Source: an uncultured Gammaproteobacteria bacterium (GTDB lineage Bacteria > Patescibacteriota > Patescibacteriia > CAYHRN01). From it: a stretch of 33,210 bases of DNA. The notes beneath the pieces are model-generated. The model was given only the letters and a program-made list of their open reading frames with translations. It was not told the origin of the DNA and ran no database searches. The stretch is taken from the NCBI GenBank assembly GCA_964359155.1, contig CAYHRN010000002.1, positions 1 to 33,210 on the forward strand. Reading direction: 5' to 3'. The position numbers were made by a program, and so were the translations under genes. Shown one piece after another: positions 1-33,210 of the stretch; position 1 is the first letter of the stretch, and each line of letters starts with the position of its first letter.

Positions 1-277
1 TTTTCATATGGGACACTCTAACACAGAGTGTCCTAATTCATTACGGAATGAACGTTTGAGGTGCAGTACCTATTTGTTGTAAGTATATTACAACATTTAA
101 TCCATGTCAATAGCCTATAAGCTATATTAAATGCTTGCTTAAGTAGCCATATACGTTTTTTACGTATCTTTTTGTAATTCTTAATTTACATATATAGCAG
201 TTTGTGTGAGAATGTGTATGTAGTGGTTGTTGGAAACAAGTTTGACTTTGTTCTTTTACATTACAGGGGAGGAAGCT

Positions 278-859
278 GTGGAGACAAAAGAAGTGCTGCG
301 CCTTGTAAAGCTCTTCTTCGTGAAGGAAAACTGGGGCAACGGAAATCGCTATGTTGTCAACGACACGCTGGCGCTGAAGTTCAGTGGCGACCAAGAAGCG
401 GCACGCTTTCTCGTGAAGGTAATCCGCTTCTGGTGCGACAAGCAAACGATCTTCTGTTTTGATTACAGAACAAAGCAGGAAAATGGAAAGTCGGTCCTTC
501 TGCTGGAGAATGAGTGGACTTTTTCTCTCTGCTCCAATGGGGAGATGGGAACTTCCTGCTGGCGGACAAGCAGAATCCTTGACAAAATCTTCGAGGACGG
601 CAAGAAGTTCGTGGCGCTGCCCTTTGTTGGGTACTCGTCTACGCTCCGATTCAACCTCCTGAAGGACTTCGCGAAGAACGGACGCGACAGCGTCCTGCGT
701 CTGATAAAAAAGGAGGCGCGGAAACGGGAGGTTGCAGACAGGAAGGCTGAAAGGAAGATTGCGATCCAGGAGGCCACAGGGCAATATTGCGAGGCTGCGC
801 GTGCTTTGCGAAAGTGCGGCGTAAACCCGGCCCGCATCAAAGTCTCGGATTCCCAGTAG
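278..859 (+). CDS. hypothetical protein, orphan, GC3-rich (about 193 aa from GTG 278; ORF track calls TTG 227)
   Basis: Most coherent frame in 227-859. GTG at 278 lies 5 nt after GGGGAGGA. Codons are mostly G/C-ending (CTG, AAG, TTC, GTC), unlike neighbours. Lys/Arg/Glu-rich helical C-terminus; no motif recognised. Confidence 0.55.
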   Translation: METKEVLRLVKLFFVKENWGNGNRYVVNDTLALKFSGDQEAARFLVKVIRFWCDKQTIFCFDYRTKQENGKSVLLLENEWTFSLCSNGEMGTSCWRTSRILDKIFEDGKKFVALPFVGYSSTLRFNLLKDFAKNGRDSVLRLIKKEARKREVADRKAERKIAIQEATGQYCEAARALRKCGVNPARIKVSDSQ

Positions 860-968
860 CGCCCCGACCCGAGCACGTCGCAGAACCGCTCCTCCCAGAT
901 TCGCAGCTCCGCCACGTCGGAGTTGAAAAAATAACGGTCTTCAGTTGCCTACCTTCAAACGGCAACGC

Positions 969-1001
969 AAAAGGACAGATGCACTTCATCTGTCCTTTTT
1001 T
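969..1001. terminator. bidirectional intrinsic terminator between convergent ORF 278-859 and hicA
   Basis: AAAAGGACAGATG-cactt-CATCTGTCCTTTTTT: 9-bp stem (973-981 / 987-995) flanked by A4 and T6. It lies 7 nt from the hicA stop. Confidence 0.75.
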
Positions 1002-1007
1002 CTTGTG

Positions 1008-1220
1008 CTAACTAGAAAGAAAACTTTTTACATCTTCAGGGGTAATATCGGCGTCTTTGAGTATGCCGTGCAAAAGCCCCTTACCGAAAGTTTTTCCTCC
1101 ATGTACCGGCACCGAGACAATATGCCCATCACGTGCACGCCAGAAAATATGATGGCTTCCTTCAATACGATCAAGCACAAAACCTGCGTGCTGCAGCACG
1201 CGAAATAACTTAACGTGCAT
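1008..1220 (-). CDS. hicA: type II toxin-antitoxin system HicA-family mRNA interferase toxin
   Basis: 70 aa with ..FVLDRIEGSHHIF..VSVPVHGGKTFGKGLLHGILKDA.., the typical HicA/YcfA signature. Start overlaps the hicB stop. Confidence 0.85.
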   Translation of the reverse strand: MHVKLFRVLQHAGFVLDRIEGSHHIFWRARDGHIVSVPVHGGKTFGKGLLHGILKDADITPEDVKSFLSS

Positions 1221-1498
1221 TAAGCACGGGAAGACGCGGCATAAAGCGGCATCATGGAAACCTCTATGGTTTCAATCATTTCAATACTGGTATCATGGGG
1301 AATGGGTTCTTGATGCGCTTGCAGGGTTTTTATATAGCCGTAGATCGCCTCACGAAGATTCTTCTGTGCTTCGGCAATGGTGGTGCCCTGGCTATGGCAC
1401 CCACGCAATGCAGGAACATACCCATGAAATCCTTTGCCATCTTTTTCAATAAGGATGCGGTAGGAGAACATTTGTTCTGAATGTATTTTTTTTGCCAT
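1220..1498 (-). CDS. hicB: HicB-family (UPF0150) antitoxin
   Basis: 92 aa with ..YRILIEKDGKGFHGYVPALRGCHSQGTTIAEAQKNLREAI.., the HicB N-terminal fold signature. Translationally coupled to hicA. Confidence 0.8.
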   Translation of the reverse strand: MAKKIHSEQMFSYRILIEKDGKGFHGYVPALRGCHSQGTTIAEAQKNLREAIYGYIKTLQAHQEPIPHDTSIEMIETIEVSMMPLYAASSRA

Positions 1499-1577
1499 AT
1501 AGGGGGGTATTCGTTTATTAACTGTACTCTGGAAATGGCCTTCTCGTCAAGCCATTTTTTCGATGAATTAACCTGGA

Positions 1578-1595
1578 TTCCCACTTTCGCGGGAA
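1578..1595 (-). repeat. GC-rich stem-loop with GNRA tetraloop 10 nt downstream of the dnaN stop (REP-like element)
   Basis: Minus-strand RNA reads UUCCCGC-GAAA-GUGGGAA (7 bp including one G-U). No U-run follows, so it is not a canonical terminator. Confidence 0.45.
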
Positions 1596-1605
1596 TGACA
1601 AATCT

Positions 1606-2724
1606 TTATTGTTTTATCGGCATCACAAGGTACAGGTAATCGTTCTTGCCGGCAACACGAAGGATGGCCGGGGCATTGCCATCAATGGCGCCAAGGGTGA
1701 TGGCGTCCCCTTGCAGCACCGAAAGGCCATCCAGCAAATATTGGTGATTAAACACCGCAGTAAGGGCTTGGCCAGTAATTTCGGCAGCAGCGGTTGATGC
1801 CCCCTCCCCCACCGCATCACTTTGGGCTTTTACTTCAATTGCCCCTGCTGAAGGGTCTAAAGAAAACGCCACTTCATGTAAGCCAGAAGAAGAAAACAAA
1901 CTAATACTTTTCACGGTGCGCACAAGTGCCGCACGGCTTATGTTGGCATTGGTGGGGAATGCAGAGGGAATAATTTGCTGATACTCGGGGTATTTCCCTT
2001 CGGTAAGGCGGCTTACCACTTCTACCCCTGCACAAGTAAATAATACTTGATTTTCTTCTACCGTAAGCGCAACTTCAGACGCGTCTTCTGGTTTGAGGGA
2101 ATTGACCACACGCCCTACCTCTTCCAGTGTGGCGCGAGGTATCACCACACTAAATTCTTTAGGGGTATTGGTGGCAAGATTTATTTTAAGCTCGGCCAAA
2201 CGATAACTGTCAGTGGCAGCCACGGTAAGTTGCCCCGAAGCCTCCAGCTTCATATACACCCCCTGTAATTCTTGCCGAGGGTCATTCTTGGCTGCGGCAA
2301 ATAATACCTTTGTGCAAATTTGCTCCATTGCCTCACGAGGCAAGAGCACTGAAACCGGTGCTGCTACTTTAGGAATTAAGGGGTATTCATCAGCATTTAT
2401 ACCTTTTACCATGCCCTTAAAGTGATCAGAGGTAATATGAAGCTTTTCCCCACTCAATACACAATCTACTTTTTCTCCTTGGAGGGAAGCAATAATATCG
2501 AGTAGTAATTTAGCAGGAAGAGTAAATACGCCTTCTTCTTCTACCTTGGCACGTAAGCTCACAGAAATAGCCAATTCAAGATTAGTACTAGTAAGAGTAA
2601 TGCCTCCTGTTGCAGCTTTGAGTAAAATATTACTTAAAATAGGTAAATGTACAGCCTTACGCGCTACAGGAGTTACCATGCTTAATCCTTGATGCAGTGT
2701 TGTTTGTAAACAGGTGAATTTCAT
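1606..2724 (-). CDS. dnaN: DNA polymerase III beta sliding clamp
   Basis: Full-length DnaN-like protein directly downstream of dnaA. The ORF track starts at GTG 2733, but ATG at 2724 gives the typical MKFTC.. N-terminus. Confidence 0.95.
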   Translation of the reverse strand: MKFTCLQTTLHQGLSMVTPVARKAVHLPILSNILLKAATGGITLTSTNLELAISVSLRAKVEEEGVFTLPAKLLLDIIASLQGEKVDCVLSGEKLHITSDHFKGMVKGINADEYPLIPKVAAPVSVLLPREAMEQICTKVLFAAAKNDPRQELQGVYMKLEASGQLTVAATDSYRLAELKINLATNTPKEFSVVIPRATLEEVGRVVNSLKPEDASEVALTVEENQVLFTCAGVEVVSRLTEGKYPEYQQIIPSAFPTNANISRAALVRTVKSISLFSSSGLHEVAFSLDPSAGAIEVKAQSDAVGEGASTAAAEITGQALTAVFNHQYLLDGLSVLQGDAITLGAIDGNAPAILRVAGKNDYLYLVMPIKQ

Positions 2725-2805
2725 ATTATGCACAAGCTTATTAATTTATAAAGATTATTTAATAAAGATAGTAGTAGAGGGGAGGTGGTGGAAAAGGGTG
2801 GACAA

Positions 2806-2843
2806 AGGTAACTAGGTAATTGGGGAACCAGGTAACTAGGTAA
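2806..2843. repeat. two identical 14-bp direct repeats AGGTAACTAGGTAA (2806-2819, 2830-2843) in the dnaA-dnaN spacer
   Basis: Read directly. 24-bp phasing, each unit containing GGTAA twice. Flanked by GGTGGACA at 2797-2804 and 2872-2879 (degenerate DnaA-box-like). Confidence 0.6.
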
Positions 2844-2884
2844 AAATACTGTGAAAGAAGTCTGGAACATTGGTGGACACTATG

Positions 2885-4258
2885 TTAAGCAAGGTCGAAT
2901 ACTTTTTGTTTAATCACTTCAATTTCCCCACGTATGGCATCATTCATCCGCAATTGTTCCTCAATCTTTCCGCATGCATACATTACGGTAGTATGGTCAC
3001 GCCGTCCAAGCTCGGCGCCGATGGTATCATACGACATATGTAAACAATCCCGCAGTAAAAACATAGCAACTTGTCGCGGAAATACCATTTTACGTGTTTT
3101 TTGAGGGCCTCGGATCTCGTCGAGCGAAAGATTAAAATGATGCAGCACCGTGTCCATGATTTTTTTTGCCGATGTTTTGGTCATGCGGGTGGGCGCAAGA
3201 GTAAGAAGTATTTTTTCTACCGTGTCTTGGGTGGGTGGCACGCGGTAAAATTCATGATAGGCAATAATTTTATTTAAGGCACCCTCCAGTTCACGGATAT
3301 TTTCACGTACCGTATTGGCAATGCGGGAAAGCAAGGCATTGTCCAACTGCACGCCCTTTTCTTTGCACTTGGCAGTTAAAATGGCCATACGTGTTTCGTA
3401 GTCTGGTGCACTTACATCGGCTACCATACCACTTTCAAAACGTGAGATAAGCCTGTTTTCGAGTGCAGGGATAAGGCGCGGTAAACGGTCAGAGGCAATA
3501 ACGAGCTGGCGATTGGTTTCTACGAGTGCATTGTAGGTGTGGAAAAATTCTTCTTGCGTGCCTTCTTTGCCCGAGAAAAATTGAATGTCGTCAATTAAAA
3601 GTGCATGAGGCGCTCGGAAGATTTTTCTAAAATCTTCAATAGAATTGGTGCGCACCGCAGCCACAAATTGATTCGTAAACGATTCCGAGGTGGTATACAA
3701 CACCTTTTTGCCCTGATTGCGAAGCGCAAGCCCAATGGCTTGCAAAATATGAGTTTTCCCCAACCCCACGCCCCCATACATAAAAAATGGATTGTATTTG
3801 GTGCCCGGTTGCTCGGCCACTACCCGTGCGGCCGCATGTGCTAGTTCATTGTGTTTGCCTACCACAAAGTTTTCAAAGGTATACCGTGGATTAAGGCTGG
3901 GCTCGGCAAGCTTTACTTCTTGTGAAGGTTTTGCATTGGTGAAGATAGGTGCTTGGGGAGCTGTAACACTAGGAGTTATGTTGCTGGATGCAGAGGGCGT
4001 GCCTTTTATATTGGCAGAGAGAATATATGAGGCCGATAGTATCTGCCCCTGGGTAAGCTGGGTAAGAGTTTTGACAATATCATTATGATATTTTTTTTCT
4101 ACCCATTGTTGGATAAAGCTTGAAGGAACACCAATAATGGCCTTATCGCCTTCTAGGCGTAATAATGAAGTATGGCGCAGCCATGTAGAAAAATTTGCCT
4201 TACTTAGGCTGATTTCCATTTCCCCCAGTACTGCCTGCCAAAGCTGCTCTTGATTCAT
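2885..4258 (-). CDS. dnaA: chromosomal replication initiator protein DnaA
   Basis: 457 aa with Walker A GGVGLGKTH, AAA+ core and C-terminal DNA-binding helix (..DHTTVMYA..). Confidence 0.97.
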   Translation of the reverse strand: MNQEQLWQAVLGEMEISLSKANFSTWLRHTSLLRLEGDKAIIGVPSSFIQQWVEKKYHNDIVKTLTQLTQGQILSASYILSANIKGTPSASSNITPSVTAPQAPIFTNAKPSQEVKLAEPSLNPRYTFENFVVGKHNELAHAAARVVAEQPGTKYNPFFMYGGVGLGKTHILQAIGLALRNQGKKVLYTTSESFTNQFVAAVRTNSIEDFRKIFRAPHALLIDDIQFFSGKEGTQEEFFHTYNALVETNRQLVIASDRLPRLIPALENRLISRFESGMVADVSAPDYETRMAILTAKCKEKGVQLDNALLSRIANTVRENIRELEGALNKIIAYHEFYRVPPTQDTVEKILLTLAPTRMTKTSAKKIMDTVLHHFNLSLDEIRGPQKTRKMVFPRQVAMFLLRDCLHMSYDTIGAELGRRDHTTVMYACGKIEEQLRMNDAIRGEIEVIKQKVFDLA

Positions 4259-4323
4259 ATTTGCGTTTCTTCTAGTAGTATACTATATTATCAAATAAGC
4301 AAATATGAGGAAGAGGTACCAAA

Positions 4324-4353
4324 TGTGGATAACTTGTGGATAATAGTGGACAG
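4324..4353. promoter_or_regulatory. DnaA-box cluster (dnaA promoter / oriC candidate)
   Basis: Two perfect consensus boxes TGTGGATAA (4324-4332, 4335-4343; reverse complement TTATCCACA) plus TAGTGGACA (4344-4352). An AT-rich stretch at 4270-4310 lies next to them. Confidence 0.8.
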
Positions 4354-4365
4354 TTATAAAAAATT

Positions 4366-4620
4366 ATGCCCATAAAGCACGCAGGATTTTACGCACTAAG
4401 AAAAGCAAAAAAGAATGCATTACGCAATTCTAGGGTAATTGGGGGGCTTAAGCGTCTAGAAAAAAAAGTCAGAGCCGTGAAGGTAACTGAAATGGGCAAG
4501 GATACGATCTCCATGATTTCTCAAGCTTTTGACAAAGCGGTACATGCAGGCGCTATTCATGTGAACAAGGCGCGGCGAAAAAAATCCCGCCTTATGAAGG
4601 CTTTGCTGGTGAAGAAATAA
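4366..4620 (+). CDS. rpsT: 30S ribosomal protein S20
   Basis: 84 aa, basic, with ..KKNALRNSRV..FDKAVHAGAIHVNKARRKKSRL.. typical of S20. Confidence 0.9.
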   Translation: MPIKHAGFYALRKAKKNALRNSRVIGGLKRLEKKVRAVKVTEMGKDTISMISQAFDKAVHAGAIHVNKARRKKSRLMKALLVKK

Positions 4621-5614
4621 TAGTACTTACAAAAAGATCCAAAAATACGCGTGGGCTTCCCACGCGTATTGATTTTAATGCCATGTCAGTACGCACAAGC
4701 CTGGTGATACTGCCGCAAAGTTCTTCATGGCTAAAAAGGCGCAGGCGAGGTAATAGTTTTTGCACCACATAGGGATGAAGCCCCAGCTTCTTGGCCATGA
4801 CCTCTTTTGAGGTGTCAGGGTGCTCTTGTTGATACGCAGTAAGCTGCAAAAGATTCCTGAACAATCCCATCATAAGCCCCACGGTGGCGATTTCTTCTGC
4901 GCCTGCATCAAGATGTTGGTGAAGAATAATGAGCGCCTTGGCGGTATCGCGCGCAGCAAGTGCATCAAGTAAAGGGAATAACTGTTCTTGCGCTTCTGCC
5001 GCAGGGACTAGGAGCACTACTGCTTCTGGAGTAATAACAGGTACATGAGCGTTGGTACGCTCAGTACCTCCTCGCCTTCGCTCGTCGGCTTGCACCCATG
5101 CAGTCAGTTTTTCAAGTTCTCCTGCCATACGCCATAAGTCAGGCCCCACAAGCTCTTGCAACAAAGTATTAGCAGGAGCAGAAATAGTAAGGCCGCGCTC
5201 TGCACACCATGCACTAATCCAGGCATCCAATGCCTGGGGAGTAAGAAGCTTAAATTCTTGTGCATACTCGGTGGTGGTAAGCGCCTTAAGGATGGGGTCA
5301 GTTTTTTCGGGGAGCGCCTCGTCCCAGAGAATCACAATGTCCCCCTCCTTACTTTTACCCACAAGGGTGCGCAGCATCCCAAGAATTTTTTTATGTTGGA
5401 TTGCGGCAACATATTCTATTACCACCATGCGGCGGCGTGCTAATAGCGCTGGCGTAGCCAGCGCTTGCGAGATTTCTTCAGGGCGTGCAGTTTTGGCATT
5501 CAAGCTCACCAAGTTGTAGGCAGCATGAGGTACCTCGGCAAGGTATTTTGCTTTCAATCGGGAAAGTTTTTCGCGCGAACGCCACGTATCAGGACCATAA
5601 AGTACAATAAGCAT
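4592..5614 (-). CDS. holA: DNA polymerase III delta subunit
   Basis: 340 aa with N-terminal MLIVLYGPD.. and overall HolA-like layout. The 3' end overlaps rpsT by 29 nt (convergent). Confidence 0.8.
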   Translation of the reverse strand: MLIVLYGPDTWRSREKLSRLKAKYLAEVPHAAYNLVSLNAKTARPEEISQALATPALLARRRMVVIEYVAAIQHKKILGMLRTLVGKSKEGDIVILWDEALPEKTDPILKALTTTEYAQEFKLLTPQALDAWISAWCAERGLTISAPANTLLQELVGPDLWRMAGELEKLTAWVQADERRRGGTERTNAHVPVITPEAVVLLVPAAEAQEQLFPLLDALAARDTAKALIILHQHLDAGAEEIATVGLMMGLFRNLLQLTAYQQEHPDTSKEVMAKKLGLHPYVVQKLLPRLRLFSHEELCGSITRLVRTDMALKSIRVGSPRVFLDLFVSTIISSPAKPS

Positions 5615-5624
5615 AGGGTGGATT

Positions 5625-5653
5625 TTGACAGCTCTGCCTAGTGAGCGTACGAT
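5625..5653 (+). promoter_or_regulatory. sigma70-type promoter candidate for the bactofilin gene
   Basis: TTGACA (5625-5630), 17 nt spacer, TACGAT (5648-5653). Confidence 0.45.
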
Positions 5654-5692
5654 ATTAAGCAGTTAACTACTAATGCTACTTGTATAGTATCT

Positions 5693-6106
5693 ATGTTTGC
5701 CAATCCAGACAAGGTGAATGGTGTGGATACGTTATTAGGCCCTTCCATGAAAGCGGAGGGCACACTGGCTTCTGCAGGGAATATTGTGGTGGAGGGAATA
5801 TTTTCTGGCACGCTGCAAAGCGAGCAAGACATTATGATAGGCAAGAATGCCAAAGTCACGGCATCCGTACACGCACGGAATGTGAAAGTGGCGGGGGAAG
5901 TGAAAGGCGACGTACATGCTATGGAAAAGCTTGAGCTTGAAGTCACGGCGCGAATTACGGGTGACATTGAAGCCAAGTCGGTACGTATTGCCGAAGGGGC
6001 GCTGTTGCAGGGGAAATGTACCATGATGGGAAGCACCAAAGAGTCGCCAACCATAGAATCTCGTAAACTTGCTGCCAAGCGAATTGTGGGAACTGAAGGA
6101 ATTTAA
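5693..6106 (+). CDS. bactofilin (polymer-forming cytoskeletal protein, DUF583)
   Basis: 137 aa with repetitive beta-helix pattern ..GTLASAGNIVVEGIFSGTL..IGKNAKVTASVHARNVKVAGEVKGDV..ITGDIEAKSVRIAEGALLQG.. Confidence 0.85.
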   Translation: MFANPDKVNGVDTLLGPSMKAEGTLASAGNIVVEGIFSGTLQSEQDIMIGKNAKVTASVHARNVKVAGEVKGDVHAMEKLELEVTARITGDIEAKSVRIAEGALLQGKCTMMGSTKESPTIESRKLAAKRIVGTEGI

Positions 6107-6109
6107 CCA

Positions 6110-6889
6110 ATGTATTCCTACCTATACGATATTTTCTTGCAAGAGGGGCAGCATGATCGAACTCTTGCCGAGCTTGAAAGCCGTCTTGCGCATTTGCATC
6201 TGCAAGGTGCTATTACACGACTTTCGGTGTTGAAGGCCATGTACATGGAGATGTGGCTTAAAGACGAATTTCGGCGCGGCGTAAAAACTTTTATTGCAGT
6301 AGGTAACGATCATACCTTACATCGCCTTATGTGTCTTACCCAGGGGTACCCGGTGACCCTGGGTATTATTCCGATAGGTAAGGAAAATACCATGGCGCGT
6401 GTGCTTGGTGTGCCCTCTGGCGAGGAAGCGTGCCATACGCTTTCGCGGCGGTTCATCCACACTATCCCCTTAGCACGAGTCAATGATAAATATTTTTTAA
6501 CTCACTGTAGCATGCCGCTGCCTAAAGGGAGCACGCTGCAATGCGATACCGCGTGGCGGCTGCAGAATGCTGCTAAGGGAGTTCTTTCATGCTCCCATGT
6601 GGGGCCCACAATGCCAGGGTGCATTACGGCACGTGTTACCAGTAAGGCGTGGTTTCAAAAAGAAGAGCAAAGTCAATTTTTTGCGCACAGCGTGAGTTTT
6701 CAGAATATTCGTGAGGTCCCTGTGCGCTATGATGGTGAAGAACTGCATGCCTCAACAATTCGCATTGAGGCAACGCCCTTTACTGCGCGAGTGATTGTGG
6801 GGGCTTCTTTTGTAATGCCACATACTGCTGGGCCATTGCCAGCAGTGTCATCACTATCCAATACAGCGCAAGGCCTGCAGGTAAGGTAG
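6110..6889 (+). CDS. diacylglycerol/lipid kinase catalytic-domain-like protein with degenerate nucleotide-binding motif
   Basis: ..FIAVGNDHTLHRL.. and ..LGIIPIGKENTMARVLGVP.. align with the DAGK GGDGT and IPxGTxN motifs. The GGDGT position reads GNDHT (6302-6316). The last 110 nt overlap the yidC 3' end. Confidence 0.55.
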   Translation: MYSYLYDIFLQEGQHDRTLAELESRLAHLHLQGAITRLSVLKAMYMEMWLKDEFRRGVKTFIAVGNDHTLHRLMCLTQGYPVTLGIIPIGKENTMARVLGVPSGEEACHTLSRRFIHTIPLARVNDKYFLTHCSMPLPKGSTLQCDTAWRLQNAAKGVLSCSHVGPTMPGCITARVTSKAWFQKEEQSQFFAHSVSFQNIREVPVRYDGEELHASTIRIEATPFTARVIVGASFVMPHTAGPLPAVSSLSNTAQGLQVR

Positions 6890-7505
6890 CGCCAATAATT
6901 ACCGTGAAGGCGGGCATAAGGTAAAGCATATTGCGGTTTAATGCTGCTGCTGTTTTTTCATCAGCACTGCCTGGAACCCCTTGCGGAGGTGGCGACATGG
7001 GCATCAAGCGCGCTTGAAAAAATTGTGCTGCGCCCGCGAGCACGGCAAGAGGAATACTAGGGCGAGAAAGATCTATCAAGGAGAGGAAGAGGGGTGAAAG
7101 GTGTTCAGGATTAGGAATGAATGAGTACAGTGGCGGCAGAGCCTTGGTGCTATCCAGGCTTGTGCGAAATACTTCGTACAGGGCAATTAAAAACGGTAGT
7201 TGCACAAGCACGGGCAGGCACGAAGATAGGGGGTTGATCTTTTCTTTTTTATACAAGGCCATCAGCTGTTTTGAAAGCTCCTCCTTGTTGTTTTTAAATT
7301 GTGTTTGAATCCTTTTTACTTCGGGCTGTAAGGCTTGCATGGCTTTTTGCGAACGATACGTTTTGGCATTTAAGGGCCACAGCAATAAGCGAAGCAAAAG
7401 GGTAAGTATAATAATACTCACCCCAACGTCCGGGATGACATTATATAAAAATACTAGAAAGTTTAGCAGTGGATCAAAAAGGACAAGGTGAAAAAGTGCA
7501 CTCAT
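6780..7505 (-). CDS. yidC: membrane protein insertase YidC (short form)
   Basis: 241 aa with ..LLLRLLLWPLN..SQKAMQALQPE..I..KY..NPLSSCLPVLVQLPFLIALY.. signature, in the yidD-rnpA-rpmH context. Confidence 0.92.
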   Translation of the reverse strand: MSALFHLVLFDPLLNFLVFLYNVIPDVGVSIIILTLLLRLLLWPLNAKTYRSQKAMQALQPEVKRIQTQFKNNKEELSKQLMALYKKEKINPLSSCLPVLVQLPFLIALYEVFRTSLDSTKALPPLYSFIPNPEHLSPLFLSLIDLSRPSIPLAVLAGAAQFFQARLMPMSPPPQGVPGSADEKTAAALNRNMLYLMPAFTVIIGATLPAGLALYWIVMTLLAMAQQYVALQKKPPQSLAQ

Positions 7506-7723
7506 AAGGTAATGGGTGAAAACGGATTACAATGAAGTATTCTTTTTACAATGGAAAATAAGGCCTGAGGGAGGCTATCTTTTTGTAATGCCGTAATGGC
7601 ATAGCTGGAACAGCTGGGGAAATGCCGACAAAACCCATATGGATAGCGCGCACGGAATAAGCCATGGTCCGGGCTTAAGGTGCGCTGATACATACGAAGG
7701 AGAAAAATAAAAATTTGTTTCAT
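7502..7723 (-). CDS. yidD: membrane protein insertion efficiency factor YidD
   Basis: 73 aa with ..YQRTLSP..CRHFPSCSSYA.. motif. Overlaps both neighbours by 4 nt. Confidence 0.9.
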   Translation of the reverse strand: MKQIFIFLLRMYQRTLSPDHGLFRARYPYGFCRHFPSCSSYAITALQKDSLPQALFSIVKRILHCNPFSPITL

Positions 7724-8058
7724 AGTACGCGCATCCGTTTGAGGGCTTGCGGAATCAGCAGGGAAAGCGTGGCAAAGGTTTCTTGCTCAATCCCCTTGCG
7801 GCAAGTTACCGCAATGTCGGCACCAGGACGGAAATTTTTATAATGTTGCACAAGTACCGCACGAATAAGGCGTTTGGCACGGTTCCGATCATGCGCTTTT
7901 TTAATGACGCTATTGGCAATTACAATACCTACGCGCGTGCGAGGGATATTATTGGGAATAAGCTTCCAAGAAAGCACCCCTTGTGACAAGGGTTTCCCGT
8001 ATTTAAATACGCGCGCAAAATCCTTTTCCTCGTGAAGACGAAAGGGTTTAGGCAACAT
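7720..8058 (-). CDS. rnpA: ribonuclease P protein component
   Basis: 112 aa with ..KKAHDRNRAKRLIRA.. RNR motif, immediately downstream of rpmH. Confidence 0.9.
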   Translation of the reverse strand: MLPKPFRLHEEKDFARVFKYGKPLSQGVLSWKLIPNNIPRTRVGIVIANSVIKKAHDRNRAKRLIRAVLVQHYKNFRPGADIAVTCRKGIEQETFATLSLLIPQALKRMRVL

Positions 8059-8059
8059 G

Positions 8060-8212
8060 TTACTTCCTGCGTACGCTCACAGCAAGGCGCTTACGGCCTT
8101 TGGCGCGGCGGCGCTTGAGTACATTGCGGCCGGTGGAGGTGTGCATACGTTCACGAAACCCGTGCGTGCGTGCACGTTTGCGCCGCGAAGGTTGATAGGT
8201 GCGTTTAGGCAT
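8060..8212 (-). CDS. rpmH: 50S ribosomal protein L34
   Basis: Not in the ORF track (below 60 aa). Hand translation of the minus strand gives [50 protein letters not shown], with ATG at 8212-8210 and TAA at 8062-8060. Confidence 0.93.
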
Positions 8213-8238
8213 AAGTGTTTTCTTTATTTGTACCCCAT

Positions 8239-8274
8239 TTGCCTAAAAAAGGCAATTGGCAATTGCATATTGCC
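8239..8274. promoter_or_regulatory. operator-like array of four TTGCC/GGCAA half-sites in the rpmH/speB divergent region
   Basis: TTGCC-N7-GGCAA-TT-GGCAA-N7-TTGCC read directly. The right unit overlaps the putative -35 of the speB promoter. Confidence 0.35.
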
Positions 8275-8290
8275 CATGTTCTGTTACAAT
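8263..8290 (+). promoter_or_regulatory. sigma70-type promoter candidate for the agmatinase gene
   Basis: TTGCAT (8263-8268), 16 nt spacer, TACAAT (8285-8290), 10 nt before ATG 8301. Confidence 0.45.
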
Positions 8291-8300
8291 TTGTTCATCT

Positions 8301-9179
8301 ATGAACAATTTCCTCGACCTTCCCAAAAATCTTTCCAACTACGCCACATCGCGGTTTGTTATAGTGCCATTTCCTCTGGAGGTTTCCACAAGCTATGGTA
8401 AAGGCACCAAATACGGCCCTGCAGCAGTACTTAAGGCATCTGCGCAGGTAGAATTGTGGGATGAAGAGCTATGGAGCGACCCTTCAAGGGTCGGCATTGC
8501 AACATTGCCCATGCCAAAGGTTAAGAAGCTTCATGAGAATGCTCTGGGGCAGCTTGCGGAATTAACCCAGCGCGTGTATCAAGATGGGAAGTTTCCGATT
8601 GTTATTGGGGGGGAGCACTCACTTACTGCTGGGTCGCTTACGGGGATGCTCGGCGCGAAAAAGCCTACCGAGCCCATTACCATTTTCCACTTTGATGCAC
8701 ATGCAGATTTGCGCGACGAATGGGAGGGAAGCAAAAATTCTCATGCGTGTGCCTTGCGGCGGGCATTTGAACTCTCTCCCCTGCTCAACTTGGTGCAAGT
8801 AGGGATACGTAATATTTCTGAAAGTGAAGTGCCATTTTGGGAAGAACATAATGCCACGGGTCGCATCAAGACTTTTTTTGCTAAAGATAAAGCGCAGTGG
8901 AATATAGGCGACATGATACATGTCTGCAAAAAGACTGCGTACCTTACTTTTGATATTGATGTCCTGGACACCAGTATTATGCCATCTACGGGTACGCCCG
9001 AGCCCGGGGGTTTATTGTGGAATGAGGCTTTGAATATTTTACGTGCATTAGTAAAAGAACGAACCATCATCGGCGCAGATTTTAATGAGTTTTCTCCTAT
9101 TAAAAATTTTCCTGCACCCGACTTTTTAGGCGCGAAATTGATTTATAAATTTATTGGCTATCTAACTACTAAGGAATAA
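8301..9179 (+). CDS. speB: agmatinase / arginase-family ureohydrolase
   Basis: Motifs GGEHSLT, FDAHADLRD, DIDVLD, TGTPEPGGL. The ORF track starts at TTG 8256, but that extension covers the promoter-like sequence, so ATG 8301 (MNNFLDLP..) is preferred. Confidence 0.88.
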   Translation: MNNFLDLPKNLSNYATSRFVIVPFPLEVSTSYGKGTKYGPAAVLKASAQVELWDEELWSDPSRVGIATLPMPKVKKLHENALGQLAELTQRVYQDGKFPIVIGGEHSLTAGSLTGMLGAKKPTEPITIFHFDAHADLRDEWEGSKNSHACALRRAFELSPLLNLVQVGIRNISESEVPFWEEHNATGRIKTFFAKDKAQWNIGDMIHVCKKTAYLTFDIDVLDTSIMPSTGTPEPGGLLWNEALNILRALVKERTIIGADFNEFSPIKNFPAPDFLGAKLIYKFIGYLTTKE

Positions 9180-9225
9180 CGCCGCGCTTAAAAGGACGTT
9201 GCGCTGCGCGATTTCGTAAAATCGT

Positions 9226-9702
9226 ATGCAAATTTACCTAGGTGCGGATCATGCAGGGTTTTCGTTGAAACAAGAATTGCAAGAATGGCTGGTGAGCGAA
9301 GGCCATGACGTGCAAGATATGGGGGCGTATAAGCTGAACCCGGATGATGATTACCCCGATTTTGCGGCCGCCGTGGGGCACGTGGTGGCGCATAACCCAA
9401 AGTCGTTAGGGGTGTTGCTCTGTGGGAGTGCTGAAGGGGTGTGCATTGCGGCGAATAAAATTAAAGGCATACGCGCCGTAACCCCAGGGAGTATTCAATC
9501 TGCTAGGCTTACGCGAAGTCATGACAATGCCAATGTAGTGTGTTTAGCAGGAGGTAAAACCAAAACGCCGGTGCCCGAAGTTGCCATGTCGCCCGAATGG
9601 GCGCGTGAGATTTTAAAAGTGTGGCTTGCAACACCCTTTAGTAATGAAGCGCGGCATGTGCGAAGGCTCAAAAAAATAGAGCAATTGGAAAATAATGCAT
9701 GA
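9226..9702 (+). CDS. rpiB: ribose-5-phosphate isomerase B (RpiB/LacA/LacB family)
   Basis: MQIYLGADHAGFSLK.. and ..GVLLCGSAEGVCIAANKIKGIRA.. signatures. Confidence 0.92.
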   Translation: MQIYLGADHAGFSLKQELQEWLVSEGHDVQDMGAYKLNPDDDYPDFAAAVGHVVAHNPKSLGVLLCGSAEGVCIAANKIKGIRAVTPGSIQSARLTRSHDNANVVCLAGGKTKTPVPEVAMSPEWAREILKVWLATPFSNEARHVRRLKKIEQLENNA

Positions 9703-10772
9703 ACTACACCTTTTACACGAACTCCGTGGCTGCGTTTGACGGGATGCAAGAAGCACTACGTGTCGCCATAACGTCTATTTACTGGGAGTCCTATATTTTT
9801 ATAGACGATGTGGCAACGCATCGTTTTTTGGATCTCCTGAAAGAAAAGGCCACACAGGGAGTAAGTGTTAAAATAGTATTGGATAGTGTGGGCAGCTTTC
9901 AGTTTTTTAACGCTATGCAGCGTGACCTTGCTTCATGCGGCATAGAGCTCTTATTTTTTAACCCACTACTTCCATGGCGTAATCCATATCGTTTACGTCG
10001 CTGGTGGTTTTTGCGTACGCATAGAAAATTATTAATTATTGATGGACGCGTGGGGTTTATTGGCGGCGTCAATATTGGTAAGCATTACGCAGGGTGGCAC
10101 GATCTTCATTTGCGCCTTGAGGGCGTTTTTGTGCGGCGTTTTGTAGTATCATTCGCACGGTCCTACCGGCTTTCTGGTGGTCGTGATCGCCTCCTTTTGC
10201 CATCTCGCAACAATGTCGACCCTGCTTCGTTCATGAATATACTGTTTCTGGATCACTCCCCCTTCGGGGGTCGTTCATATCTTCGGCGTGTGTATAAAGC
10301 ACATTGCATGGCAGCCACGCGTCGTATTGTTATAGTGACGCCCTATTTTGTGCCGCACCGCTGGCTTATGCGTGCCCTACAACGCGCAATTCGTCGTGGC
10401 GTTGCGGTGGAGGTCATTATGCCCAAAACTACCGATAGCCGCCTTTTGAATTTGGCAAATGCAGTGTGTAGGGAATTGGGTGCGCGGCGCGGCATTATGT
10501 TTTTTTTATTTCCCGAGATGATTCACGCGAAAGCGCTTTTAGTGGATGATCGGGAAGGCATCGTGGGGAGCAATAATATCGACGCACTCAGTTTTGATTA
10601 TAATTTAGAGGCGAGTGTGAGTTTTTCAGACGAGCATATGGTAGGCGACCTACGCACTATTATTGAAACGTGGAAGCAGGCGTCTACGCGCTATTATCCC
10701 CATGCAAAAAAGAAATCATGGTATGAGCGGGCACTAATTTTGCTGGTGAAGCTTCTCCAACCCATTTTGTAG
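9699..10772 (+). CDS. phospholipase D-family protein (cardiolipin synthase-like, no N-terminal TM helices)
   Basis: Two HKD motifs: HRKLLIIDGRVGFIGGVNIG and IHAKALLVDDREGIVGSNNID. Confidence 0.85.
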   Translation: MNYTFYTNSVAAFDGMQEALRVAITSIYWESYIFIDDVATHRFLDLLKEKATQGVSVKIVLDSVGSFQFFNAMQRDLASCGIELLFFNPLLPWRNPYRLRRWWFLRTHRKLLIIDGRVGFIGGVNIGKHYAGWHDLHLRLEGVFVRRFVVSFARSYRLSGGRDRLLLPSRNNVDPASFMNILFLDHSPFGGRSYLRRVYKAHCMAATRRIVIVTPYFVPHRWLMRALQRAIRRGVAVEVIMPKTTDSRLLNLANAVCRELGARRGIMFFLFPEMIHAKALLVDDREGIVGSNNIDALSFDYNLEASVSFSDEHMVGDLRTIIETWKQASTRYYPHAKKKSWYERALILLVKLLQPIL

Positions 10773-10831
10773 GAAAATTTTGTTTTTGTGCTGCATGCTA
10801 TATAATACTAACCACTCACCCAGTACAGCAT

Positions 10832-11470
10832 ATGCCTCACATCATTCCCGCTATTTTAGCCCACACTGAAGAAGAATTTCAGAGTAAGCTCGAAATTATC
10901 AGAAAGCTCAATACATTTTTTCAAATTGATGTAGTGGATGGCGAGTTTGCTTCGCCTAAGACCTTTGTTGAATCCCCTTCTCGCCTCTCCCTTGAGGGGG
11001 TTCCCGTATTTGAGGTCGATCTTATGGCGAACGATCCTTTGCAAGTAGTTGACTCTTGGATGCAGGCCGGTGCTGCACGGTTTATATTTCATGCAGAGGC
11101 CAACGACGATCCCGCGCTCGTCATAAAAGCAGTGAAGCAGTATAATGGTAAGGAGGTCGGCATGAGCTTGAACCCTGAAACGCCGTGGGACGCTCTTGAG
11201 CCTTATCTTGCCGCGCTGGATGTGGTGTTGTTCCTTGGTGTGCATCCAGGCAAAAGCGGGCAGAACTTTATTCCCGAAGTGCTGGAAAAAATTCGTACCT
11301 TTCACGCTGCCTACCCTGCTATGCCTATTGAAGTAGATGGAGGGGTGACGCTTGAGAATGCTAAGGATTTAGTTAAAGCAGGTGTCAGTAGATTTGCGGT
11401 AACAAGTGCGATTTTTCATACTCCAGGCCCTGTGTACGCATTTCAACGTCTTCAAAGGTCATTAGAGTAA
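10832..11470 (+). CDS. rpe: ribulose-phosphate 3-epimerase-like (ribulose-phosphate-binding barrel)
   Basis: ..IIPAIL..FQIDVVDGEFA..FHAEA..MSLNPETP..VLFLGVHPGKSGQNF..IEVDGGV.. follows the RPE motif order. Preceded by TGCTATATAAT (extended -10-like). Confidence 0.7.
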   Translation: MPHIIPAILAHTEEEFQSKLEIIRKLNTFFQIDVVDGEFASPKTFVESPSRLSLEGVPVFEVDLMANDPLQVVDSWMQAGAARFIFHAEANDDPALVIKAVKQYNGKEVGMSLNPETPWDALEPYLAALDVVLFLGVHPGKSGQNFIPEVLEKIRTFHAAYPAMPIEVDGGVTLENAKDLVKAGVSRFAVTSAIFHTPGPVYAFQRLQRSLE

Positions 11471-11492
11471 ATAACATTCATCAAATAAATAT

Positions 11493-11876
11493 ATGTCGTT
11501 AGGGCTTATTATAGGGTTTATCCCCGTCGGTATTGTTGTGGGGATCGTGTGGTTTTTTTATAAGTTAGTTGCATGGAAGAACAAAAAAGATGTGTCATGG
11601 GATTTGGTGTTATCGTATACGGCACTTATTATTTCATTTGCTCCTTTATTGTTTATCATCTCTACGATCATTACGGATGGGTTTATTGGTCCTCACGGAT
11701 CAGGATTAATTCTTGTTGTTTCTGGGTTTCCATTTACTCAAGCCATTTTTGATATTATTCTTTTGGGCACGATGTTGAAGAAACAGCCACGCCCGCGTTT
11801 AGCAGTATTCCTGAGCATCATTGCATTATTGGCACTCATTCTGTCGTCTATTTTGTTTTTTACTACTGAAGCGTAG
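11493..11876 (+). CDS. hypothetical integral membrane protein (about 4 TM helices)
   Basis: 127 aa, strongly hydrophobic segments, no motif recognised. Confidence 0.6.
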   Translation: MSLGLIIGFIPVGIVVGIVWFFYKLVAWKNKKDVSWDLVLSYTALIISFAPLLFIISTIITDGFIGPHGSGLILVVSGFPFTQAIFDIILLGTMLKKQPRPRLAVFLSIIALLALILSSILFFTTEA

Positions 11877-11895
11877 TAGCCGAGGTAAGTGTCTT

Positions 11896-12756
11896 ATGCC
11901 CCATATTCACGACAGTAAAGTAAAAGAGCTCGAGGAGATCGCCGTGAAGGTCCGCGAGGATATTATCACTATGCTGCTTGCAGCAGGGAGTGGGCATAGT
12001 GCCGGCCCTTTGGGCATGGCAGATATTTTTGTGGCATTGTACTTTCATATACTTCATCACGACCCCAAGAACCCCCATTGGCCTGAGCGCGATCGCCTGA
12101 TTCTTTCTAATGGCCATATTTGCCCCGTGCGGTATGCCACTATGGCGCATGCAGGGTATTTTTCGCGGGAGGAGCTGAAAACTCTGCGTAAATTTGGGAG
12201 CCGTTTGCAAGGGCATCCGGAGCGTGAAAAACTTCCAGGAGTAGAAACTACCAGTGGCCCACTAGGCAGCGGGTTGGGGCAAGCTGCAGGTATGGCGTAT
12301 GTGGCAAGGCTCGATAATAAACCATGGCGCACGTATTGTGCGATGTCGGACGCTGAACAAGCATGTGGCGTTACCTATGAGGCTATGCTCTTTGCCGGAG
12401 CGAAAAAGTTAAGCAACCTCACTGCAATCATTGATCGCAATAATATTCAAATTGATGGGTTTACTGAGGACATTATGCCCATTGACCCGTTGATAGAAAA
12501 ATATCAAGCATGCAATTGGCACGTGCTGGAGGTAAGTGGGCATAGCATGCAGCAAATTGTGGAGGCAGTGGAAGAAGCCAAAACTATATTTGAAAAGCCC
12601 ACCGTGATTATTGCCCATACCATTCCCGGTCGTGGGGTGAGTTTTATGGAGAAGCGTTTTGAATGGCATGGCATGCCGCCAAACCGTGAACAGGCGGCGC
12701 AAGCGATGAAAGAGCTAAGAACACTCGAAGGTAAAATTATCTCGGAGCATGAATAG
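11896..12756 (+). CDS. tkt: transketolase, N-terminal (TPP-binding) subunit
   Basis: ..SGHSAGPLGMADIF..SNGH..GPLGSGLGQAAGMA.. motifs. ATG 11896 (MPHIHDSKVKEL..) is preferred over the track start 11821, which overlaps the upstream membrane gene. Confidence 0.92.
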   Translation: MPHIHDSKVKELEEIAVKVREDIITMLLAAGSGHSAGPLGMADIFVALYFHILHHDPKNPHWPERDRLILSNGHICPVRYATMAHAGYFSREELKTLRKFGSRLQGHPEREKLPGVETTSGPLGSGLGQAAGMAYVARLDNKPWRTYCAMSDAEQACGVTYEAMLFAGAKKLSNLTAIIDRNNIQIDGFTEDIMPIDPLIEKYQACNWHVLEVSGHSMQQIVEAVEEAKTIFEKPTVIIAHTIPGRGVSFMEKRFEWHGMPPNREQAAQAMKELRTLEGKIISEHE

Positions 12757-13732
12757 TATGATATTAAACCAAAATGTACTTGATCTTAAAAAACTCGAGC
12801 AACGCCCTACTCGCGATGGATACGGGGAGGGGCTTGTGCTTGCCGGGAAATTAGATCCCAATCTGGTGGTTCTTTGTGCTGATTTGACTGAGTCAACGCG
12901 GTCGCTCATGTTTAAAAAAGAATTTTCCGATCGTTTTGTGCAATTAGGGGTAAGCGAGCAGGGCATGGTGGTGCTGGCTGCGGGTATGGCGCTGGCGGGC
13001 AAGGTGCCATGGGTAAGCAGCTATGCCATGTTTTGCCCTGGGCGCACGTGGGAGCAGGTGCGTACCAATGTGTGCTTGAATAATGCCAATGTGAAAATTG
13101 CCGGTGCGCATGCAGGGGTAAGTGTGGGGCCCGATGGCGCCACCCACCAGGCCATAGAAGATATTGCTATTATGCGATGCATCCCTAATATGACGGTACT
13201 TGCGCCTTCCGACATGATTGAAACTCGCAAGGCAGTGGTGGCTGCTTCAAAAATGATGGGGCCGGTATATGTGCGATTTGCACGTGAAAAAAGCCCAGTA
13301 TTTACCACCGAAGACACGCCGTTTGTTATTGGGAAAGCCGAAGTATTTCGGGAAGGAAAAGACGCAGCAATTATTGCCTGTGGGCCCCTGGTGCATAATG
13401 CCCTGTTGGCTGCTGAAGCACTTAGTAAACAAGGTATTCAATGCCGCGTGATTAATAATCACACCATAAAACCCTTAGATGAGGCAACAATTGTGAAAGC
13501 TGCGCAAGAATGCGGTGCAGTGGTAAGCGTAGAAGAGCACCAGATAATGGGGGGCATGGGCAGCGCCGTGGCCGAGCTTTTGGCGAGAACATCCCCCACG
13601 CCACAAGAATTTGTAGGCGTGCACGATCGCTTTGGTGAAAGCGGTACACCCTCTGAGCTCATCGAAGCTTTGGGTATGGGGGTTGGGGCGATTCAAGATG
13701 CAGTGCGGAAAGTTTTAAAAAGAAAGAAGTAA
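12749..13732 (+). CDS. tkt: transketolase, C-terminal (pyrimidine-binding plus C-terminal domain) subunit
   Basis: ..TRDGYGEGL..DL..S..RFVQLGVSEQGMVVLAAGMALAGK.. motifs. Overlaps the N-terminal subunit gene by 8 nt. Confidence 0.92.
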   Translation: MNSMILNQNVLDLKKLEQRPTRDGYGEGLVLAGKLDPNLVVLCADLTESTRSLMFKKEFSDRFVQLGVSEQGMVVLAAGMALAGKVPWVSSYAMFCPGRTWEQVRTNVCLNNANVKIAGAHAGVSVGPDGATHQAIEDIAIMRCIPNMTVLAPSDMIETRKAVVAASKMMGPVYVRFAREKSPVFTTEDTPFVIGKAEVFREGKDAAIIACGPLVHNALLAAEALSKQGIQCRVINNHTIKPLDEATIVKAAQECGAVVSVEEHQIMGGMGSAVAELLARTSPTPQEFVGVHDRFGESGTPSELIEALGMGVGAIQDAVRKVLKRKK

Positions 13733-13733
13733 T

Positions 13734-14756
13734 ATGTACGACCTTATTGCAATTGGCGACATGACACTGGACGTTTTTTTACAAATTCACGATGCAGAAA
13801 AACTGTGTCGTAAAGACATGCGTGATTGCGTATTGGCGTTGAGCTGGGCTGATAAAATTCCGGTAGACGAGCTGCATACGGTGCCGTGTGCGGGGAATGC
13901 CGGGAACGTGGCCGTAGGCGCTGCACGATTAGGGCTAAAGACAGCCTTGGTTTCTATGGTAGGGCAAGACGATATTGGCATGAAAATTACCAAAGCGTTG
14001 GTGCAAGAAGGTGTGCATCAAGAGTATGTAGCGGTAGATGCGGGGCAGCCATCTAACTACAACACGGTAATTAACTTTCAAGGCGAGCGTACGATTTTGG
14101 TATACCACCACCCACGCACGTACAAACTGCCGCCACTGTCCCCTACCAAATGGGTGTATTATACGTCCATGGGCAAGGGGTATGAAAGTTTCCAGCGAGA
14201 ATTACTTACATGGCTGGCACAATATCCAGAAATAAAACTTGCGTATAATCCTGGTACGCATCAAATGAACGATGGGCTAGAGGCAATGAAGCTAGTGTTG
14301 GCGCGTTGTGAAGTGGTGTTTGTGAATAAAGAAGAAGCAGAGAAAATTCTTGGTCAAAAGGGTGAGATTAACATGTTACTTAAGGTGATGCAGAAATTAG
14401 GCCCCAAGATTGTGGTTATTACCGATGGGCAAAATGGTGCATGGGTGTTTGAGGGGAAAGAAACATGGTATATGCCCGTATTTAGCAAAGAATTTGTAGA
14501 AAAAACTGGTGCGGGCGATGCGTATGCCACGGGGTTTGTGACAGCTCTGCATGCAGGGTGTGATATTGGTATTGCACTTCGATGGGCCTCGGCAGAGTCC
14601 ACCAGTGTGGTGAATTTTATTGGGCCTCAAAAAGGATTATTGGATCAGGCAGGTATGGATGAAATGTTAAAGAAGTATAAAAAAGTGACAGCTTCTCGCT
14701 GTCATCCCTTCGACAAGCTCAGGGCAGGCTCTGAACGAAGTGAAGGATCTCTATGA
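13734..14756 (+). CDS. PfkB-family carbohydrate/nucleoside kinase (ribokinase-like) with repeat-derived C-terminal tail
   Basis: ..GNAGNVAVGAARLG.. and ..TGAGDAYATGFV.. PfkB signatures. The last about 22 residues (TASRCHPFDKLRAGSERSEGSL) are encoded by a GC-rich repeat-like sequence. Confidence 0.85.
   Translation: MYDLIAIGDMTLDVFLQIHDAEKLCRKDMRDCVLALSWADKIPVDELHTVPCAGNAGNVAVGAARLGLKTALVSMVGQDDIGMKITKALVQEGVHQEYVAVDAGQPSNYNTVINFQGERTILVYHHPRTYKLPPLSPTKWVYYTSMGKGYESFQRELLTWLAQYPEIKLAYNPGTHQMNDGLEAMKLVLARCEVVFVNKEEAEKILGQKGEINMLLKVMQKLGPKIVVITDGQNGAWVFEGKETWYMPVFSKEFVEKTGAGDAYATGFVTALHAGCDIGIALRWASAESTSVVNFIGPQKGLLDQAGMDEMLKKYKKVTASRCHPFDKLRAGSERSEGSL
14694..14752. repeat. GC-rich repeat-like element fused to the 3' end of the PfkB kinase gene
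   Basis: TCTCGCTGTCATCCCTTCGACAAGCTCAGGGCAGGCTCTGAACGAAGTGAAGGATCTCT, with partial inverted symmetry (TCCCTTCG / CGAAGTGAAGGA). From memory it resembles repeat-derived '..FDKLR..' / '..EVKDL' peptide strings seen in spurious ORFs of metagenome-assembled genomes. Confidence 0.4.
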
Positions 14757-15730
14757 AAGTATTCATCACACGCCAAATCCCCGATATTGCCATGACGCTG
14801 CTTAAAGAGCAGGGTTATGAAGTTACTATGGGGCCTGCCACAAGTCCTTCGCGGGAAGAGCTGCTCAAGGCCGTACAAGGTGCTTCTGCGATCCTTTCCG
14901 TACTTACCGAGCATATTGATACAGAAGTCATGGATGCCGCGGGGAATCAGCTAAAGATTGTGGCAAATTATGCGGTAGGGTTTGATAATGTTGACCTTGC
15001 TACTGCGCAAGCTCGCAATGTGGTAGTGACGAACACGCCAGTACCCGAAGTCAGTGAGGCAGTTGCGGAGCATGCCTTTACTTTAATCCTGGCACTTGCC
15101 CACCGCATTTGCGAGGGCAATGCGTATGCTAAAGCAGAAAAGTATGGCGGGTGGGATCCGCAGCTTTTTGTAGGTACGGATGTATATGGCAAAACATTAG
15201 GGATTGTGGGCCTTGGAAGAATTGGTAAAGCGGTTGCGGAACGTTCGGTAAAAGGATTCAGAATGAGCATGGTATATGCCAATCCGCATCGCGATGAGGA
15301 TTTTGAAAAAGAATACGGAGCAGTGTGGTTGCCTTTAGAAAAACTCCTCCAACAATCCGACTTTGTAAGCCTCCACGTGCCCCTTTCCCCTGCTACGCGC
15401 CACATGGTGAGCACCGAGCAATTTGCATTAATGAAAAAAACCGCCTATCTCATTAATACCGCCCGCGGGCCGGTGGTTGATGAAAAAGCATTATTACGTG
15501 CCTTGAAAACAAAACGTATTGCCGGTGCCGCGCTCGATGTGTATGAATGCGAACCCCACATTGATTGCGACATTACCGATCATTTAGAGCTTAAAGCATT
15601 TCCAAATGTCATTCTTACTCCGCATATTGCCAGCGCCACATTGGAAGCCCGTGTAGCCATGGCCCGCTGTGCTGCAGAAAATATTATTGCGGTGCTTTCT
15701 GGCAAGCCGCCGTTAAATCCAGCAGTATAG
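14753..15730 (+). CDS. D-isomer-specific 2-hydroxyacid dehydrogenase (glyoxylate/hydroxypyruvate reductase-like)
   Basis: NAD-binding GLGRIGKAVAER, plus ..ARGPVVDE.., ..LDVYECEP.., ..TPHIASAT.. motifs. ATG overlaps the kinase stop (ATGA). Confidence 0.9.
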   Translation: MKVFITRQIPDIAMTLLKEQGYEVTMGPATSPSREELLKAVQGASAILSVLTEHIDTEVMDAAGNQLKIVANYAVGFDNVDLATAQARNVVVTNTPVPEVSEAVAEHAFTLILALAHRICEGNAYAKAEKYGGWDPQLFVGTDVYGKTLGIVGLGRIGKAVAERSVKGFRMSMVYANPHRDEDFEKEYGAVWLPLEKLLQQSDFVSLHVPLSPATRHMVSTEQFALMKKTAYLINTARGPVVDEKALLRALKTKRIAGAALDVYECEPHIDCDITDHLELKAFPNVILTPHIASATLEARVAMARCAAENIIAVLSGKPPLNPAV

Positions 15731-15736
15731 TTCTGT

Positions 15737-15765
15737 TTGACTTTCCGCATATTTTCTCGTAGAAT
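15737..15765 (+). promoter_or_regulatory. sigma70-type promoter candidate upstream of infB
   Basis: TTGACT (15737-15742), 17 nt spacer, TAGAAT (15760-15765). Confidence 0.35.
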
Positions 15766-15767
15766 TC

Positions 15768-15790
15768 AAGGAGCCGTAAGGGCTCCTTTT
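15768..15790 (+). terminator. intrinsic terminator after the dehydrogenase gene
   Basis: AAGGAGCC-gtaag-GGCTCCTT followed by TTTT. Confidence 0.6.
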
Positions 15791-15806
15791 ATATTAAAAA
15801 ATCTGC

Positions 15807-17777
15807 ATGAACATTAGCGAATTAGCACGTAGGTTACGCGTTTCACCCAAAGAGCTGCAGGTATTACTGCCCAAGCTTGGCTTTGATGTGGGTGCGCGGG
15901 CCATCAAGATTGAAGACCGTGCTGCCCAGCGCATTATTCGCGAATGGCCTGCGCGCGTACGCCAAATGAGCAAAGAAGCAGCTGCGGTGCAGAATGAAAA
16001 AGCAGCCGAAGAGGCTAAGCAAAATATTGAAGCGCAAAAAACCGTTACGCTGCCCGCACGTGTGAATGTGCGCAATTTGGCAGAATTATTAAAAATTTCA
16101 CTTCCTAAGCTCATGCAAGAGCTGATTAAAAACGGTATTCTCATGAACGTGAATGAGCCCATGGATTTTGACACCGCGGCATCGGTGGCCGATGATTTTG
16201 GTATTAAGGCCTTGCGGGAAGCAAAAGCGAGCGTTGCAGAAGAGATTGAAGCCAGTGCTGCCGTGCGTACGCCTGCCCCTTCCCTTGAAGGGCATACCCT
16301 TTCACCTCGAGCACCAGTGGTGGTAATTATGGGCCATGTCGACCATGGCAAAACCAAATTACTTGATGCCATTCGTACAACCAATGTGGCCCAAGGCGAG
16401 GCAGGCGGCATTACGCAACATATTGGCGCATACCAAGCCCATAAAAATGGGCGCCTGATCACCTTTTTAGATACGCCTGGGCATGAAGCGTTTGTGAGCA
16501 TGCGAAGCCGTGGGGCACGTGTAGCAGATGTGGCAGTGCTGGTGGTTGCAGCCGATGATGGCGTGCAGCCCCAAACGATTGAAGCGTTACGTATTATTCA
16601 GGCAGCCAAATTACCATTTGTCGTTGCCATGAATAAAATTGATAAACCTGATGCTGACCAAGAAAAAGTGAAACGCCAGCTTACTGAATTGCAAGTGGTG
16701 CCCGAGGAATGGGGTGGGAAAACTATTTGTATAGGGGTAAGTGCCAAAGCAGGTACTGGCATTGACGCCTTATTGGAAACGGTATTATTGGTGGCAGATT
16801 TAGAAAAAGAAAAACTCATGACAAGCTTCGAGCATCCTGCGCAAGGCACCGTGATTGAATCTCATCGCGACTCTGGCGAGGGCAATGTGGCAACGGTGCT
16901 TTTGCAGGTTGGTACCTTGCGGGTGAATGATTCTTTGGCCGTGGGTAATGTGTGGTATGGAAAAGTACGCGCGATGCGTGACTTTCAAGGAGTTTCCCTT
17001 CAAGAAGGGCTCCCCTCGCAGCCTGTAAAACTGTTGGGACTTCGTATGCTTCCTGAAATGGGTATGTACATGGAAGTAAAAGACGAACATACCTTAGTAC
17101 GTGAAAAACCAAAAGAACTACACCGTACCGTGATGACGAAACTGCAGGAAGAAAACAAAAAGCCTACACTATGCCTTATGGTGAAGGCTGATGTAGTGGG
17201 GTCTCTTGAGGCCATGGGCCATGAGCTTGAAAAATTGCGCCATGCAGAAGTTGATTACCATGTGGTGAGCCAAGCCTTTGGTGATATTCGCGAAAGCGAT
17301 ATTGCCAAAGCAAAGGCTGAAGGTGCGTATATTATTGGTTTTAATGTCACGTTGGGGCCCGATGCTGAAAAAGCACGTGTAGAAGCCGCCGTGGAGGTAT
17401 TTACCTCAAAAATTATTTATGAAGTGTATGACGCGGTGAAGGCCAAGTTGCAAGCATTACTCCCCCCTCGTACCAAAGAAGTGCCTATGGGACGCGGAAG
17501 TATTTTAAAAATATTTAAACAAGATGAAGGCAGCACCATTATTGGCGTTAAAGTTATTGAAGGCACGCTTGTGGCGCCGGCGAAATTCCGTGTATGGCGC
17601 AAGAAGGCCTCTGTGGCACGAGGTGAGTTAAAAGAATTACGCTTGGGCACACAATCAGCACAGAGCGCAGGCATGGGGCAAGAAATAGGCATGAAAGTAA
17701 AAGTGCCATCAAAGCTTACCGAAGGCGACATGCTTGAATTCTATCAAGAAGAAAAGGAAGCGCGTACCCTGGTATGA
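15807..17777 (+). CDS. infB: translation initiation factor IF-2
   Basis: GTPase motifs [25 protein letters not shown], plus an N-terminal IF2_N-like segment. Confidence 0.96.
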
Positions 17778-18073
17778 GACCCGAACAAATTAATGAAACC
17801 ATACAACGCGCAGTGAATGAGATTTTTTTACGTGAGTTAGAGCATGATGAGGGCGTATTGGTTACGGTTACGCGTGCAGAGGTGAGTAAAGACCATGAGA
17901 CAGCACGGGTATTTGTCCAAGTATTTCCCGAAACTGCTGCCCCGCGCGTCGTGCAACAACTAAGAGGTAAAAGGCATTTCTTTAGTGTCCTCTTGCGCGA
18001 CCATGTACGTGGAGGAACCATGCCCGAACTGGTATTTGTACGTGAAACGCCAGAACTCGCCCCATCCTTATAA
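17774..18073 (+). CDS. rbfA: ribosome-binding factor A
   Basis: 99 aa following infB with 4-nt overlap. ..VTVTRAEVSKDHETARVFV.. is typical of RbfA. Confidence 0.9.
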   Translation: MRPEQINETIQRAVNEIFLRELEHDEGVLVTVTRAEVSKDHETARVFVQVFPETAAPRVVQQLRGKRHFFSVLLRDHVRGGTMPELVFVRETPELAPSL

Positions 18074-18078
18074 ATACT

Positions 18079-18738
18079 ATGGAACCACATGCTTCGCATC
18101 GTGCACGACAAGTACCCTCCCCTACCTCGCTGATGTTGTTTGTGCTGGGCGTGGCGGCAGCAACCCTTGTATTAAGCTTGGTGCAGACACCATATTATCG
18201 CTCTCGCGTACGCATTCTTCTGGTGCAACAGTATGGTGCAGGCATGGACCCGTATAATATTTCCAAAGCCACAGAGTACTACACCAATTTACTTGCCGAG
18301 GTAGTAGGGTCACGTACATTTTTTAATGAGGTCATGAGCGCAGACCCACGCATACAACAAAATTTTTTCCCTACCAGTCCAGAAAAACGCGAACGATTAT
18401 GGCATAAACTGGTAGGGGCACAACCCGTGGGTGATACGGGGATTTTAACTATTACGGTGTATCACCCTTCGCGCCTTCAAGCAGAAAGTTTAGCAAGCGC
18501 TATTGCAGAAGTGTTTGCAAGCAAAGGGGCGCTTTTCCATGGCGTGGGCGACCGTATTACAATTCGTACGATTGACGACCCAGTAACTTCGGAAAAGCCG
18601 GTGAGTCCTATTCTGTGGCTGAATGTATTAATTGCTTTTATTGTGGCAAGTGGTGCGGCCGTGGTATTTCGTATGCATACACTTGCCAAGCGTCATGAAC
18701 GAGGTAAGGTGAATGAGGAAGAATATTTTCTAAGATAG
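18079..18738 (+). CDS. Wzz/chain-length-determinant-like membrane protein (TM helices at both ends)
   Basis: N- and C-terminal hydrophobic helices. ..YRSRVRILLVQ..NISKATEYYTNLLAEVVGSRTF.. resembles the Wzz N-terminal domain. Tentative. Confidence 0.5.
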   Translation: MEPHASHRARQVPSPTSLMLFVLGVAAATLVLSLVQTPYYRSRVRILLVQQYGAGMDPYNISKATEYYTNLLAEVVGSRTFFNEVMSADPRIQQNFFPTSPEKRERLWHKLVGAQPVGDTGILTITVYHPSRLQAESLASAIAEVFASKGALFHGVGDRITIRTIDDPVTSEKPVSPILWLNVLIAFIVASGAAVVFRMHTLAKRHERGKVNEEEYFLR

Positions 18739-18743
18739 ACCCT

Positions 18744-19469
18744 ATGTCTGGTCATTCTAAGTGGGCAACTACCAAACGCGCTAAAGCAGTTACCGATGCC
18801 AAACGCGGTGCTATATTTACCAAACTTTCCAATGCTATTTCTATTGCCGTGCGGCAAAAGGGGGCAGACCCTGAAGCGAATTTTAATTTACGGTTACTCA
18901 TGGACAAGGCTAAGGCAGCCAATATGCCTAAAGAAGTTGTGGAGCGCGCCATACAGCGGGCGCAGGGCGTGGGCGCTGAGGCAGCTGAGGAAGCATTATA
19001 TGAAGGGTTTGGACCTTGTGGAGTGGCAGTGCTGGTAGAGGCAGTCACGAATAATCGCAATCGCACTACAGGAGAATTGCGCCACCTTTTCTCTGAACAT
19101 GGTGGCTCATTAGGAGCGGCAGGCTCCACTGCTTGGATGTTCGATCACAAGGGAGTACTCCAAATAGCTCATGGCAAATGGCCGATAGTAAATCGTGAAG
19201 AGTTTGAACTCAAGGTCATTGATGCGGGGGCTGAGGATATTACCGAGGAGCCGGATGGCGGCCTTACTGTGGTGACAAGCCCTGACAAGCTTCAGGTGGT
19301 AAAAGCTAGCGTAGAAGCTCAAGGAGTAACGCCCGACACTATGGGGTTAGGATGGTTTGCCAAAAATCCTGTAGCTATTTCCGCAGAAGTTCAGGGCAAG
19401 CTCGATGTCTTCACCTCTGCACTTGATGAACAAAGTGATGTGACCGAGTACTACACGAATGCGGTATGA
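18744..19469 (+). CDS. yebC: YebC/PmpR-family DNA-binding transcriptional regulator
   Basis: MSGHSKWATTKRAKAVTDAKRGAIFTKL.. canonical N-terminus. Confidence 0.93.
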   Translation: MSGHSKWATTKRAKAVTDAKRGAIFTKLSNAISIAVRQKGADPEANFNLRLLMDKAKAANMPKEVVERAIQRAQGVGAEAAEEALYEGFGPCGVAVLVEAVTNNRNRTTGELRHLFSEHGGSLGAAGSTAWMFDHKGVLQIAHGKWPIVNREEFELKVIDAGAEDITEEPDGGLTVVTSPDKLQVVKASVEAQGVTPDTMGLGWFAKNPVAISAEVQGKLDVFTSALDEQSDVTEYYTNAV

Positions 19470-19954
19470 TTATTTTGGCTATTGACCCGGGCATTGCTTC
19501 CATGGGGTATGCAGTAGTACGAAAAACACAAGAGAGTGAGCCCTGTATACTTACTTACGGTTGTTTGCATACCAGTGCCCGTGCCGTGCGGCATCAGCGC
19601 TTTGCAAGTCTTTTTACTTCGCTTCAAGACCTTGCGCGCACCTATGCGCCCACGGTAGTGGTGATTGAAAAATTATTTTTTGCCAAAAACATTAAAACGG
19701 CATTGGTGGTGGGTGAAAGCCGTGGCGTGGTATTGCTGCTCGCAGGGCAGTTGAATGTAGAGGTTCACGAGTTTACGCCGCTTCAAGTGAAGCAGGCAAT
19801 AAGTGGCTTTGGCCGCGCGCCTAAAGGCCAAGTGCAACGCATGGTGCAATATATTTTTAAAATGAAAGAACTCCCCTCGCCTGATGATGCGGCTGACGCC
19901 CTTGCACTCGCCTTTACCTATATGCAACACGCACGATTTAATTCGACATTATAA
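19466..19954 (+). CDS. ruvC: crossover junction endodeoxyribonuclease RuvC
   Basis: ..IILAIDPGIASMGYAVV.. and ..PDDAADALALAF.. catalytic acidic motifs. Confidence 0.92.
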   Translation: MIILAIDPGIASMGYAVVRKTQESEPCILTYGCLHTSARAVRHQRFASLFTSLQDLARTYAPTVVVIEKLFFAKNIKTALVVGESRGVVLLLAGQLNVEVHEFTPLQVKQAISGFGRAPKGQVQRMVQYIFKMKELPSPDDAADALALAFTYMQHARFNSTL

Positions 19955-19956
19955 TT

Positions 19957-21315
19957 ATGGCGTGGGCACCATGTTTTTATCTTGGTCAATACCCCTCTAG
20001 TCCTGCATGGTGGTGGGAGCACATTGTAGAAAACGCACTTCGCCCGTTTTTGCATGCACTCCGTACCCATCCCCATTCTCGCAGCACCATGGCACTTCAT
20101 GCCTCTTCTACCGAGCAATTGTATATTCATGGCTATCAAGCAGTTCTTGAAGAGCTTGTGGATGCGCATATGCGAGGGCAACTTGAATTCGCCGAGACTA
20201 CCTATATCCCTCTCGTATTGCCTTTAGCGCCATGGGATGAAGCTGCGCGGCAACTTAAAAAAAATCACAAGGTGAATGCCCACTACCTTGGGGCAAGCTA
20301 TGCGCCTACAGGATTCTTCTTGCCCTATGGCGCATACTCTCGAACCACTGCCGAATTTATTGCCTCATTAGGGTATCGCTGGATCCTACAGGACAGTGCT
20401 TCCCTTCCACCCATGCTTCAAGGAAAGAGCATCTTGCTTAAAGGAATTCCTCATCTGCGCGTGCTTTCGCGTGATCGTGCCGCAAGTTTTGCTGTATTTG
20501 AATATGGTGCCGCCTCGCGGCCAGGCGCAGACCTGAAAGAGCTTTTAGGGCGTAGCCCCTGGTGCATTACGAGCCTTGATCTGGCATTATTGGGGTGCTA
20601 TAGCCCGAGACATGCCTCCACACTTGCATCATTGTTTGCTATTCGTTCATTAGCCATAAGTACTATTTCCAATCTTCCTGTGCAAGATGCTCTTCAGGAA
20701 GAGCCGCTGCCCTCTTGTGCGCTTTCTCGAGAAGCCGACCTGAAGGCACATATCCCCTTTCGCGTATTTAACGATCCCGAGAACCATATGCATGCACTGG
20801 TAGGTATGTTTGTAAGTCGTGTACAAGAAGTATGGAATAGGGCAAGTCGCGAGGCACAGGTAAGTGCTGATATACGTGAAAAATATGAACGCGTGATGCT
20901 GCACGACAGTGCCGTATGGGCATCACACCACCCTTGGTGGTCCCTTACTATGGTGAATAAATGCCTCCAGCCCTTGCTTGAAATGATGCGTGCTCTGCCA
21001 GGGGTAAGTGAAACATTGCGCAATGAGTTGCAAGCATTGTATGAGCGTATTCTTGTGGCTGCACAAGGAGTTTCTATGACAAAGCTTCCTGTGCATGCGC
21101 CAGCACGAGCGTCCAAGAGTGAGGCTTCCTGGGAGCATCTTATGCAAGGCGCAGCAGAGGCATGGAGCTCACAGGAGAGGTATAGTGCTGCGCAATTATG
21201 GTGCATTGCCCGTGAGTATATGGGTGCATGCACCAGTGAGAGCGATCGTATGGCAGTGCTGGACGAATTATGTGTAGCATTTCGTGCTTTACCTCACCTT
21301 CCTTTATGCGGTTAA
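19957..21315 (+). CDS. hypothetical protein, glycoside hydrolase family 57-like N-terminal fold with unrecognisable catalytic motifs
   Basis: The ORF is solid (452 aa, tightly packed in an operon). ..LEFAETTYIPLVLPL.. and ..PTGFFLPYGAYS.. align loosely with GH57 blocks, but the expected His and Glu residues are absent. Confidence 0.45.
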   Translation: MAWAPCFYLGQYPSSPAWWWEHIVENALRPFLHALRTHPHSRSTMALHASSTEQLYIHGYQAVLEELVDAHMRGQLEFAETTYIPLVLPLAPWDEAARQLKKNHKVNAHYLGASYAPTGFFLPYGAYSRTTAEFIASLGYRWILQDSASLPPMLQGKSILLKGIPHLRVLSRDRAASFAVFEYGAASRPGADLKELLGRSPWCITSLDLALLGCYSPRHASTLASLFAIRSLAISTISNLPVQDALQEEPLPSCALSREADLKAHIPFRVFNDPENHMHALVGMFVSRVQEVWNRASREAQVSADIREKYERVMLHDSAVWASHHPWWSLTMVNKCLQPLLEMMRALPGVSETLRNELQALYERILVAAQGVSMTKLPVHAPARASKSEASWEHLMQGAAEAWSSQERYSAAQLWCIAREYMGACTSESDRMAVLDELCVAFRALPHLPLCG

Positions 21316-21740
21316 CAGCAACTTTGTGGCATGATATGCTGGGTATAGCAATGCTGCTTATACTTGATCAGGTGAGTAAATATATTGTGCCGCAATGGCA
21401 GATGACGTATACCTTGAATCAAGGGAGTGTTGCCGGATTAGGCAGAGAATTAAGCATACCGTGGTGGTGGTGGGCAATCCCGTCACTTATGGTGCTTACC
21501 TTATTGTGGCGCCCAGGGAAGTTTTTTATTCCCACCAAGAGTTTTTATAGTGCGCGCATACTGATCTCCTCCGGCATTGTGGGCAATCTTATTGACCGTT
21601 TCTCCTATGGTGCTGTGCTCGATTTTATTGATATCAGTATAGCGGGTTTTCATTGGCCCGCATTTAACTTTGCTGATATATATTTGGTAATGGGCGTCTT
21701 GTTGGTTCTTGTAACTTTGGTGTCCAGGAAGCATGTATAA
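21306..21740 (+). CDS. lspA: lipoprotein signal peptidase (signal peptidase II)
   Basis: ..GNLIDRFSYGAVLDFID..FNFADIYL.. motifs. ATG 21306 is preferred over track start 21270. Confidence 0.88.
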   Translation: MRLTATLWHDMLGIAMLLILDQVSKYIVPQWQMTYTLNQGSVAGLGRELSIPWWWWAIPSLMVLTLLWRPGKFFIPTKSFYSARILISSGIVGNLIDRFSYGAVLDFIDISIAGFHWPAFNFADIYLVMGVLLVLVTLVSRKHV

Positions 21741-22905
21741 ACGTATGTTTTCTTCTCGAAGGTCAAATGCTCATCGCGTTATTCGTTTTTCTGCACGGAG
21801 CTCGCCAAGGACGCACCGTTCACGGCGGCGTTCTTGGCTTCTGCCGCTGGTGCTTTCGTTGCTCATACTTGTTTCCACCCTCGGCATTGCAGGGCTTGCC
21901 CTTATTGTATGGATTTCGCATGATTTACCCGACCCCAATACTGCCCTTGCTGCCAAGGATTTTGCACAAAGTACGAAAATTTTTGATCGCACCGGTACGG
22001 TTAAATTATATGAACTGTATCAAGAGGAAAAACGCACCATACTCCCCTTTGAGGCAATGCCGTTAGTTGCGCGTCAAGCAACGTTAGCCGCCGAAGATAA
22101 AGATTTTTATTCTCATCGCGGGTTTGACCTTCGGGGTATTGCGCGTGCCTTGTATACCGATATTACGAAGGGCACCCTTGCACAAGGGGGCTCCACGATT
22201 ACCCAGCAGCTTATTAAAAATACTTTGCTCACGCGCGAAAAATCATTCACCCGTAAATTAAAAGAGTTGATTTTGGCGTATCGTATTGAGCAAAAATTTA
22301 CCAAAGATCAAATTTTAAAGCTGTACCTTAACGAAATTCCCTATGGAGCAAATGCCTATGGCATTCAGGCTGCTGCTGAAATTTATTTTGGCATTCCTGC
22401 ACTACAATTGAGCTTGGCCCAAGCAGCACTTTTGGCTAGTTTACCTAAAGCCCCCTCTCGCCTTTCACCCTATGGGGGCAATCTTGAAGAGCTCACCGCA
22501 CGGCAACACTATATACTCGATGTGATGGCGCGGCAGGGGTATATCAATCAAGACAGCGCCGCAAGCGCCAAGGCAGAGAAATTGGTATTTCGTACGCGAC
22601 GCGATGAAGTACAAGCACCCCATTTTGTGGCGTATATAAGGCAACTTCTTTCCCAAACGTATACCGAACAAGAATTACAACAAGGAGGATTTAAGATTAC
22701 TACCACCCTTGATCTCTCGCTGCAAAAATATGCCGAAGAGGCCATTGCTGAATGGGGGCCACGTAATGAAAAAGACTACAAGGCAAGCAATGCCGGGCTT
22801 ATCGCGCTGCATGGTACTACGGGTGAAATTGTAGCTATGGTAGGTTCACGAGATTTTTTTAATGAGAAAAATATATTTTCAATTATAAATTTGATTGGCA
22901 AGTAA
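21733..22905 (+). CDS. class A PBP, N-terminal fragment (TM anchor, GT51 domain, start of transpeptidase domain)
   Basis: GT51 motifs EDKDFYSHRGFD, GGSTITQQLIKN, RKLKELILA. Ends ..FFNEKNIFSIINLIGK* after the frame break. Confidence 0.85.
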   Translation: MYKRMFSSRRSNAHRVIRFSARSSPRTHRSRRRSWLLPLVLSLLILVSTLGIAGLALIVWISHDLPDPNTALAAKDFAQSTKIFDRTGTVKLYELYQEEKRTILPFEAMPLVARQATLAAEDKDFYSHRGFDLRGIARALYTDITKGTLAQGGSTITQQLIKNTLLTREKSFTRKLKELILAYRIEQKFTKDQILKLYLNEIPYGANAYGIQAAAEIYFGIPALQLSLAQAALLASLPKAPSRLSPYGGNLEELTARQHYILDVMARQGYINQDSAASAKAEKLVFRTRRDEVQAPHFVAYIRQLLSQTYTEQELQQGGFKITTTLDLSLQKYAEEAIAEWGPRNEKDYKASNAGLIALHGTTGEIVAMVGSRDFFNEKNIFSIINLIGK

Positions 22906-22949
22906 ATATTACGCTACGGCCACGCCAGCCAGGGTCTTCGTTTAAACCC

Positions 22950-24287
22950 TTGGTATATGCGGCTGCATTTATGAAGGGGTATACGCCCAATACCTTGGTC
23001 TTTGATACTAAAACTATTTTTAAGGCATACCCTGAAGACTATGCGCCCGAAAACTATGATGGTAAAGAGCATGGGCCCCTTCAGCTCAAGAGTGCGCTCG
23101 CAGGATCGCTGAATATTCCTGCCGTGAAACTCCTGTACATTACTGGGGTTGATCGTGTGCTCGACCTTGCCGAAGCGCTCGGCTACACCACCCTGAAAGA
23201 TCGTTCACGATTTGGGTTAAGCTTGGTATTAGGAGGCGCCGAGGTAAAGCTGCTGGAACATGCAGCAGCCTTTCGTTCATTTGCCGAGCATGGTATGTAT
23301 CGTGCGCCCAGTGCTATTGTGCAAATTCAAGATGCAGAAGGTAGTGTGGTGTATGAGCGCCGCAATAATCAGGCGCGTAGTGTGGTTGTCCCCGAGGTAG
23401 CACATACGATCACCAGTATTCTTTCCAATAATGCCCTGCGTACCTTTATTTTTGGCAGTAATAGTTTTCTCCAACTGCCCGATCGCCCTGCGGCCGTGAA
23501 AACCGGTACCACCAATGATTTTCATGATGCCTGGGCTTTGGGTGCAGTGCCCAGCCTCACTGCCGGGGTATGGGTGGGGAACAATGATAATAGCCCTATG
23601 AAAAAAGGGGCGGATGGCAGTAAACTTGCGGCACCTATTTGGCAAAGTTTTATGAAAAAGGCTTTGGCAGGTACACCGGTTCAGGAATTTGTGCCCCCCA
23701 AACCAAGCAGTGCGAATAAACCTATTTTAAAAGGTGAAGGCTTGGGTGAAGTGACGGTAATTCTCGATAAGGCATCGGGTAAACGTGCGACCAGCCTTAC
23801 GCCAGATTCGTTTAAAATAGAAAAGAAATTCAGAGTGCTGCACGATATTTTGTATTTTGTAAACAAAGACGACCCCACGGGCCCTGCACCTTTGCACCCC
23901 GAAACTGATCCGCAATACGCAGGGTTTGAGGCGGGTGTTGCCGCATGGGCACAGAAGCAAGGCTTACAAAATGAAGAGCCCCCCATAGGTGAAGATGATG
24001 TGCATGTACTAGACAATATTCCTCGCGTAACTATCGTAGCTCCTGTTACGGGGAGTCGCATTACAACATCTACTCCTTTGCAGACACAGGCAAGTGCCCC
24101 CCGGGGTGTTGCGCGCATGGAAGTGGCATTGAACGATATCGTTGTTGCACGCACACAAGGCTCTTCGCTTATTGCAACTCTTGATGTAAGCTCAGTCCCT
24201 CCTGGGTTTCACACCCTTACTGCCTATGCGTATGATGATATTGACAATAAAGGCACTGCGTCGGTGACCATCAATGTGACGCGATGA
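22950..24287 (+). CDS. class A PBP, C-terminal fragment (transpeptidase SxN and KTGT motifs plus Ig-like C-terminal domain)
   Basis: ..GSLNIPAV.. and ..VKTGTTND.. motifs. The frame stays open upstream to 22866 and there encodes RQPGSSFKP. Confidence 0.85.
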   Translation: MVYAAAFMKGYTPNTLVFDTKTIFKAYPEDYAPENYDGKEHGPLQLKSALAGSLNIPAVKLLYITGVDRVLDLAEALGYTTLKDRSRFGLSLVLGGAEVKLLEHAAAFRSFAEHGMYRAPSAIVQIQDAEGSVVYERRNNQARSVVVPEVAHTITSILSNNALRTFIFGSNSFLQLPDRPAAVKTGTTNDFHDAWALGAVPSLTAGVWVGNNDNSPMKKGADGSKLAAPIWQSFMKKALAGTPVQEFVPPKPSSANKPILKGEGLGEVTVILDKASGKRATSLTPDSFKIEKKFRVLHDILYFVNKDDPTGPAPLHPETDPQYAGFEAGVAAWAQKQGLQNEEPPIGEDDVHVLDNIPRVTIVAPVTGSRITTSTPLQTQASAPRGVARMEVALNDIVVARTQGSSLIATLDVSSVPPGFHTLTAYAYDDIDNKGTASVTINVTR

Positions 24288-24290
24288 GTG

Positions 24291-25463
24291 CTATTTGGTG
24301 TCCTTTAGTGTGAGCGACGCGGTAAGGCCAGTCAGCATTATGATTCCCAGTACAATAAAGAGTGTGGGAATCGTAGTAAATTGTAAAAGGAGGGTAGCCA
24401 AGAGCGGCGCGACTACATAGGCTAAAGGCCCAGTATCGCGAAAAAAACTGGTCAGGTGTACATCGCGGAAATCAATTTGTTTAAAAAAGTACGTATCGCG
24501 CATAATTTCTATTAATGCTGCGCCTACCCGGGTCATAAATAAGGCCAGCATCCAATGCCACATTACGGGTTGCACGAGAAATGCCATACTTATGGATGCG
24601 CCTGCGATTACCACAATTCCTACGGTTAGGAGTTCTTTTTCGCCAAGCCACTTATCAGCAATGCGGCCGGCTGGGTATTGGATAAGCACAAAGGGTAAGA
24701 GCATGACCGAGAGAATATTGCCAATTTCATAGCTTTGAAACCCCAGATTATGTAAATGTAAGGTGGCATAAATAATCATCCACGCATAAAAAAAGTTAAG
24801 CAAAAATGAAATAAAAAAAATACGCGAAAGTGCGGCAGAGCGAAAAATAGTTTTCAGTATCGTGCGTAATGGGGGTTGATGATTCGTAGGAAGATGACGG
24901 AATTTAAATCTAAATGCGCAGAGGCATAATAAAGGGAGTAGCACCAAGGCTGCGCTTGCAAACAGGGCTCTAAATCCCCAGCTTGTAACCAAGATACCGG
25001 CAACTGAAGGTGCTACCACAAAGGCAATATTAATCATGGTATAGGCTTTGCCCCTAATGCTGCCGGTGAGCGCATCTTTAGAAAAACTTTCCAACATTAC
25101 GTCCAGCGTTACCCCAATTAAGGTAAGGCATACTTCATAAAGCGCAAGGGCAATAAGTTGGGCATAGGGTGTGCCAAAGGCAAGCACTCCTAGTACCACC
25201 AAGGTGGTGCTTAAGAGTGCAAGAAGATTATTACGTACGCCATAGCGTTTTAAAAAGCGTGGGAATATAAATACTGATACCATGGCTACCGCATAGGTAA
25301 TGGCAAAGAAGATGCCTACATTGGCCTCGCCAATAATTTCTTGCAGCAAGGTTGACTGGAAATATAAGGTAAGGGCCGTGGCTACTGCCACGGCGGTAAG
25401 TGCCTTGTAGGTAATACTTAAATGTTTGGTATCAAGATGTTCAAGGTGATGGGAAAGAGCCAT
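24291..25463 (-). CDS. MFS transporter
   Basis: 390 aa with about 12 hydrophobic helices and an MFS-like loop ..RFLKRYGVRN.. Confidence 0.85.
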   Translation of the reverse strand: MALSHHLEHLDTKHLSITYKALTAVAVATALTLYFQSTLLQEIIGEANVGIFFAITYAVAMVSVFIFPRFLKRYGVRNNLLALLSTTLVVLGVLAFGTPYAQLIALALYEVCLTLIGVTLDVMLESFSKDALTGSIRGKAYTMINIAFVVAPSVAGILVTSWGFRALFASAALVLLPLLCLCAFRFKFRHLPTNHQPPLRTILKTIFRSAALSRIFFISFLLNFFYAWMIIYATLHLHNLGFQSYEIGNILSVMLLPFVLIQYPAGRIADKWLGEKELLTVGIVVIAGASISMAFLVQPVMWHWMLALFMTRVGAALIEIMRDTYFFKQIDFRDVHLTSFFRDTGPLAYVVAPLLATLLLQFTTIPTLFIVLGIIMLTGLTASLTLKDTK

Positions 25464-25472
25464 ACGAAATAG

Positions 25473-25493
25473 CCACTAGCGACTAGCCACTAG
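25473..25493. repeat. three tandem heptamers CCACTAG-CGACTAG-CCACTAG between the thrS stop and the MFS start
   Basis: Read directly. On the coding (minus) strand it is CTAGTGG-CTAGTCG-CTAGTGG, ending 9 nt before the MFS ATG. Confidence 0.6.
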
Positions 25494-25501
25494 TTGTTAG
25501 A

Positions 25502-27352
25502 TTATTTTTTTGATTCAATCTCTTTCAGGATTCGTTCGGTAAATTGTTTGCGGGTCATGGGTATAGTTGTTTCTTTACCACGCAACCGCACCGCAAGGCG
25601 CGTGCTTTTTGCTTCTTTGTCGCCCATAACCAGCATGTAGGGAATTTTTTGCTGTACAGCTTTACGGATTTTGTAGCCCACGGTTTCATTACTCAAGTCT
25701 GCATGCACTCTAATCCCCTGCTCTTTTAGTTCTTCCGCCAGTTTTTTAACTACCTTTTCATGTTTTTCCCCTACCGGAATAATACCTACTTGCACGGGCG
25801 CAAGCCATGTGGGAAAGGCGCCCGCGTAGTGTTCGATGAGAAAGCCAATAAGGCGTTCGTGGGTAGAAAGTGGTGCGCGGTGAATACACAAAGGAGTTTT
25901 CTCTGTGCCGTCTTTGTCTTTGTAGGTGAGATTAAACCGCGCAGGCACGGCAAAGTCTACTTGGTTCGTGGCAAGGGCAAACTCGCGCCCTATCGTGCTC
26001 CAAATCAGTACGTCAATCTTGGGGCCATAAAAGGCTGCTTCATTGGGCACTTCCACAAATGGCACTTTGGTTTTTATCAAAATAGTACGCACCATAGCTT
26101 CTGTTTTCTCCCATAGCGGCTTATTGTCGATGTATTTTTTACCCAGTCCTTCGGCACTATGCGTGCTAAGGCGGATGACATATTTTTTAATGCCAAAAAT
26201 TTTAAAGTATGCATGGTACAATTTAATCACGGCTAAAAATTCTTTTTCAAACTGTTCTTCGGTGCAATAAATATGCGCATCATTCATTTGCAAGCTGCGC
26301 ACGCGCATCAGGCCAAATAATTCCCCGCTTTTTTCGTAACGGTAGCAGGTGCCGTATTCTGCTAGGCGTAGTGGTAAGTCGCGGTAACTTCTGGGTTCTG
26401 CCGCATAAATTTGATGATGATGTGGGCAGTTCATGGCCTTCAGGTAATACGTAACTTTTTGCCCATTGTCTTCGTTCATCACCATGGGAGGGAACATGCT
26501 TTCGGCATAATAGGGCAAGTGGCCCGAAGTTTTATACATGTCTTCTTTTGCCACATGCGGGGTGCGTACGCGCACATACCCTGTGGCCGCTTCCATGTCT
26601 TTCCCAAGTTTTTCAATTTCTTCAATTAGTATTGCGCCATTGGGGAGCCAAAGGGGCAACCCAGGTCCCACCAAGTCGGAAAACGCAAACAGTTTCAGTT
26701 CTTTGCCAAGCTTGCGGTGGTCGCGGCGCTCAGCTTCTTTTAACAGTTCCAAGTGCGCATCCAGTTCTTCTTGGGTATGAAATGCAAGACCGTAAATGCG
26801 AGTGAGCATTTTGTTTTTCTCGCTCCCCCGCCAGTAGGCGCCCGCAAGGTGGGTAAGTTTAAATGCACCTAATTCGTTGGTGTTTTTAATATGAGGTCCG
26901 CGGCAGAGGTCTATAAATTTGCCGGTTTCATAGATGGAAGCCATGCCATTGCTCACTGAATCTTCGGAGGGTAAATCCCCCTTTTCTTCCCCCTTTGTAA
27001 AAGGGGGAACGAGGGGGATTTGTGTGGTTCCTCGCTCCTTCAGGTCGTTGAGGAGTTCAACTTTAAATTGTTGCCCGCGAGATTGAAAAAATGCAATTGC
27101 CTCATCGAGCGGCATTTCTTTGCGCACATAGGGAGTAGTACGTTTTGCCAAGTTGCGCATTTTTTGTTCAATCCGCACTAAATCTTGTGGCGTAATAGGT
27201 TGAGTAAACTGAAAGTCATAAAAAAATCCATGTTCAATCACGGGGCCAATGCCCAGCTTTACGCCGGGGTACAGCTCTTCCACGGCAGCGGCCATAAGGT
27301 GAGCAGTGGAATGGCGAAGGGTTTCGAGGTCGGGGTTTTGGTTGTTGCTCAT
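25502..27352 (-). CDS. thrS: threonine--tRNA ligase (no N-terminal TGS domain; carries an in-frame palindromic-element insert)
   Basis: HSTAHLMAAAV editing-domain motif, ..DLCRGPH.., class II motifs ..RVRSLQMNDAHIY.. and ..FYGPKID.., and an anticodon-binding domain. ATG 27352 (MSNNQNPDLETLRHSTAH..) is preferred over track start 27433. Confidence 0.95.
   Translation of the reverse strand: MSNNQNPDLETLRHSTAHLMAAAVEELYPGVKLGIGPVIEHGFFYDFQFTQPITPQDLVRIEQKMRNLAKRTTPYVRKEMPLDEAIAFFQSRGQQFKVELLNDLKERGTTQIPLVPPFTKGEEKGDLPSEDSVSNGMASIYETGKFIDLCRGPHIKNTNELGAFKLTHLAGAYWRGSEKNKMLTRIYGLAFHTQEELDAHLELLKEAERRDHRKLGKELKLFAFSDLVGPGLPLWLPNGAILIEEIEKLGKDMEAATGYVRVRTPHVAKEDMYKTSGHLPYYAESMFPPMVMNEDNGQKVTYYLKAMNCPHHHQIYAAEPRSYRDLPLRLAEYGTCYRYEKSGELFGLMRVRSLQMNDAHIYCTEEQFEKEFLAVIKLYHAYFKIFGIKKYVIRLSTHSAEGLGKKYIDNKPLWEKTEAMVRTILIKTKVPFVEVPNEAAFYGPKIDVLIWSTIGREFALATNQVDFAVPARFNLTYKDKDGTEKTPLCIHRAPLSTHERLIGFLIEHYAGAFPTWLAPVQVGIIPVGEKHEKVVKKLAEELKEQGIRVHADLSNETVGYKIRKAVQQKIPYMLVMGDKEAKSTRLAVRLRGKETTIPMTRKQFTERILKEIESKK
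26973..27021. repeat. nested-hairpin palindromic element inside the thrS coding sequence
   Basis: AAATCCCCC-ttttc-TTCCCCCTTT-gta-AAAGGGGGAA-cga-GGGGGATTT. Shares CCCTTTGTAAAAGGG and GGGATTTGTG with the copy at 29445-29493. Confidence 0.7.
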
Positions 27353-27447
27353 AAGGATTACAGTATTTAAAAAATGTAGCCGCAAGCTTGAGCTTGCGAT
27401 CAATGTGGATTTTAGTATATCACGCCGCACCATGAAACGTACAATGG

Positions 27448-27476
27448 TTGACCTTTCAAGTAAAGTTTGCTATTAT
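27448..27476 (+). promoter_or_regulatory. sigma70-type promoter with extended -10 for small ORF 27522-27665
   Basis: TTGACC (27448-27453), 17 nt spacer, TGC-TATTAT (27471-27476). Confidence 0.55.
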
Positions 27477-27521
27477 ATATTTGCCTAAAACCCCATGGAA
27501 AAATACAGAAAGGAGGCTTCC

Positions 27522-27665
27522 ATGGACAGTTTTTGGAACCGCCACCCGCGCCTCACGTGGGTTCTGCTGGTAGGTGAGGCTCTCGCGTTCGCGAGTATCC
27601 TCGCCTACGTGGGGTGGTTGGGCGTTCAACCACCGCCCCCTCCGCCACCCGCTCCCCCCACCTGA
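27522..27665 (+). CDS. small single-pass membrane peptide with polyproline C-terminus (47 aa; 56 aa if ATG 27495 is used)
   Basis: Hand-translated: MDSFWNRHPRLTWVLLVGEALAFASILAYVGWLGVQPPPPPPPAPPT*. AAAGGAGG lies 5 nt upstream. Has its own promoter and terminator, and G/C-ending codons. Confidence 0.5.
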   Translation: MDSFWNRHPRLTWVLLVGEALAFASILAYVGWLGVQPPPPPPPAPPT

Positions 27666-27702
27666 GTGGTGGTCGAGGAAGGTCCGGAGTATCCGGACCA
27701 GA

Positions 27703-27738
27703 AAGGCTCGTGCCACTAATGCCGGGCCTTCTTTTTTT
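27703..27738 (+). terminator. intrinsic terminator of the small-ORF cassette (abuts the stop of the convergent 353-aa protein gene)
   Basis: AAGGCTCG / CGGGCCTT 8-bp stem (one G-U) with a 12-nt loop, then C plus T7 (27732-27738). Preceded by a second hairpin GGTCCGGA-gta-TCCGGACC (27681-27699). Confidence 0.7.
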
Positions 27739-27746
27739 ATTTTGCA

Positions 27747-28808
27747 TTAACATCCACCACAGTTTCCTTTGCCTAAGGCAACTTCTTGTGAAGCACAGGA
27801 AGAAGAAAAGGAAATAAAATACTTCCATTGGCCAGGCGCAATATTGACTGATCGCAAGGCAATGGGCTTGAAGTTCTTACACTGTATCCATGAGGGGGCT
27901 TTATTGGGTTCAGGACGAATTTTATTTTTAAGGCTTTGTCCTTGGTCTGAGTAGGGAGCGCAATAGTTCTGTTGATTAGTGCAGCTTATTTTGGGTGTGC
28001 AAGCTTGGTAGAGTTTAGATGCTATGTCAGGCCATACTTTGTCGGCAAAGCATCGTTCGCATGCACGTGCTGCTACCTCAGGAGGCAGAATAACTATGGC
28101 AGTTTCGTTTTTCATGCCACCACCCTGAGCAAGGGTGCGGTAGGGTACCGTGACACTCACTCCTTCTTTTATTGGTGTGTTGCTTTGAATAGTCTTTCGG
28201 TCTGATAATTTATTATCTTCCATGATGCTTCTCAGTTTTTGAGGGATGCTGGTGAGCGGAAGCTCGAGCTCTGCGTCTATTTGATTTGATGTGGGGGGAA
28301 GTGCACCAAGATCCCAGGTACTTTTTTGGCATATGCTTTGCGTGGCATCATGAGGCGCGGAAGTTGTTTCTCCTGGCCAACGCAGTGGTGTGCCTGGTGC
28401 GAGGGATTCAAGAGGATCGCCAAATCCCCACATAGACCCTCTGCGTGCCTCTCTTGGATCAAAAAGTCCATTGTCTTGGAAAAAGAGGAGTGGTTTATCG
28501 GCAGCACTTTTGGTGTTCACGGTACCTTTAATGGTATTGCCACGTACTGGCGCTGGTATATTTTTAACTTTAAAGCCTTCCAGTGCTTGAAAGTAGGTGA
28601 GGCCATTGTGTTTTTTAAACGAAAGTCCTCGCGAAGAAAAGGTAGTCCCCTCACGGATCTTGTCAGCATTTTGCAACGTAAACGTAAAAGGTACTCCACA
28701 TGGTGGTTTTTGATCGAGCCAGTAGTCGGTAATAGCCTGGGCATGGAGGGGTGTTGTGGGCAGTATCAGGGCCATAATGGTAAGAGCAAAAAAGAAGTTG
28801 CGCATCAT
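27747..28808 (-). CDS. secreted hypothetical protein, Cys-rich C-terminal region
   Basis: Signal peptide MMRNFFFALTIMALILPTTPLHAQA. 11 Cys, 9 of them in the last about 105 residues. Ends GKGNCGGC. No motif recognised. Confidence 0.75.
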   Translation of the reverse strand: MMRNFFFALTIMALILPTTPLHAQAITDYWLDQKPPCGVPFTFTLQNADKIREGTTFSSRGLSFKKHNGLTYFQALEGFKVKNIPAPVRGNTIKGTVNTKSAADKPLLFFQDNGLFDPREARRGSMWGFGDPLESLAPGTPLRWPGETTSAPHDATQSICQKSTWDLGALPPTSNQIDAELELPLTSIPQKLRSIMEDNKLSDRKTIQSNTPIKEGVSVTVPYRTLAQGGGMKNETAIVILPPEVAARACERCFADKVWPDIASKLYQACTPKISCTNQQNYCAPYSDQGQSLKNKIRPEPNKAPSWIQCKNFKPIALRSVNIAPGQWKYFISFSSSCASQEVALGKGNCGGC

Positions 28809-28829
28809 ATGTAGTATTTTTCTTTTATA

Positions 28830-29429
28830 CTACTCTTTTTGAATGTGCACGTCTATGGTGAAGCTCAGAGCGGGGTTCGCGCCCAGCCAGGTATATTTGT
28901 TATTCACTTGGTATATAGGGCGAAAGGCAAGGGTATAGGTGCCAGGGATGCTGGGAGCAACCACGGAAAATGTAAATGTGCCGTGCGCAGTGGGCTCTAC
29001 GCTTTCTTCTTTAAGTGCGGCCACGCGTTTTTTGCCTGGCCAACTTTTGTGATACCAGGGGCTAGAATCTGCTTCGTCGGGCGCAAGAATTTGTAAAAAT
29101 GTAGTGGTGTTTGTCCATGTGGCAGTGCCGGTATTTTGAAATGTAGCAGAAAGGGTAAGAGTTTTTCCTGGGGCAGCAGAGATAAGTTTGTGGCTTTGGG
29201 AAATAAGTTTTTGAGACCAGGTAAAGGGTTCACCCTCACCCCCGCCTACGGCGGGGCCTCTCCCCTCAAGGGAGAGGCGGGTTTTTTCAGAGGGTAAGGG
29301 AGAGGGGTATGATTCAATTTCAAAATCATTCGCATGATTTCCTTGATATATCCTGAATAACCAAATCCCCTGCCCCACCAGGGCAAGGGTCAATACGCCA
29401 ATAACTATGGAGATGTATTCTTTTTTCAT
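28830..29429 (-). CDS. N-terminally membrane-anchored protein with beta-rich (Ig-like, possibly NBR1-type) ectodomain
   Basis: TM helix ISIVIGVLTLALVGQGIWLF, then a repeat-encoded linker. The beta-strand-like segment ..GKTLTLSATFQNTGTATW..GTFTFSVVAPSIPGTYTLAFRP.. is present. The domain call is tentative. Confidence 0.7.
   Translation of the reverse strand: MKKEYISIVIGVLTLALVGQGIWLFRIYQGNHANDFEIESYPSPLPSEKTRLSLEGRGPAVGGGEGEPFTWSQKLISQSHKLISAAPGKTLTLSATFQNTGTATWTNTTTFLQILAPDEADSSPWYHKSWPGKKRVAALKEESVEPTAHGTFTFSVVAPSIPGTYTLAFRPIYQVNNKYTWLGANPALSFTIDVHIQKE
29240..29287. repeat. tandem GC-rich hairpins embedded in frame in the anchored-protein gene
   Basis: CCCCGCC-tac-GGCGGGG (29240-29256) and GCCTCTCCC-ctcaa-GGGAGAGGC (29256-29278), followed by GGG plus T6 on the plus (antisense) strand. 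Translated on the minus strand as ..KTRLSLEGRGPAVGGGEGE.. Confidence 0.65.
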
Positions 29430-29444
29430 AGGCCGCGAATAGTA

Positions 29445-29493
29445 TACCTCTCATTCTCCCTTTGTAAAAGGGAGAAAAGAAGAGGGATTTGTG
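29445..29493. repeat. intergenic copy of the nested-hairpin palindromic element (5' leader region of the anchored-protein gene)
   Basis: TCTCCCTTT-gta-AAAGGGAGA (29455-29475) and GAGGGATTTGTG (29482-29493). Strings of 15 nt and 10 nt are identical to the thrS copy. Confidence 0.65.
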
Positions 29494-29500
29494 GCGTGCC

Positions 29501-29529
29501 TTGCTTTAATAATAAATTTATGCTATTAT
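29501..29529 (+). promoter_or_regulatory. sigma70-type promoter with extended -10 for ORF 29589-29966
   Basis: TTGCTT (29501-29506), 17 nt spacer, TGC-TATTAT (29524-29529). The string TGCTATTATgTATTTG nearly matches the promoter at 27468-27483. Confidence 0.5.
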
Positions 29530-29588
29530 GTATTTGGACCAAGATCGCGGATCTTGGCTTTGTTGGGCCTTTTCCCAGGGAGGGAGCC

Positions 29589-29966
29589 ATGTCGAACCAG
29601 CAGGCTGTCAGGCAGTTAACGATCAACTGCCTGATCATGCTCGTTTTTTTGGCCATGCTGGGGGTCGGGTGGCTTCACTACCGAGCAGCGGAGCTCGGTG
29701 TGCCGCTCATCCCCCGCCGACCCGTCGACCAGGTTGAGCTCGGTAGTGGGGCGCCCAGGCCCGAGGCGCCGCCCGAGAAAATCCTGGATTTCTCGGATAT
29801 CGGTCTGGCCGAGGCGGTCGCTAAGGGAGGCGCCGAGGGTGCTCGCGCGGCGGCCGAAGCCGTCACCAAGGCCGCGGAAGTGGTCGGCGACGTGGCAGCT
29901 GAGGGGGTCGGCAAGATCCCCGAAGCCATGGAGGAGGCGGAAAAAAAGAAAAAGCCGCCCAAGTAG
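29589..29966 (+). CDS. GC-rich small membrane protein: one TM helix, Pro-rich linker, Ala/Glu/Gly-rich tail (125 aa)
   Basis: ATG 29589 follows AGGGAGGGA by 3 nt. Sequence MSNQQAVRQLTINCLIMLVFLAMLGVGWLHY..PRRPVDQ..APRPEAPPE..AEAVAKGGAEGARAAAEAVTKAAEVV..EKKKKPPK. Strongly G/C-ending codons. The track start GTG 29496 would run through the promoter. Confidence 0.6.
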   Translation: MSNQQAVRQLTINCLIMLVFLAMLGVGWLHYRAAELGVPLIPRRPVDQVELGSGAPRPEAPPEKILDFSDIGLAEAVAKGGAEGARAAAEAVTKAAEVVGDVAAEGVGKIPEAMEEAEKKKKPPK

Positions 29967-29999
29967 GGTGGCAATTCAGGGCCTGGAGGGGGCCCGCAG

Positions 30000-30036
30000 G
30001 GAGGGGTAGACTACCAGTGCGTCGCCCCTCCTTTTT
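30000..30036 (+). terminator. intrinsic terminator of ORF 29589-29966, overlapping the stop of the convergent 711-aa protein gene
   Basis: GGAGGGG (30000-30006) pairs with CCCCTCC (30025-30031), followed by T5 (30032-30036). Confidence 0.55.
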
Positions 30037-32171
30037 CATTTCTTTGCCACACCTTTGAGTACTTTTTCTTGTTGTTCTTTAAGACGTTTCAATATTTCTA
30101 TGAAAAATTCTTTCAGGGGGTCAATAGTACCCATTTCTTTAATATAGTTTTTCTTTAAACCTATAAGACGCTCTTCTTCTTGCCGCATAAAGCGCTGCAT
30201 ACGCACGCCCAGGCGTTTGACCATGCGGATTTCTTTAATCTTAAGAAGAGTCTCTACTAACGCATCTAGTGCACGCGGTATTTGATATTTTAATGCCGTG
30301 GGGACGACTGAATCCAGTATCCCTGCAACTACCATGCGTATGTCATTTTCTGTGTCTTGAAGGGTGTCTTTGATAAATTTCGGCAATTTAATGGTACAGT
30401 CTTTTAAATACATGGCTTTCATATTTGCCAAAAGGCGGGTAAAGGCAAGTACAATCATCTCATTTTTAATACCAATGAATGGGGGTCCCCCAAGCACTTT
30501 TGCTATTTCTGGTATTTCTGGTGGCATAGGAGGAAGTCCGCCATTACCATCGGGGTCATTTTTGTGATCATCAAGCCAGCTCCTCGCAGCATAAGGGTCT
30601 TTAGCGCGCTTACGCAGTTCTCTAAAAGCTTCAGAGCCAATGAATGGCATGCCTACTACCACACCGCCTTTTCGATATTTTGTGGAGTAATCGCTGGCAG
30701 CTTCTAATAGTTGTTCAAGATCACCATTGTCTTTAAAATAAAGCTTTTTAAGTAATGAGGCAAGGCCTTTTTTGACGCGCGCATAGATTTCGTGTTTCAT
30801 GCGCAACTTCAGATGATCTTTTGCTTGCTCGCTACACTGCAAGTATTGTAATGCATCTTGTTCAAGGCTGCCTTTCTTGGGGTCAAACATGTCTTGAGGT
30901 TTTTTGGGTGCAAACGGGTTGATAAAGAGCGGTGGGGTTTTGGGAGGTGGTTGTGGCGCGGTGGTGTCTTTCGAATCTTCTTCCTCGGGGAACGAGGGAT
31001 CATTCTTTAATATACGATCAATATCTTCTTGAAGAGAGTCAAGATCTTTTTGAAAATCTGCCTTGGTGCTATGCAGCAGAGCATGCAAGTCTTTCAGGGC
31101 ATCAAGGAGGCCTTGCTTATTATCATTTTTTGCGGCAGCCAAAAGAGTGTCGAGTAATGCAAAGAGTTGGGTAATGCCACGATCGGCAAGTGCTGCTTTT
31201 AGAATACCTTCATGAATATCAATCTGGGGTGCGTTGCGGTCGTACTTTTTAGGATTATAAGAAATAGCATGTTCTAAAAGCCATGAAGCAGGCAAAGAAC
31301 AATTGGCAGGCCACACAGAAATAGCGCTCGCCAGGCCTTGCAAGATACGCAAGGTTTGTATGGGAACGGCAATACCACGTGCATATCCTCGGCCGTCGTC
31401 TTGCTTTTTTAATTCCTTTACCGCTTCAGCCAAGGTGGGGCGTGGCGTAGGTACGGTAAGGCCTTGTGCTGCGTACGCTTTTTCAATTGTTTCATCCCAG
31501 AGCGGCCAGATGGCGTCCAAGAATTTACGGCCGATCAATGCCTTTATGTCTTGATAGCTTGCTTTGGGATTAAAACTACAATCGGCAATTTCTTGCACGA
31601 GCGTGTCTTGAAACTGTTTGAGCATCTGCGTTTCGTCCAAATTAGCATCAATGGCAGGTGGCGCACCAGTACCTGGTAAATCTGGTTTTAATAGTACCCC
31701 TGGTGCCGGGGCTATGCCTGGAGTGTGTACAAACGCAAAGAGTGGGGTAAGTGCGGTATTGGCAACAAATTGCTCTTTACTCACCGTGCTGGTGCCTTGC
31801 AACAAGGCCTGCACGATTGCATCAAAACGTAAGCGCGCAACAAGCGTGGCAAGGTTATTGGCCACGCCTTGTGCCATGGTAATATCTTCTTTGCTTGAGG
31901 GTTGTACCCGCAGTAATGTTTGTCCCAGTATTTGGTTCTTACGGGTGGCACTTAGGCGATACAAGGTGGGAGTAGTTACCACAGGAGTATTAAAATATTT
32001 TTCCCAGGTATTGTCGAGGGGCCTTGCCTTACAGCCCACGACACCACTTGGTACTTCTTGCCCGCCTAAATTTTGTGCAGGAAAACTTGGGCGGGCTTGT
32101 AGGGCGGCCATTGCAGGCGTAAGTGGGCCAAGCAGCAGGCTTAAGATAATAAAAGGAGTGAGAAGTTGCAT
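30036..32171 (-). CDS. secreted hypothetical protein, 711 aa, mostly helical with a central Pro-rich linker
   Basis: Signal peptide MQLLTPFIILSLLLGPLTPAMAA. Linker ..TTAPQPPPKTPPLFINPFAPKKP... No motif recognised. Starts 7 nt after the upstream gene's stop. Confidence 0.8.
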   Translation of the reverse strand: MQLLTPFIILSLLLGPLTPAMAALQARPSFPAQNLGGQEVPSGVVGCKARPLDNTWEKYFNTPVVTTPTLYRLSATRKNQILGQTLLRVQPSSKEDITMAQGVANNLATLVARLRFDAIVQALLQGTSTVSKEQFVANTALTPLFAFVHTPGIAPAPGVLLKPDLPGTGAPPAIDANLDETQMLKQFQDTLVQEIADCSFNPKASYQDIKALIGRKFLDAIWPLWDETIEKAYAAQGLTVPTPRPTLAEAVKELKKQDDGRGYARGIAVPIQTLRILQGLASAISVWPANCSLPASWLLEHAISYNPKKYDRNAPQIDIHEGILKAALADRGITQLFALLDTLLAAAKNDNKQGLLDALKDLHALLHSTKADFQKDLDSLQEDIDRILKNDPSFPEEEDSKDTTAPQPPPKTPPLFINPFAPKKPQDMFDPKKGSLEQDALQYLQCSEQAKDHLKLRMKHEIYARVKKGLASLLKKLYFKDNGDLEQLLEAASDYSTKYRKGGVVVGMPFIGSEAFRELRKRAKDPYAARSWLDDHKNDPDGNGGLPPMPPEIPEIAKVLGGPPFIGIKNEMIVLAFTRLLANMKAMYLKDCTIKLPKFIKDTLQDTENDIRMVVAGILDSVVPTALKYQIPRALDALVETLLKIKEIRMVKRLGVRMQRFMRQEEERLIGLKKNYIKEMGTIDPLKEFFIEILKRLKEQQEKVLKGVAKK

Positions 32172-32178
32172 GCAAGGA

Positions 32179-33210
32179 TTATAATCCTAGAGCCGAGGGT
32201 ACGGCAAAGAATTTACCCCAGGAAAGATAGTACAACATGAGTTTGAGTTTACCTGTGAAGCCGGCGTAGTACGAGGCAATGGCCTCTGGGGACACGGTGA
32301 GTAACTGCTCTTGGCTAAGAAGTTCCAGTAAGAGTTCGTAGGAAACGCTTTGTTGGCTAAGAGGCTTATCAGTAGTGAGAACTAAAGGTTGGGCTTTCGA
32401 CACTGTCGATGGTTGTGCGGTAAGGGTCGCGGCAACGGATTCACCTGTGGGGGATGTGATGGTAGGCGTTGTTTGCGCAAGTTCTTGCTGCGACATACCT
32501 GCAAAGTTAAGGGTTACGGTTCTCGCAGTGCTTACGGTGCCTGAAGCACCCCCTACGGTAACCACAGATCCTGGGGGAGCATTAGGTACCGTGAATGATA
32601 CGGAAGAGCCACCGCTTGAGGTGCCGCCAGAAGGCGTGGTGGCGGGCAAGGGAAGGCTGGAGGTGATTTCTGGCAGATCATTCAAACGCTCAGTATCAGT
32701 AGCTTTCGTTGCTTGTTGTGGATTTGTGGCAACCGCAATACTGTCTTGTAGTTCTGCTTGTGTAAGGGTGCGCGTGTGTGGCCCGTCTGCTGTGTCAGCA
32801 GTAAAAGTAACTGATATAATGTCGTTGAGCTCTTTAAATATTTCATCCCATGAGGTGAAGGTAAAGCGTGTGCCGTCTTTTTTTATGCCCGTGCCCGTCA
32901 ATGATGCAGTGCTTACCGCAACCCCATTGAAGAGTAATTCAGGCATACATGCTCTTGTTTGCGTGCCTTCACTGCTAGTTCCCGTACCCCCAGGGCTCGA
33001 GAATGTGTACATGCCATTTTGCCCAGGTCCGGCGTAGGAGAAGAGTGCTCCACCGGATAACGCTCCACCAGTATCTTGTGCTGATACATTTGGTACTGGG
33101 GTCAGCTCCAAAGTAATTTCTGATCTGGTAAAACTGTTAAATTGAGCCGCTACGGGGGTTAATGGTAAAAGTATAAAGCTTGCAATGGCACTAAATATGA
33201 AAAAACGCAT
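32179..33210 (-). CDS. secreted hypothetical protein, Thr/Ser/Gly-rich, hydrophobic C-terminus (start codon at the window edge)
   Basis: Signal peptide MRFFIFSAIASFILLPLTPVAAQ. Low-complexity T/S/G tracts. C-terminal ..KLKLMLYYLSWGKFFAVPSALGL. Its upstream region lies outside the window. Confidence 0.7.
   Translation of the reverse strand: MRFFIFSAIASFILLPLTPVAAQFNSFTRSEITLELTPVPNVSAQDTGGALSGGALFSYAGPGQNGMYTFSSPGGTGTSSEGTQTRACMPELLFNGVAVSTASLTGTGIKKDGTRFTFTSWDEIFKELNDIISVTFTADTADGPHTRTLTQAELQDSIAVATNPQQATKATDTERLNDLPEITSSLPLPATTPSGGTSSGGSSVSFTVPNAPPGSVVTVGGASGTVSTARTVTLNFAGMSQQELAQTTPTITSPTGESVAATLTAQPSTVSKAQPLVLTTDKPLSQQSVSYELLLELLSQEQLLTVSPEAIASYYAGFTGKLKLMLYYLSWGKFFAVPSALGL

Follow-up and report, generated by a model that had tools for sequence, protein, structure and literature searches.

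An in-frame palindrome in a Patescibacteria-type threonyl-tRNA synthetase gene is very probably a copy of a dispersed REP/BIME-like repeat

Mobilisation of repetitive extragenic palindromes (REP/BIME/REPIN) is attributed to RAYT tyrosine transposases, and REP families are usually species- or genus-specific. Bacterial MITEs such as Correia/NEMIS, ERIC and RUP are 70-300 bp long, derive from DDE insertion sequences and carry target-site duplications. Cyanobacterial SDRs, reportedly described by Elhai et al. in 2008, are said to be 21-27 nt long, hairpin-capable and apparently mobile, with no known transposase; to our knowledge, they are confined to cyanobacteria. Di Nocera et al. (2013) found that REP units and dimers can be read in frame in genes of known product, frequently ones for DNA repair (uvrA, uvrB), and these intragenic GTAG/CGTC REPs encode about 20-30 extra residues that were proposed to lie in loops or linkers (PMC3733652). 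Rickettsia palindromic elements (RPEs; Ogata et al. 2000, 2002) are summarised as ~100-150 bp long, restricted to Rickettsia and encoding a conserved peptide (PMC10969869). As intragenic REPs and RPEs have both been described already, selfish palindromes inside protein genes are a known kind of phenomenon, and the thrS case reported here is a new example of it.

The window analysed here is the whole stretch of 33,210 nt. The thrS ORF in it matched S. aureus ThrRS (1nyq) with E = 1e-166, and the ThrRS homologues of the query carry PF07973, PF00587 and PF03129 (tRNA_SAD, class II core and anticodon-binding). Of the editing and zinc-site residues, H14, H18, C150, H154, C309 and H360 are invariant in a 50-sequence ThrRS alignment. 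At the level of sequence, the ThrRS was shown to be intact, with its editing-site and catalytic residues conserved.

Within this gene lies a 49-nt palindrome in which a perfect 10-bp inner stem sits inside a perfect 9-bp outer stem (26973-27021; Table 1). The + strand of a 76-nt segment around the element folded at −39.2 kcal/mol (z = −4.97), with 0 of 200 shuffles as stable, and the mRNA-sense fold reached −34.3 kcal/mol (z = −4.10). The nested 10-bp/9-bp hairpin pointed out in the initial annotation was thus confirmed, with both stems perfect and fold z-scores of −4 to −5, and so was its in-frame translation, since the minus-strand ThrRS ORF reads the element as residues 111-127. The element's canonical family unit is translated on the coding strand as (Q)IPLVPPFTKGE. 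Repeats are classic misassembly points, and an assembly or binning error, e.g. a chimeric join at the repeat, would mean that the element is not truly in thrS. We consider this extremely improbable: the reading frame continues unbroken across the element and is flanked to either side by homologous ThrRS sequence in its expected order, and comparable in-frame copies occur in genomes that are finished or come from isolates, for example in HrpA of Glaesserella australis.

Table 1. Positions of thrS, its palindromic element and the second copy in the window
Feature	Position	Strand	Description
thrS	25502..27352	-	full-length Patescibacteria-type threonyl-tRNA synthetase, without N-terminal TGS domain
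Nested palindromic element in thrS	26973..27021	-	codons 27022-26972; ThrRS residues 111-127, QIPLVPPFTKGEEKGDL
Outer left arm	26973-26981	+ strand reading	AAATCCCCC
Spacer between outer left arm and inner 5' arm		+ strand reading	TTTTC
Inner 5' arm	26987-26996	+ strand reading	TTCCCCCTTT
Loop	26997-26999	+ strand reading	GTA
Inner 3' arm	27000-27009	+ strand reading	AAAGGGGGAA
Spacer between inner 3' arm and outer right arm		+ strand reading	CGA
Outer right arm	27013-27021	+ strand reading	GGGGGATTT
Canonical family unit within thrS element	26987..27021	+	hairpin TTCCCCCTTT-GTA-AAAGGGGGAA, spacer CGA, tag GGGGGATTT
Intergenic copy	29446..29490	+	between ORF 28830-29429 (-) and gene from ATG 29589 (+), divergent region
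Intergenic copy, hairpin arms	29454-29463 / 29467-29476	+	loop 29464-29466
Intergenic copy, tag	29482-29490	+	GAGGGATTT
Intergenic copy, weak left outer arm	29446-29452	+	ACCTCTC

A second copy had also been claimed, and we found it in non-coding DNA at 29446-29490, 2.4 kb from the thrS copy. The two copies share CCCTTTGTAAAAGGG and GGGATTTGTG, and the inner stem of the intergenic copy differs from that of the thrS copy by a compensatory C>T / G>A pair. The window contains the 15-mer twice, where 0.12 occurrences would be expected even with 2 mismatches allowed. A generic scan of the window for a pyrimidine hairpin plus G-rich tag returned only the thrS and intergenic loci; on the shuffled window, the same scan gave 0 matches in 18 of 20 shuffles and 1 match in 2 of 20 (~0.1 per shuffle). 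Only these 2 copies of the family lie within the 33 kb. Only the intergenic copy discriminated between a direct and a mirror relation of tag to stem.

The family unit is 33-35 nt long and consists of a C/T-rich hairpin of 9-10 bp followed, after 2-5 nt, by a GGGGGATT(T) tag (motif, TCCCCCTTTnnnAAAGGGGGAnnnAGGGGGATTT). Units are found singly, head-to-head nested on one shared hairpin (44-49 nt), in a two-hairpin arrangement (~80 nt) or tail-to-tail; L037, L018 and L067 are head-to-head or nested loci, and L086, L057 and L060 are tail-to-tail loci. The thrS copy has the head-to-head form, with two units on one hairpin, which is common in the family. Where the form is nested or has two hairpins, its outer arms are terminal inverted repeats, AAATCCCCC and GGGGGATTT. 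Inspection of 58 units base by base revealed a conserved flank, (A)GGGGGATT(T), and no conserved GTAG or CGTC. Across phyla, the tag covaries with the stem.

A scan of genomes with the 15-mer core gave at least 120 loci; among the matches listed, 77 of 126 core matches had extended family context, and 848 kb of matched loci contained 159 units. Hosts among the matches listed included Nitrospirae, Syntrophaceae, Aminicenantes, Chloroflexota, Omnitrophota and Methylococcaceae, together with Patescibacteria (L018, L056 and L059). Near-identical copies occur in more than 10 phyla and dozens of unrelated genomes, and the cultured hosts include Glaesserella australis, Acinetobacter pragensis and Luteimonas. 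Cyanobacterial plasmids carry related copies, Acinetobacter plasmids carry weaker partial matches, and a few viral contigs also carry family sequence. In sequence comparison, the thrS unit was near-identical to the Methylococcaceae units L041 and L084, and the hairpin, loop, spacer and tag of L041 match it almost base for base (TTCCCCCTTTGTAAAAGGGGGATCGAGGGGGATTT). Metagenomes yielded at least 120 copies of the nested form (44-49 nt), with 90 unique sites among those listed and one recurrent site, CGGGGCAGCGAAAAGTCCAG-element-ATCGCGAAGG. No target-site duplication was apparent at the 90 unique sites among the copies listed, where flank repeats did not exceed chance: 2-nt repeats occurred 7 times (5.6 expected), 3-nt repeats 3 times (1.4 expected) and 4-nt repeats 0 times. 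Rfam gave no family at gathering thresholds over the whole window, and only noise (at most 19 bits) over 26800-29700; Pfam gave no match for six element-encoded peptides. Judged by these comparisons, the thrS palindrome is one member of a cross-phylum family that is not special to the source genome.

Five of the six frames of the element are free of stop codons, and real genes make use of each of the five. In-frame copies were found in genome loci encoding a radical-SAM enzyme (L018), an aminotransferase (L037), HrpA (L086) and a formyltransferase/enoyl-CoA hydratase fusion (L060), and in metagenome loci encoding UvrB (L225), a heptosyltransferase (L193), HypF (L175) and an AMP-ligase (L207). 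Pfam confirmed the identity of other genes with in-frame copies. The nested-form peptides IPPQPPFVKGGLGGDF and NPPQSPFVKGGLQGDL in these genes resemble the thrS peptide IPLVPPFTKGEEKGDL. The insertion in Glaesserella HrpA covers about 28-32 residues, an approximate extent, with the nearest orthologues 78-79% identical. Separately, we rejected the idea that units supply ribosome-binding sites (GGGGGA, then 4-12 nt and a start codon): only 8 of 61 units precede a plausible start and ORF, and the start is mostly a weak TTG.

How much of the ThrRS loop is foreign depends on the orthologues chosen. Query residues 107-137 replace 3-6 residues of proteobacterial or S. aureus ThrRS (3 in 1nyq), whereas the corresponding loop already has 18-26 residues in the 30 closest orthologues, against 30 in the query. 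The early estimate of about 20 extra residues thus holds against the former and not against the latter. PLVPPFT is absent from the 120 ThrRS homologues compared. Its removal raised the profile score against the 30 orthologues by 11.8 bits and removal of 10-11 residues raised it by 8 to 9 bits, while removal of all 17 changed it by −1.6 to +2 bits. Taking out the whole element would leave a 13-residue loop, below the range of the 30 closest orthologues; this, together with the lack of profile gain on 17-residue removal, speaks against insertion of the whole element, and some of the outer stem may be thrS sequence of ancestral origin. In the second half of the insert, ..EEKGDL corresponds in the alignment to a motif conserved among orthologues, E-E-[KA]-[GQ]-D-[ILV], which they encode without palindromy (GAA GAA GCC GGG GAT GTT in P0039), so that the right-hand boundary of the insertion is uncertain. 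Conservation of the peptide without the palindrome had been named as evidence that would count against an inserted repeat; we found it in part, for the EKGDL end only, and PLVPPFT in none of the 120 homologues. On these alignments, clearly only ~7-11 residues are unambiguously extra relative to the closest orthologues. What was inserted may have been the complete element of 48-51 nt, or else a unit of 21-33 nt that came to lie beside tag-like thrS codons (GAA AAG GGN GAT).

At the DNA level, no hairpin was present at the insert site in any of six orthologue genes (MFE −12 to −29 kcal/mol, against −34.4 for the query), and the 44 kb covering the six orthologue loci contained no family units. 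A metagenome scan for an empty site with a 22-nt thrS flank gave no match, and neither did look-ups of the exact ThrRS protein with either start codon. The search for an empty site in orthologues was thus borne out in that the hairpin is missing from six of them, but the best homologue is only 70% identical and no close relative displayed an empty site.

Alternatively, the palindrome could have arisen in place, by inverted duplication or template switching of purine-rich thrS codons (..AAG GGG GAA GAA AAG GGG GAT..), with no mobile element and with an intergenic copy that is unrelated or thrS-derived. The profile scan marks only PLVPPFT (21 nt) as extra, these 21 nt and the preceding ATC approximate the reverse complement of the next 21 nt, and orthologues encode E-E-[KA]-G-D-[ILV] via GGGGAT-like codons without a hairpin, all of which would suit such an origin. 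We nevertheless regard it as improbable, since the thrS hairpin, GTA loop, 3-nt spacer and tag are nearly identical to units in unrelated phyla (L041) and the nested 44-49 nt arrangement is a standard form of the family, with at least 120 copies. Local duplication would not give rise to a consensus that is common to different phyla.

The view of the initial annotation that the palindrome is dispersed repeat DNA and not a ThrRS feature is well supported by the near-identical unit in dozens of unrelated genomes, its presence in frame in other genes and the six hairpin-free orthologues. We take the thrS palindrome to be, very probably, one copy of a short non-coding dispersed repeat of REP/BIME-like type. 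The copy would have landed where thrS encodes a loop, and would have survived because it left the reading frame intact and brought in no stop codon; it would be transcribed and translated along with the gene. We infer that the insert is a tolerated passenger and not an adaptation, with neutrality assumed.

Within the N2 editing domain, the insert follows helix 95-107 and precedes strand 137-143. The AF2 (AlphaFold) model assigns pLDDT below 50 to residues 114-132 and above 90 to the flanking elements, making the insert a low-confidence loop between confident parts of the editing domain. The insert peptide is proline/glycine-rich and probably disordered, and would lie on the surface of that domain. 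A selected function, either as a lineage-specific ThrRS loop or as an mRNA hairpin regulating thrS translation or stability, with the repeat likeness due to co-option, would be compatible with the high stability of the mRNA-sense hairpin (about −34 kcal/mol), with the variable, acidic character of this loop region in relatives and with the otherwise intact thrS. However, the structure model gives the insert no confident fold, no orthologue has it, a peptide of this sort is what the family gives rise to in unrelated proteins, whichever of five frames is read, and the same kind of copy lies in non-coding DNA 2.4 kb away. Selected function is therefore, in our assessment, slightly less probable again than an origin in place, and we retain the reading of the insert as a dispersed-repeat copy.

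Among the described systems, the family resembles REP/BIME in having a 20-40 nt hairpin flanked to one side by a short unpaired tag that is conserved, in its units being single or head-to-head/tail-to-tail dimers that fold into larger palindromes, and in being mostly intergenic without target-site duplication (PMC3733652). Unlike REP, whose tag is GTAG or CGTC, it has a GGGGGATT(T) tag 2-5 nt off the stem that covaries with the stem, and one sequence is common to more than 10 phyla. The intragenic GTAG/CGTC REPs differ from it in tag and hairpin sequence but likewise lie in frame in genes of known product (PMC3733652); the genes that host the present family include those for UvrB, HrpA and ThrRS. 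None of six host genera or groups of the family (Geobacter, Nitrospira, Syntrophus, Methylococcus, Acinetobacter and Pasteurellaceae) appears in the survey of Di Nocera et al., and the GGGGGATT tag and cross-phylum spread are absent from this 2013 REP survey (PMC3733652).

The likeness to RPEs drawn in the initial annotation stands as far as an in-frame palindrome in an essential gene is concerned, but REP/BIME with intragenic copies is a closer match than the 100-150 bp RPEs (PMC3733652). RPEs are likewise palindromic selfish DNA in frame in essential genes with a peptide compatible with the fold, and the present element is set apart from that description by its 33-49 nt, cross-phylum range, five frames and Patescibacteria-type host (PMC10969869). 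With MITEs the family shares a non-autonomous nature, terminal inverted repeats (AAATCCCCC...GGGGGATTT) and some in-frame fusions, but its forms are 44-85 nt long and without target-site duplication. By description, it is also like SDRs in being very small and hairpin-capable, and it occurs on cyanobacterial plasmids.

The family may have spread in trans, its single-stranded hairpin form being moved by an HUH/tyrosine enzyme (RAYT- or IS200/IS605-like). We tentatively favour this as the most likely route, and as a candidate enzyme class only, because it would proceed without terminal duplication and yield head-to-head and tail-to-tail dimers. In searches of limited power, no RAYT or other mobilising gene was found near any family copy: a regex for the RAYT-like C-terminal motif had no match in 0.9 Mb of element loci, and no transposase was recognised by eye among eight ORFs flanked by units, which look like housekeeping genes. 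Pfam gave no transposase family for ten window genes, and the neighbourhood of a cyanobacterial plasmid copy held a distant IS4 only. One of the unit-flanked ORFs encodes, by eye, a probable endonuclease-domain protein (DUF559-like).

In a thin literature search, the family was not found described. We give a little less than an even chance to the proposal that the thrS insert exemplifies a pan-bacterial REP-like superfamily that is so far undescribed. Such a superfamily would be defined by a GGGGGATT-tagged pyrimidine hairpin that is near-constant over more than 10 phyla, with CPR bacteria among its hosts and copies on cyanobacterial plasmids and a few viral contigs, has no target duplication and five of six frames open, and has repeatedly colonised essential genes (ThrRS, UvrB, HrpA) in frame. 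If true, this cross-phylum conservation would imply either that the mobilising enzyme is itself conserved and spreads horizontally, or that hairpin and tag are recognised by a host process that is universal. It is unusual for a REP-like sequence to be common to Nitrospirae, Desulfobacterota-type lineages, Gammaproteobacteria, cyanobacteria and Patescibacteria; this points to a widespread mobilisation system, and the cultured carriers (Glaesserella australis, Acinetobacter pragensis and Luteimonas sp. R10) make experimental testing possible. For the organism itself, the idiosyncratic ThrRS loop of ~17 residues is best read as parasitic DNA, not as a CPR-specific functional adaptation. In annotation and structure modelling, Pro/Gly-rich inserts of this kind (..PPF.KGG.., ..PLLQRG..) should be treated as repeat-derived, and the many copies of the element provide natural "insertion scans" from which the tolerant loops of conserved proteins can be read.

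By its alignment to S. aureus ThrRS (structure 1nyq; E = 1e-166), the open reading frame that carries the nested palindrome is a threonyl-tRNA synthetase gene. The closest of 8000 ThrRS homologues is 70% identical, and the named relatives are Patescibacteria (Falkowbacteria, Staskawiczbacteria and Parcubacteria). The protein has no N-terminal TGS domain. Catalytic and editing-site residues that do not vary across an alignment of 50 sequences are conserved in it. The thrS copy of the element is a 10-bp stem nested within a 9-bp stem, both perfect, and, as the initial annotation described, it is translated in frame: the reading frame is uninterrupted, and the element supplies residues 111-127 (QIPLVPPFTKGEEKGDL). 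A 76-nt segment around it has a folding energy of -39.2 kcal/mol as + strand (z = -4.97) and of -34.3 kcal/mol in the mRNA sense (z = -4.10). Upstream of the start codon, a terminator-like hairpin lies between a promoter-like site and thrS; together they could be a leader or attenuator, and no T-box or other Rfam match was found at 27380-27501.

Positions of the features discussed (contig coordinates unless a locus is named; L, scanned or orthologue locus; P, ThrRS homologue)
Feature	Position	Strand	Detail
thrS ORF	25502-27352	-	ATG 27352
thrS copy	26973-27021	+	AAATCCCCC-TTTTC-TTCCCCCTTT-GTA-AAAGGGGGAA-CGA-GGGGGATTT
Promoter-like site, thrS	27501-27472	-	TTTCCA, 18 nt, TATAAT
Terminator-like hairpin	27399-27380	-	T-run
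Copy 2	29446-29490		divergent spacer between ORF 28830-29429 (-) and gene with ATG 29589 (+)
Promoter-like match, copy 2	29441-29468	-	loop TTTACA, 16-nt spacer, TATACT
Hairpin within ORF 28830-29429	29367-29389	-	CCCTTGCCC-TGGTG-GGGCAGGGG
Transglycosylase ORF	21733-22905	+	class A PBP domain
Transpeptidase ORF	22950-24287	+	class A PBP domain; TTG start
ORF	27747-28808	-	353 aa
ORF	30036-32171	-	711 aa
ORF	32179-33210	-	at least 343 aa
HrpA dimer, L086 (NZ_PTPX01000017.1)	4962-5135		tail-to-tail
P0116, L251	4001-5782
P0104, L252	4001-5782

We aligned the window ThrRS to 1nyq, where residues 8-106 correspond to 69-165 and residues 138-616 to 169-643, with 107-137 standing in place of three residues. 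In the AlphaFold2 model (mean pLDDT 83.7), residues 114-132 fall below 50 and are flanked by a helix (95-107) and a strand (137-143), both above 90. This low-confidence segment between confident elements fits a predicted unstructured loop of the N2 editing domain, whose surface position we infer from that low confidence together with the alignment to the PDB structure.

The proposal of about 20 extra residues holds against 1nyq, but the closest orthologues already have an expanded loop (G-T-T-x-[ILV]-[KR]-x-E-E-[KA]-[GQ]-D-[ILV]...) of 18-26 residues, versus 30 in the window ThrRS. Only PLVPPFT is clearly extra, both by MAFFT and by a profile-based deletion scan, in which excising these 7 residues changed the score by +11.8 bits, excising 10-11 residues by +8 to +9 bits, and excising all 17 by -1.6 to +2 bits. 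PLVPPFT occurs in 0 of 120 ThrRS homologues, but the EEKGDL half of the peptide aligns with the orthologue motif, for which orthologues use no palindrome; in the orthologue P0039, ..EEAGDV is encoded by the tag-like but non-palindromic GAA GAA GCC GGG GAT GTT. At the DNA level the site lacks a hairpin in all six orthologue genes read (MFE -12 to -29 versus -34.4 kcal/mol), and 44 kb of their loci contain no family units.

Among insertion scenarios, we lean towards arrival of a standard 48-51 nt nested element, possibly with part of the loop replaced. Excising the whole element leaves GTT-PSEDSVSNGMAS-IY, which recalls GTT-ALEPSEEN... in the homologue P0004; on this reading, KGEEKGDL and the orthologue motif would be alike by coincidence, as two purine-rich, acidic sequences. 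A less probable course is that a 21-33 nt unit inserted beside tag-like thrS codons and thereby completed the outer stem. A purely local origin is excluded, because the thrS hairpin and left tag match units of unrelated phyla almost base for base (e.g., L041, TTCCCCCTTTGTAAAAGGGGGATCGAGGGGGATTT).

In other Patescibacteria ThrRS, the neighbouring loop just before ..F.DLC.. holds a different 8-residue insert (LRPGSGQA and LRQAQDDA in P0116 and P0104; PSTSSGQ in P0089). Its DNA is CCTTCGACAAGCTCAGGAC-like and probably resembles another widespread environmental repeat motif. This editing-domain region appears to tolerate insertions repeatedly.

The second copy was found in intergenic DNA, as the initial annotation had it, with CCCTTTGTAAAAGGG and GGGATTTGTG common to both copies. 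The inner stems differ by a compensatory pair, TTCCCCCTTT/AAAGGGGGAA becoming TTCTCCCTTT/AAAGGGAGAA. The 15-mer core occurs twice in the window versus 0.12 expected, even allowing two mismatches. A generic search for pyrimidine-rich hairpins with a G-rich ..ATT tag after them returned these two loci only, while 20 shuffles of the window gave no locus in 18 cases and one in 2. On the minus strand, copy 2 overlaps a 10/12 sigma-70-like promoter match, and by this consensus match only, the element may supply the -35 box for ORF 28830-29429 (ATG 29429). Within that ORF, another hairpin runs directly into a unit-like GGGGATTT and codes for part of the hydrophobic helix at the N-terminus (..LTLALVGQGIWLF..); this may be a decayed member of the family, or a chance resemblance. 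Elsewhere in the window, class A PBP domains are divided between two adjacent ORFs, the second matching its Pfam profile from position 50; possible explanations are a split gene, a frameshift and a sequencing error. Three minus-strand ORFs (the last ORF rows of the table) gave no Pfam match.

The family unit is 33-35 nt long and consists of a hairpin of 9-10 bp, a spacer and a tag. Units occur singly; head-to-head, with two hairpins within AAATC(Y)CCC...GGGGGATTT (L018, L037, L067); head-to-head and overlapped, sharing one hairpin, which is the nested thrS form (L020, twice each in L085 and L037); and tail-to-tail, 10-60 nt apart (L086, L057, L060). REP/BIME elements show the same set of arrangements. 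Across phyla (L001-L120 and the window copies), hairpin stem and tag vary together: TCC/GGA goes with GGGGG-ATT (29 cases), CCC/GGG with GGGGGG-ATT (14 cases), CCT/AGG with GGGAGGG-ATT (6 of 6) and TCT/AGA, in copy 2, with AAGAGGG-ATT (1 case). The tag complements the 5' arm and mirrors the 3' arm. No target-site duplication was found at 90 unique nested sites (2-nt matches, 7 versus 5.6 expected; 4-nt, 0). Many diverged contigs (L131-L169, JGI Ga03152xx) carry the same nested element at a shared orthologous site (..GAAAAGTCCAG|element|ATCGCGAAGGCAC..), with small spacer differences, suggesting vertical inheritance over a long time and not rapid turnover.

We scanned one genome per species with the 15-mer core and obtained at least 120 loci. 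Chance matches were estimated at about 1100 (4^15 versus 596 Gb, both strands), and among the matches listed, 77 of 126 had extended family context: stem extension, 2-5 nt and (A)GGGGGATT(T), and/or mirror-image AAATCCCCC upstream. Hosts include Syntrophaceae and other Deltaproteobacteria, Nitrospirae, Aminicenantes, Chloroflexota, Omnitrophota, Ignavibacteria, Betaproteobacteria and Gammaproteobacteria (Methylococcaceae, Crenothrix, Halothiobacillus, Coxiellaceae); three Patescibacteria (L018, L056, L059) were among the matches listed. Cultured hosts are Glaesserella australis HS4635, Acinetobacter pragensis, Luteimonas sp. R10, Cellvibrio, Lysobacter and Arsukibacterium. Related copies lie on cyanobacterial plasmids, weaker partial matches on Acinetobacter plasmids, and an exact unit on three IMG/VR viral or proviral contigs (L127, L128, L129), one possible route of spread between phyla. 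A metagenome scan for the nested form with a GTA loop gave at least 120 copies of 44-49 nt at the 90 unique sites. The same extended context in many phyla bears out the view that the element is dispersed repeat DNA and not a ThrRS feature; the thrS feature is real, and its first interpretation was correct in the main.

Of the six frames through the element, only the one read as CCT TTG TAA is closed by a stop codon, and all five open readings (..PPFTKG.., ..PLLQRG.., ..PFYKG.., ..PFVKG.., ..PLCKRG..) were found in genuine genes. Inserts lie within a domain in a Moraniibacteriota radical-SAM enzyme (L018, Pfam domain) and in a family-9 heptosyltransferase (L193) and HypF (L175) from metagenome loci, and in the linker of a formyltransferase/enoyl-CoA hydratase fusion (L060). 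In a Nitrospirae class I/II aminotransferase (L037), one unit lies inside the domain and another element makes up the C-terminus; UvrB (L225) and an AMP-binding enzyme (L207) are further metagenome cases. The G. australis HS4635 HrpA carries its dimer between Helicase_C and HA2 and has about 28-32 residues more than Actinobacillus, Klebsiella and Vibrio HrpA. Nested-form peptides IPPQPPFVKGGLGGDF, NPPQSPFVKGGLQGDL and KSPPAPLLQRGAGGGFA in other genes parallel IPLVPPFTKGEEKGDL of thrS. Most copies are intergenic, with about 4 of the 90 unique nested sites clearly coding.

The thrS element is an in-frame passenger, and we infer neutrality because the loop is of low confidence, any open frame is used in unrelated proteins and the host gene is intact. 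A role of the unit as ribosome-binding-site donor was tested and rejected. Single-stranded hairpin processing by HUH/tyrosine transposases of REP/REPIN type would fit the family better than DDE-type MITEs, because there is no target duplication, the hairpin has a one-sided tag, head-to-head and tail-to-tail dimers occur, and residence is stable at orthologous sites in diverged strains. No HUH/tyrosine transposase gene was found in the short loci inspected.

Rickettsia palindromic elements (RPEs) are the classic case of in-frame palindromes (PMC10969869), and the analogy drawn with them is sound in spirit, but REP/BIME elements are closer in size and architecture. Intragenic in-frame REPs, including dimers, are known from the GTAG- and CGTC-tagged superfamilies, with hosts such as uvrA and uvrB (PMC3733652). 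The family differs from these superfamilies in its tag, from MITEs in the missing target duplication and from RPEs in size and taxon. Six host genera or groups of the present family (Geobacter, Nitrospira, Syntrophus, Methylococcus, Acinetobacter and Pasteurellaceae) were looked for in the REP survey, and none is mentioned there (PMC3733652). Rfam and Pfam gave nothing for the element, and a thin literature search turned up no account of a GGGGGATT-tagged family, a point that is thereby weakly established.

In-frame intragenic palindromes are therefore an already known phenomenon, of which the thrS insertion is a fresh example. The family, which has a tag of its own, shows covariation of stem and tag and is nearly identical in sequence from phylum to phylum, is new at least as a variant and more interesting than the thrS insertion alone; in G. 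australis HS4635, a cultured Pasteurellaceae isolate, it has an experimentally tractable carrier.

Follow-up and report, generated by a model that had tools for sequence, protein, structure and literature searches.

The window, by which we mean the whole 33,210-nt stretch of DNA analysed here, comes from the chromosome of a CPR/Patescibacteria bacterium. Its genes include dnaA, dnaN, holA, yidC, bactofilin and PBP genes, an MFS transporter gene and thrS. A contig originating from Hainich groundwater (well H52; L003) is 99.97% identical to the window, and the locus described below is present in the ENA assemblies ERZ1292621, ERZ2470813 and ERZ1300416. The closest ThrRS sequences in species-representative genomes (GTDB representatives) are 64-66% identical and come from Microgenomates- or Staskawiczbacteria-type MAGs. 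Nothing closer came from the JGI metagenomes, where ThrRS identity over the N-terminal half reached 55%. Sampling of the lineage is thus very thin. On the minus strand, thrS starts at 27352, and a gene for a 353-aa secreted protein has its stop codon at 27747. Between them lies a small plus-strand cassette with a 47-aa open reading frame (ORF), convergent with the 353-aa gene. An initial annotation of this DNA had placed the cassette on the strand opposite to its neighbours, and this placement is borne out on both sides. The neighbouring genes (thrS, the MFS transporter gene and genes for orphan secreted proteins) have no PHROG match, so there is no recognisable prophage around the cassette. 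We found no integrase or phage genes flanking it, and no flanking direct or inverted repeats that would be the signature of a MITE or an insertion.

The cassette opens with a sigma-70-type promoter at 27448-27476. It is made of a -35 element TTGACC (27448-27453), a 17-nt spacer and an extended -10 element TGC-TATTAT (27468-27476), as had been proposed. It matches 10 of the 12 positions and has the TG at 27468-27469, which makes it the top plus-strand site in 26900-30300. From its position, transcription would start near 27483. The -10 element and the discriminator form a block of 16 nt (TGCTATTATATATTTG, 27468-27483), 15 positions of which are the same in the promoter of a second cassette (29521-29536). 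Four matches to this block were counted at three or fewer mismatches, with 0.77 expected. The 5' UTR contains a hairpin (27493-27525) with an 8-bp stem, CCATGGAA at 27493-27500 and TTCCATGG at 27518-27525, and a 17-nt loop. A Shine-Dalgarno (SD) sequence, AAGGAGG, lies inside the loop at 27510-27516. It is followed after 5 nt by the ATG at 27522, which is inside the 3' arm of the hairpin. This ATG opens the ORF of 47 aa (MDSFWNRHPRLTWVLLVGEALAFASILAYVGWLGVQPPPPPPPAPPT, 27522-27665), which ends with a TGA stop codon. An in-frame ATG is also seen at 27495; it has no SD, and its product would be 56 aa long.

The codons of a putative transmembrane helix (residues 9-35, from AlphaFold2 and Kyte-Doolittle) occupy 27546-27626. 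Seven proline codons can be read in a row at 27630-27650, followed by A-P-P-T and the stop codon. The ORF also encloses an imperfect long hairpin, GTAGGTGAGG..CTCGCG-TT-CGCGAG..CCTCGCCTAC, at 27570-27608 (z -2.3 when the ORF is folded by itself). Two GC-rich hairpins and a T7 run had been described downstream, and all three are present. One hairpin is a perfect 8-bp structure in the 3' UTR (GGTCCGGA-GTA-TCCGGACC, 27681-27699). The other belongs to an intrinsic terminator at 27704-27738, with a 9-bp stem carrying one bulge (27704-27729), then TC, then the T7 run (27732-27738). On the minus strand, the stem of the terminator hairpin is followed only by UUUCU. Rfam returned weak ctRNA/sRNA terminator-type matches to this hairpin on the plus strand only.

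The hairpin in the 5' UTR had been called start-sequestering and the ribosome-binding site occluded. The 8-bp stem, the 17-nt loop and the ATG in the 3' arm all lie where the initial annotation had drawn them, but the fold is no stronger than chance (dG -11.4 kcal/mol, z = -1.16; 26/200 shuffles fold equally well). The SD sits in the loop, and only the AUG is paired. What survives of that description is a distinct, stand-alone plus-strand unit with a promoter, SD, ORF and terminator; the occlusion of the ribosome-binding site does not. The hairpin is retained in the MFE fold of the whole transcript. The whole inferred transcript shows strong structure, with a z-score of -5.6 on the plus strand versus -3.4 on the minus strand. 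The structure consists of six consecutive hairpins, one of which is in the helix-coding region (27570-27608). Rfam gave no match to the cassette at the gathering thresholds. With E up to 10, only terminator-type matches were returned, with 15-18 bits against the 45-80 needed. We also considered a T-box or attenuator upstream of thrS on the minus strand and rejected it. There is no Rfam match to a T-box on either strand of 27300-27800, and the fold of the minus-strand leader upstream of thrS is unremarkable (z -0.01).

The 47-aa ORF is non-random, as judged against 5000 dinucleotide shuffles of 27483-27745. Its length is not special, because an ATG-initiated ORF of at least 47 aa occurs in 9% of the shuffles. 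Five of the six frames are open in the cassette region; long open frames are common in GC-rich DNA because there are few stop codons. The hydrophobicity and the start site are much rarer. Only 0.1% of the shuffles yield an ORF (≥30 aa) whose hydrophobic 19-mer reaches the strength of the one observed, and 0.56% yield a GGAGG-led ORF of that minimum length. The combination of GGAGG and a transmembrane-grade segment (KD19 ≥1.6; observed, 1.84) is found in 0/5000. When the remaining GC-rich cassettes were used to train a codon model, the annotated 47-aa frame received the top score of the six. AlphaFold2, run on the single sequence, predicts one confident helix comprising residues 9-35 (mean pLDDT 90.6) and an extended proline tail, which agrees with the single hydrophobic helix and heptaproline proposed for 27522-27665. 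Residues R7, H8 and R10 are on the N-terminal side of the helix. In three public assemblies of one population, independent of one another, the ORF has been called as a gene.

The cassette looks compositionally foreign. The GC content of 27500-27699 is 63%, compared with 47% for the window. The 47-aa ORF has a GC content of 0.66 and a GC3 of 0.71, whereas the ordinary genes have 0.44-0.50 and 0.39-0.50 (n=28), in line with the compositional distinctness originally claimed. The GC-rich part is the transcribed body only; the promoter and the leader are AT-rich like the host. High GC3 in the window is confined to three plus-strand ORFs (0.67-0.78), namely the 47-aa ORF and two others of 125 aa (0.78) and 193 aa (0.67). 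The two further cassettes were not part of the initial annotation: one is a sister cassette 2 kb away and the other lies at the left end of the window.

The sister cassette (29501-30036, plus strand) has the same layout as the 47-aa cassette. Its promoter (29501-29529) has a weak -35 element, TTGCTT (29501-29506), a 17-nt spacer and TGC-TATTAT at 29521-29529. A 5' hairpin (29539-29557) lies upstream of its GGAGG (29579-29583), which is separated by a 5-nt spacer from the ATG at 29589. The ORF (29589-29966) encodes 125 aa with a single hydrophobic helix and shows clear coding periodicity (GC1/2/3 = 0.71/0.44/0.78). It is followed by GC-rich hairpins and a terminator (29999-30036) that abuts the stop codon of a convergent gene. 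The fold of the sister cassette has a z-score of -4.5. Paralogy of the 47-aa and 125-aa products was rejected, as BLASTP aligned only proline-rich segments (E = 0.3). An apparent 46-nt frameshifting deletion in the sister ORF of the Hainich contig was also set aside; it proved to be a scaffold gap filled with N. The third cassette (185-1009, plus strand) comprises a promoter-like site at 185-213, a GGAGG at 268-272, a 5-nt spacer, a GTG start at 278, the 193-aa ORF (278-859) and a strong terminator (969-1009).

The three GC3-rich ORFs share a start arrangement that sets them apart from the rest of the window. GGAGG, a 5-nt spacer and the start codon are found in 3/3 of these ORFs, versus 0/28 ordinary genes with GGAGG upstream (Fisher exact p about 2e-4). 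The starts of ThrRS relatives among the CPR are likewise SD-poor. The 16S rRNA 3' end, which would carry the anti-SD, is absent from the window and from all fetched loci. A subgroup of Parcubacteria has been reported to have no anti-SD motif (PMC9297842).

The 47-aa peptide is an orphan: some 15 billion proteins include no relative of it. It matched only itself, as did the 125-aa product of the sister ORF and the product of the neighbouring 353-aa gene. The searches covered 5.8 billion protein clusters, an exhaustive search of 1.84 billion representatives, and phage, plasmid and viral-contig collections. Two candidates from the exhaustive search (P0003 and P0004) were spurious, being long tandem-repeat proteins matched through proline-rich or hydrophobic repeats. 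The phage, viral-contig and plasmid collections gave no DNA or protein match, and a phage or plasmid origin was rejected on that ground. Syntenic copies in relatives had been suggested as a check. None of the ThrRS-anchored loci has the peptide or the 353-aa gene in synteny, and only one (L016) shares the MFS gene. No close relative, no further copies of the cassette, no donor and no empty site were found. The cassette is 100% identical in two contigs (L001 and L002) that are just 94.6% identical overall. We rejected this identity as a sign of selection. The differences are mostly deletions of 1-7 nt, in blocks that alternate with error-free blocks, and they are identical in two assemblies (k-mer coverage 0.85). 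The pattern looks like an assembly or long-read artefact.

We scanned 1.6 Mb of fetched loci for GGAGG-led ORFs with a GC content at least 0.12 above that of the locus. Four loci from other CPR genomes (L006, L020, L082 and L012) contain GC-rich ORFs whose ATG is preceded, at a distance of 5-8 nt, by AAAGGAGG or GGGAGG. A consensus TTGACA promoter is present at L006, L020 and L082, and a terminator downstream at L012 and L082. At both L006 and L020, the look-alike runs on the other strand from its neighbours. In L006 (OZ246416.1), the TTGACA promoter is followed by AAAGGAGG, 5 nt, the ATG and the ORF of a 77-aa membrane protein, then by a second small one; the look-alike is antisense, between two plus-strand genes. 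L020 has an 87-aa ORF (GC3 0.86) directly downstream of thrS on the opposite strand. The product in L082 is a Cys-rich protein of 165 aa with a membrane anchor, and L012 has a 131-aa ORF with a clear terminator. The GC-rich ORFs of the different loci showed no mutual homology when compared. In a crude gene-level test, 5/19 GC3-high ORFs (GC3 ≥0.20 above the locus median) are SD-led, versus 39/613 others (p = 0.007). The crude ORF caller misframes several islands, so this is probably an underestimate. Nor is the test a rigorous census.

We favour the view that the cassette is autonomous and monocistronic, that its 47-aa product is an orphan bitopic membrane peptide, and that it is one of a few compositionally alien cassettes in a CPR chromosome without native SD use. 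We give this reading a probability of roughly one half. The gene cassette is real and plausibly expressed. Judged from the sequence, it is most likely an autonomous transcription unit of about 250 nt encoding a single-pass membrane peptide. RNA polymerase would start at the extended -10 promoter, near 27483. A weak hairpin in the 39-nt leader would display AAGGAGG in its loop, and the ATG at 27522 would be where translation begins. The product would have one helix (residues 9-35). By the positive-inside rule, R7, H8 and R10 should stay in the cytoplasm and the PPPPPPPAPPT tail should project outside, giving an N-in/C-out topology. Polyproline runs stall ribosomes without EF-P, and synthesis through the heptaproline run should be EF-P-dependent. 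Transcription would end at the terminator (27704-27738), shortly before the convergent 353-aa gene.

The history of the cassette resembles a lateral, moron-like acquisition. We read it as moron-like because of the high GC3, the SD, the opposite strand, and the private promoter and terminator. Wholesale import does not sit easily with an AT-rich, host-like promoter in front of a GC-rich body. By definition, a moron is a transcription unit of its own that spreads by horizontal transfer (PMC3594210). The cassette has in common with phage morons a private sigma-70-type promoter and factor-independent terminator, and a base composition unlike that of the flanking genes. Its product is small, orphan and membrane-associated, as theirs often are, and several such units occur per region between unrelated genes. 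It differs from phage morons in lying outside a recognisable prophage, with neighbours that have no PHROG match, and neither a donor nor sibling copies were found. Further differences are the promoter, which is host-like and AT-rich so that only the transcribed body is GC-rich, and the host, which is a CPR bacterium with SD-poor genes.

The alien composition and SD could also mean that the cassette is a non-functional relic, a foreign GC-rich fragment that still carries the SD, ORF and terminator of its donor but is neither usefully translated nor under selection. The orphan status of the peptide, for which no homologues exist in the searched collections, fits such a fragment, as does the SD-poor lineage, given that some Parcubacteria have no anti-SD. 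Should the anti-SD be missing from this lineage too, the SD could be a relic without function, and the ORF might go untranslated. We nevertheless think this rather unlikely, as the promoter, SD, ATG, ORF and terminator are all intact and well spaced. The host-type AT-rich -10 block in two of the cassettes suggests recruitment for expression, and other CPR genomes have intact cassettes of a comparable kind. The strongly structured transcript (z -5.6) would equally suit a non-coding RNA of about 250 nt in which the ORF is incidental to the GC-rich sequence. Such an RNA could be a C-rich regulatory sRNA, for which the tract CCCCCUCCGCC offers a CCUCC, or it could act in antisense as an insulator where transcription of the convergent 353-aa gene reads through. 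Several features would fit it: the private promoter and terminator of a GC-rich island, the six consecutive hairpins with a lower z-score on the plus strand than on the minus strand (-5.6 vs -3.4), and long open stretches in 5/6 frames, with an ORF of at least 47 aa in 9% of shuffles. In a host whose genes do without SD, GGAGG need not mean translation. This explanation appears unlikely to us. Each of the three GC-rich cassettes has GGAGG spaced exactly 5 nt from its start codon, and a transmembrane-grade frame is very improbable by chance (0.1%); a non-coding RNA explains neither. The ORF frame scores at the top of six, and the sister cassette has clear coding periodicity. Rfam gave no match up to E 10 except terminator-type noise, and no related sequences were found that could show covariation.

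A tiny hydrophobic peptide behind a hairpin had pointed to a type I toxin-antitoxin locus, in which a 47-aa membrane-damaging toxin would have its translation curbed by mRNA structure and by a small RNA, either antisense or divergent. In favour, the peptide is a small one with just one helix (residues 9-35; KD19 1.84), the mRNA is highly structured (z -5.6) and the AUG is paired in a stem. There is also a candidate for the small RNA. A minus-strand promoter-like site (27501..27472) overlaps the plus-strand -10 element, and a divergent RNA of ~90 nt, overlapping the first ~18 nt of the cassette transcript, could be bounded by a hairpin with U6 (27399-27374). However, 27501..27472 faces thrS, and the divergent element is more simply explained as the thrS promoter and leader. 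No promoter-like sites were found antisense to the ORF or the 3' UTR, and no antitoxin RNA was identified. The SD lies open in a loop, and the hairpin does not stand out against shuffled sequence. No toxin-family match was obtained in Pfam, NCBIfam, PHROG or PADLOC-type families, and no extra copies or homologues were found. The sister cassette has the same layout, yet its 125-aa product exceeds the size typical of type I toxins. Support for the toxin interpretation is lacking, and we consider it quite improbable. Compared directly with Hok, Fst, TisB, Ldr, ZorO and TxpA, the cassette has the peptide of <60 aa with one hydrophobic helix, the structured mRNA and the stand-alone locus with a strong terminator. 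It differs in that its SD is not sequestered, it is single-copy, it matches no family, and it has a proline-rich C-terminal tail in place of the usual short charged one. Type I toxins are not known to carry polyproline at the C-terminus. That tail could instead belong to a regulatory leader or arrest peptide, in which stalling at PPPPPPP controls terminator formation or downstream or antisense expression. Polyproline stalling is established, the heptaproline is near the stop codon, and hairpins come after it. But there is no downstream plus-strand gene, as the next genes are on the minus strand. The 5' arm of the terminator is 39 nt past the stop codon, out of reach of a ribosome stalled at 27630-27650, and a leader peptide has no need of a transmembrane helix. 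We regard this as highly improbable.

If the cassette does encode an orphan bitopic membrane peptide, the small membrane-protein regulators such as MgrB, AcrZ, MgtS, KdpF and CydX are a further comparison. These are conserved within lineages and usually adjoin their partner or are co-regulated with it. The cassette is like them in size, in having one transmembrane helix, in being monocistronic and in being overlooked by standard ORF cut-offs. Unlike them, it has no conservation and no evident partner, and sits between thrS and an orphan secreted-protein gene. For the SD, a parallel exists in rpsU of Flavobacteria, a rare SD-led gene in bacteria where the anti-SD is normally sequestered. In both cases, a few genes have a strong SD in a genome otherwise without SD, but the SD-led ORFs of the window are GC3-rich orphans and not ribosomal components.

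The cassettes of the window and their look-alikes may together represent a recurrent, undescribed class in the CPR. Its members would be GC3-rich, highly structured mini-genes led by GGAGG and a 5-nt spacer. Each would have a promoter and terminator to itself and would sit in a genome where SD plays no part in native genes. They would often be single-helix membrane proteins antisense to their neighbours. We consider this reading rather unlikely. Were it true, it could reflect genes arriving steadily from GC-rich donors that use SD, for example the hosts of these episymbionts or their mobile elements, or alternatively to a translationally distinct regulon read by only a subset or state of the ribosomes. 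The interest of the locus is mainly in the contrast between SD-led GC3-rich cassettes and SD-less native genes within one 33-kb stretch. Should this contrast prove genome- and CPR-wide, it would be a simple sequence signature of recent gene influx into these reduced genomes or of a special translation class, and a handle on SD use by anti-SD-poor Parcubacteria. Taken by itself, the cassette is one more unannotated small membrane-protein gene in an uncultivated bacterium, and it illustrates how genes of less than 60 aa escape ORF tracks.

A second plus-strand cassette (cassette 2, 29501–30036) shares the architecture of the unit at 27448–27738 (cassette 1, with a promoter, GGAGG, an ORF for a 47-aa membrane peptide and a terminator), and their −10 blocks are the same at 15 of 16 positions. 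The product of cassette 2 is an orphan protein of 125 aa, with a single hydrophobic helix at the N-terminal end and an Ala/Glu/Gly-rich tail that ends in KKKKPPK. The ORF has a GC3 of 0.78, and the fold z of the transcript is −4.5. The convergent 711-aa gene ends with a stop codon that overlaps the U-run of the cassette 2 terminator. Cassette 1 contains GCCACCCGC twice, in different reading frames (27541–27555 and 27644–27657). The cassette 2 transcript carries CGGGTGGC (29659–29673), which is complementary to this motif at 12–13 of 14–15 nt. Given the GC-rich sequence, this complementarity may be due to chance.

A third GC3-rich, GGAGG-led cassette was identified on the plus strand at 185–1009, adjoining dnaN on the opposite strand. 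It encodes an orphan 193-aa ORF with a GC3 of 0.67, which starts at a GTG (278) with a 5-nt spacer after the GGAGG. The cassette includes a promoter-like site of its own, and its 13-bp terminator spans 969–999.

None of the 28 ordinary genes of the window, including dnaA, dnaN, yidC and thrS, has GGAGG 5′ of its start. In a few of them, nothing beyond weak 4-mer matches resembling a Shine–Dalgarno (SD) sequence is present. SD-poor starts are also seen in CPR relatives. Together, these start-site sequences are consistent with the lack of the anti-SD reported for some Parcubacteria (PMC9297842).

Look-alike GC-rich ORFs were found in other CPR genomes, on the minus strand of loci L006 (11190–11960 and 9334–9738) and L020 (7930–8300) and on the plus strand of L082 (1045–1690) and L012 (10170–10680). 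These carry AAAGGAGG or GGGAGG 5–8 nt ahead of the ATG, and consensus TTGACA promoters and terminators are present in several of them. Several of the ORFs either specify a membrane product with a single helix or run antisense to their neighbours; no homology was found among the products of the four loci. The L020 cassette lies directly downstream of thrS.

To the right of cassette 1 is a minus-strand run of orphan genes (27747–33210) encoding proteins of 353, 199, 711 and >343 aa. The 353-aa protein has a signal-like sequence at its N-terminal end and no homologue among 5.8 billion protein clusters. Of this run, the 199-aa protein alone matches a Pfam entry, the N_BRCA1_IG Ig-like domain, and does so below threshold.

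Two ENA contigs carrying the same locus (L001 and L002, k-mer coverage 0.85) were compared with 23909–33203 of the window. Both show hundreds of 1–7-nt deletions, by which the flanking genes (thrS, MFS) are fragmented. The deletions cluster in blocks separated by error-free blocks, which contain both GC-rich cassettes. This pattern looks like gap-filling with error-prone reads, and the contigs are therefore unfit for evolutionary inference.

On the minus strand, just upstream of the thrS ATG (27352), the region 27374–27412 holds an extended −10-like TGATATACT, followed by an 8-bp hairpin (27399–27380) and then CUACAUUUUUU. A second promoter-like site on this strand (27501..27472) overlaps the −10 of cassette 1. 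The minus-strand elements gave no T-box match; they could form a 5′ stabiliser or attenuator of thrS, or a divergent small RNA.

Follow-up and report, generated by a model that had tools for sequence, protein, structure and literature searches.

A candidate lineage-specific secretome segment upstream of thrS in a Patescibacteria chromosome, with a rare helical domain and a convergent small membrane-protein gene

Results

Two gene pairs and two convergent small genes at a variable chromosomal site

The window analysed here is the entire 33.2-kb contig (~47% GC) of a Patescibacteria/CPR genome, and its host is a groundwater-type, small-genome Patescibacteria bacterium, an assignment that agrees with the small-genome bacterium proposed in an earlier description made from the letters of the DNA (hereafter the sequence-only reading). 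As listed in Table 1, four minus-strand genes, A343, B711, C199 and D353, form two pairs whose coordinates and internal spacers of 7 and 21 nt we could reproduce, and two small plus-strand genes, E125 and F47, converge on B711 and D353, respectively. The neighbours of the locus on the contig are housekeeping genes. The A343 start ATG is the final triplet of the contig; since overlapping ENA contigs (L084) carry ~330 bp of intergenic DNA beyond it, this ATG is probably where the gene truly begins. At ~330 bp past the contig end, the GC content rises to 56-67% in an island at least 6 kb long. Among relatives the site upstream of thrS is mostly occupied by dnaE and at times by unrelated leader-bearing genes, and this variability bears out the suggestion that the region is plastic.

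Table 1. Position and character of the genes and features of the locus in the window
Feature	Position	Strand	Description
A343	32179-33210	(-)	343 aa, Thr/Ser/Gly-rich, exported-type; leader MRFFIFSAIASFILLPLTPVAA/Q (slash, predicted cleavage)
B711	30036-32171	(-)	711 aa, exported-type, separated from A343 by 7 nt; leader MQLLTPFIILSLLLGPLTPAMA/A
Conserved C-terminal domain of B711 (aa 174-711)	30039-31652	(-)	Common to the P0004 C-terminus and the L082 fragment
E125 terminator hairpin	30000-30036	(+)	GGAGGGG...CCCCTCC then T run, between the E125 and B711 stops; seen in fold
E125	29589-29966	(+)	125-aa single-pass membrane protein, convergent with B711; RBS GGGAGGGAG
E125 promoter-like site	29501-29529	(+)	TTGCTT, 17 nt, TATTAT, TG upstream
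C199-D353 operon promoter-like site	29441-29468	(-)	TTTACA, 16 nt, TATACT; consensus scan
C199	28830-29429	(-)	199 aa, first gene of operon 2; TM aa 6-24
D353	27747-28808	(-)	353 aa, exported-type, 21 nt after C199; leader MMRNFFFALTIMALILPTTPLHAQA/I
F47/D353 terminator region	27681-27740	(+)	Two hairpins and T run between the stops; fold
F47	27522-27665	(+)	47-aa single-pass membrane peptide, poly-Pro tail, convergent with D353; RBS AAAGGAGG
F47 promoter-like site	27448-27476	(+)	TTGACC, 17 nt, TATTAT, TG-extended; consensus scan

The locus had no match in Pfam (at threshold), NCBIfam, PDB sequences, PHROGs, PADLOC, Rfam or IMG/VR; for A343 this holds in each of Pfam, NCBIfam, PDB, PHROGs and PADLOC. 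None of the components has an at-threshold match to a characterised family, in agreement with the sequence-only reading, and the confident homology to adhesin, S-layer or pilus families that it had named as contrary evidence was not found: in A343, B711 and D353, S-layer, pilin and adhesin models (SLH, pilin, Big, cadherin-like and similar) were matched neither in Pfam nor in NCBIfam at E up to 1, and the pilin leader motif G/F..E was not found in these proteins. Phage or mobile cargo was not indicated either, with 0 matches in PHROGs and 0 relatives in six IMG/VR scans, and PADLOC gave no defence signal. For a polymorphic toxin system, which should show a recognisable C-terminal toxin domain and a cognate immunity family, the toxin and immunity models of Pfam, NCBIfam and PADLOC gave no match.

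The third-codon GC (GC3) of A343, B711, C199 and D353 is 0.40-0.47 (contig mean 0.445, sd 0.029), and this native composition indicates that the four are genuine coding genes of this genome. We also considered that the locus might be decaying or non-functional ORFan DNA, consisting of long frames devoid of function or of assembly artefacts. Relatives are nearly absent everywhere, the Shine-Dalgarno sequence is weak before both B711 and D353, and the AF2 models were of low confidence and unusable (pLDDT 38.9 for B711, whose predicted secondary structure is nearly all helix, and 37.9 for D353), all of which would suit such DNA. However, open frames of 199-711 codons are unexpected by chance at 47% GC, codon-position composition is like that of housekeeping genes, two independent ENA assemblies carry the genes in the identical order, and B711 and E125 have homologues conserved at the protein level, so that we find this explanation scarcely credible.

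The leaders of A343, B711 and D353 resemble one another

The leader strings FILLPLTPVAAQ, LLLGPLTPAMAA and LILPTTPLHAQA, which had been singled out for their resemblance at the h/c boundary, were located in the ORFs. Leaders were judged by reading and by Kyte-Doolittle windows, cleavage being thus predicted, against a Sec/SPase I pattern of a positive n-region, an h-region of 7-15 residues and small residues at -3 and -1. The leaders of A343 (MR, a 13-residue h-region, VAA/Q) and D353 (MMR, an h-region, AQA/I) fit this tripartite pattern, and that of B711 has an h-region and AMA/A but an n-region free of Lys/Arg. These are the sole cleavable-type leaders on the contig, all three contain P-x-T-P, and among the contig ORFs only A343, B711 and D353 have P[LTIVA]TP in their first 35 residues, whereas P-x-T-P occurred in 0/227 leader- or TM-like N-termini of ORFs of at least 100 aa from 80 Patescibacteria-type loci; the resemblance therefore goes beyond chance. 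The 5' ends are also alike in DNA, ATGC(G)CAACTTCT being common to B711 and D353. Leaders resemble one another within the locus of a B711 relative as well (contig L081, see below), with SLPVFA/ED versus SYPVLA/GD, and MRVFIF there compares with MRFFIF of A343.

Could the likeness of the leaders point to a dedicated route of export or sorting, that is, a lineage-specific signal read by a particular peptidase or sorting enzyme? The placement of P-x-T-P at the h/c boundary in 3/3 cleavable leaders, and the similarity of LPLTP and LPTTP to LPxT-type motifs, would suit this idea. Nevertheless, the contig encodes neither a sortase, rhombosortase or exosortase nor any other dedicated partner, the sorting-signal models of NCBIfam gave no match, the likeness of the 5' ends in DNA agrees with duplication, and the B711 relative P0004 and its neighbours have other c-regions, which leaves such a route highly improbable. 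C-terminal sorting signals (sortase, PEP-CTERM, GlyGly-CTERM) gave no NCBIfam match at E up to 1; the sole LPxTG, LPGTG at aa 165-169 of B711, is internal, and no TM-grade C-terminal segment was found, D353 ending in CGGC. The hydrophobic C-terminus ascribed to A343 proved moderate rather than TM-grade, with a best 19-residue Kyte-Doolittle window of 1.01 that has two Lys inside, while the Thr/Ser/Gly-richness of this protein was verified by its composition (T 14.0%, S 11.7%, G 8.7%). Although lspA lies on the contig, a regular expression for the lipobox ([LVI][ASTVI][GAS]C) matched in no leader, its sole match being VVGC at aa 44-47 of B711, after the leader.

A sorting determinant cannot be separated from common leader descent or from an organism-wide leader habit, and such a habit may still apply since only three cleavable-type leaders are available on the contig; common descent of the 5' ends is the most likely origin of the look-alike leaders and a special sorting signal a less likely one. 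In conotoxin precursors, to take one secreted family, the signal sequences are conserved and the mature regions evolve fast. The present proteins are similar in that their leaders are alike in protein and partly in DNA and their mature parts have no detectable similarity; they differ in being only three genes of very unlike lengths and in showing no evidence of diversifying selection, the sole near-identical copies being error-ridden assemblies.

C199 carries a probable Ig-like domain and D353 a cysteine-rich end

That C199 is TM-anchored was upheld by its TM segment and charge flanks, which give an N-terminal anchor. C199 aa 86-170 aligned to positions 9-89 of the 108 of Pfam PF16158 (N_BRCA1_IG) with an E value of 1.7e-5 and 25.7 bits, under the 28-bit cut-off; weaker CARDB and NPCBM_assoc matches span the same first strand, there was no PDB sequence match, and CARDB-like beta-sandwiches offer a further likeness. 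From this alignment, the stretch is probably an Ig-like domain of the NBR1 type. Four tryptophans, W105, W125, W130 and W181, lie in or near it, and these would agree with the name of the NBR1-type 'FW' domain, which we take to mean four-tryptophan. In contrast to an autophagy receptor, C199 is a short membrane-anchored bacterial protein. The promoter-like site of the C199-D353 operon is located 11 nt before the C199 ATG and overlaps the palindrome 29454-29476.

In D353, the 9 Cys (250, 253, 270, 276, 283, 310, 338, 350 and 353) all fall within the last 104 residues and the terminus is GKGNCGGC, as first noticed; this Cys-rich C-terminal third includes CERC and the terminal CGGC. D353 had no relative among 5.8e9 protein clusters and no match in the PDB.

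B711 contains a rare C-terminal domain shared with larger and fragmentary relatives

A word-indexed search of 5.8e9 protein clusters returned B711 alone, and a full HMMER scan of 1.84e9 representatives gave three matches, that is, two relatives beyond B711 itself: P0004 (BLASTP, 6e-31) and P0005 (6e-15). P0004, an uncharacterised protein of 1,294 aa on Logan contig L081, consists of an N-terminal hydrophobic segment, a Ycf48/BNR beta-propeller (PF14870, E 2.8e-20) and a helical C-terminal domain, of which the last 509 residues (aa 786-1294) align end-to-end with B711 aa 174-711 at 26% identity. Within this alignment lie an invariant AVPIQTLRILQGL block and the Pro-rich hinge, found at about aa 389-430 of B711. 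On contig L082, the B711-like reading frame extends upstream of P0005. Judged by these alignments, B711 aa 174-711 appears as a rare, two-lobed helical domain of three organisms among 1.84e9 representative proteins, and the hydrophobic N-terminus and propeller of P0004 suggest that the domain occurs in extracytoplasmic proteins. The statement that the locus has no recognisable domains nearly holds, the exceptions being this domain and the sub-threshold PF16158 match of C199.

The surroundings of P0004 are similar to those of B711 in that a convergent small N-terminal-TM gene comes after P0004 at the equivalent position, along with further leader-bearing ORFan genes, and L081 carries a second small N-terminal-TM gene after the next leader-bearing protein. 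Unlike B711, P0004 has ~785 extra N-terminal residues including the propeller; L081 also differs in having no A343-like gene upstream of P0004, leaders without the T-P signature, and small proteins, among them the one downstream of P0004, that have no detectable homology to E125.

E125 and F47 are independent genes, and E125 is conserved with a B711-family gene

The sequence-only reading had described two GC-rich antisense cassettes interrupting the locus; these turned out to be independent genes, each with its own promoter, RBS and terminator. Both NCBI and ENA annotate E125 as a gene, and F47 is likewise annotated, with 47 aa in ENA and 56 aa in NCBI records. E125, whose 3' end is 69 nt from the B711 stop, has a Pro-rich linker and an Ala/Glu/Gly-rich tail, and its GC content is 65% with a GC3 of 0.78 (z 7.5 over expectation); the values for F47 are 66% and 0.72. 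Thus, the two stand at a GC3 of 0.72-0.78 versus 0.39-0.49 in the 31 other genes. Their promoters have a 16-mer, TGCTATTATRTATTTG, in common as a direct repeat, the transcripts of the small genes gave fold z-scores of -4.6 to -4.9 (F47, -4.9), and a perfect 8-bp stem was seen at 27681-27699.

On L082, a contig from another metagenome, the B711-family gene has a convergent neighbour homologous to E125 (41% identity over 121 aa, E 1.8e-21), the two stops lying 10 nt apart; this homologue has a TTGACA-18-TATTGT promoter and, like E125, a GC3 excess (0.75 vs 0.45). As a second organism has the same combination of an E125 homologue and a B711-family gene, E125 is part of the module and not an intruder. 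From the two organisms, B711 and E125 seem to be a conserved convergent two-gene module. Both E125 and its homologue have a single hydrophobic segment, flanked in this family by 1-2 Lys/Arg on the N side and 3 on the C side; with the positive-inside rule ambiguous here, the E125 tail could lie in the cytoplasm, out of reach of secreted B711.

A different origin would make the small GC-rich genes unrelated to their neighbours, as horizontally acquired or selfish membrane-peptide genes in the gaps of a plastic region, among which F47 could be, for example, a type I toxin-like peptide controlled through a structured mRNA and convergent transcription. Their deviant GC3, the GC-rich island past the contig end, the strongly folded transcripts, the shortness of F47 with its one TM helix, and a raised GC3 in 10/93 small TM ORFs of other CPR loci would be consistent with this origin. 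Yet the E125 homologue retains both its convergent partner and its GC3 excess at only 41% identity, which argues against a recent independent insertion and against un-ameliorated transfer, and E125 and its homologue have no obvious common RNA structure; we judge the idea decidedly unlikely. Type I toxin-antitoxin systems have small membrane peptides of the Hok, Fst and TxpA types. F47 is similar to these in size, in its one TM helix, strong promoter and SD, and structured transcript, and in that its 3' end faces a convergent transcript. It differs from them in that neither an antisense RNA gene nor an Rfam match came to light and in showing no homology to a known toxin, and its poly-Pro tail is atypical; E125, with its conserved hydrophilic tail, is too long for a type I toxin.

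Discussion

The reading that we favour, at a little better than an even chance, is that the locus is a lineage-specific (ORFan) cell-envelope or secretome segment of a Patescibacteria chromosome at a variable site upstream of thrS. The products of the operons A343-B711 and C199-D353 would be exported through the general Sec pathway, with the leaders of A343, B711 and D353 cut at Ala-x-Ala-type sites and C199 held by its uncleaved N-terminal helix so as to display the Ig-like domain. The look-alike leaders would stem from a common ancestry of the 5' ends, the mature parts having diverged fast. The 3' end of each operon faces a gene that has a promoter and terminator of its own and encodes a small bitopic membrane protein (E125 or F47); of these two, E125 may be the cognate partner of B711 in the membrane, serving as a tether, an export helper or a protector. 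A secretome segment of this kind does not account for the strong excess in GC3 of E125 and F47.

A rival proposal is that of toxin-immunity (bacteriocin-like) modules, in which B711, and possibly D353, is a secreted antagonistic or host-directed effector from which the small membrane protein (E125 or F47), encoded convergently under a constitutive promoter, would protect the producer; the conserved C-terminal domain would be the active part, borne on N-terminal delivery or binding parts that vary between organisms. Colicin immunity proteins are polytopic inner-membrane proteins with 3-4 TM helices, whereas E125 has one. The proposal draws on the common C-terminal domain behind unrelated N-terminal parts in B711 and P0004, on the small membrane-protein gene that lies immediately after the large gene in convergent orientation, under a near-consensus promoter of its own, in both the window and L082, on the convergent positional analogue in L081, and on the pairing of the more diverged large protein, P0004, with the more diverged partner. 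A precedent exists in pore-forming colicins, whose immunity gene lies downstream on the opposite strand with its own promoter (PMC4436062), much as E125 does with its TTGCTT-17-TATTAT promoter and SD, and B711 is likewise large, mostly helical and exported-type with its conserved part at the C-terminus. However, Pfam, NCBIfam and PADLOC yielded no match to toxin, colicin or immunity families, B711 lacks the buried hydrophobic helical hairpin of a pore-forming domain (best internal 19-residue window 1.27) and carries a Sec leader, and a lysis gene, polymorphic C-terminal cassettes and orphan immunity genes are all absent from this chromosomal Patescibacteria locus. We regard the protection proposal as unlikely, if worth keeping in view.

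We also give a rather low probability to a further possibility, that the locus holds an undescribed two-component module of ultra-small Patescibacteria, consisting of a secreted B711-family effector and a dedicated E125-family partner (for immunity or as a tether) whose GC3 is selected at the RNA level. Such selection would, for example, control expression against convergent transcription, and the arrangement of an exported protein facing a GC3-rich membrane-peptide gene would recur in D353/F47 and in L081.

Patescibacteria live attached to other microbes, for which their surface proteins are likely tools, and most of these proteins are unannotated orphans. A role of the locus as a host-interaction module, as once suggested, is conjecture; returning to the secretome segment that we favour, the locus belongs to the 'dark matter' usual in such genomes and is not a recognisable new machine. 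It offers a clean case in which leaders stay alike and mature proteins diverge, and the GC3 excess of the small partner genes, which persists across lineages whose proteins are only 41% identical, poses a small compositional puzzle. What the locus contributes is a rare helical domain and its conserved convergent partnership with a small membrane protein. If this pairing is not functional, the locus would be ordinary lineage-specific dark matter; if the pairing does serve immunity or tethering, it would open a way to study how these cells deal with secreted effectors.

Resident genes and look-alike leaders

The four minus-strand open reading frames, their 7-nt and 21-nt spacers and their compositions were recovered as the sequence-only reading had given them, as were the nine C-terminal cysteines of D353 and the three quoted leader strings. 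GC3 of A343, B711, C199 and D353 (0.40-0.47) falls inside the range of the 31 contig genes (0.39-0.49; mean 0.445, sd 0.029), and they are therefore genuine resident genes; a reading of the locus as junk DNA is less likely. The two-operon organisation was upheld, with a promoter-like site ahead of C199. Two low-coverage ENA contigs that overlap the window and run beyond its end (L083 and L084; 94.6% identical, many indel errors) show that A343 is preceded by ~330 bp of intergenic DNA rich in hairpins; the ATG at the contig terminus is therefore probably its genuine start. The 'hydrophobic C-terminus' ascribed to A343 is below transmembrane (TM) grade.

Within the first 35 residues, P[LTIVA]TP occurs on the contig only in A343, B711 and D353, and in 0 of 227 leader- or TM-like N-termini from 80 related loci. 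Since these three are the sole cleavable-type leaders of the contig, P-x-T-P may also be an organism-wide habit. The 5' coding DNA of B711 and D353 is alike, with ATGC(G)CAACTTCT and later blocks in common, and no similarity links the mature parts of the three proteins; our reading of these sequences is that the leaders would have descended by duplication, with fast downstream divergence. Leader likeness within a locus also occurs on L081, a contig with a B711 relative (SLPVFA|ED and SYPVLA|GD; MRVFIF there versus MRFFIF in A343). A motif scan and NCBIfam revealed no lipobox, pilin motif, Tat motif or C-terminal sorting signal in the products, and we consider it less likely that the leaders mark their proteins for dedicated sorting than that the exported proteins would take the general Sec route. 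B711 has an internal LPGTG just N-terminal of its conserved C-terminal domain, which is not a canonical sortase signal because no TM helix or basic tail follows, and which may be due to chance (p ~0.03 over four proteins by our rough estimate).

Two adjacent GC-rich perfect hairpins lie within the region encoding the Gly-rich linker of C199. A 23-nt palindrome is present both in thrS and in the C199 promoter region, and in none of 82 other loci; its thrS copy encodes ~8 additional residues (LVPPFTKG) and, as these are missing from most ThrRS homologues, looks like an in-frame palindromic insertion.

Coordinates and sequence elements of the features discussed
Feature	Coordinates	Strand	Details
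A343	window:32179-33210	-	343 aa, operon 1
B711	window:30036-32171	-	711 aa, operon 1
LPGTG of B711	window:31665-31679	-	aa 165-169
C199	window:28830-29429	-	199 aa, operon 2
Promoter-like site of C199			TTTACA-16-TATACT, 11 nt upstream of C199
Paired hairpins	window:29232-29280		GCCTCTCCCC..GGGAGAGGC and CCCCGCC..GGCGGGG
D353	window:27747-28808	-	353 aa, operon 2
E125	window:29589-29966	+	SD GGGAGGGAG; promoter TTGCTT-17-TATTAT; hairpin/T-run terminator
F47	window:27522-27665	+	SD AAAGGAGG; promoter TTGACC-17-TATTAT; terminator hairpins
Palindrome, thrS copy	window:26987-27009		TTCYCCCTTTGTAAAAGGGRGAA
Palindrome, C199 promoter copy	window:29454-29476		TTCYCCCTTTGTAAAAGGGRGAA
Split class A PBP	window:21733-24287	+	TAA at 22903-22905; resumes from ~22923
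HicA-like/HicB-like pair	window:1008-1498	-	70 aa/92 aa
Third GC-rich stretch	window:757-928		up to 65% GC in 150-nt windows
Locus resembling the window locus	L081:1-11600		ORFan genes of 1,294, 1,236 and 474 aa
GC-rich island	L083:9200-15180; L084:6677-12554		past window end 33210
Raised-GC3 small TM ORFs elsewhere	L003:15660-15893; L040:16901-17146; L078:2986-3138; L078:14994-15230; among others

Homology and domains

The statement that the products have no recognisable domains held in that nothing reached threshold, but C199 matched the NBR1-type Ig-like domain significantly, though below threshold (E 1.7e-5; 25.7 bits, cut-off 28), and probably contains such a domain. Besides this match, Pfam, NCBIfam, PHROGs and PADLOC returned nothing for the six products (the four proteins plus those of the plus-strand small genes E125 and F47, of 125 and 47 aa), and PDB sequences gave no significant match to single sequences, a B711 profile or the C199 domain alone. 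In word-indexed searches of 5.8 billion clusters D353 and B711 each retrieved only themselves, and an E125 profile its two known members. Scans of JGI metagenome and IMG/VR contigs found no relatives, a weak negative for B711, for which poorly conserved peptides were used and not the VPIQTLRILQGL block. AlphaFold2 reached pLDDT 37.9 for D353 (single sequence) and 38.9 for B711 (4-row alignment), at which B711 was predicted to be helical almost throughout, with a Pro-rich hinge that is disordered. Family and PDB sequence searches thus bear out that no component is assignable to a known system.

When 1.84 billion representatives were scanned in full by HMMER, B711 retrieved three proteins, of which P0006 is merely the error-ridden copy on L083. 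P0005, from the Hainich groundwater contig L082, covers the C-terminal portion of a third family member, whose reading frame runs upstream to the contig edge. P0004, on L081, has 1,294 aa and combines a hydrophobic segment at its N-terminus with a Ycf48/BNR beta-propeller (PF14870, E 2.8e-20), and its extreme C-terminus (aa 786-1294) aligns with aa 174-711 of B711 (E 6e-31); from this alignment and architecture we infer that the B711 C-terminus is a rare helical domain found in extracytoplasmic proteins.

The L081 locus resembles that of the window, with three same-strand leader-bearing ORFan genes and, between them, two small convergent N-terminal-TM genes of raised GC3: one encodes a 103-aa protein after P0004, at the position equivalent to E125, and the other follows the next leader-bearing protein. 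By hmmsearch and hhalign, neither the small proteins and E125 nor the 1,236-aa protein and B711 are detectably homologous. The L081 locus borders infC-rpmI-rplT and the window locus thrS; as these are adjacent in many bacteria, the two positions may be homologous.

Small membrane-protein genes facing the operons

What had been taken for GC-rich cassettes interrupting the locus are instead plus-strand partner genes, E125 and F47, for small single-pass membrane proteins. Both are annotated as genes in NCBI and ENA records, and one 16-mer is common to their promoters. On L082, a 132-aa protein is 41% identical to E125 (E 1.8e-21); its gene has its own promoter (TTGACA-18-TATTGT) and is convergent with the B711-family gene, the two stops being 10 nt apart. 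By this conserved synteny, the B711-family and E125 genes are a two-gene module. Across the E125 family the positive-inside rule is ambiguous. By analogy with colicins, in which the immunity gene is on the opposite strand (PMC4436062), B711 and E125 might be a toxin/immunity pair: the gene geometry fits, and N-termini are domain-swapped in the B711 family, but the comparison failed on every count at the sequence level.

Relative to expectation from amino-acid content and contig codon usage, GC3 is raised in E125 (0.78 versus 0.46; z 7.5) and F47 (0.72 versus 0.50; z 3.3). On L082 it is 0.75 in the E125 homologue and 0.45 in the adjoining B711-like gene, and the L081 positional analogues are raised too (z 2.8 and 4.7). 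Because the excess is kept at 41% protein identity, un-ameliorated transfer is unlikely. Folding of the small-gene transcripts was more stable than that of shuffled sequences (z -4.6, -4.7 and -4.9; control -2.2), as an RNA-based reading of the small genes as type I-toxin-like would have it; no Rfam family was found on the whole window, or on 27300-30100 at a permissive threshold, the two E125 homologues have no evident RNA structure in common, and we regard that reading as less likely than the partner-gene one.

In other Patescibacteria-type loci, GC3 exceeded that of the neighbours by more than 3 sd in 10 of 93 small intergenic N-terminal-TM ORFs, and raised GC3 may be a more general trait of small membrane-protein genes. 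A third short GC-rich stretch, at the opposite contig end, overlaps ORFs that could not be annotated, and it has no gene for a small membrane protein comparable to E125 or F47. Some 330 bp upstream of A343 begins a GC-rich island of at least 6 kb (56-67% GC; GC3 0.55-0.80), whose compositional boundary coincides with where the window contig ends. Its products are two Ser/Thr protein kinase/FGE-sulfatase-domain proteins, broken up by assembly errors, and a 92-aa lipoprotein whose lipobox reads LVVGC.

Genomic setting

Searched by tblastn, the 10 kb around thrS in 80 related genomes contained no relative of any of the six products. The closest relatives have dnaE upstream of thrS, and unrelated leader-bearing genes are inserted there in L001, L002/L003 and L004; this variable site supports the description of the locus as an accessory region. 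A prophage or mobile-element origin was rejected, there being no signal of any kind.

The window, an entire contig of 33,210 bp, also holds dnaA-dnaN, rnpA, yidC, infB, ruvC, lspA, pentose-phosphate genes, a split PBP1, an MFS transporter and thrS. A toxin-antitoxin-like pair, recognised by eye only, adjoins dnaN-dnaA, whose presence places the replication-origin region on this contig. Identity of ThrRS to its counterparts in Microgenomates, Staskawiczbacteria, Peregrinibacteria/Peribacteria and other Patescibacteria MAGs does not exceed 66%, which indicates a CPR bacterium that has no close sequenced relative in the set of GTDB species representatives. In the class A PBP, the transglycosylase ORF stops at a TAA and the transpeptidase part (RQPGSSFKP SxxK motif) resumes in a different frame; the break reflects a frameshift, pseudogene formation or faulty assembly.

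L083 and L084 differ from the window by hundreds of indels and mismatches, with 98 gap columns in thrS alone; since coverage of these contigs is 0.85x and even thrS carries indels by the hundred, we treat the differences as errors and not as evidence on selection. The two GC-rich small genes show zero indels or mismatches.

Interpretation

The best-supported reading is that the locus is a lineage-specific secretome or cell-envelope region in which each operon faces a small bitopic membrane protein with expression of its own, B711 and E125 form a conserved module, and E125 would be a candidate tether for B711, helper in its export or protector against it. Because Patescibacteria commonly encode orphan exported proteins, the finding is of modest interest; the parts that deserve follow-up are the conserved convergent B711/E125 pair and its GC3 anomaly.

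What the first reader, a model, noticed from the sequence alone, without database searches (positions are those of the whole stretch)
29501..30036. Second GC-rich antisense cassette encoding a 125-aa TM plus Pro-rich plus Ala/Glu-rich protein, built like the first
Promoter: TTGCTT-17 nt-TATTAT with the same TGCTATTATrTATTTG string as the cassette at 27448. A 5'-proximal hairpin CCAAGATC-gcg-GATCTTGG sits at 29539-29557. SD AGGGAGGGA precedes ATG 29589. The ORF runs to 29966 and a terminator overlaps the stop of the convergent 711-aa protein gene. The protein has one TM helix (..LIMLVFLAMLGVGWL..; compare ..ILAYVGWLGV.. in the 47-aa peptide). A Pro-rich segment follows (VPLIPRRPVDQ..APRPEAPPE), then an amphipathic Ala/Glu/Gly/Val tail ending EKKKKPPK. 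Codons are overwhelmingly G/C-ending (GTC, GCC, CTC, GGC, GAG), in sharp contrast to the flanking genes. As with the first cassette, it lies antisense in the spacer between two co-directional minus-strand transcription units. The shared layout suggests a paralogous family of small accessory membrane proteins.
Basis: partly seen in the sequence, partly recalled or inferred. Interest (0 to 1): 0.65.

Follow-up and report, generated by a model that had tools for sequence, protein, structure and literature searches.

The report
Orphan GC-rich small membrane protein gene
This is a real, self-contained gene for a 125-residue single-pass membrane protein in an uncultured groundwater Patescibacteria (CPR) bacterium; it has one known relative, and its one unusual trait is GC-rich codon usage that both copies have kept.

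Summary
The ORF's GC3 is 0.78, against 0.446 +/- 0.031 for 32 window genes.

The region is not a chimera. Contigs from eight groundwater runs cross both junctions at the depth of the flanks. It is protein-coding. An exhaustive HMMER search of 1.84 billion representatives found one homolog, 132 aa and 41-46% identical. That homolog has the same layout and lies convergent to a homolog of the 711-aa neighbour. Between the two copies dN/dS is about 0.2 and dS is saturated. The homolog's GC3 is 0.75 and its neighbour's is 0.45, so the GC excess is maintained rather than left over from a recent transfer.

The predicted protein has a TM helix, a disordered Pro-rich linker and a conserved amphipathic acidic helix. 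It matches no Pfam, NCBIfam, PHROG, PADLOC or PDB family.

The mRNAs fold unusually stably, but no specific base pairs are conserved and Rfam gives no hit. The proposed paralogy with the 47-aa peptide has no sequence support (E = 0.32). Function and expression are untested.

Verdict: an ordinary kind of gene, a lineage-restricted small membrane protein, with an unexplained, conserved compositional anomaly.

The parts
29501..29529 (+). Promoter of the small gene: -35 TTGCTT (29501-06), 17-nt spacer, TG (29521-22), -10 TATTAT (29524-29)
   Evidence: Read from the sequence. Not listed by the scan because the -35 matches only 3 of 6 positions. The ortholog has TTGACA-18-TATTGT with TG at the equivalent place.
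29521..29536 (+). 16-mer TGCTATTATGTATTTG, shared with 27468-27483 (extended -10 plus the start region)
   Evidence: two exact matches, 0.08 expected by chance. A strain variant in run X8 reads TGCTATTGTCTTTTTG.
29539..29557 (+). 5'-proximal 8-bp hairpin CCAAGATC-gcg-GATCTTGG at the predicted 5' end of the mRNA
   Evidence: It is kept in the centroid fold. A role as a 5' stabiliser is inferred.
29577..29585 (+). Shine-Dalgarno AGGGAGGGA, with GGAGG 5 nt before the ATG
   Evidence: Sequence. The ortholog has GGAGG 8 nt before its ATG.
29589..29966 (+). ORF for a 125-aa protein: TM helix about residues 10-31, Pro-rich disordered linker 37-70, conserved amphipathic acidic helix 71-120, basic tail KKKKPPK
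29998..30036 (+). Intrinsic terminator of the small gene (GC-rich hairpin plus U5); it abuts the stop codon of the convergent 711-aa gene
29941..29972 (-). Putative terminator of the convergent 711-aa gene: hairpin GCCACCC-uacuu-GGGCGGC followed by U5CU7. On the plus strand this is the Lys-codon run and stop codon of the small ORF. The two transcripts would overlap by about 95 nt at their 3' ends.
   Evidence: Sequence and fold. Inferred; the stem has one mismatch and the scan did not list it.
30036..32171 (-). Convergent neighbour: a 711-aa secreted, largely helical protein with no known family. Its C-terminus is homologous to the convergent neighbour of the ortholog.
29441..29468 (-). Divergent promoter-like site TTTACA-16-TATACT for the 199-aa gene (28830-29429), back to back with the small gene's promoter
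   Evidence: The ortholog locus has the same back-to-back arrangement.
27448..27745 (+). First cassette, for comparison: promoter TTGACC-17-TATTAT, SD AGGAGG, 47-aa ORF 27522-27665 (TM plus poly-Pro), two terminal hairpins and a T-run
   Evidence: GC3 is 0.71.

Best explanation
The region is a genuine, independently transcribed gene of a groundwater Patescibacteria (CPR) bacterium, encoding a 125-aa bitopic membrane protein.

Shown:
- The promoter, SD, ORF and terminator anatomy.
- Correct assembly.
- Protein-level purifying selection, strongest on the C-terminal helix.
- Conserved synteny with a large secreted helical protein.
- GC-rich codon usage kept in both known copies.

Inferred:
- An extended -10 promoter starts the mRNA about 2 nt before a 5' hairpin. 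A strong SD drives translation from ATG 29589. The 148-aa start of the database annotation lies inside the -10 region and is probably wrong.
- The N-terminal 20-residue hydrophobic helix anchors the protein in the membrane.
- A flexible Pro-rich spacer holds out a conserved, net-acidic amphipathic alpha-helix (PPEKIxxF...SDxGLxEAVAKxGAEGARxAAEAV...IPxAxEEAE) with 3.67-residue periodicity. This helix would act as a binding or membrane-surface element.
- The likely partners are the surface and secreted proteins encoded around it.
- The K/R count favours an N-out/C-in topology, but only weakly.

The high GC3 is a maintained property. The most likely causes are selection for a very stable mRNA or a locus-specific GC-biased process. 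It is not a relic of recent transfer.
For: - Anatomy.
- Coding periodicity: GC1/2/3 = 0.71/0.44/0.78.
- Homology: phmmer against 1.84 billion representatives found one homolog, P0005 (132 aa, E = 6.7e-14). BLASTP gives 41% identity over 121 residues.
- Ortholog locus L083: TTGACA-18-TATTGT promoter with TG, GGAGG, a GC-rich ORF and a terminator hairpin with a U-run. It also has a convergent neighbour homologous to the C-terminus of the 711-aa protein (33% identity, E = 6e-15).
- Selection: dN/dS is 0.20-0.24 with dS above 2. For the C-terminal part dN is 0.25 with dS beyond saturation.
- Ortholog composition: GC3 0.75 against 0.45 for its neighbour.
- Start site: the two N-termini align at the ATG.
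- Structure: AF2 predicts helix 3-36 (pLDDT about 80-93), a disordered stretch 37-70 and helix 71-120.
- Amphipathicity: the hydrophobic moment peaks at 98 degrees in both proteins. K/R flanking the TM number 1 (N side) against 3 (C side), and 2 against 4 in the ortholog.
- Assembly: junction-spanning contigs at single-copy depth in runs X1-X8.
- Taxon: ThrRS is 64-65% identical to those of Patescibacteria MAGs. The window also carries dnaA, dnaN, rnpA and yidC.
Against: - Only two family members exist, so conservation rests on a single pairwise comparison.
- There is no expression evidence; no RNA run holds the sequence.
- The AF2 model is low-confidence outside the TM helix (mean pLDDT 61.5).
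- Topology and binding partner are inferences.
- The cause of the high GC3 is not established.
- Long ORFs are easy to obtain in 65-70% GC sequence. Three other frames here are open for 58-103 codons, so ORF length alone proves nothing.
Confidence: 0.78

Rival explanations
1. A recently acquired foreign gene. On this reading it is a small islet from a GC-rich donor (a host bacterium, phage or plasmid), and the GC3 excess is unameliorated donor composition.
For: - GC3 of 0.78 is more than 10 SD above the window's genes.
- Two other plus-strand ORFs are also GC3-rich (47 aa at 0.71, 193 aa at 0.69), and one of them sits beside a HicAB module.
- Ala/Pro/Gly-rich TM proteins are common in high-GC bacteria (general knowledge).
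Against: - A syntenic ortholog at 41-46% identity with saturated dS has the same GC3 excess (0.75 against 0.45). Amelioration should have erased a donor signal over that distance.
- There is no homolog in any other organism among 1.84 billion representatives or 5.8 billion clusters.
- There is none in viral contigs, phage records or JGI metagenomes either.
- No flanking repeats, integrase or tRNA are present.
- The promoter and SD are of the native AT-rich type.
Confidence: 0.1
2. The functional product is a structured non-coding or dual-function RNA, and the ORF is incidental to GC-rich sequence.
For: - Fold z-scores are -4.6 (window transcript), -5.5 (ortholog transcript) and -5.6 (first cassette). 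Twenty-one control genes give a mean of -0.6 with SD 1.5.
- The ORFs still score -3.6 and -4.6 against codon-order permutations.
Against: - MFE pairs of one ortholog are kept in the other no more often than in shifted controls: 47% against 34-46%, and 55% against 40-53%.
- The two-sequence consensus fold has a folding term of only -63 kcal/mol, against -254 and -222 for the individual folds.
- Rfam gives no hit at gathering thresholds and only chance-level hits at E up to 5.
- Substitutions follow a protein pattern, with dN/dS about 0.2.
- One ordinary control gene also reaches z = -4.2 in the codon-permutation test.
Confidence: 0.06
3. The 125-aa protein and the 47-aa peptide are paralogs: a family of small accessory membrane proteins spread by duplication of a promoter-ORF-terminator module.
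For: - Both have the same layout and orientation.
- They share a 16-nt promoter string.
- Both are GC3-rich.
- Both have a TM helix ending in VGWL, followed by prolines.
- There is a marginal match of the peptide to the ortholog's N-terminus (E = 0.046).
Against: - BLASTP of the 47-aa peptide against the 125-aa protein gives E = 0.32 and matches only prolines.
- No DNA similarity exists beyond the 16-mer.
- The part of the 16-mer downstream of the -10 is not kept in a strain variant or in the ortholog.
- TM segments resemble one another by composition alone.
Confidence: 0.12
4. An assembly or binning artefact: a GC-rich fragment from another organism spliced into a CPR contig.
For: - This is a metagenome-assembled contig with sharp compositional borders.
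- The two ENA contigs that carry it are low-coverage, carry about 270 deletions relative to the window, and continue into 55-65% GC sequence beyond the window end.
Against: - Error-free contigs from separate runs cross the left border: X3 29238-29632, X5 29296-29786, X2 29431-29816, X6 29448-29750 and X7 29463-29793.
- Others cross the right border: X3 29781-30051, X4 29828-30061 and X8 29923-30113.
- Depth over these contigs equals that of the flanks.
- The ortholog contig shows the same borders.
Confidence: 0.02

Closest known systems
YtxH-like and DUF948-like general stress proteins (N-terminal TM helix followed by Ala/Glu/Lys-rich amphipathic helices)
   Same: Small size, an N-terminal membrane anchor, and a long Ala/Glu-rich amphipathic helix predicted to lie on or near the membrane.
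   Different: No sequence match to any Pfam model, even at E up to 10. This protein has a 30-residue Pro-rich disordered spacer between the anchor and the helix, and the helix is net acidic and Gly-rich. The resemblance is recalled from general knowledge and concerns architecture only.
TonB/TolA-type anchored spacers (TM helix plus Pro-rich or Ala/Lys/Glu-rich rod plus C-terminal domain)
   Same: An N-terminal single TM helix followed by a Pro-rich segment that could span an envelope layer.
   Different: No TonB_C or TolA domain is present. At 125 aa it is far too short. No ExbBD or TolQR genes are nearby.
11-residue amphipathic repeat proteins (LEA group 3, apolipoprotein, alpha-synuclein type)
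   Same: The helix has 11/3 periodicity: the hydrophobic moment peaks at 98 degrees. It has an Ala/Gly/Val face and Glu and Lys/Arg stripes.
   Different: No detectable repeat homology (Pfam and PDB searches negative). It has about 4 turns of repeat rather than many copies, and it is membrane-anchored.
Compositionally atypical genes from horizontal transfer (genomic islets)
   Same: A sharp GC and GC3 deviation confined to one transcription unit.
   Different: The deviation is shared by a syntenic ortholog after saturating synonymous divergence. No donor lineage is detectable.
Type I toxin-like small hydrophobic peptides with highly structured mRNAs (relevant mainly to the 47-aa neighbour cassette)
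   Same: A short single-TM ORF, its own strong promoter, a stable structured mRNA, and a start codon sequestered in a stem in the first cassette.
   Different: The 125-aa protein is too long and has a conserved soluble domain. No antisense RNA promoter was identified, and no match to a known toxin family was found.

Membership tests
YtxH-like (Pfam PF12732) and other curated small-membrane-protein families | Significant match to the family HMM | tested here: not met
   Pfam: 0 families for P0001 at E up to 10; P0005 gives only SIT at E = 0.24. NCBIfam: nothing for P0001 at E up to 1; only a HypB match at E = 0.04 for P0005.
YtxH-like | N-terminal TM helix directly followed by an amphipathic Ala/Glu/Lys helix | tested here: inconclusive
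   A TM helix and an amphipathic helix are both present, but a roughly 35-residue disordered Pro-rich linker separates them.
TonB family | C-terminal TonB_C domain and an ExbB/ExbD partnership | tested here: not met
   No TonB_C match. No ExbBD or TolQR genes among the window's annotated ORFs.
Horizontally acquired islet | Atypical composition | tested here: met
   GC3 is 0.78 against 0.446 +/- 0.031.
Horizontally acquired islet | Patchy distribution with homologs in a plausible donor, or mobility genes or repeats at the borders | tested here: not met
   Only one homolog exists, it is syntenic, and it lies in an AT-richer context. There are no tRNAs and no significant border repeats. None of the window ORFs scanned against Pfam matched an integrase or transposase family.
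Structured non-coding RNA (any Rfam family) | Match to a covariance model | tested here: not met
   No hit at gathering thresholds. The best hits at E up to 5 score 14-18 bits against gathering cut-offs of 37-77.
Structured non-coding RNA (novel) | Base pairs conserved or covarying between relatives | tested here: not met
   Projected MFE pairs are kept no more often than in shifted controls. Only two sequences are available, so power is limited.
   E = 0.32 against the 125-aa protein and E = 0.046 against the ortholog, each in a single pairwise comparison.
Protein-coding gene under selection | dN/dS well below 1 between relatives, with the frame and start conserved | tested here: met
   dN/dS is 0.20-0.24. 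The aligned N-termini, the SD and the stop are all kept.
Protein-coding gene under selection | Transcript and protein detected | not testable with these tools
   No RNA run holds the sequence, and no proteomics data are available.

The most novel reading that the evidence does not exclude
The three GC3-rich plus-strand genes of this window (193 aa, 47 aa, 125 aa) and the ortholog may represent a class of promoter-to-terminator small-gene modules in CPR bacteria. In this reading their codons are held GC-rich by selection at the RNA level, giving exceptionally stable, long-lived mRNAs in very slow-growing cells. Alternatively, a locus-specific GC-biased conversion or exchange process could do it. 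Either way, synonymous composition would be a functional, heritable trait of particular genes rather than of the genome.
Probability: 0.15. Interest if true: 0.6.

Novelty: new member of a known kind. Interest (0 to 1): 0.35.

Why it matters
By itself this adds one more lineage-restricted small membrane protein to the large uncharacterised proteome of CPR bacteria. It sits in a cluster of secreted and surface proteins of the sort thought to mediate their episymbiotic lifestyle.

The part worth remembering is the composition. Here GC3 is 0.3 above the genomic level, confined to single small transcription units, and retained in a syntenic ortholog after synonymous sites have saturated. The usual explanation, recent transfer awaiting amelioration, does not account for that. 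If the pattern holds across more genomes, it would be a clean natural case for studying gene-specific selection, or biased conversion, on synonymous sites and mRNA stability in bacteria with minimal genomes.

There is also a practical point. The database annotation appears to start the gene 23 codons too early, inside its own promoter.

Tried and rejected
Homology searches
- The word-indexed search with the protein and with the two-sequence profile returned only the query protein and P0005.
- The same search with the 711-aa neighbour returned only the neighbour itself.
- JGI metagenome scans with peptide patterns, and with a degenerate DNA pattern for GAEGARxAAEAV, returned nothing or four chance hits in unrelated GC-rich contigs.
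- Viral contigs, phage records and plasmid records gave no match.
- Pfam, NCBIfam, PHROGs, PADLOC and PDB sequence searches gave nothing credible.
- Eighty ThrRS loci from related Patescibacteria genomes hold no relative of either small protein and no copy of the promoter 16-mer.

RNA hypotheses
- Rfam at gathering and at permissive thresholds gave nothing.
- A consensus fold of the two orthologs and a projection of base pairs gave no conserved structure.

Multicopy or mobile element
- The error-free patches of the ENA contigs coincide with both cassettes, which at first suggested a multicopy or expressed element. This was rejected. Logan depth over the cassettes equals that of the flanks, and the same kind of clean patch occurs inside ordinary genes.
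- The repeat search found no flanking repeats.

Not possible with these tools
- Expression: no RNA run could be listed.
- A fold search of the AF2 model was not run, because the model is a TM helix plus one low-confidence helix and any matches would be meaningless.

Full report
What is there

The window is a 33-kb piece of an uncultured Patescibacteria (CPR) chromosome from groundwater. It carries dnaA, dnaN, rnpA, yidC, infB, ruvC and pentose-phosphate genes. Its ThrRS is at most 64-65% identical to those of Microgenomates, Staskawiczbacteria and other Patescibacteria MAGs. The runs and contigs that hold the sequence are groundwater metagenomes, including Hainich wells.

From 24.3 kb to the end of the window every large gene lies on the minus strand. 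Two short plus-strand units interrupt that block, at 27448-27745 and at 29501-30036. The second is the finding.

Checking the observation

- The -35 TTGCTT is at 29501-06. After 17 nt comes the -10 TATTAT at 29524-29, immediately preceded by TGC, which makes an extended -10.
- The -35 is weak (3 of 6 positions), which is why the consensus scan did not list this promoter. It did list the first cassette's TTGACC-17-TATTAT.
- The 16-mer TGCTATTATRTATTTG occurs exactly twice, once at each cassette, against 0.08 matches expected.
- An 8-bp hairpin at 29539-57 sits at the predicted 5' end of the RNA.
- GGAGG lies 5 nt before the ATG at 29589, and the ORF ends at 29966.
- A GC-rich hairpin at 29998-30033 with a U-run ends on the first base of the stop codon of the convergent 711-aa gene.

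Composition is the strongest part of the observation.
- The ORF has GC1/2/3 of 0.71/0.44/0.78.
- Thirty-two other genes of the window have GC3 of 0.446 +/- 0.031, with a maximum of 0.50.
- None of 615 in-frame 126-codon windows of those genes exceeds 0.571.
- Both G- and C-ending codons are enriched.
- Only three stretches of the window reach 62% GC over 150 bp: the two cassettes and the end of a third plus-strand ORF at 278-859.

Is it an artefact?

No. Error-free contigs assembled independently from eight groundwater runs cross the left border (for example X3 29238-29632, X5 29296-29786, X7 29463-29793). Others cross the right border (X3 29781-30051, X4 29828-30061, X8 29923-30113). One X3 contig covers the whole first cassette (27162-28039). 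Depth over these contigs equals that of the flanking genes, at 2-5x. The unit is therefore neither chimeric nor multicopy.

Two ENA contigs that carry the gene (L001, L002) are noisy, with about 270 deletions relative to the window. Their error-free patches happen to include both cassettes. That pattern also occurs within ordinary genes, so I do not read anything into it.

Is it a gene for a protein?

ORF length alone means little in 65-70% GC sequence. Three other frames here are open for 58-103 codons. The evidence comes from comparison.

The word-indexed search of 5.8 billion clusters found only the protein itself. An exhaustive phmmer scan of 1.84 billion representatives found exactly one relative, P0005 (132 aa, E = 6.7e-14). 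BLASTP gives 41% identity over 121 residues, and the two-sequence MAFFT alignment gives 44%.

P0005 lies on a 1.3-kb Hainich contig (L083) with the same anatomy:
- TTGACA-18-TATTGT preceded by TGC;
- GGAGG, then an ATG aligned with ours;
- a GC-rich ORF;
- a terminator hairpin whose U-run abuts the stop codon of a convergent gene.

That convergent gene is homologous to the C-terminus of our 711-aa protein (33% identity, E = 6e-15). It is therefore a syntenic ortholog in a distantly related organism.

Between the two, dN/dS is 0.20-0.24 with dS above 2. In the C-terminal half dN is 0.25 while dS is beyond saturation. This is the signature of a translated, constrained protein.

The aligned N-termini and the SD favour the 125-aa start. 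The 148-aa database version begins inside the -10 hexamer.

What the protein looks like

AlphaFold with the two-sequence alignment gives three elements:
- a confident helix at 3-36, whose hydrophobic core at about residues 10-31 is the membrane anchor;
- a disordered Pro-rich stretch at 37-70;
- a long helix at 71-120, at low confidence.

Conservation is concentrated in PxRPVxQ and, above all, in APPEKIxxF..SDxGLxEAVAKxGAEGARxAAEAV..A.E..GD.A.E....IP.A.EEAE. The hydrophobic moment of this helix peaks at 98 degrees in both proteins, a periodicity of 3.67 residues. It has an Ala/Val/Gly face and Glu and Lys/Arg stripes. The domain is net acidic and ends in a short basic tail.

K/R residues flanking the TM helix number 1 (N side) against 3 (C side), and 2 against 4 in the ortholog. 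This weakly favours N-out/C-in. A Pro-rich spacer would also suit an outward-facing stalk, so I leave the topology open.

Nothing in Pfam, NCBIfam, PHROGs, PADLOC or PDB sequences matches.

RNA-level alternatives

The transcripts fold far more stably than dinucleotide shuffles. The z-score is -4.6 here, -5.5 for the ortholog and -5.6 for the first cassette. Twenty-one control genes give a mean of -0.6 with SD 1.5. The most negative control is the third GC3-rich ORF, at -3.9.

Part of this effect survives permuting codon order, at -3.6 and -4.6. One ordinary gene reaches -4.2 in the same test.

The pairs of one ortholog's structure are not kept in the other beyond shifted controls. The consensus fold is weak, and Rfam has nothing. 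I conclude that high folding stability is a generic property of these GC3-rich messages, not a specific conserved RNA structure. A non-coding function is unlikely.

The composition puzzle

The ortholog's GC3 is 0.75 while its neighbour's is 0.45. Synonymous sites are saturated between the two copies, so an unameliorated donor signal should be long gone. No donor lineage is detectable in any collection searched. Recent transfer is therefore a poor explanation.

What remains is a maintained, gene-specific bias. The candidates are selection for mRNA stability or another nucleic-acid property, or a local GC-biased conversion process. I cannot distinguish these with one window and two sequences.

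Relation to the first cassette

The layout is the same: strong extended -10 promoter, SD, single-TM ORF followed by prolines, terminator, high GC3, and antisense position between minus-strand genes.

Beyond that, nothing links the two. The proteins are not detectably related (E = 0.32 and 0.046), and the DNA shares only the 16-mer. Of that 16-mer, only TGCTATTRT, the extended -10, is kept in the ortholog and in a strain variant seen in run X8, which reads TGCTATTGTCTTTTTG. Common descent is not excluded, but it is not shown.

Regulatory context (inferred)

The small gene's promoter stands back to back with a minus-strand promoter-like site, TTTACA-16-TATACT at 29468-29441, for the 199-aa gene. 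L083 has the same divergent arrangement.

On the minus strand, the run of Lys codons and the stop codon of the small ORF form a hairpin followed by U5CU7 (29972-29941). This would terminate the 711-aa gene's transcript. If so, the two convergent RNAs would overlap by about 95 nt.

Verdict

The paralog-family and mobile-cassette readings are not supported.

In kind this is ordinary: a lineage-restricted small bitopic membrane protein in a surface-protein neighbourhood of a CPR genome, forming a new two-member family. The unusual and unexplained feature is the conserved GC-rich synonymous composition and the accompanying very stable mRNA. Function and expression remain untested.

Noticed in passing
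window 278-859 (+), beside HicA 1008-1220 (-) and HicB 1220-1498 (-): A third compositionally atypical plus-strand gene. It encodes 193 aa from a GTG start after GGGGAGGA. GC3 is 0.69 and the fold z-score is -3.9. It matches no Pfam, NCBIfam, PHROG or PADLOC family and nothing in phage or plasmid records. The identical protein is called on a Hainich H52 contig (L084) with the same HicAB neighbours.
   Followed up: partly
window 26975-27025 (inside the ThrRS ORF) and 29445-29495 (5' leader of the 199-aa gene); also 29229-29279: A short palindromic repeat, CCCTTTGTAAAAGGG..GA.G.GGATTTGTG, occurs twice. In ThrRS it is in frame (IPLVPPFTKGEEKGDLP) and falls in a variable loop where relatives have an approximately 8-residue gap. 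These spots, and the hairpin at 29256-29278, show 4- to 40-fold excess contig depth. Many unrelated contigs match only there. This suggests a REP- or RPE-like repeat family shared by many groundwater genomes.
   Followed up: partly
L001 9300-15180 and L002 6900-13229 (beyond the window end at 33210): The two ENA contigs continue past the end of the window into 55-65% GC sequence encoding Ser/Thr kinases and FGE-sulfatase domains. This is either a chimeric join or a large GC-rich island next to this locus. The same contigs carry about 270 single-base deletions relative to the window.
   Followed up: partly
window 27468-27501: The -10 of the first cassette's promoter (TATTAT, 27471-76, plus strand) overlaps, base for base, a minus-strand TATAAT (27477-72) with TTTCCA 18 nt upstream. 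That site is positioned to drive ThrRS, whose ATG is at 27433. The two divergent promoters may compete for RNA polymerase.
   Followed up: no
window 29520-29966: The database (NCBI-source) version of the protein is 148 aa, starting at ATG 29520 inside the -10 region. The ENA gene call, the SD position and the ortholog alignment all favour the 125-aa start at 29589.
   Followed up: yes
window 29410-29562, run X8: A co-occurring strain or sister species has 19 substitutions and one insertion across the divergent promoter region. Its -10 is changed to TATTGT, as in the ortholog. It diverges completely after the 5' hairpin, while the ORF-covering contigs from this and the other runs show at most one substitution each (29776 in X6, 29994 in X3). 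The 3' end of the 711-aa gene (30062-30116) also carries a cluster of variants in X1, X6 and X8.
   Followed up: no
window 21733-22905 (+) and 22950-24287 (+): A transglycosylase-domain ORF (390 aa) is followed 45 nt later by a separate transpeptidase plus Big_7 ORF (445 aa, TTG start). This looks like a class A penicillin-binding protein split into two reading frames.
   Followed up: no
window 27747-33210 (-): The four minus-strand genes around the cassettes encode proteins of 353, 199, 711 and 343 aa. All have hydrophobic N-termini that look like signal or anchor sequences. Three have no known family; the 199-aa protein has a sub-threshold Ig-like match. Of the two whose exact sequence is in the collection (711 and 199 aa), each is alone in its cluster; the 353-aa protein's exact sequence is not in the collection and the 343-aa protein was not looked up. 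This appears to be a fast-evolving surface-protein neighbourhood.
   Followed up: partly
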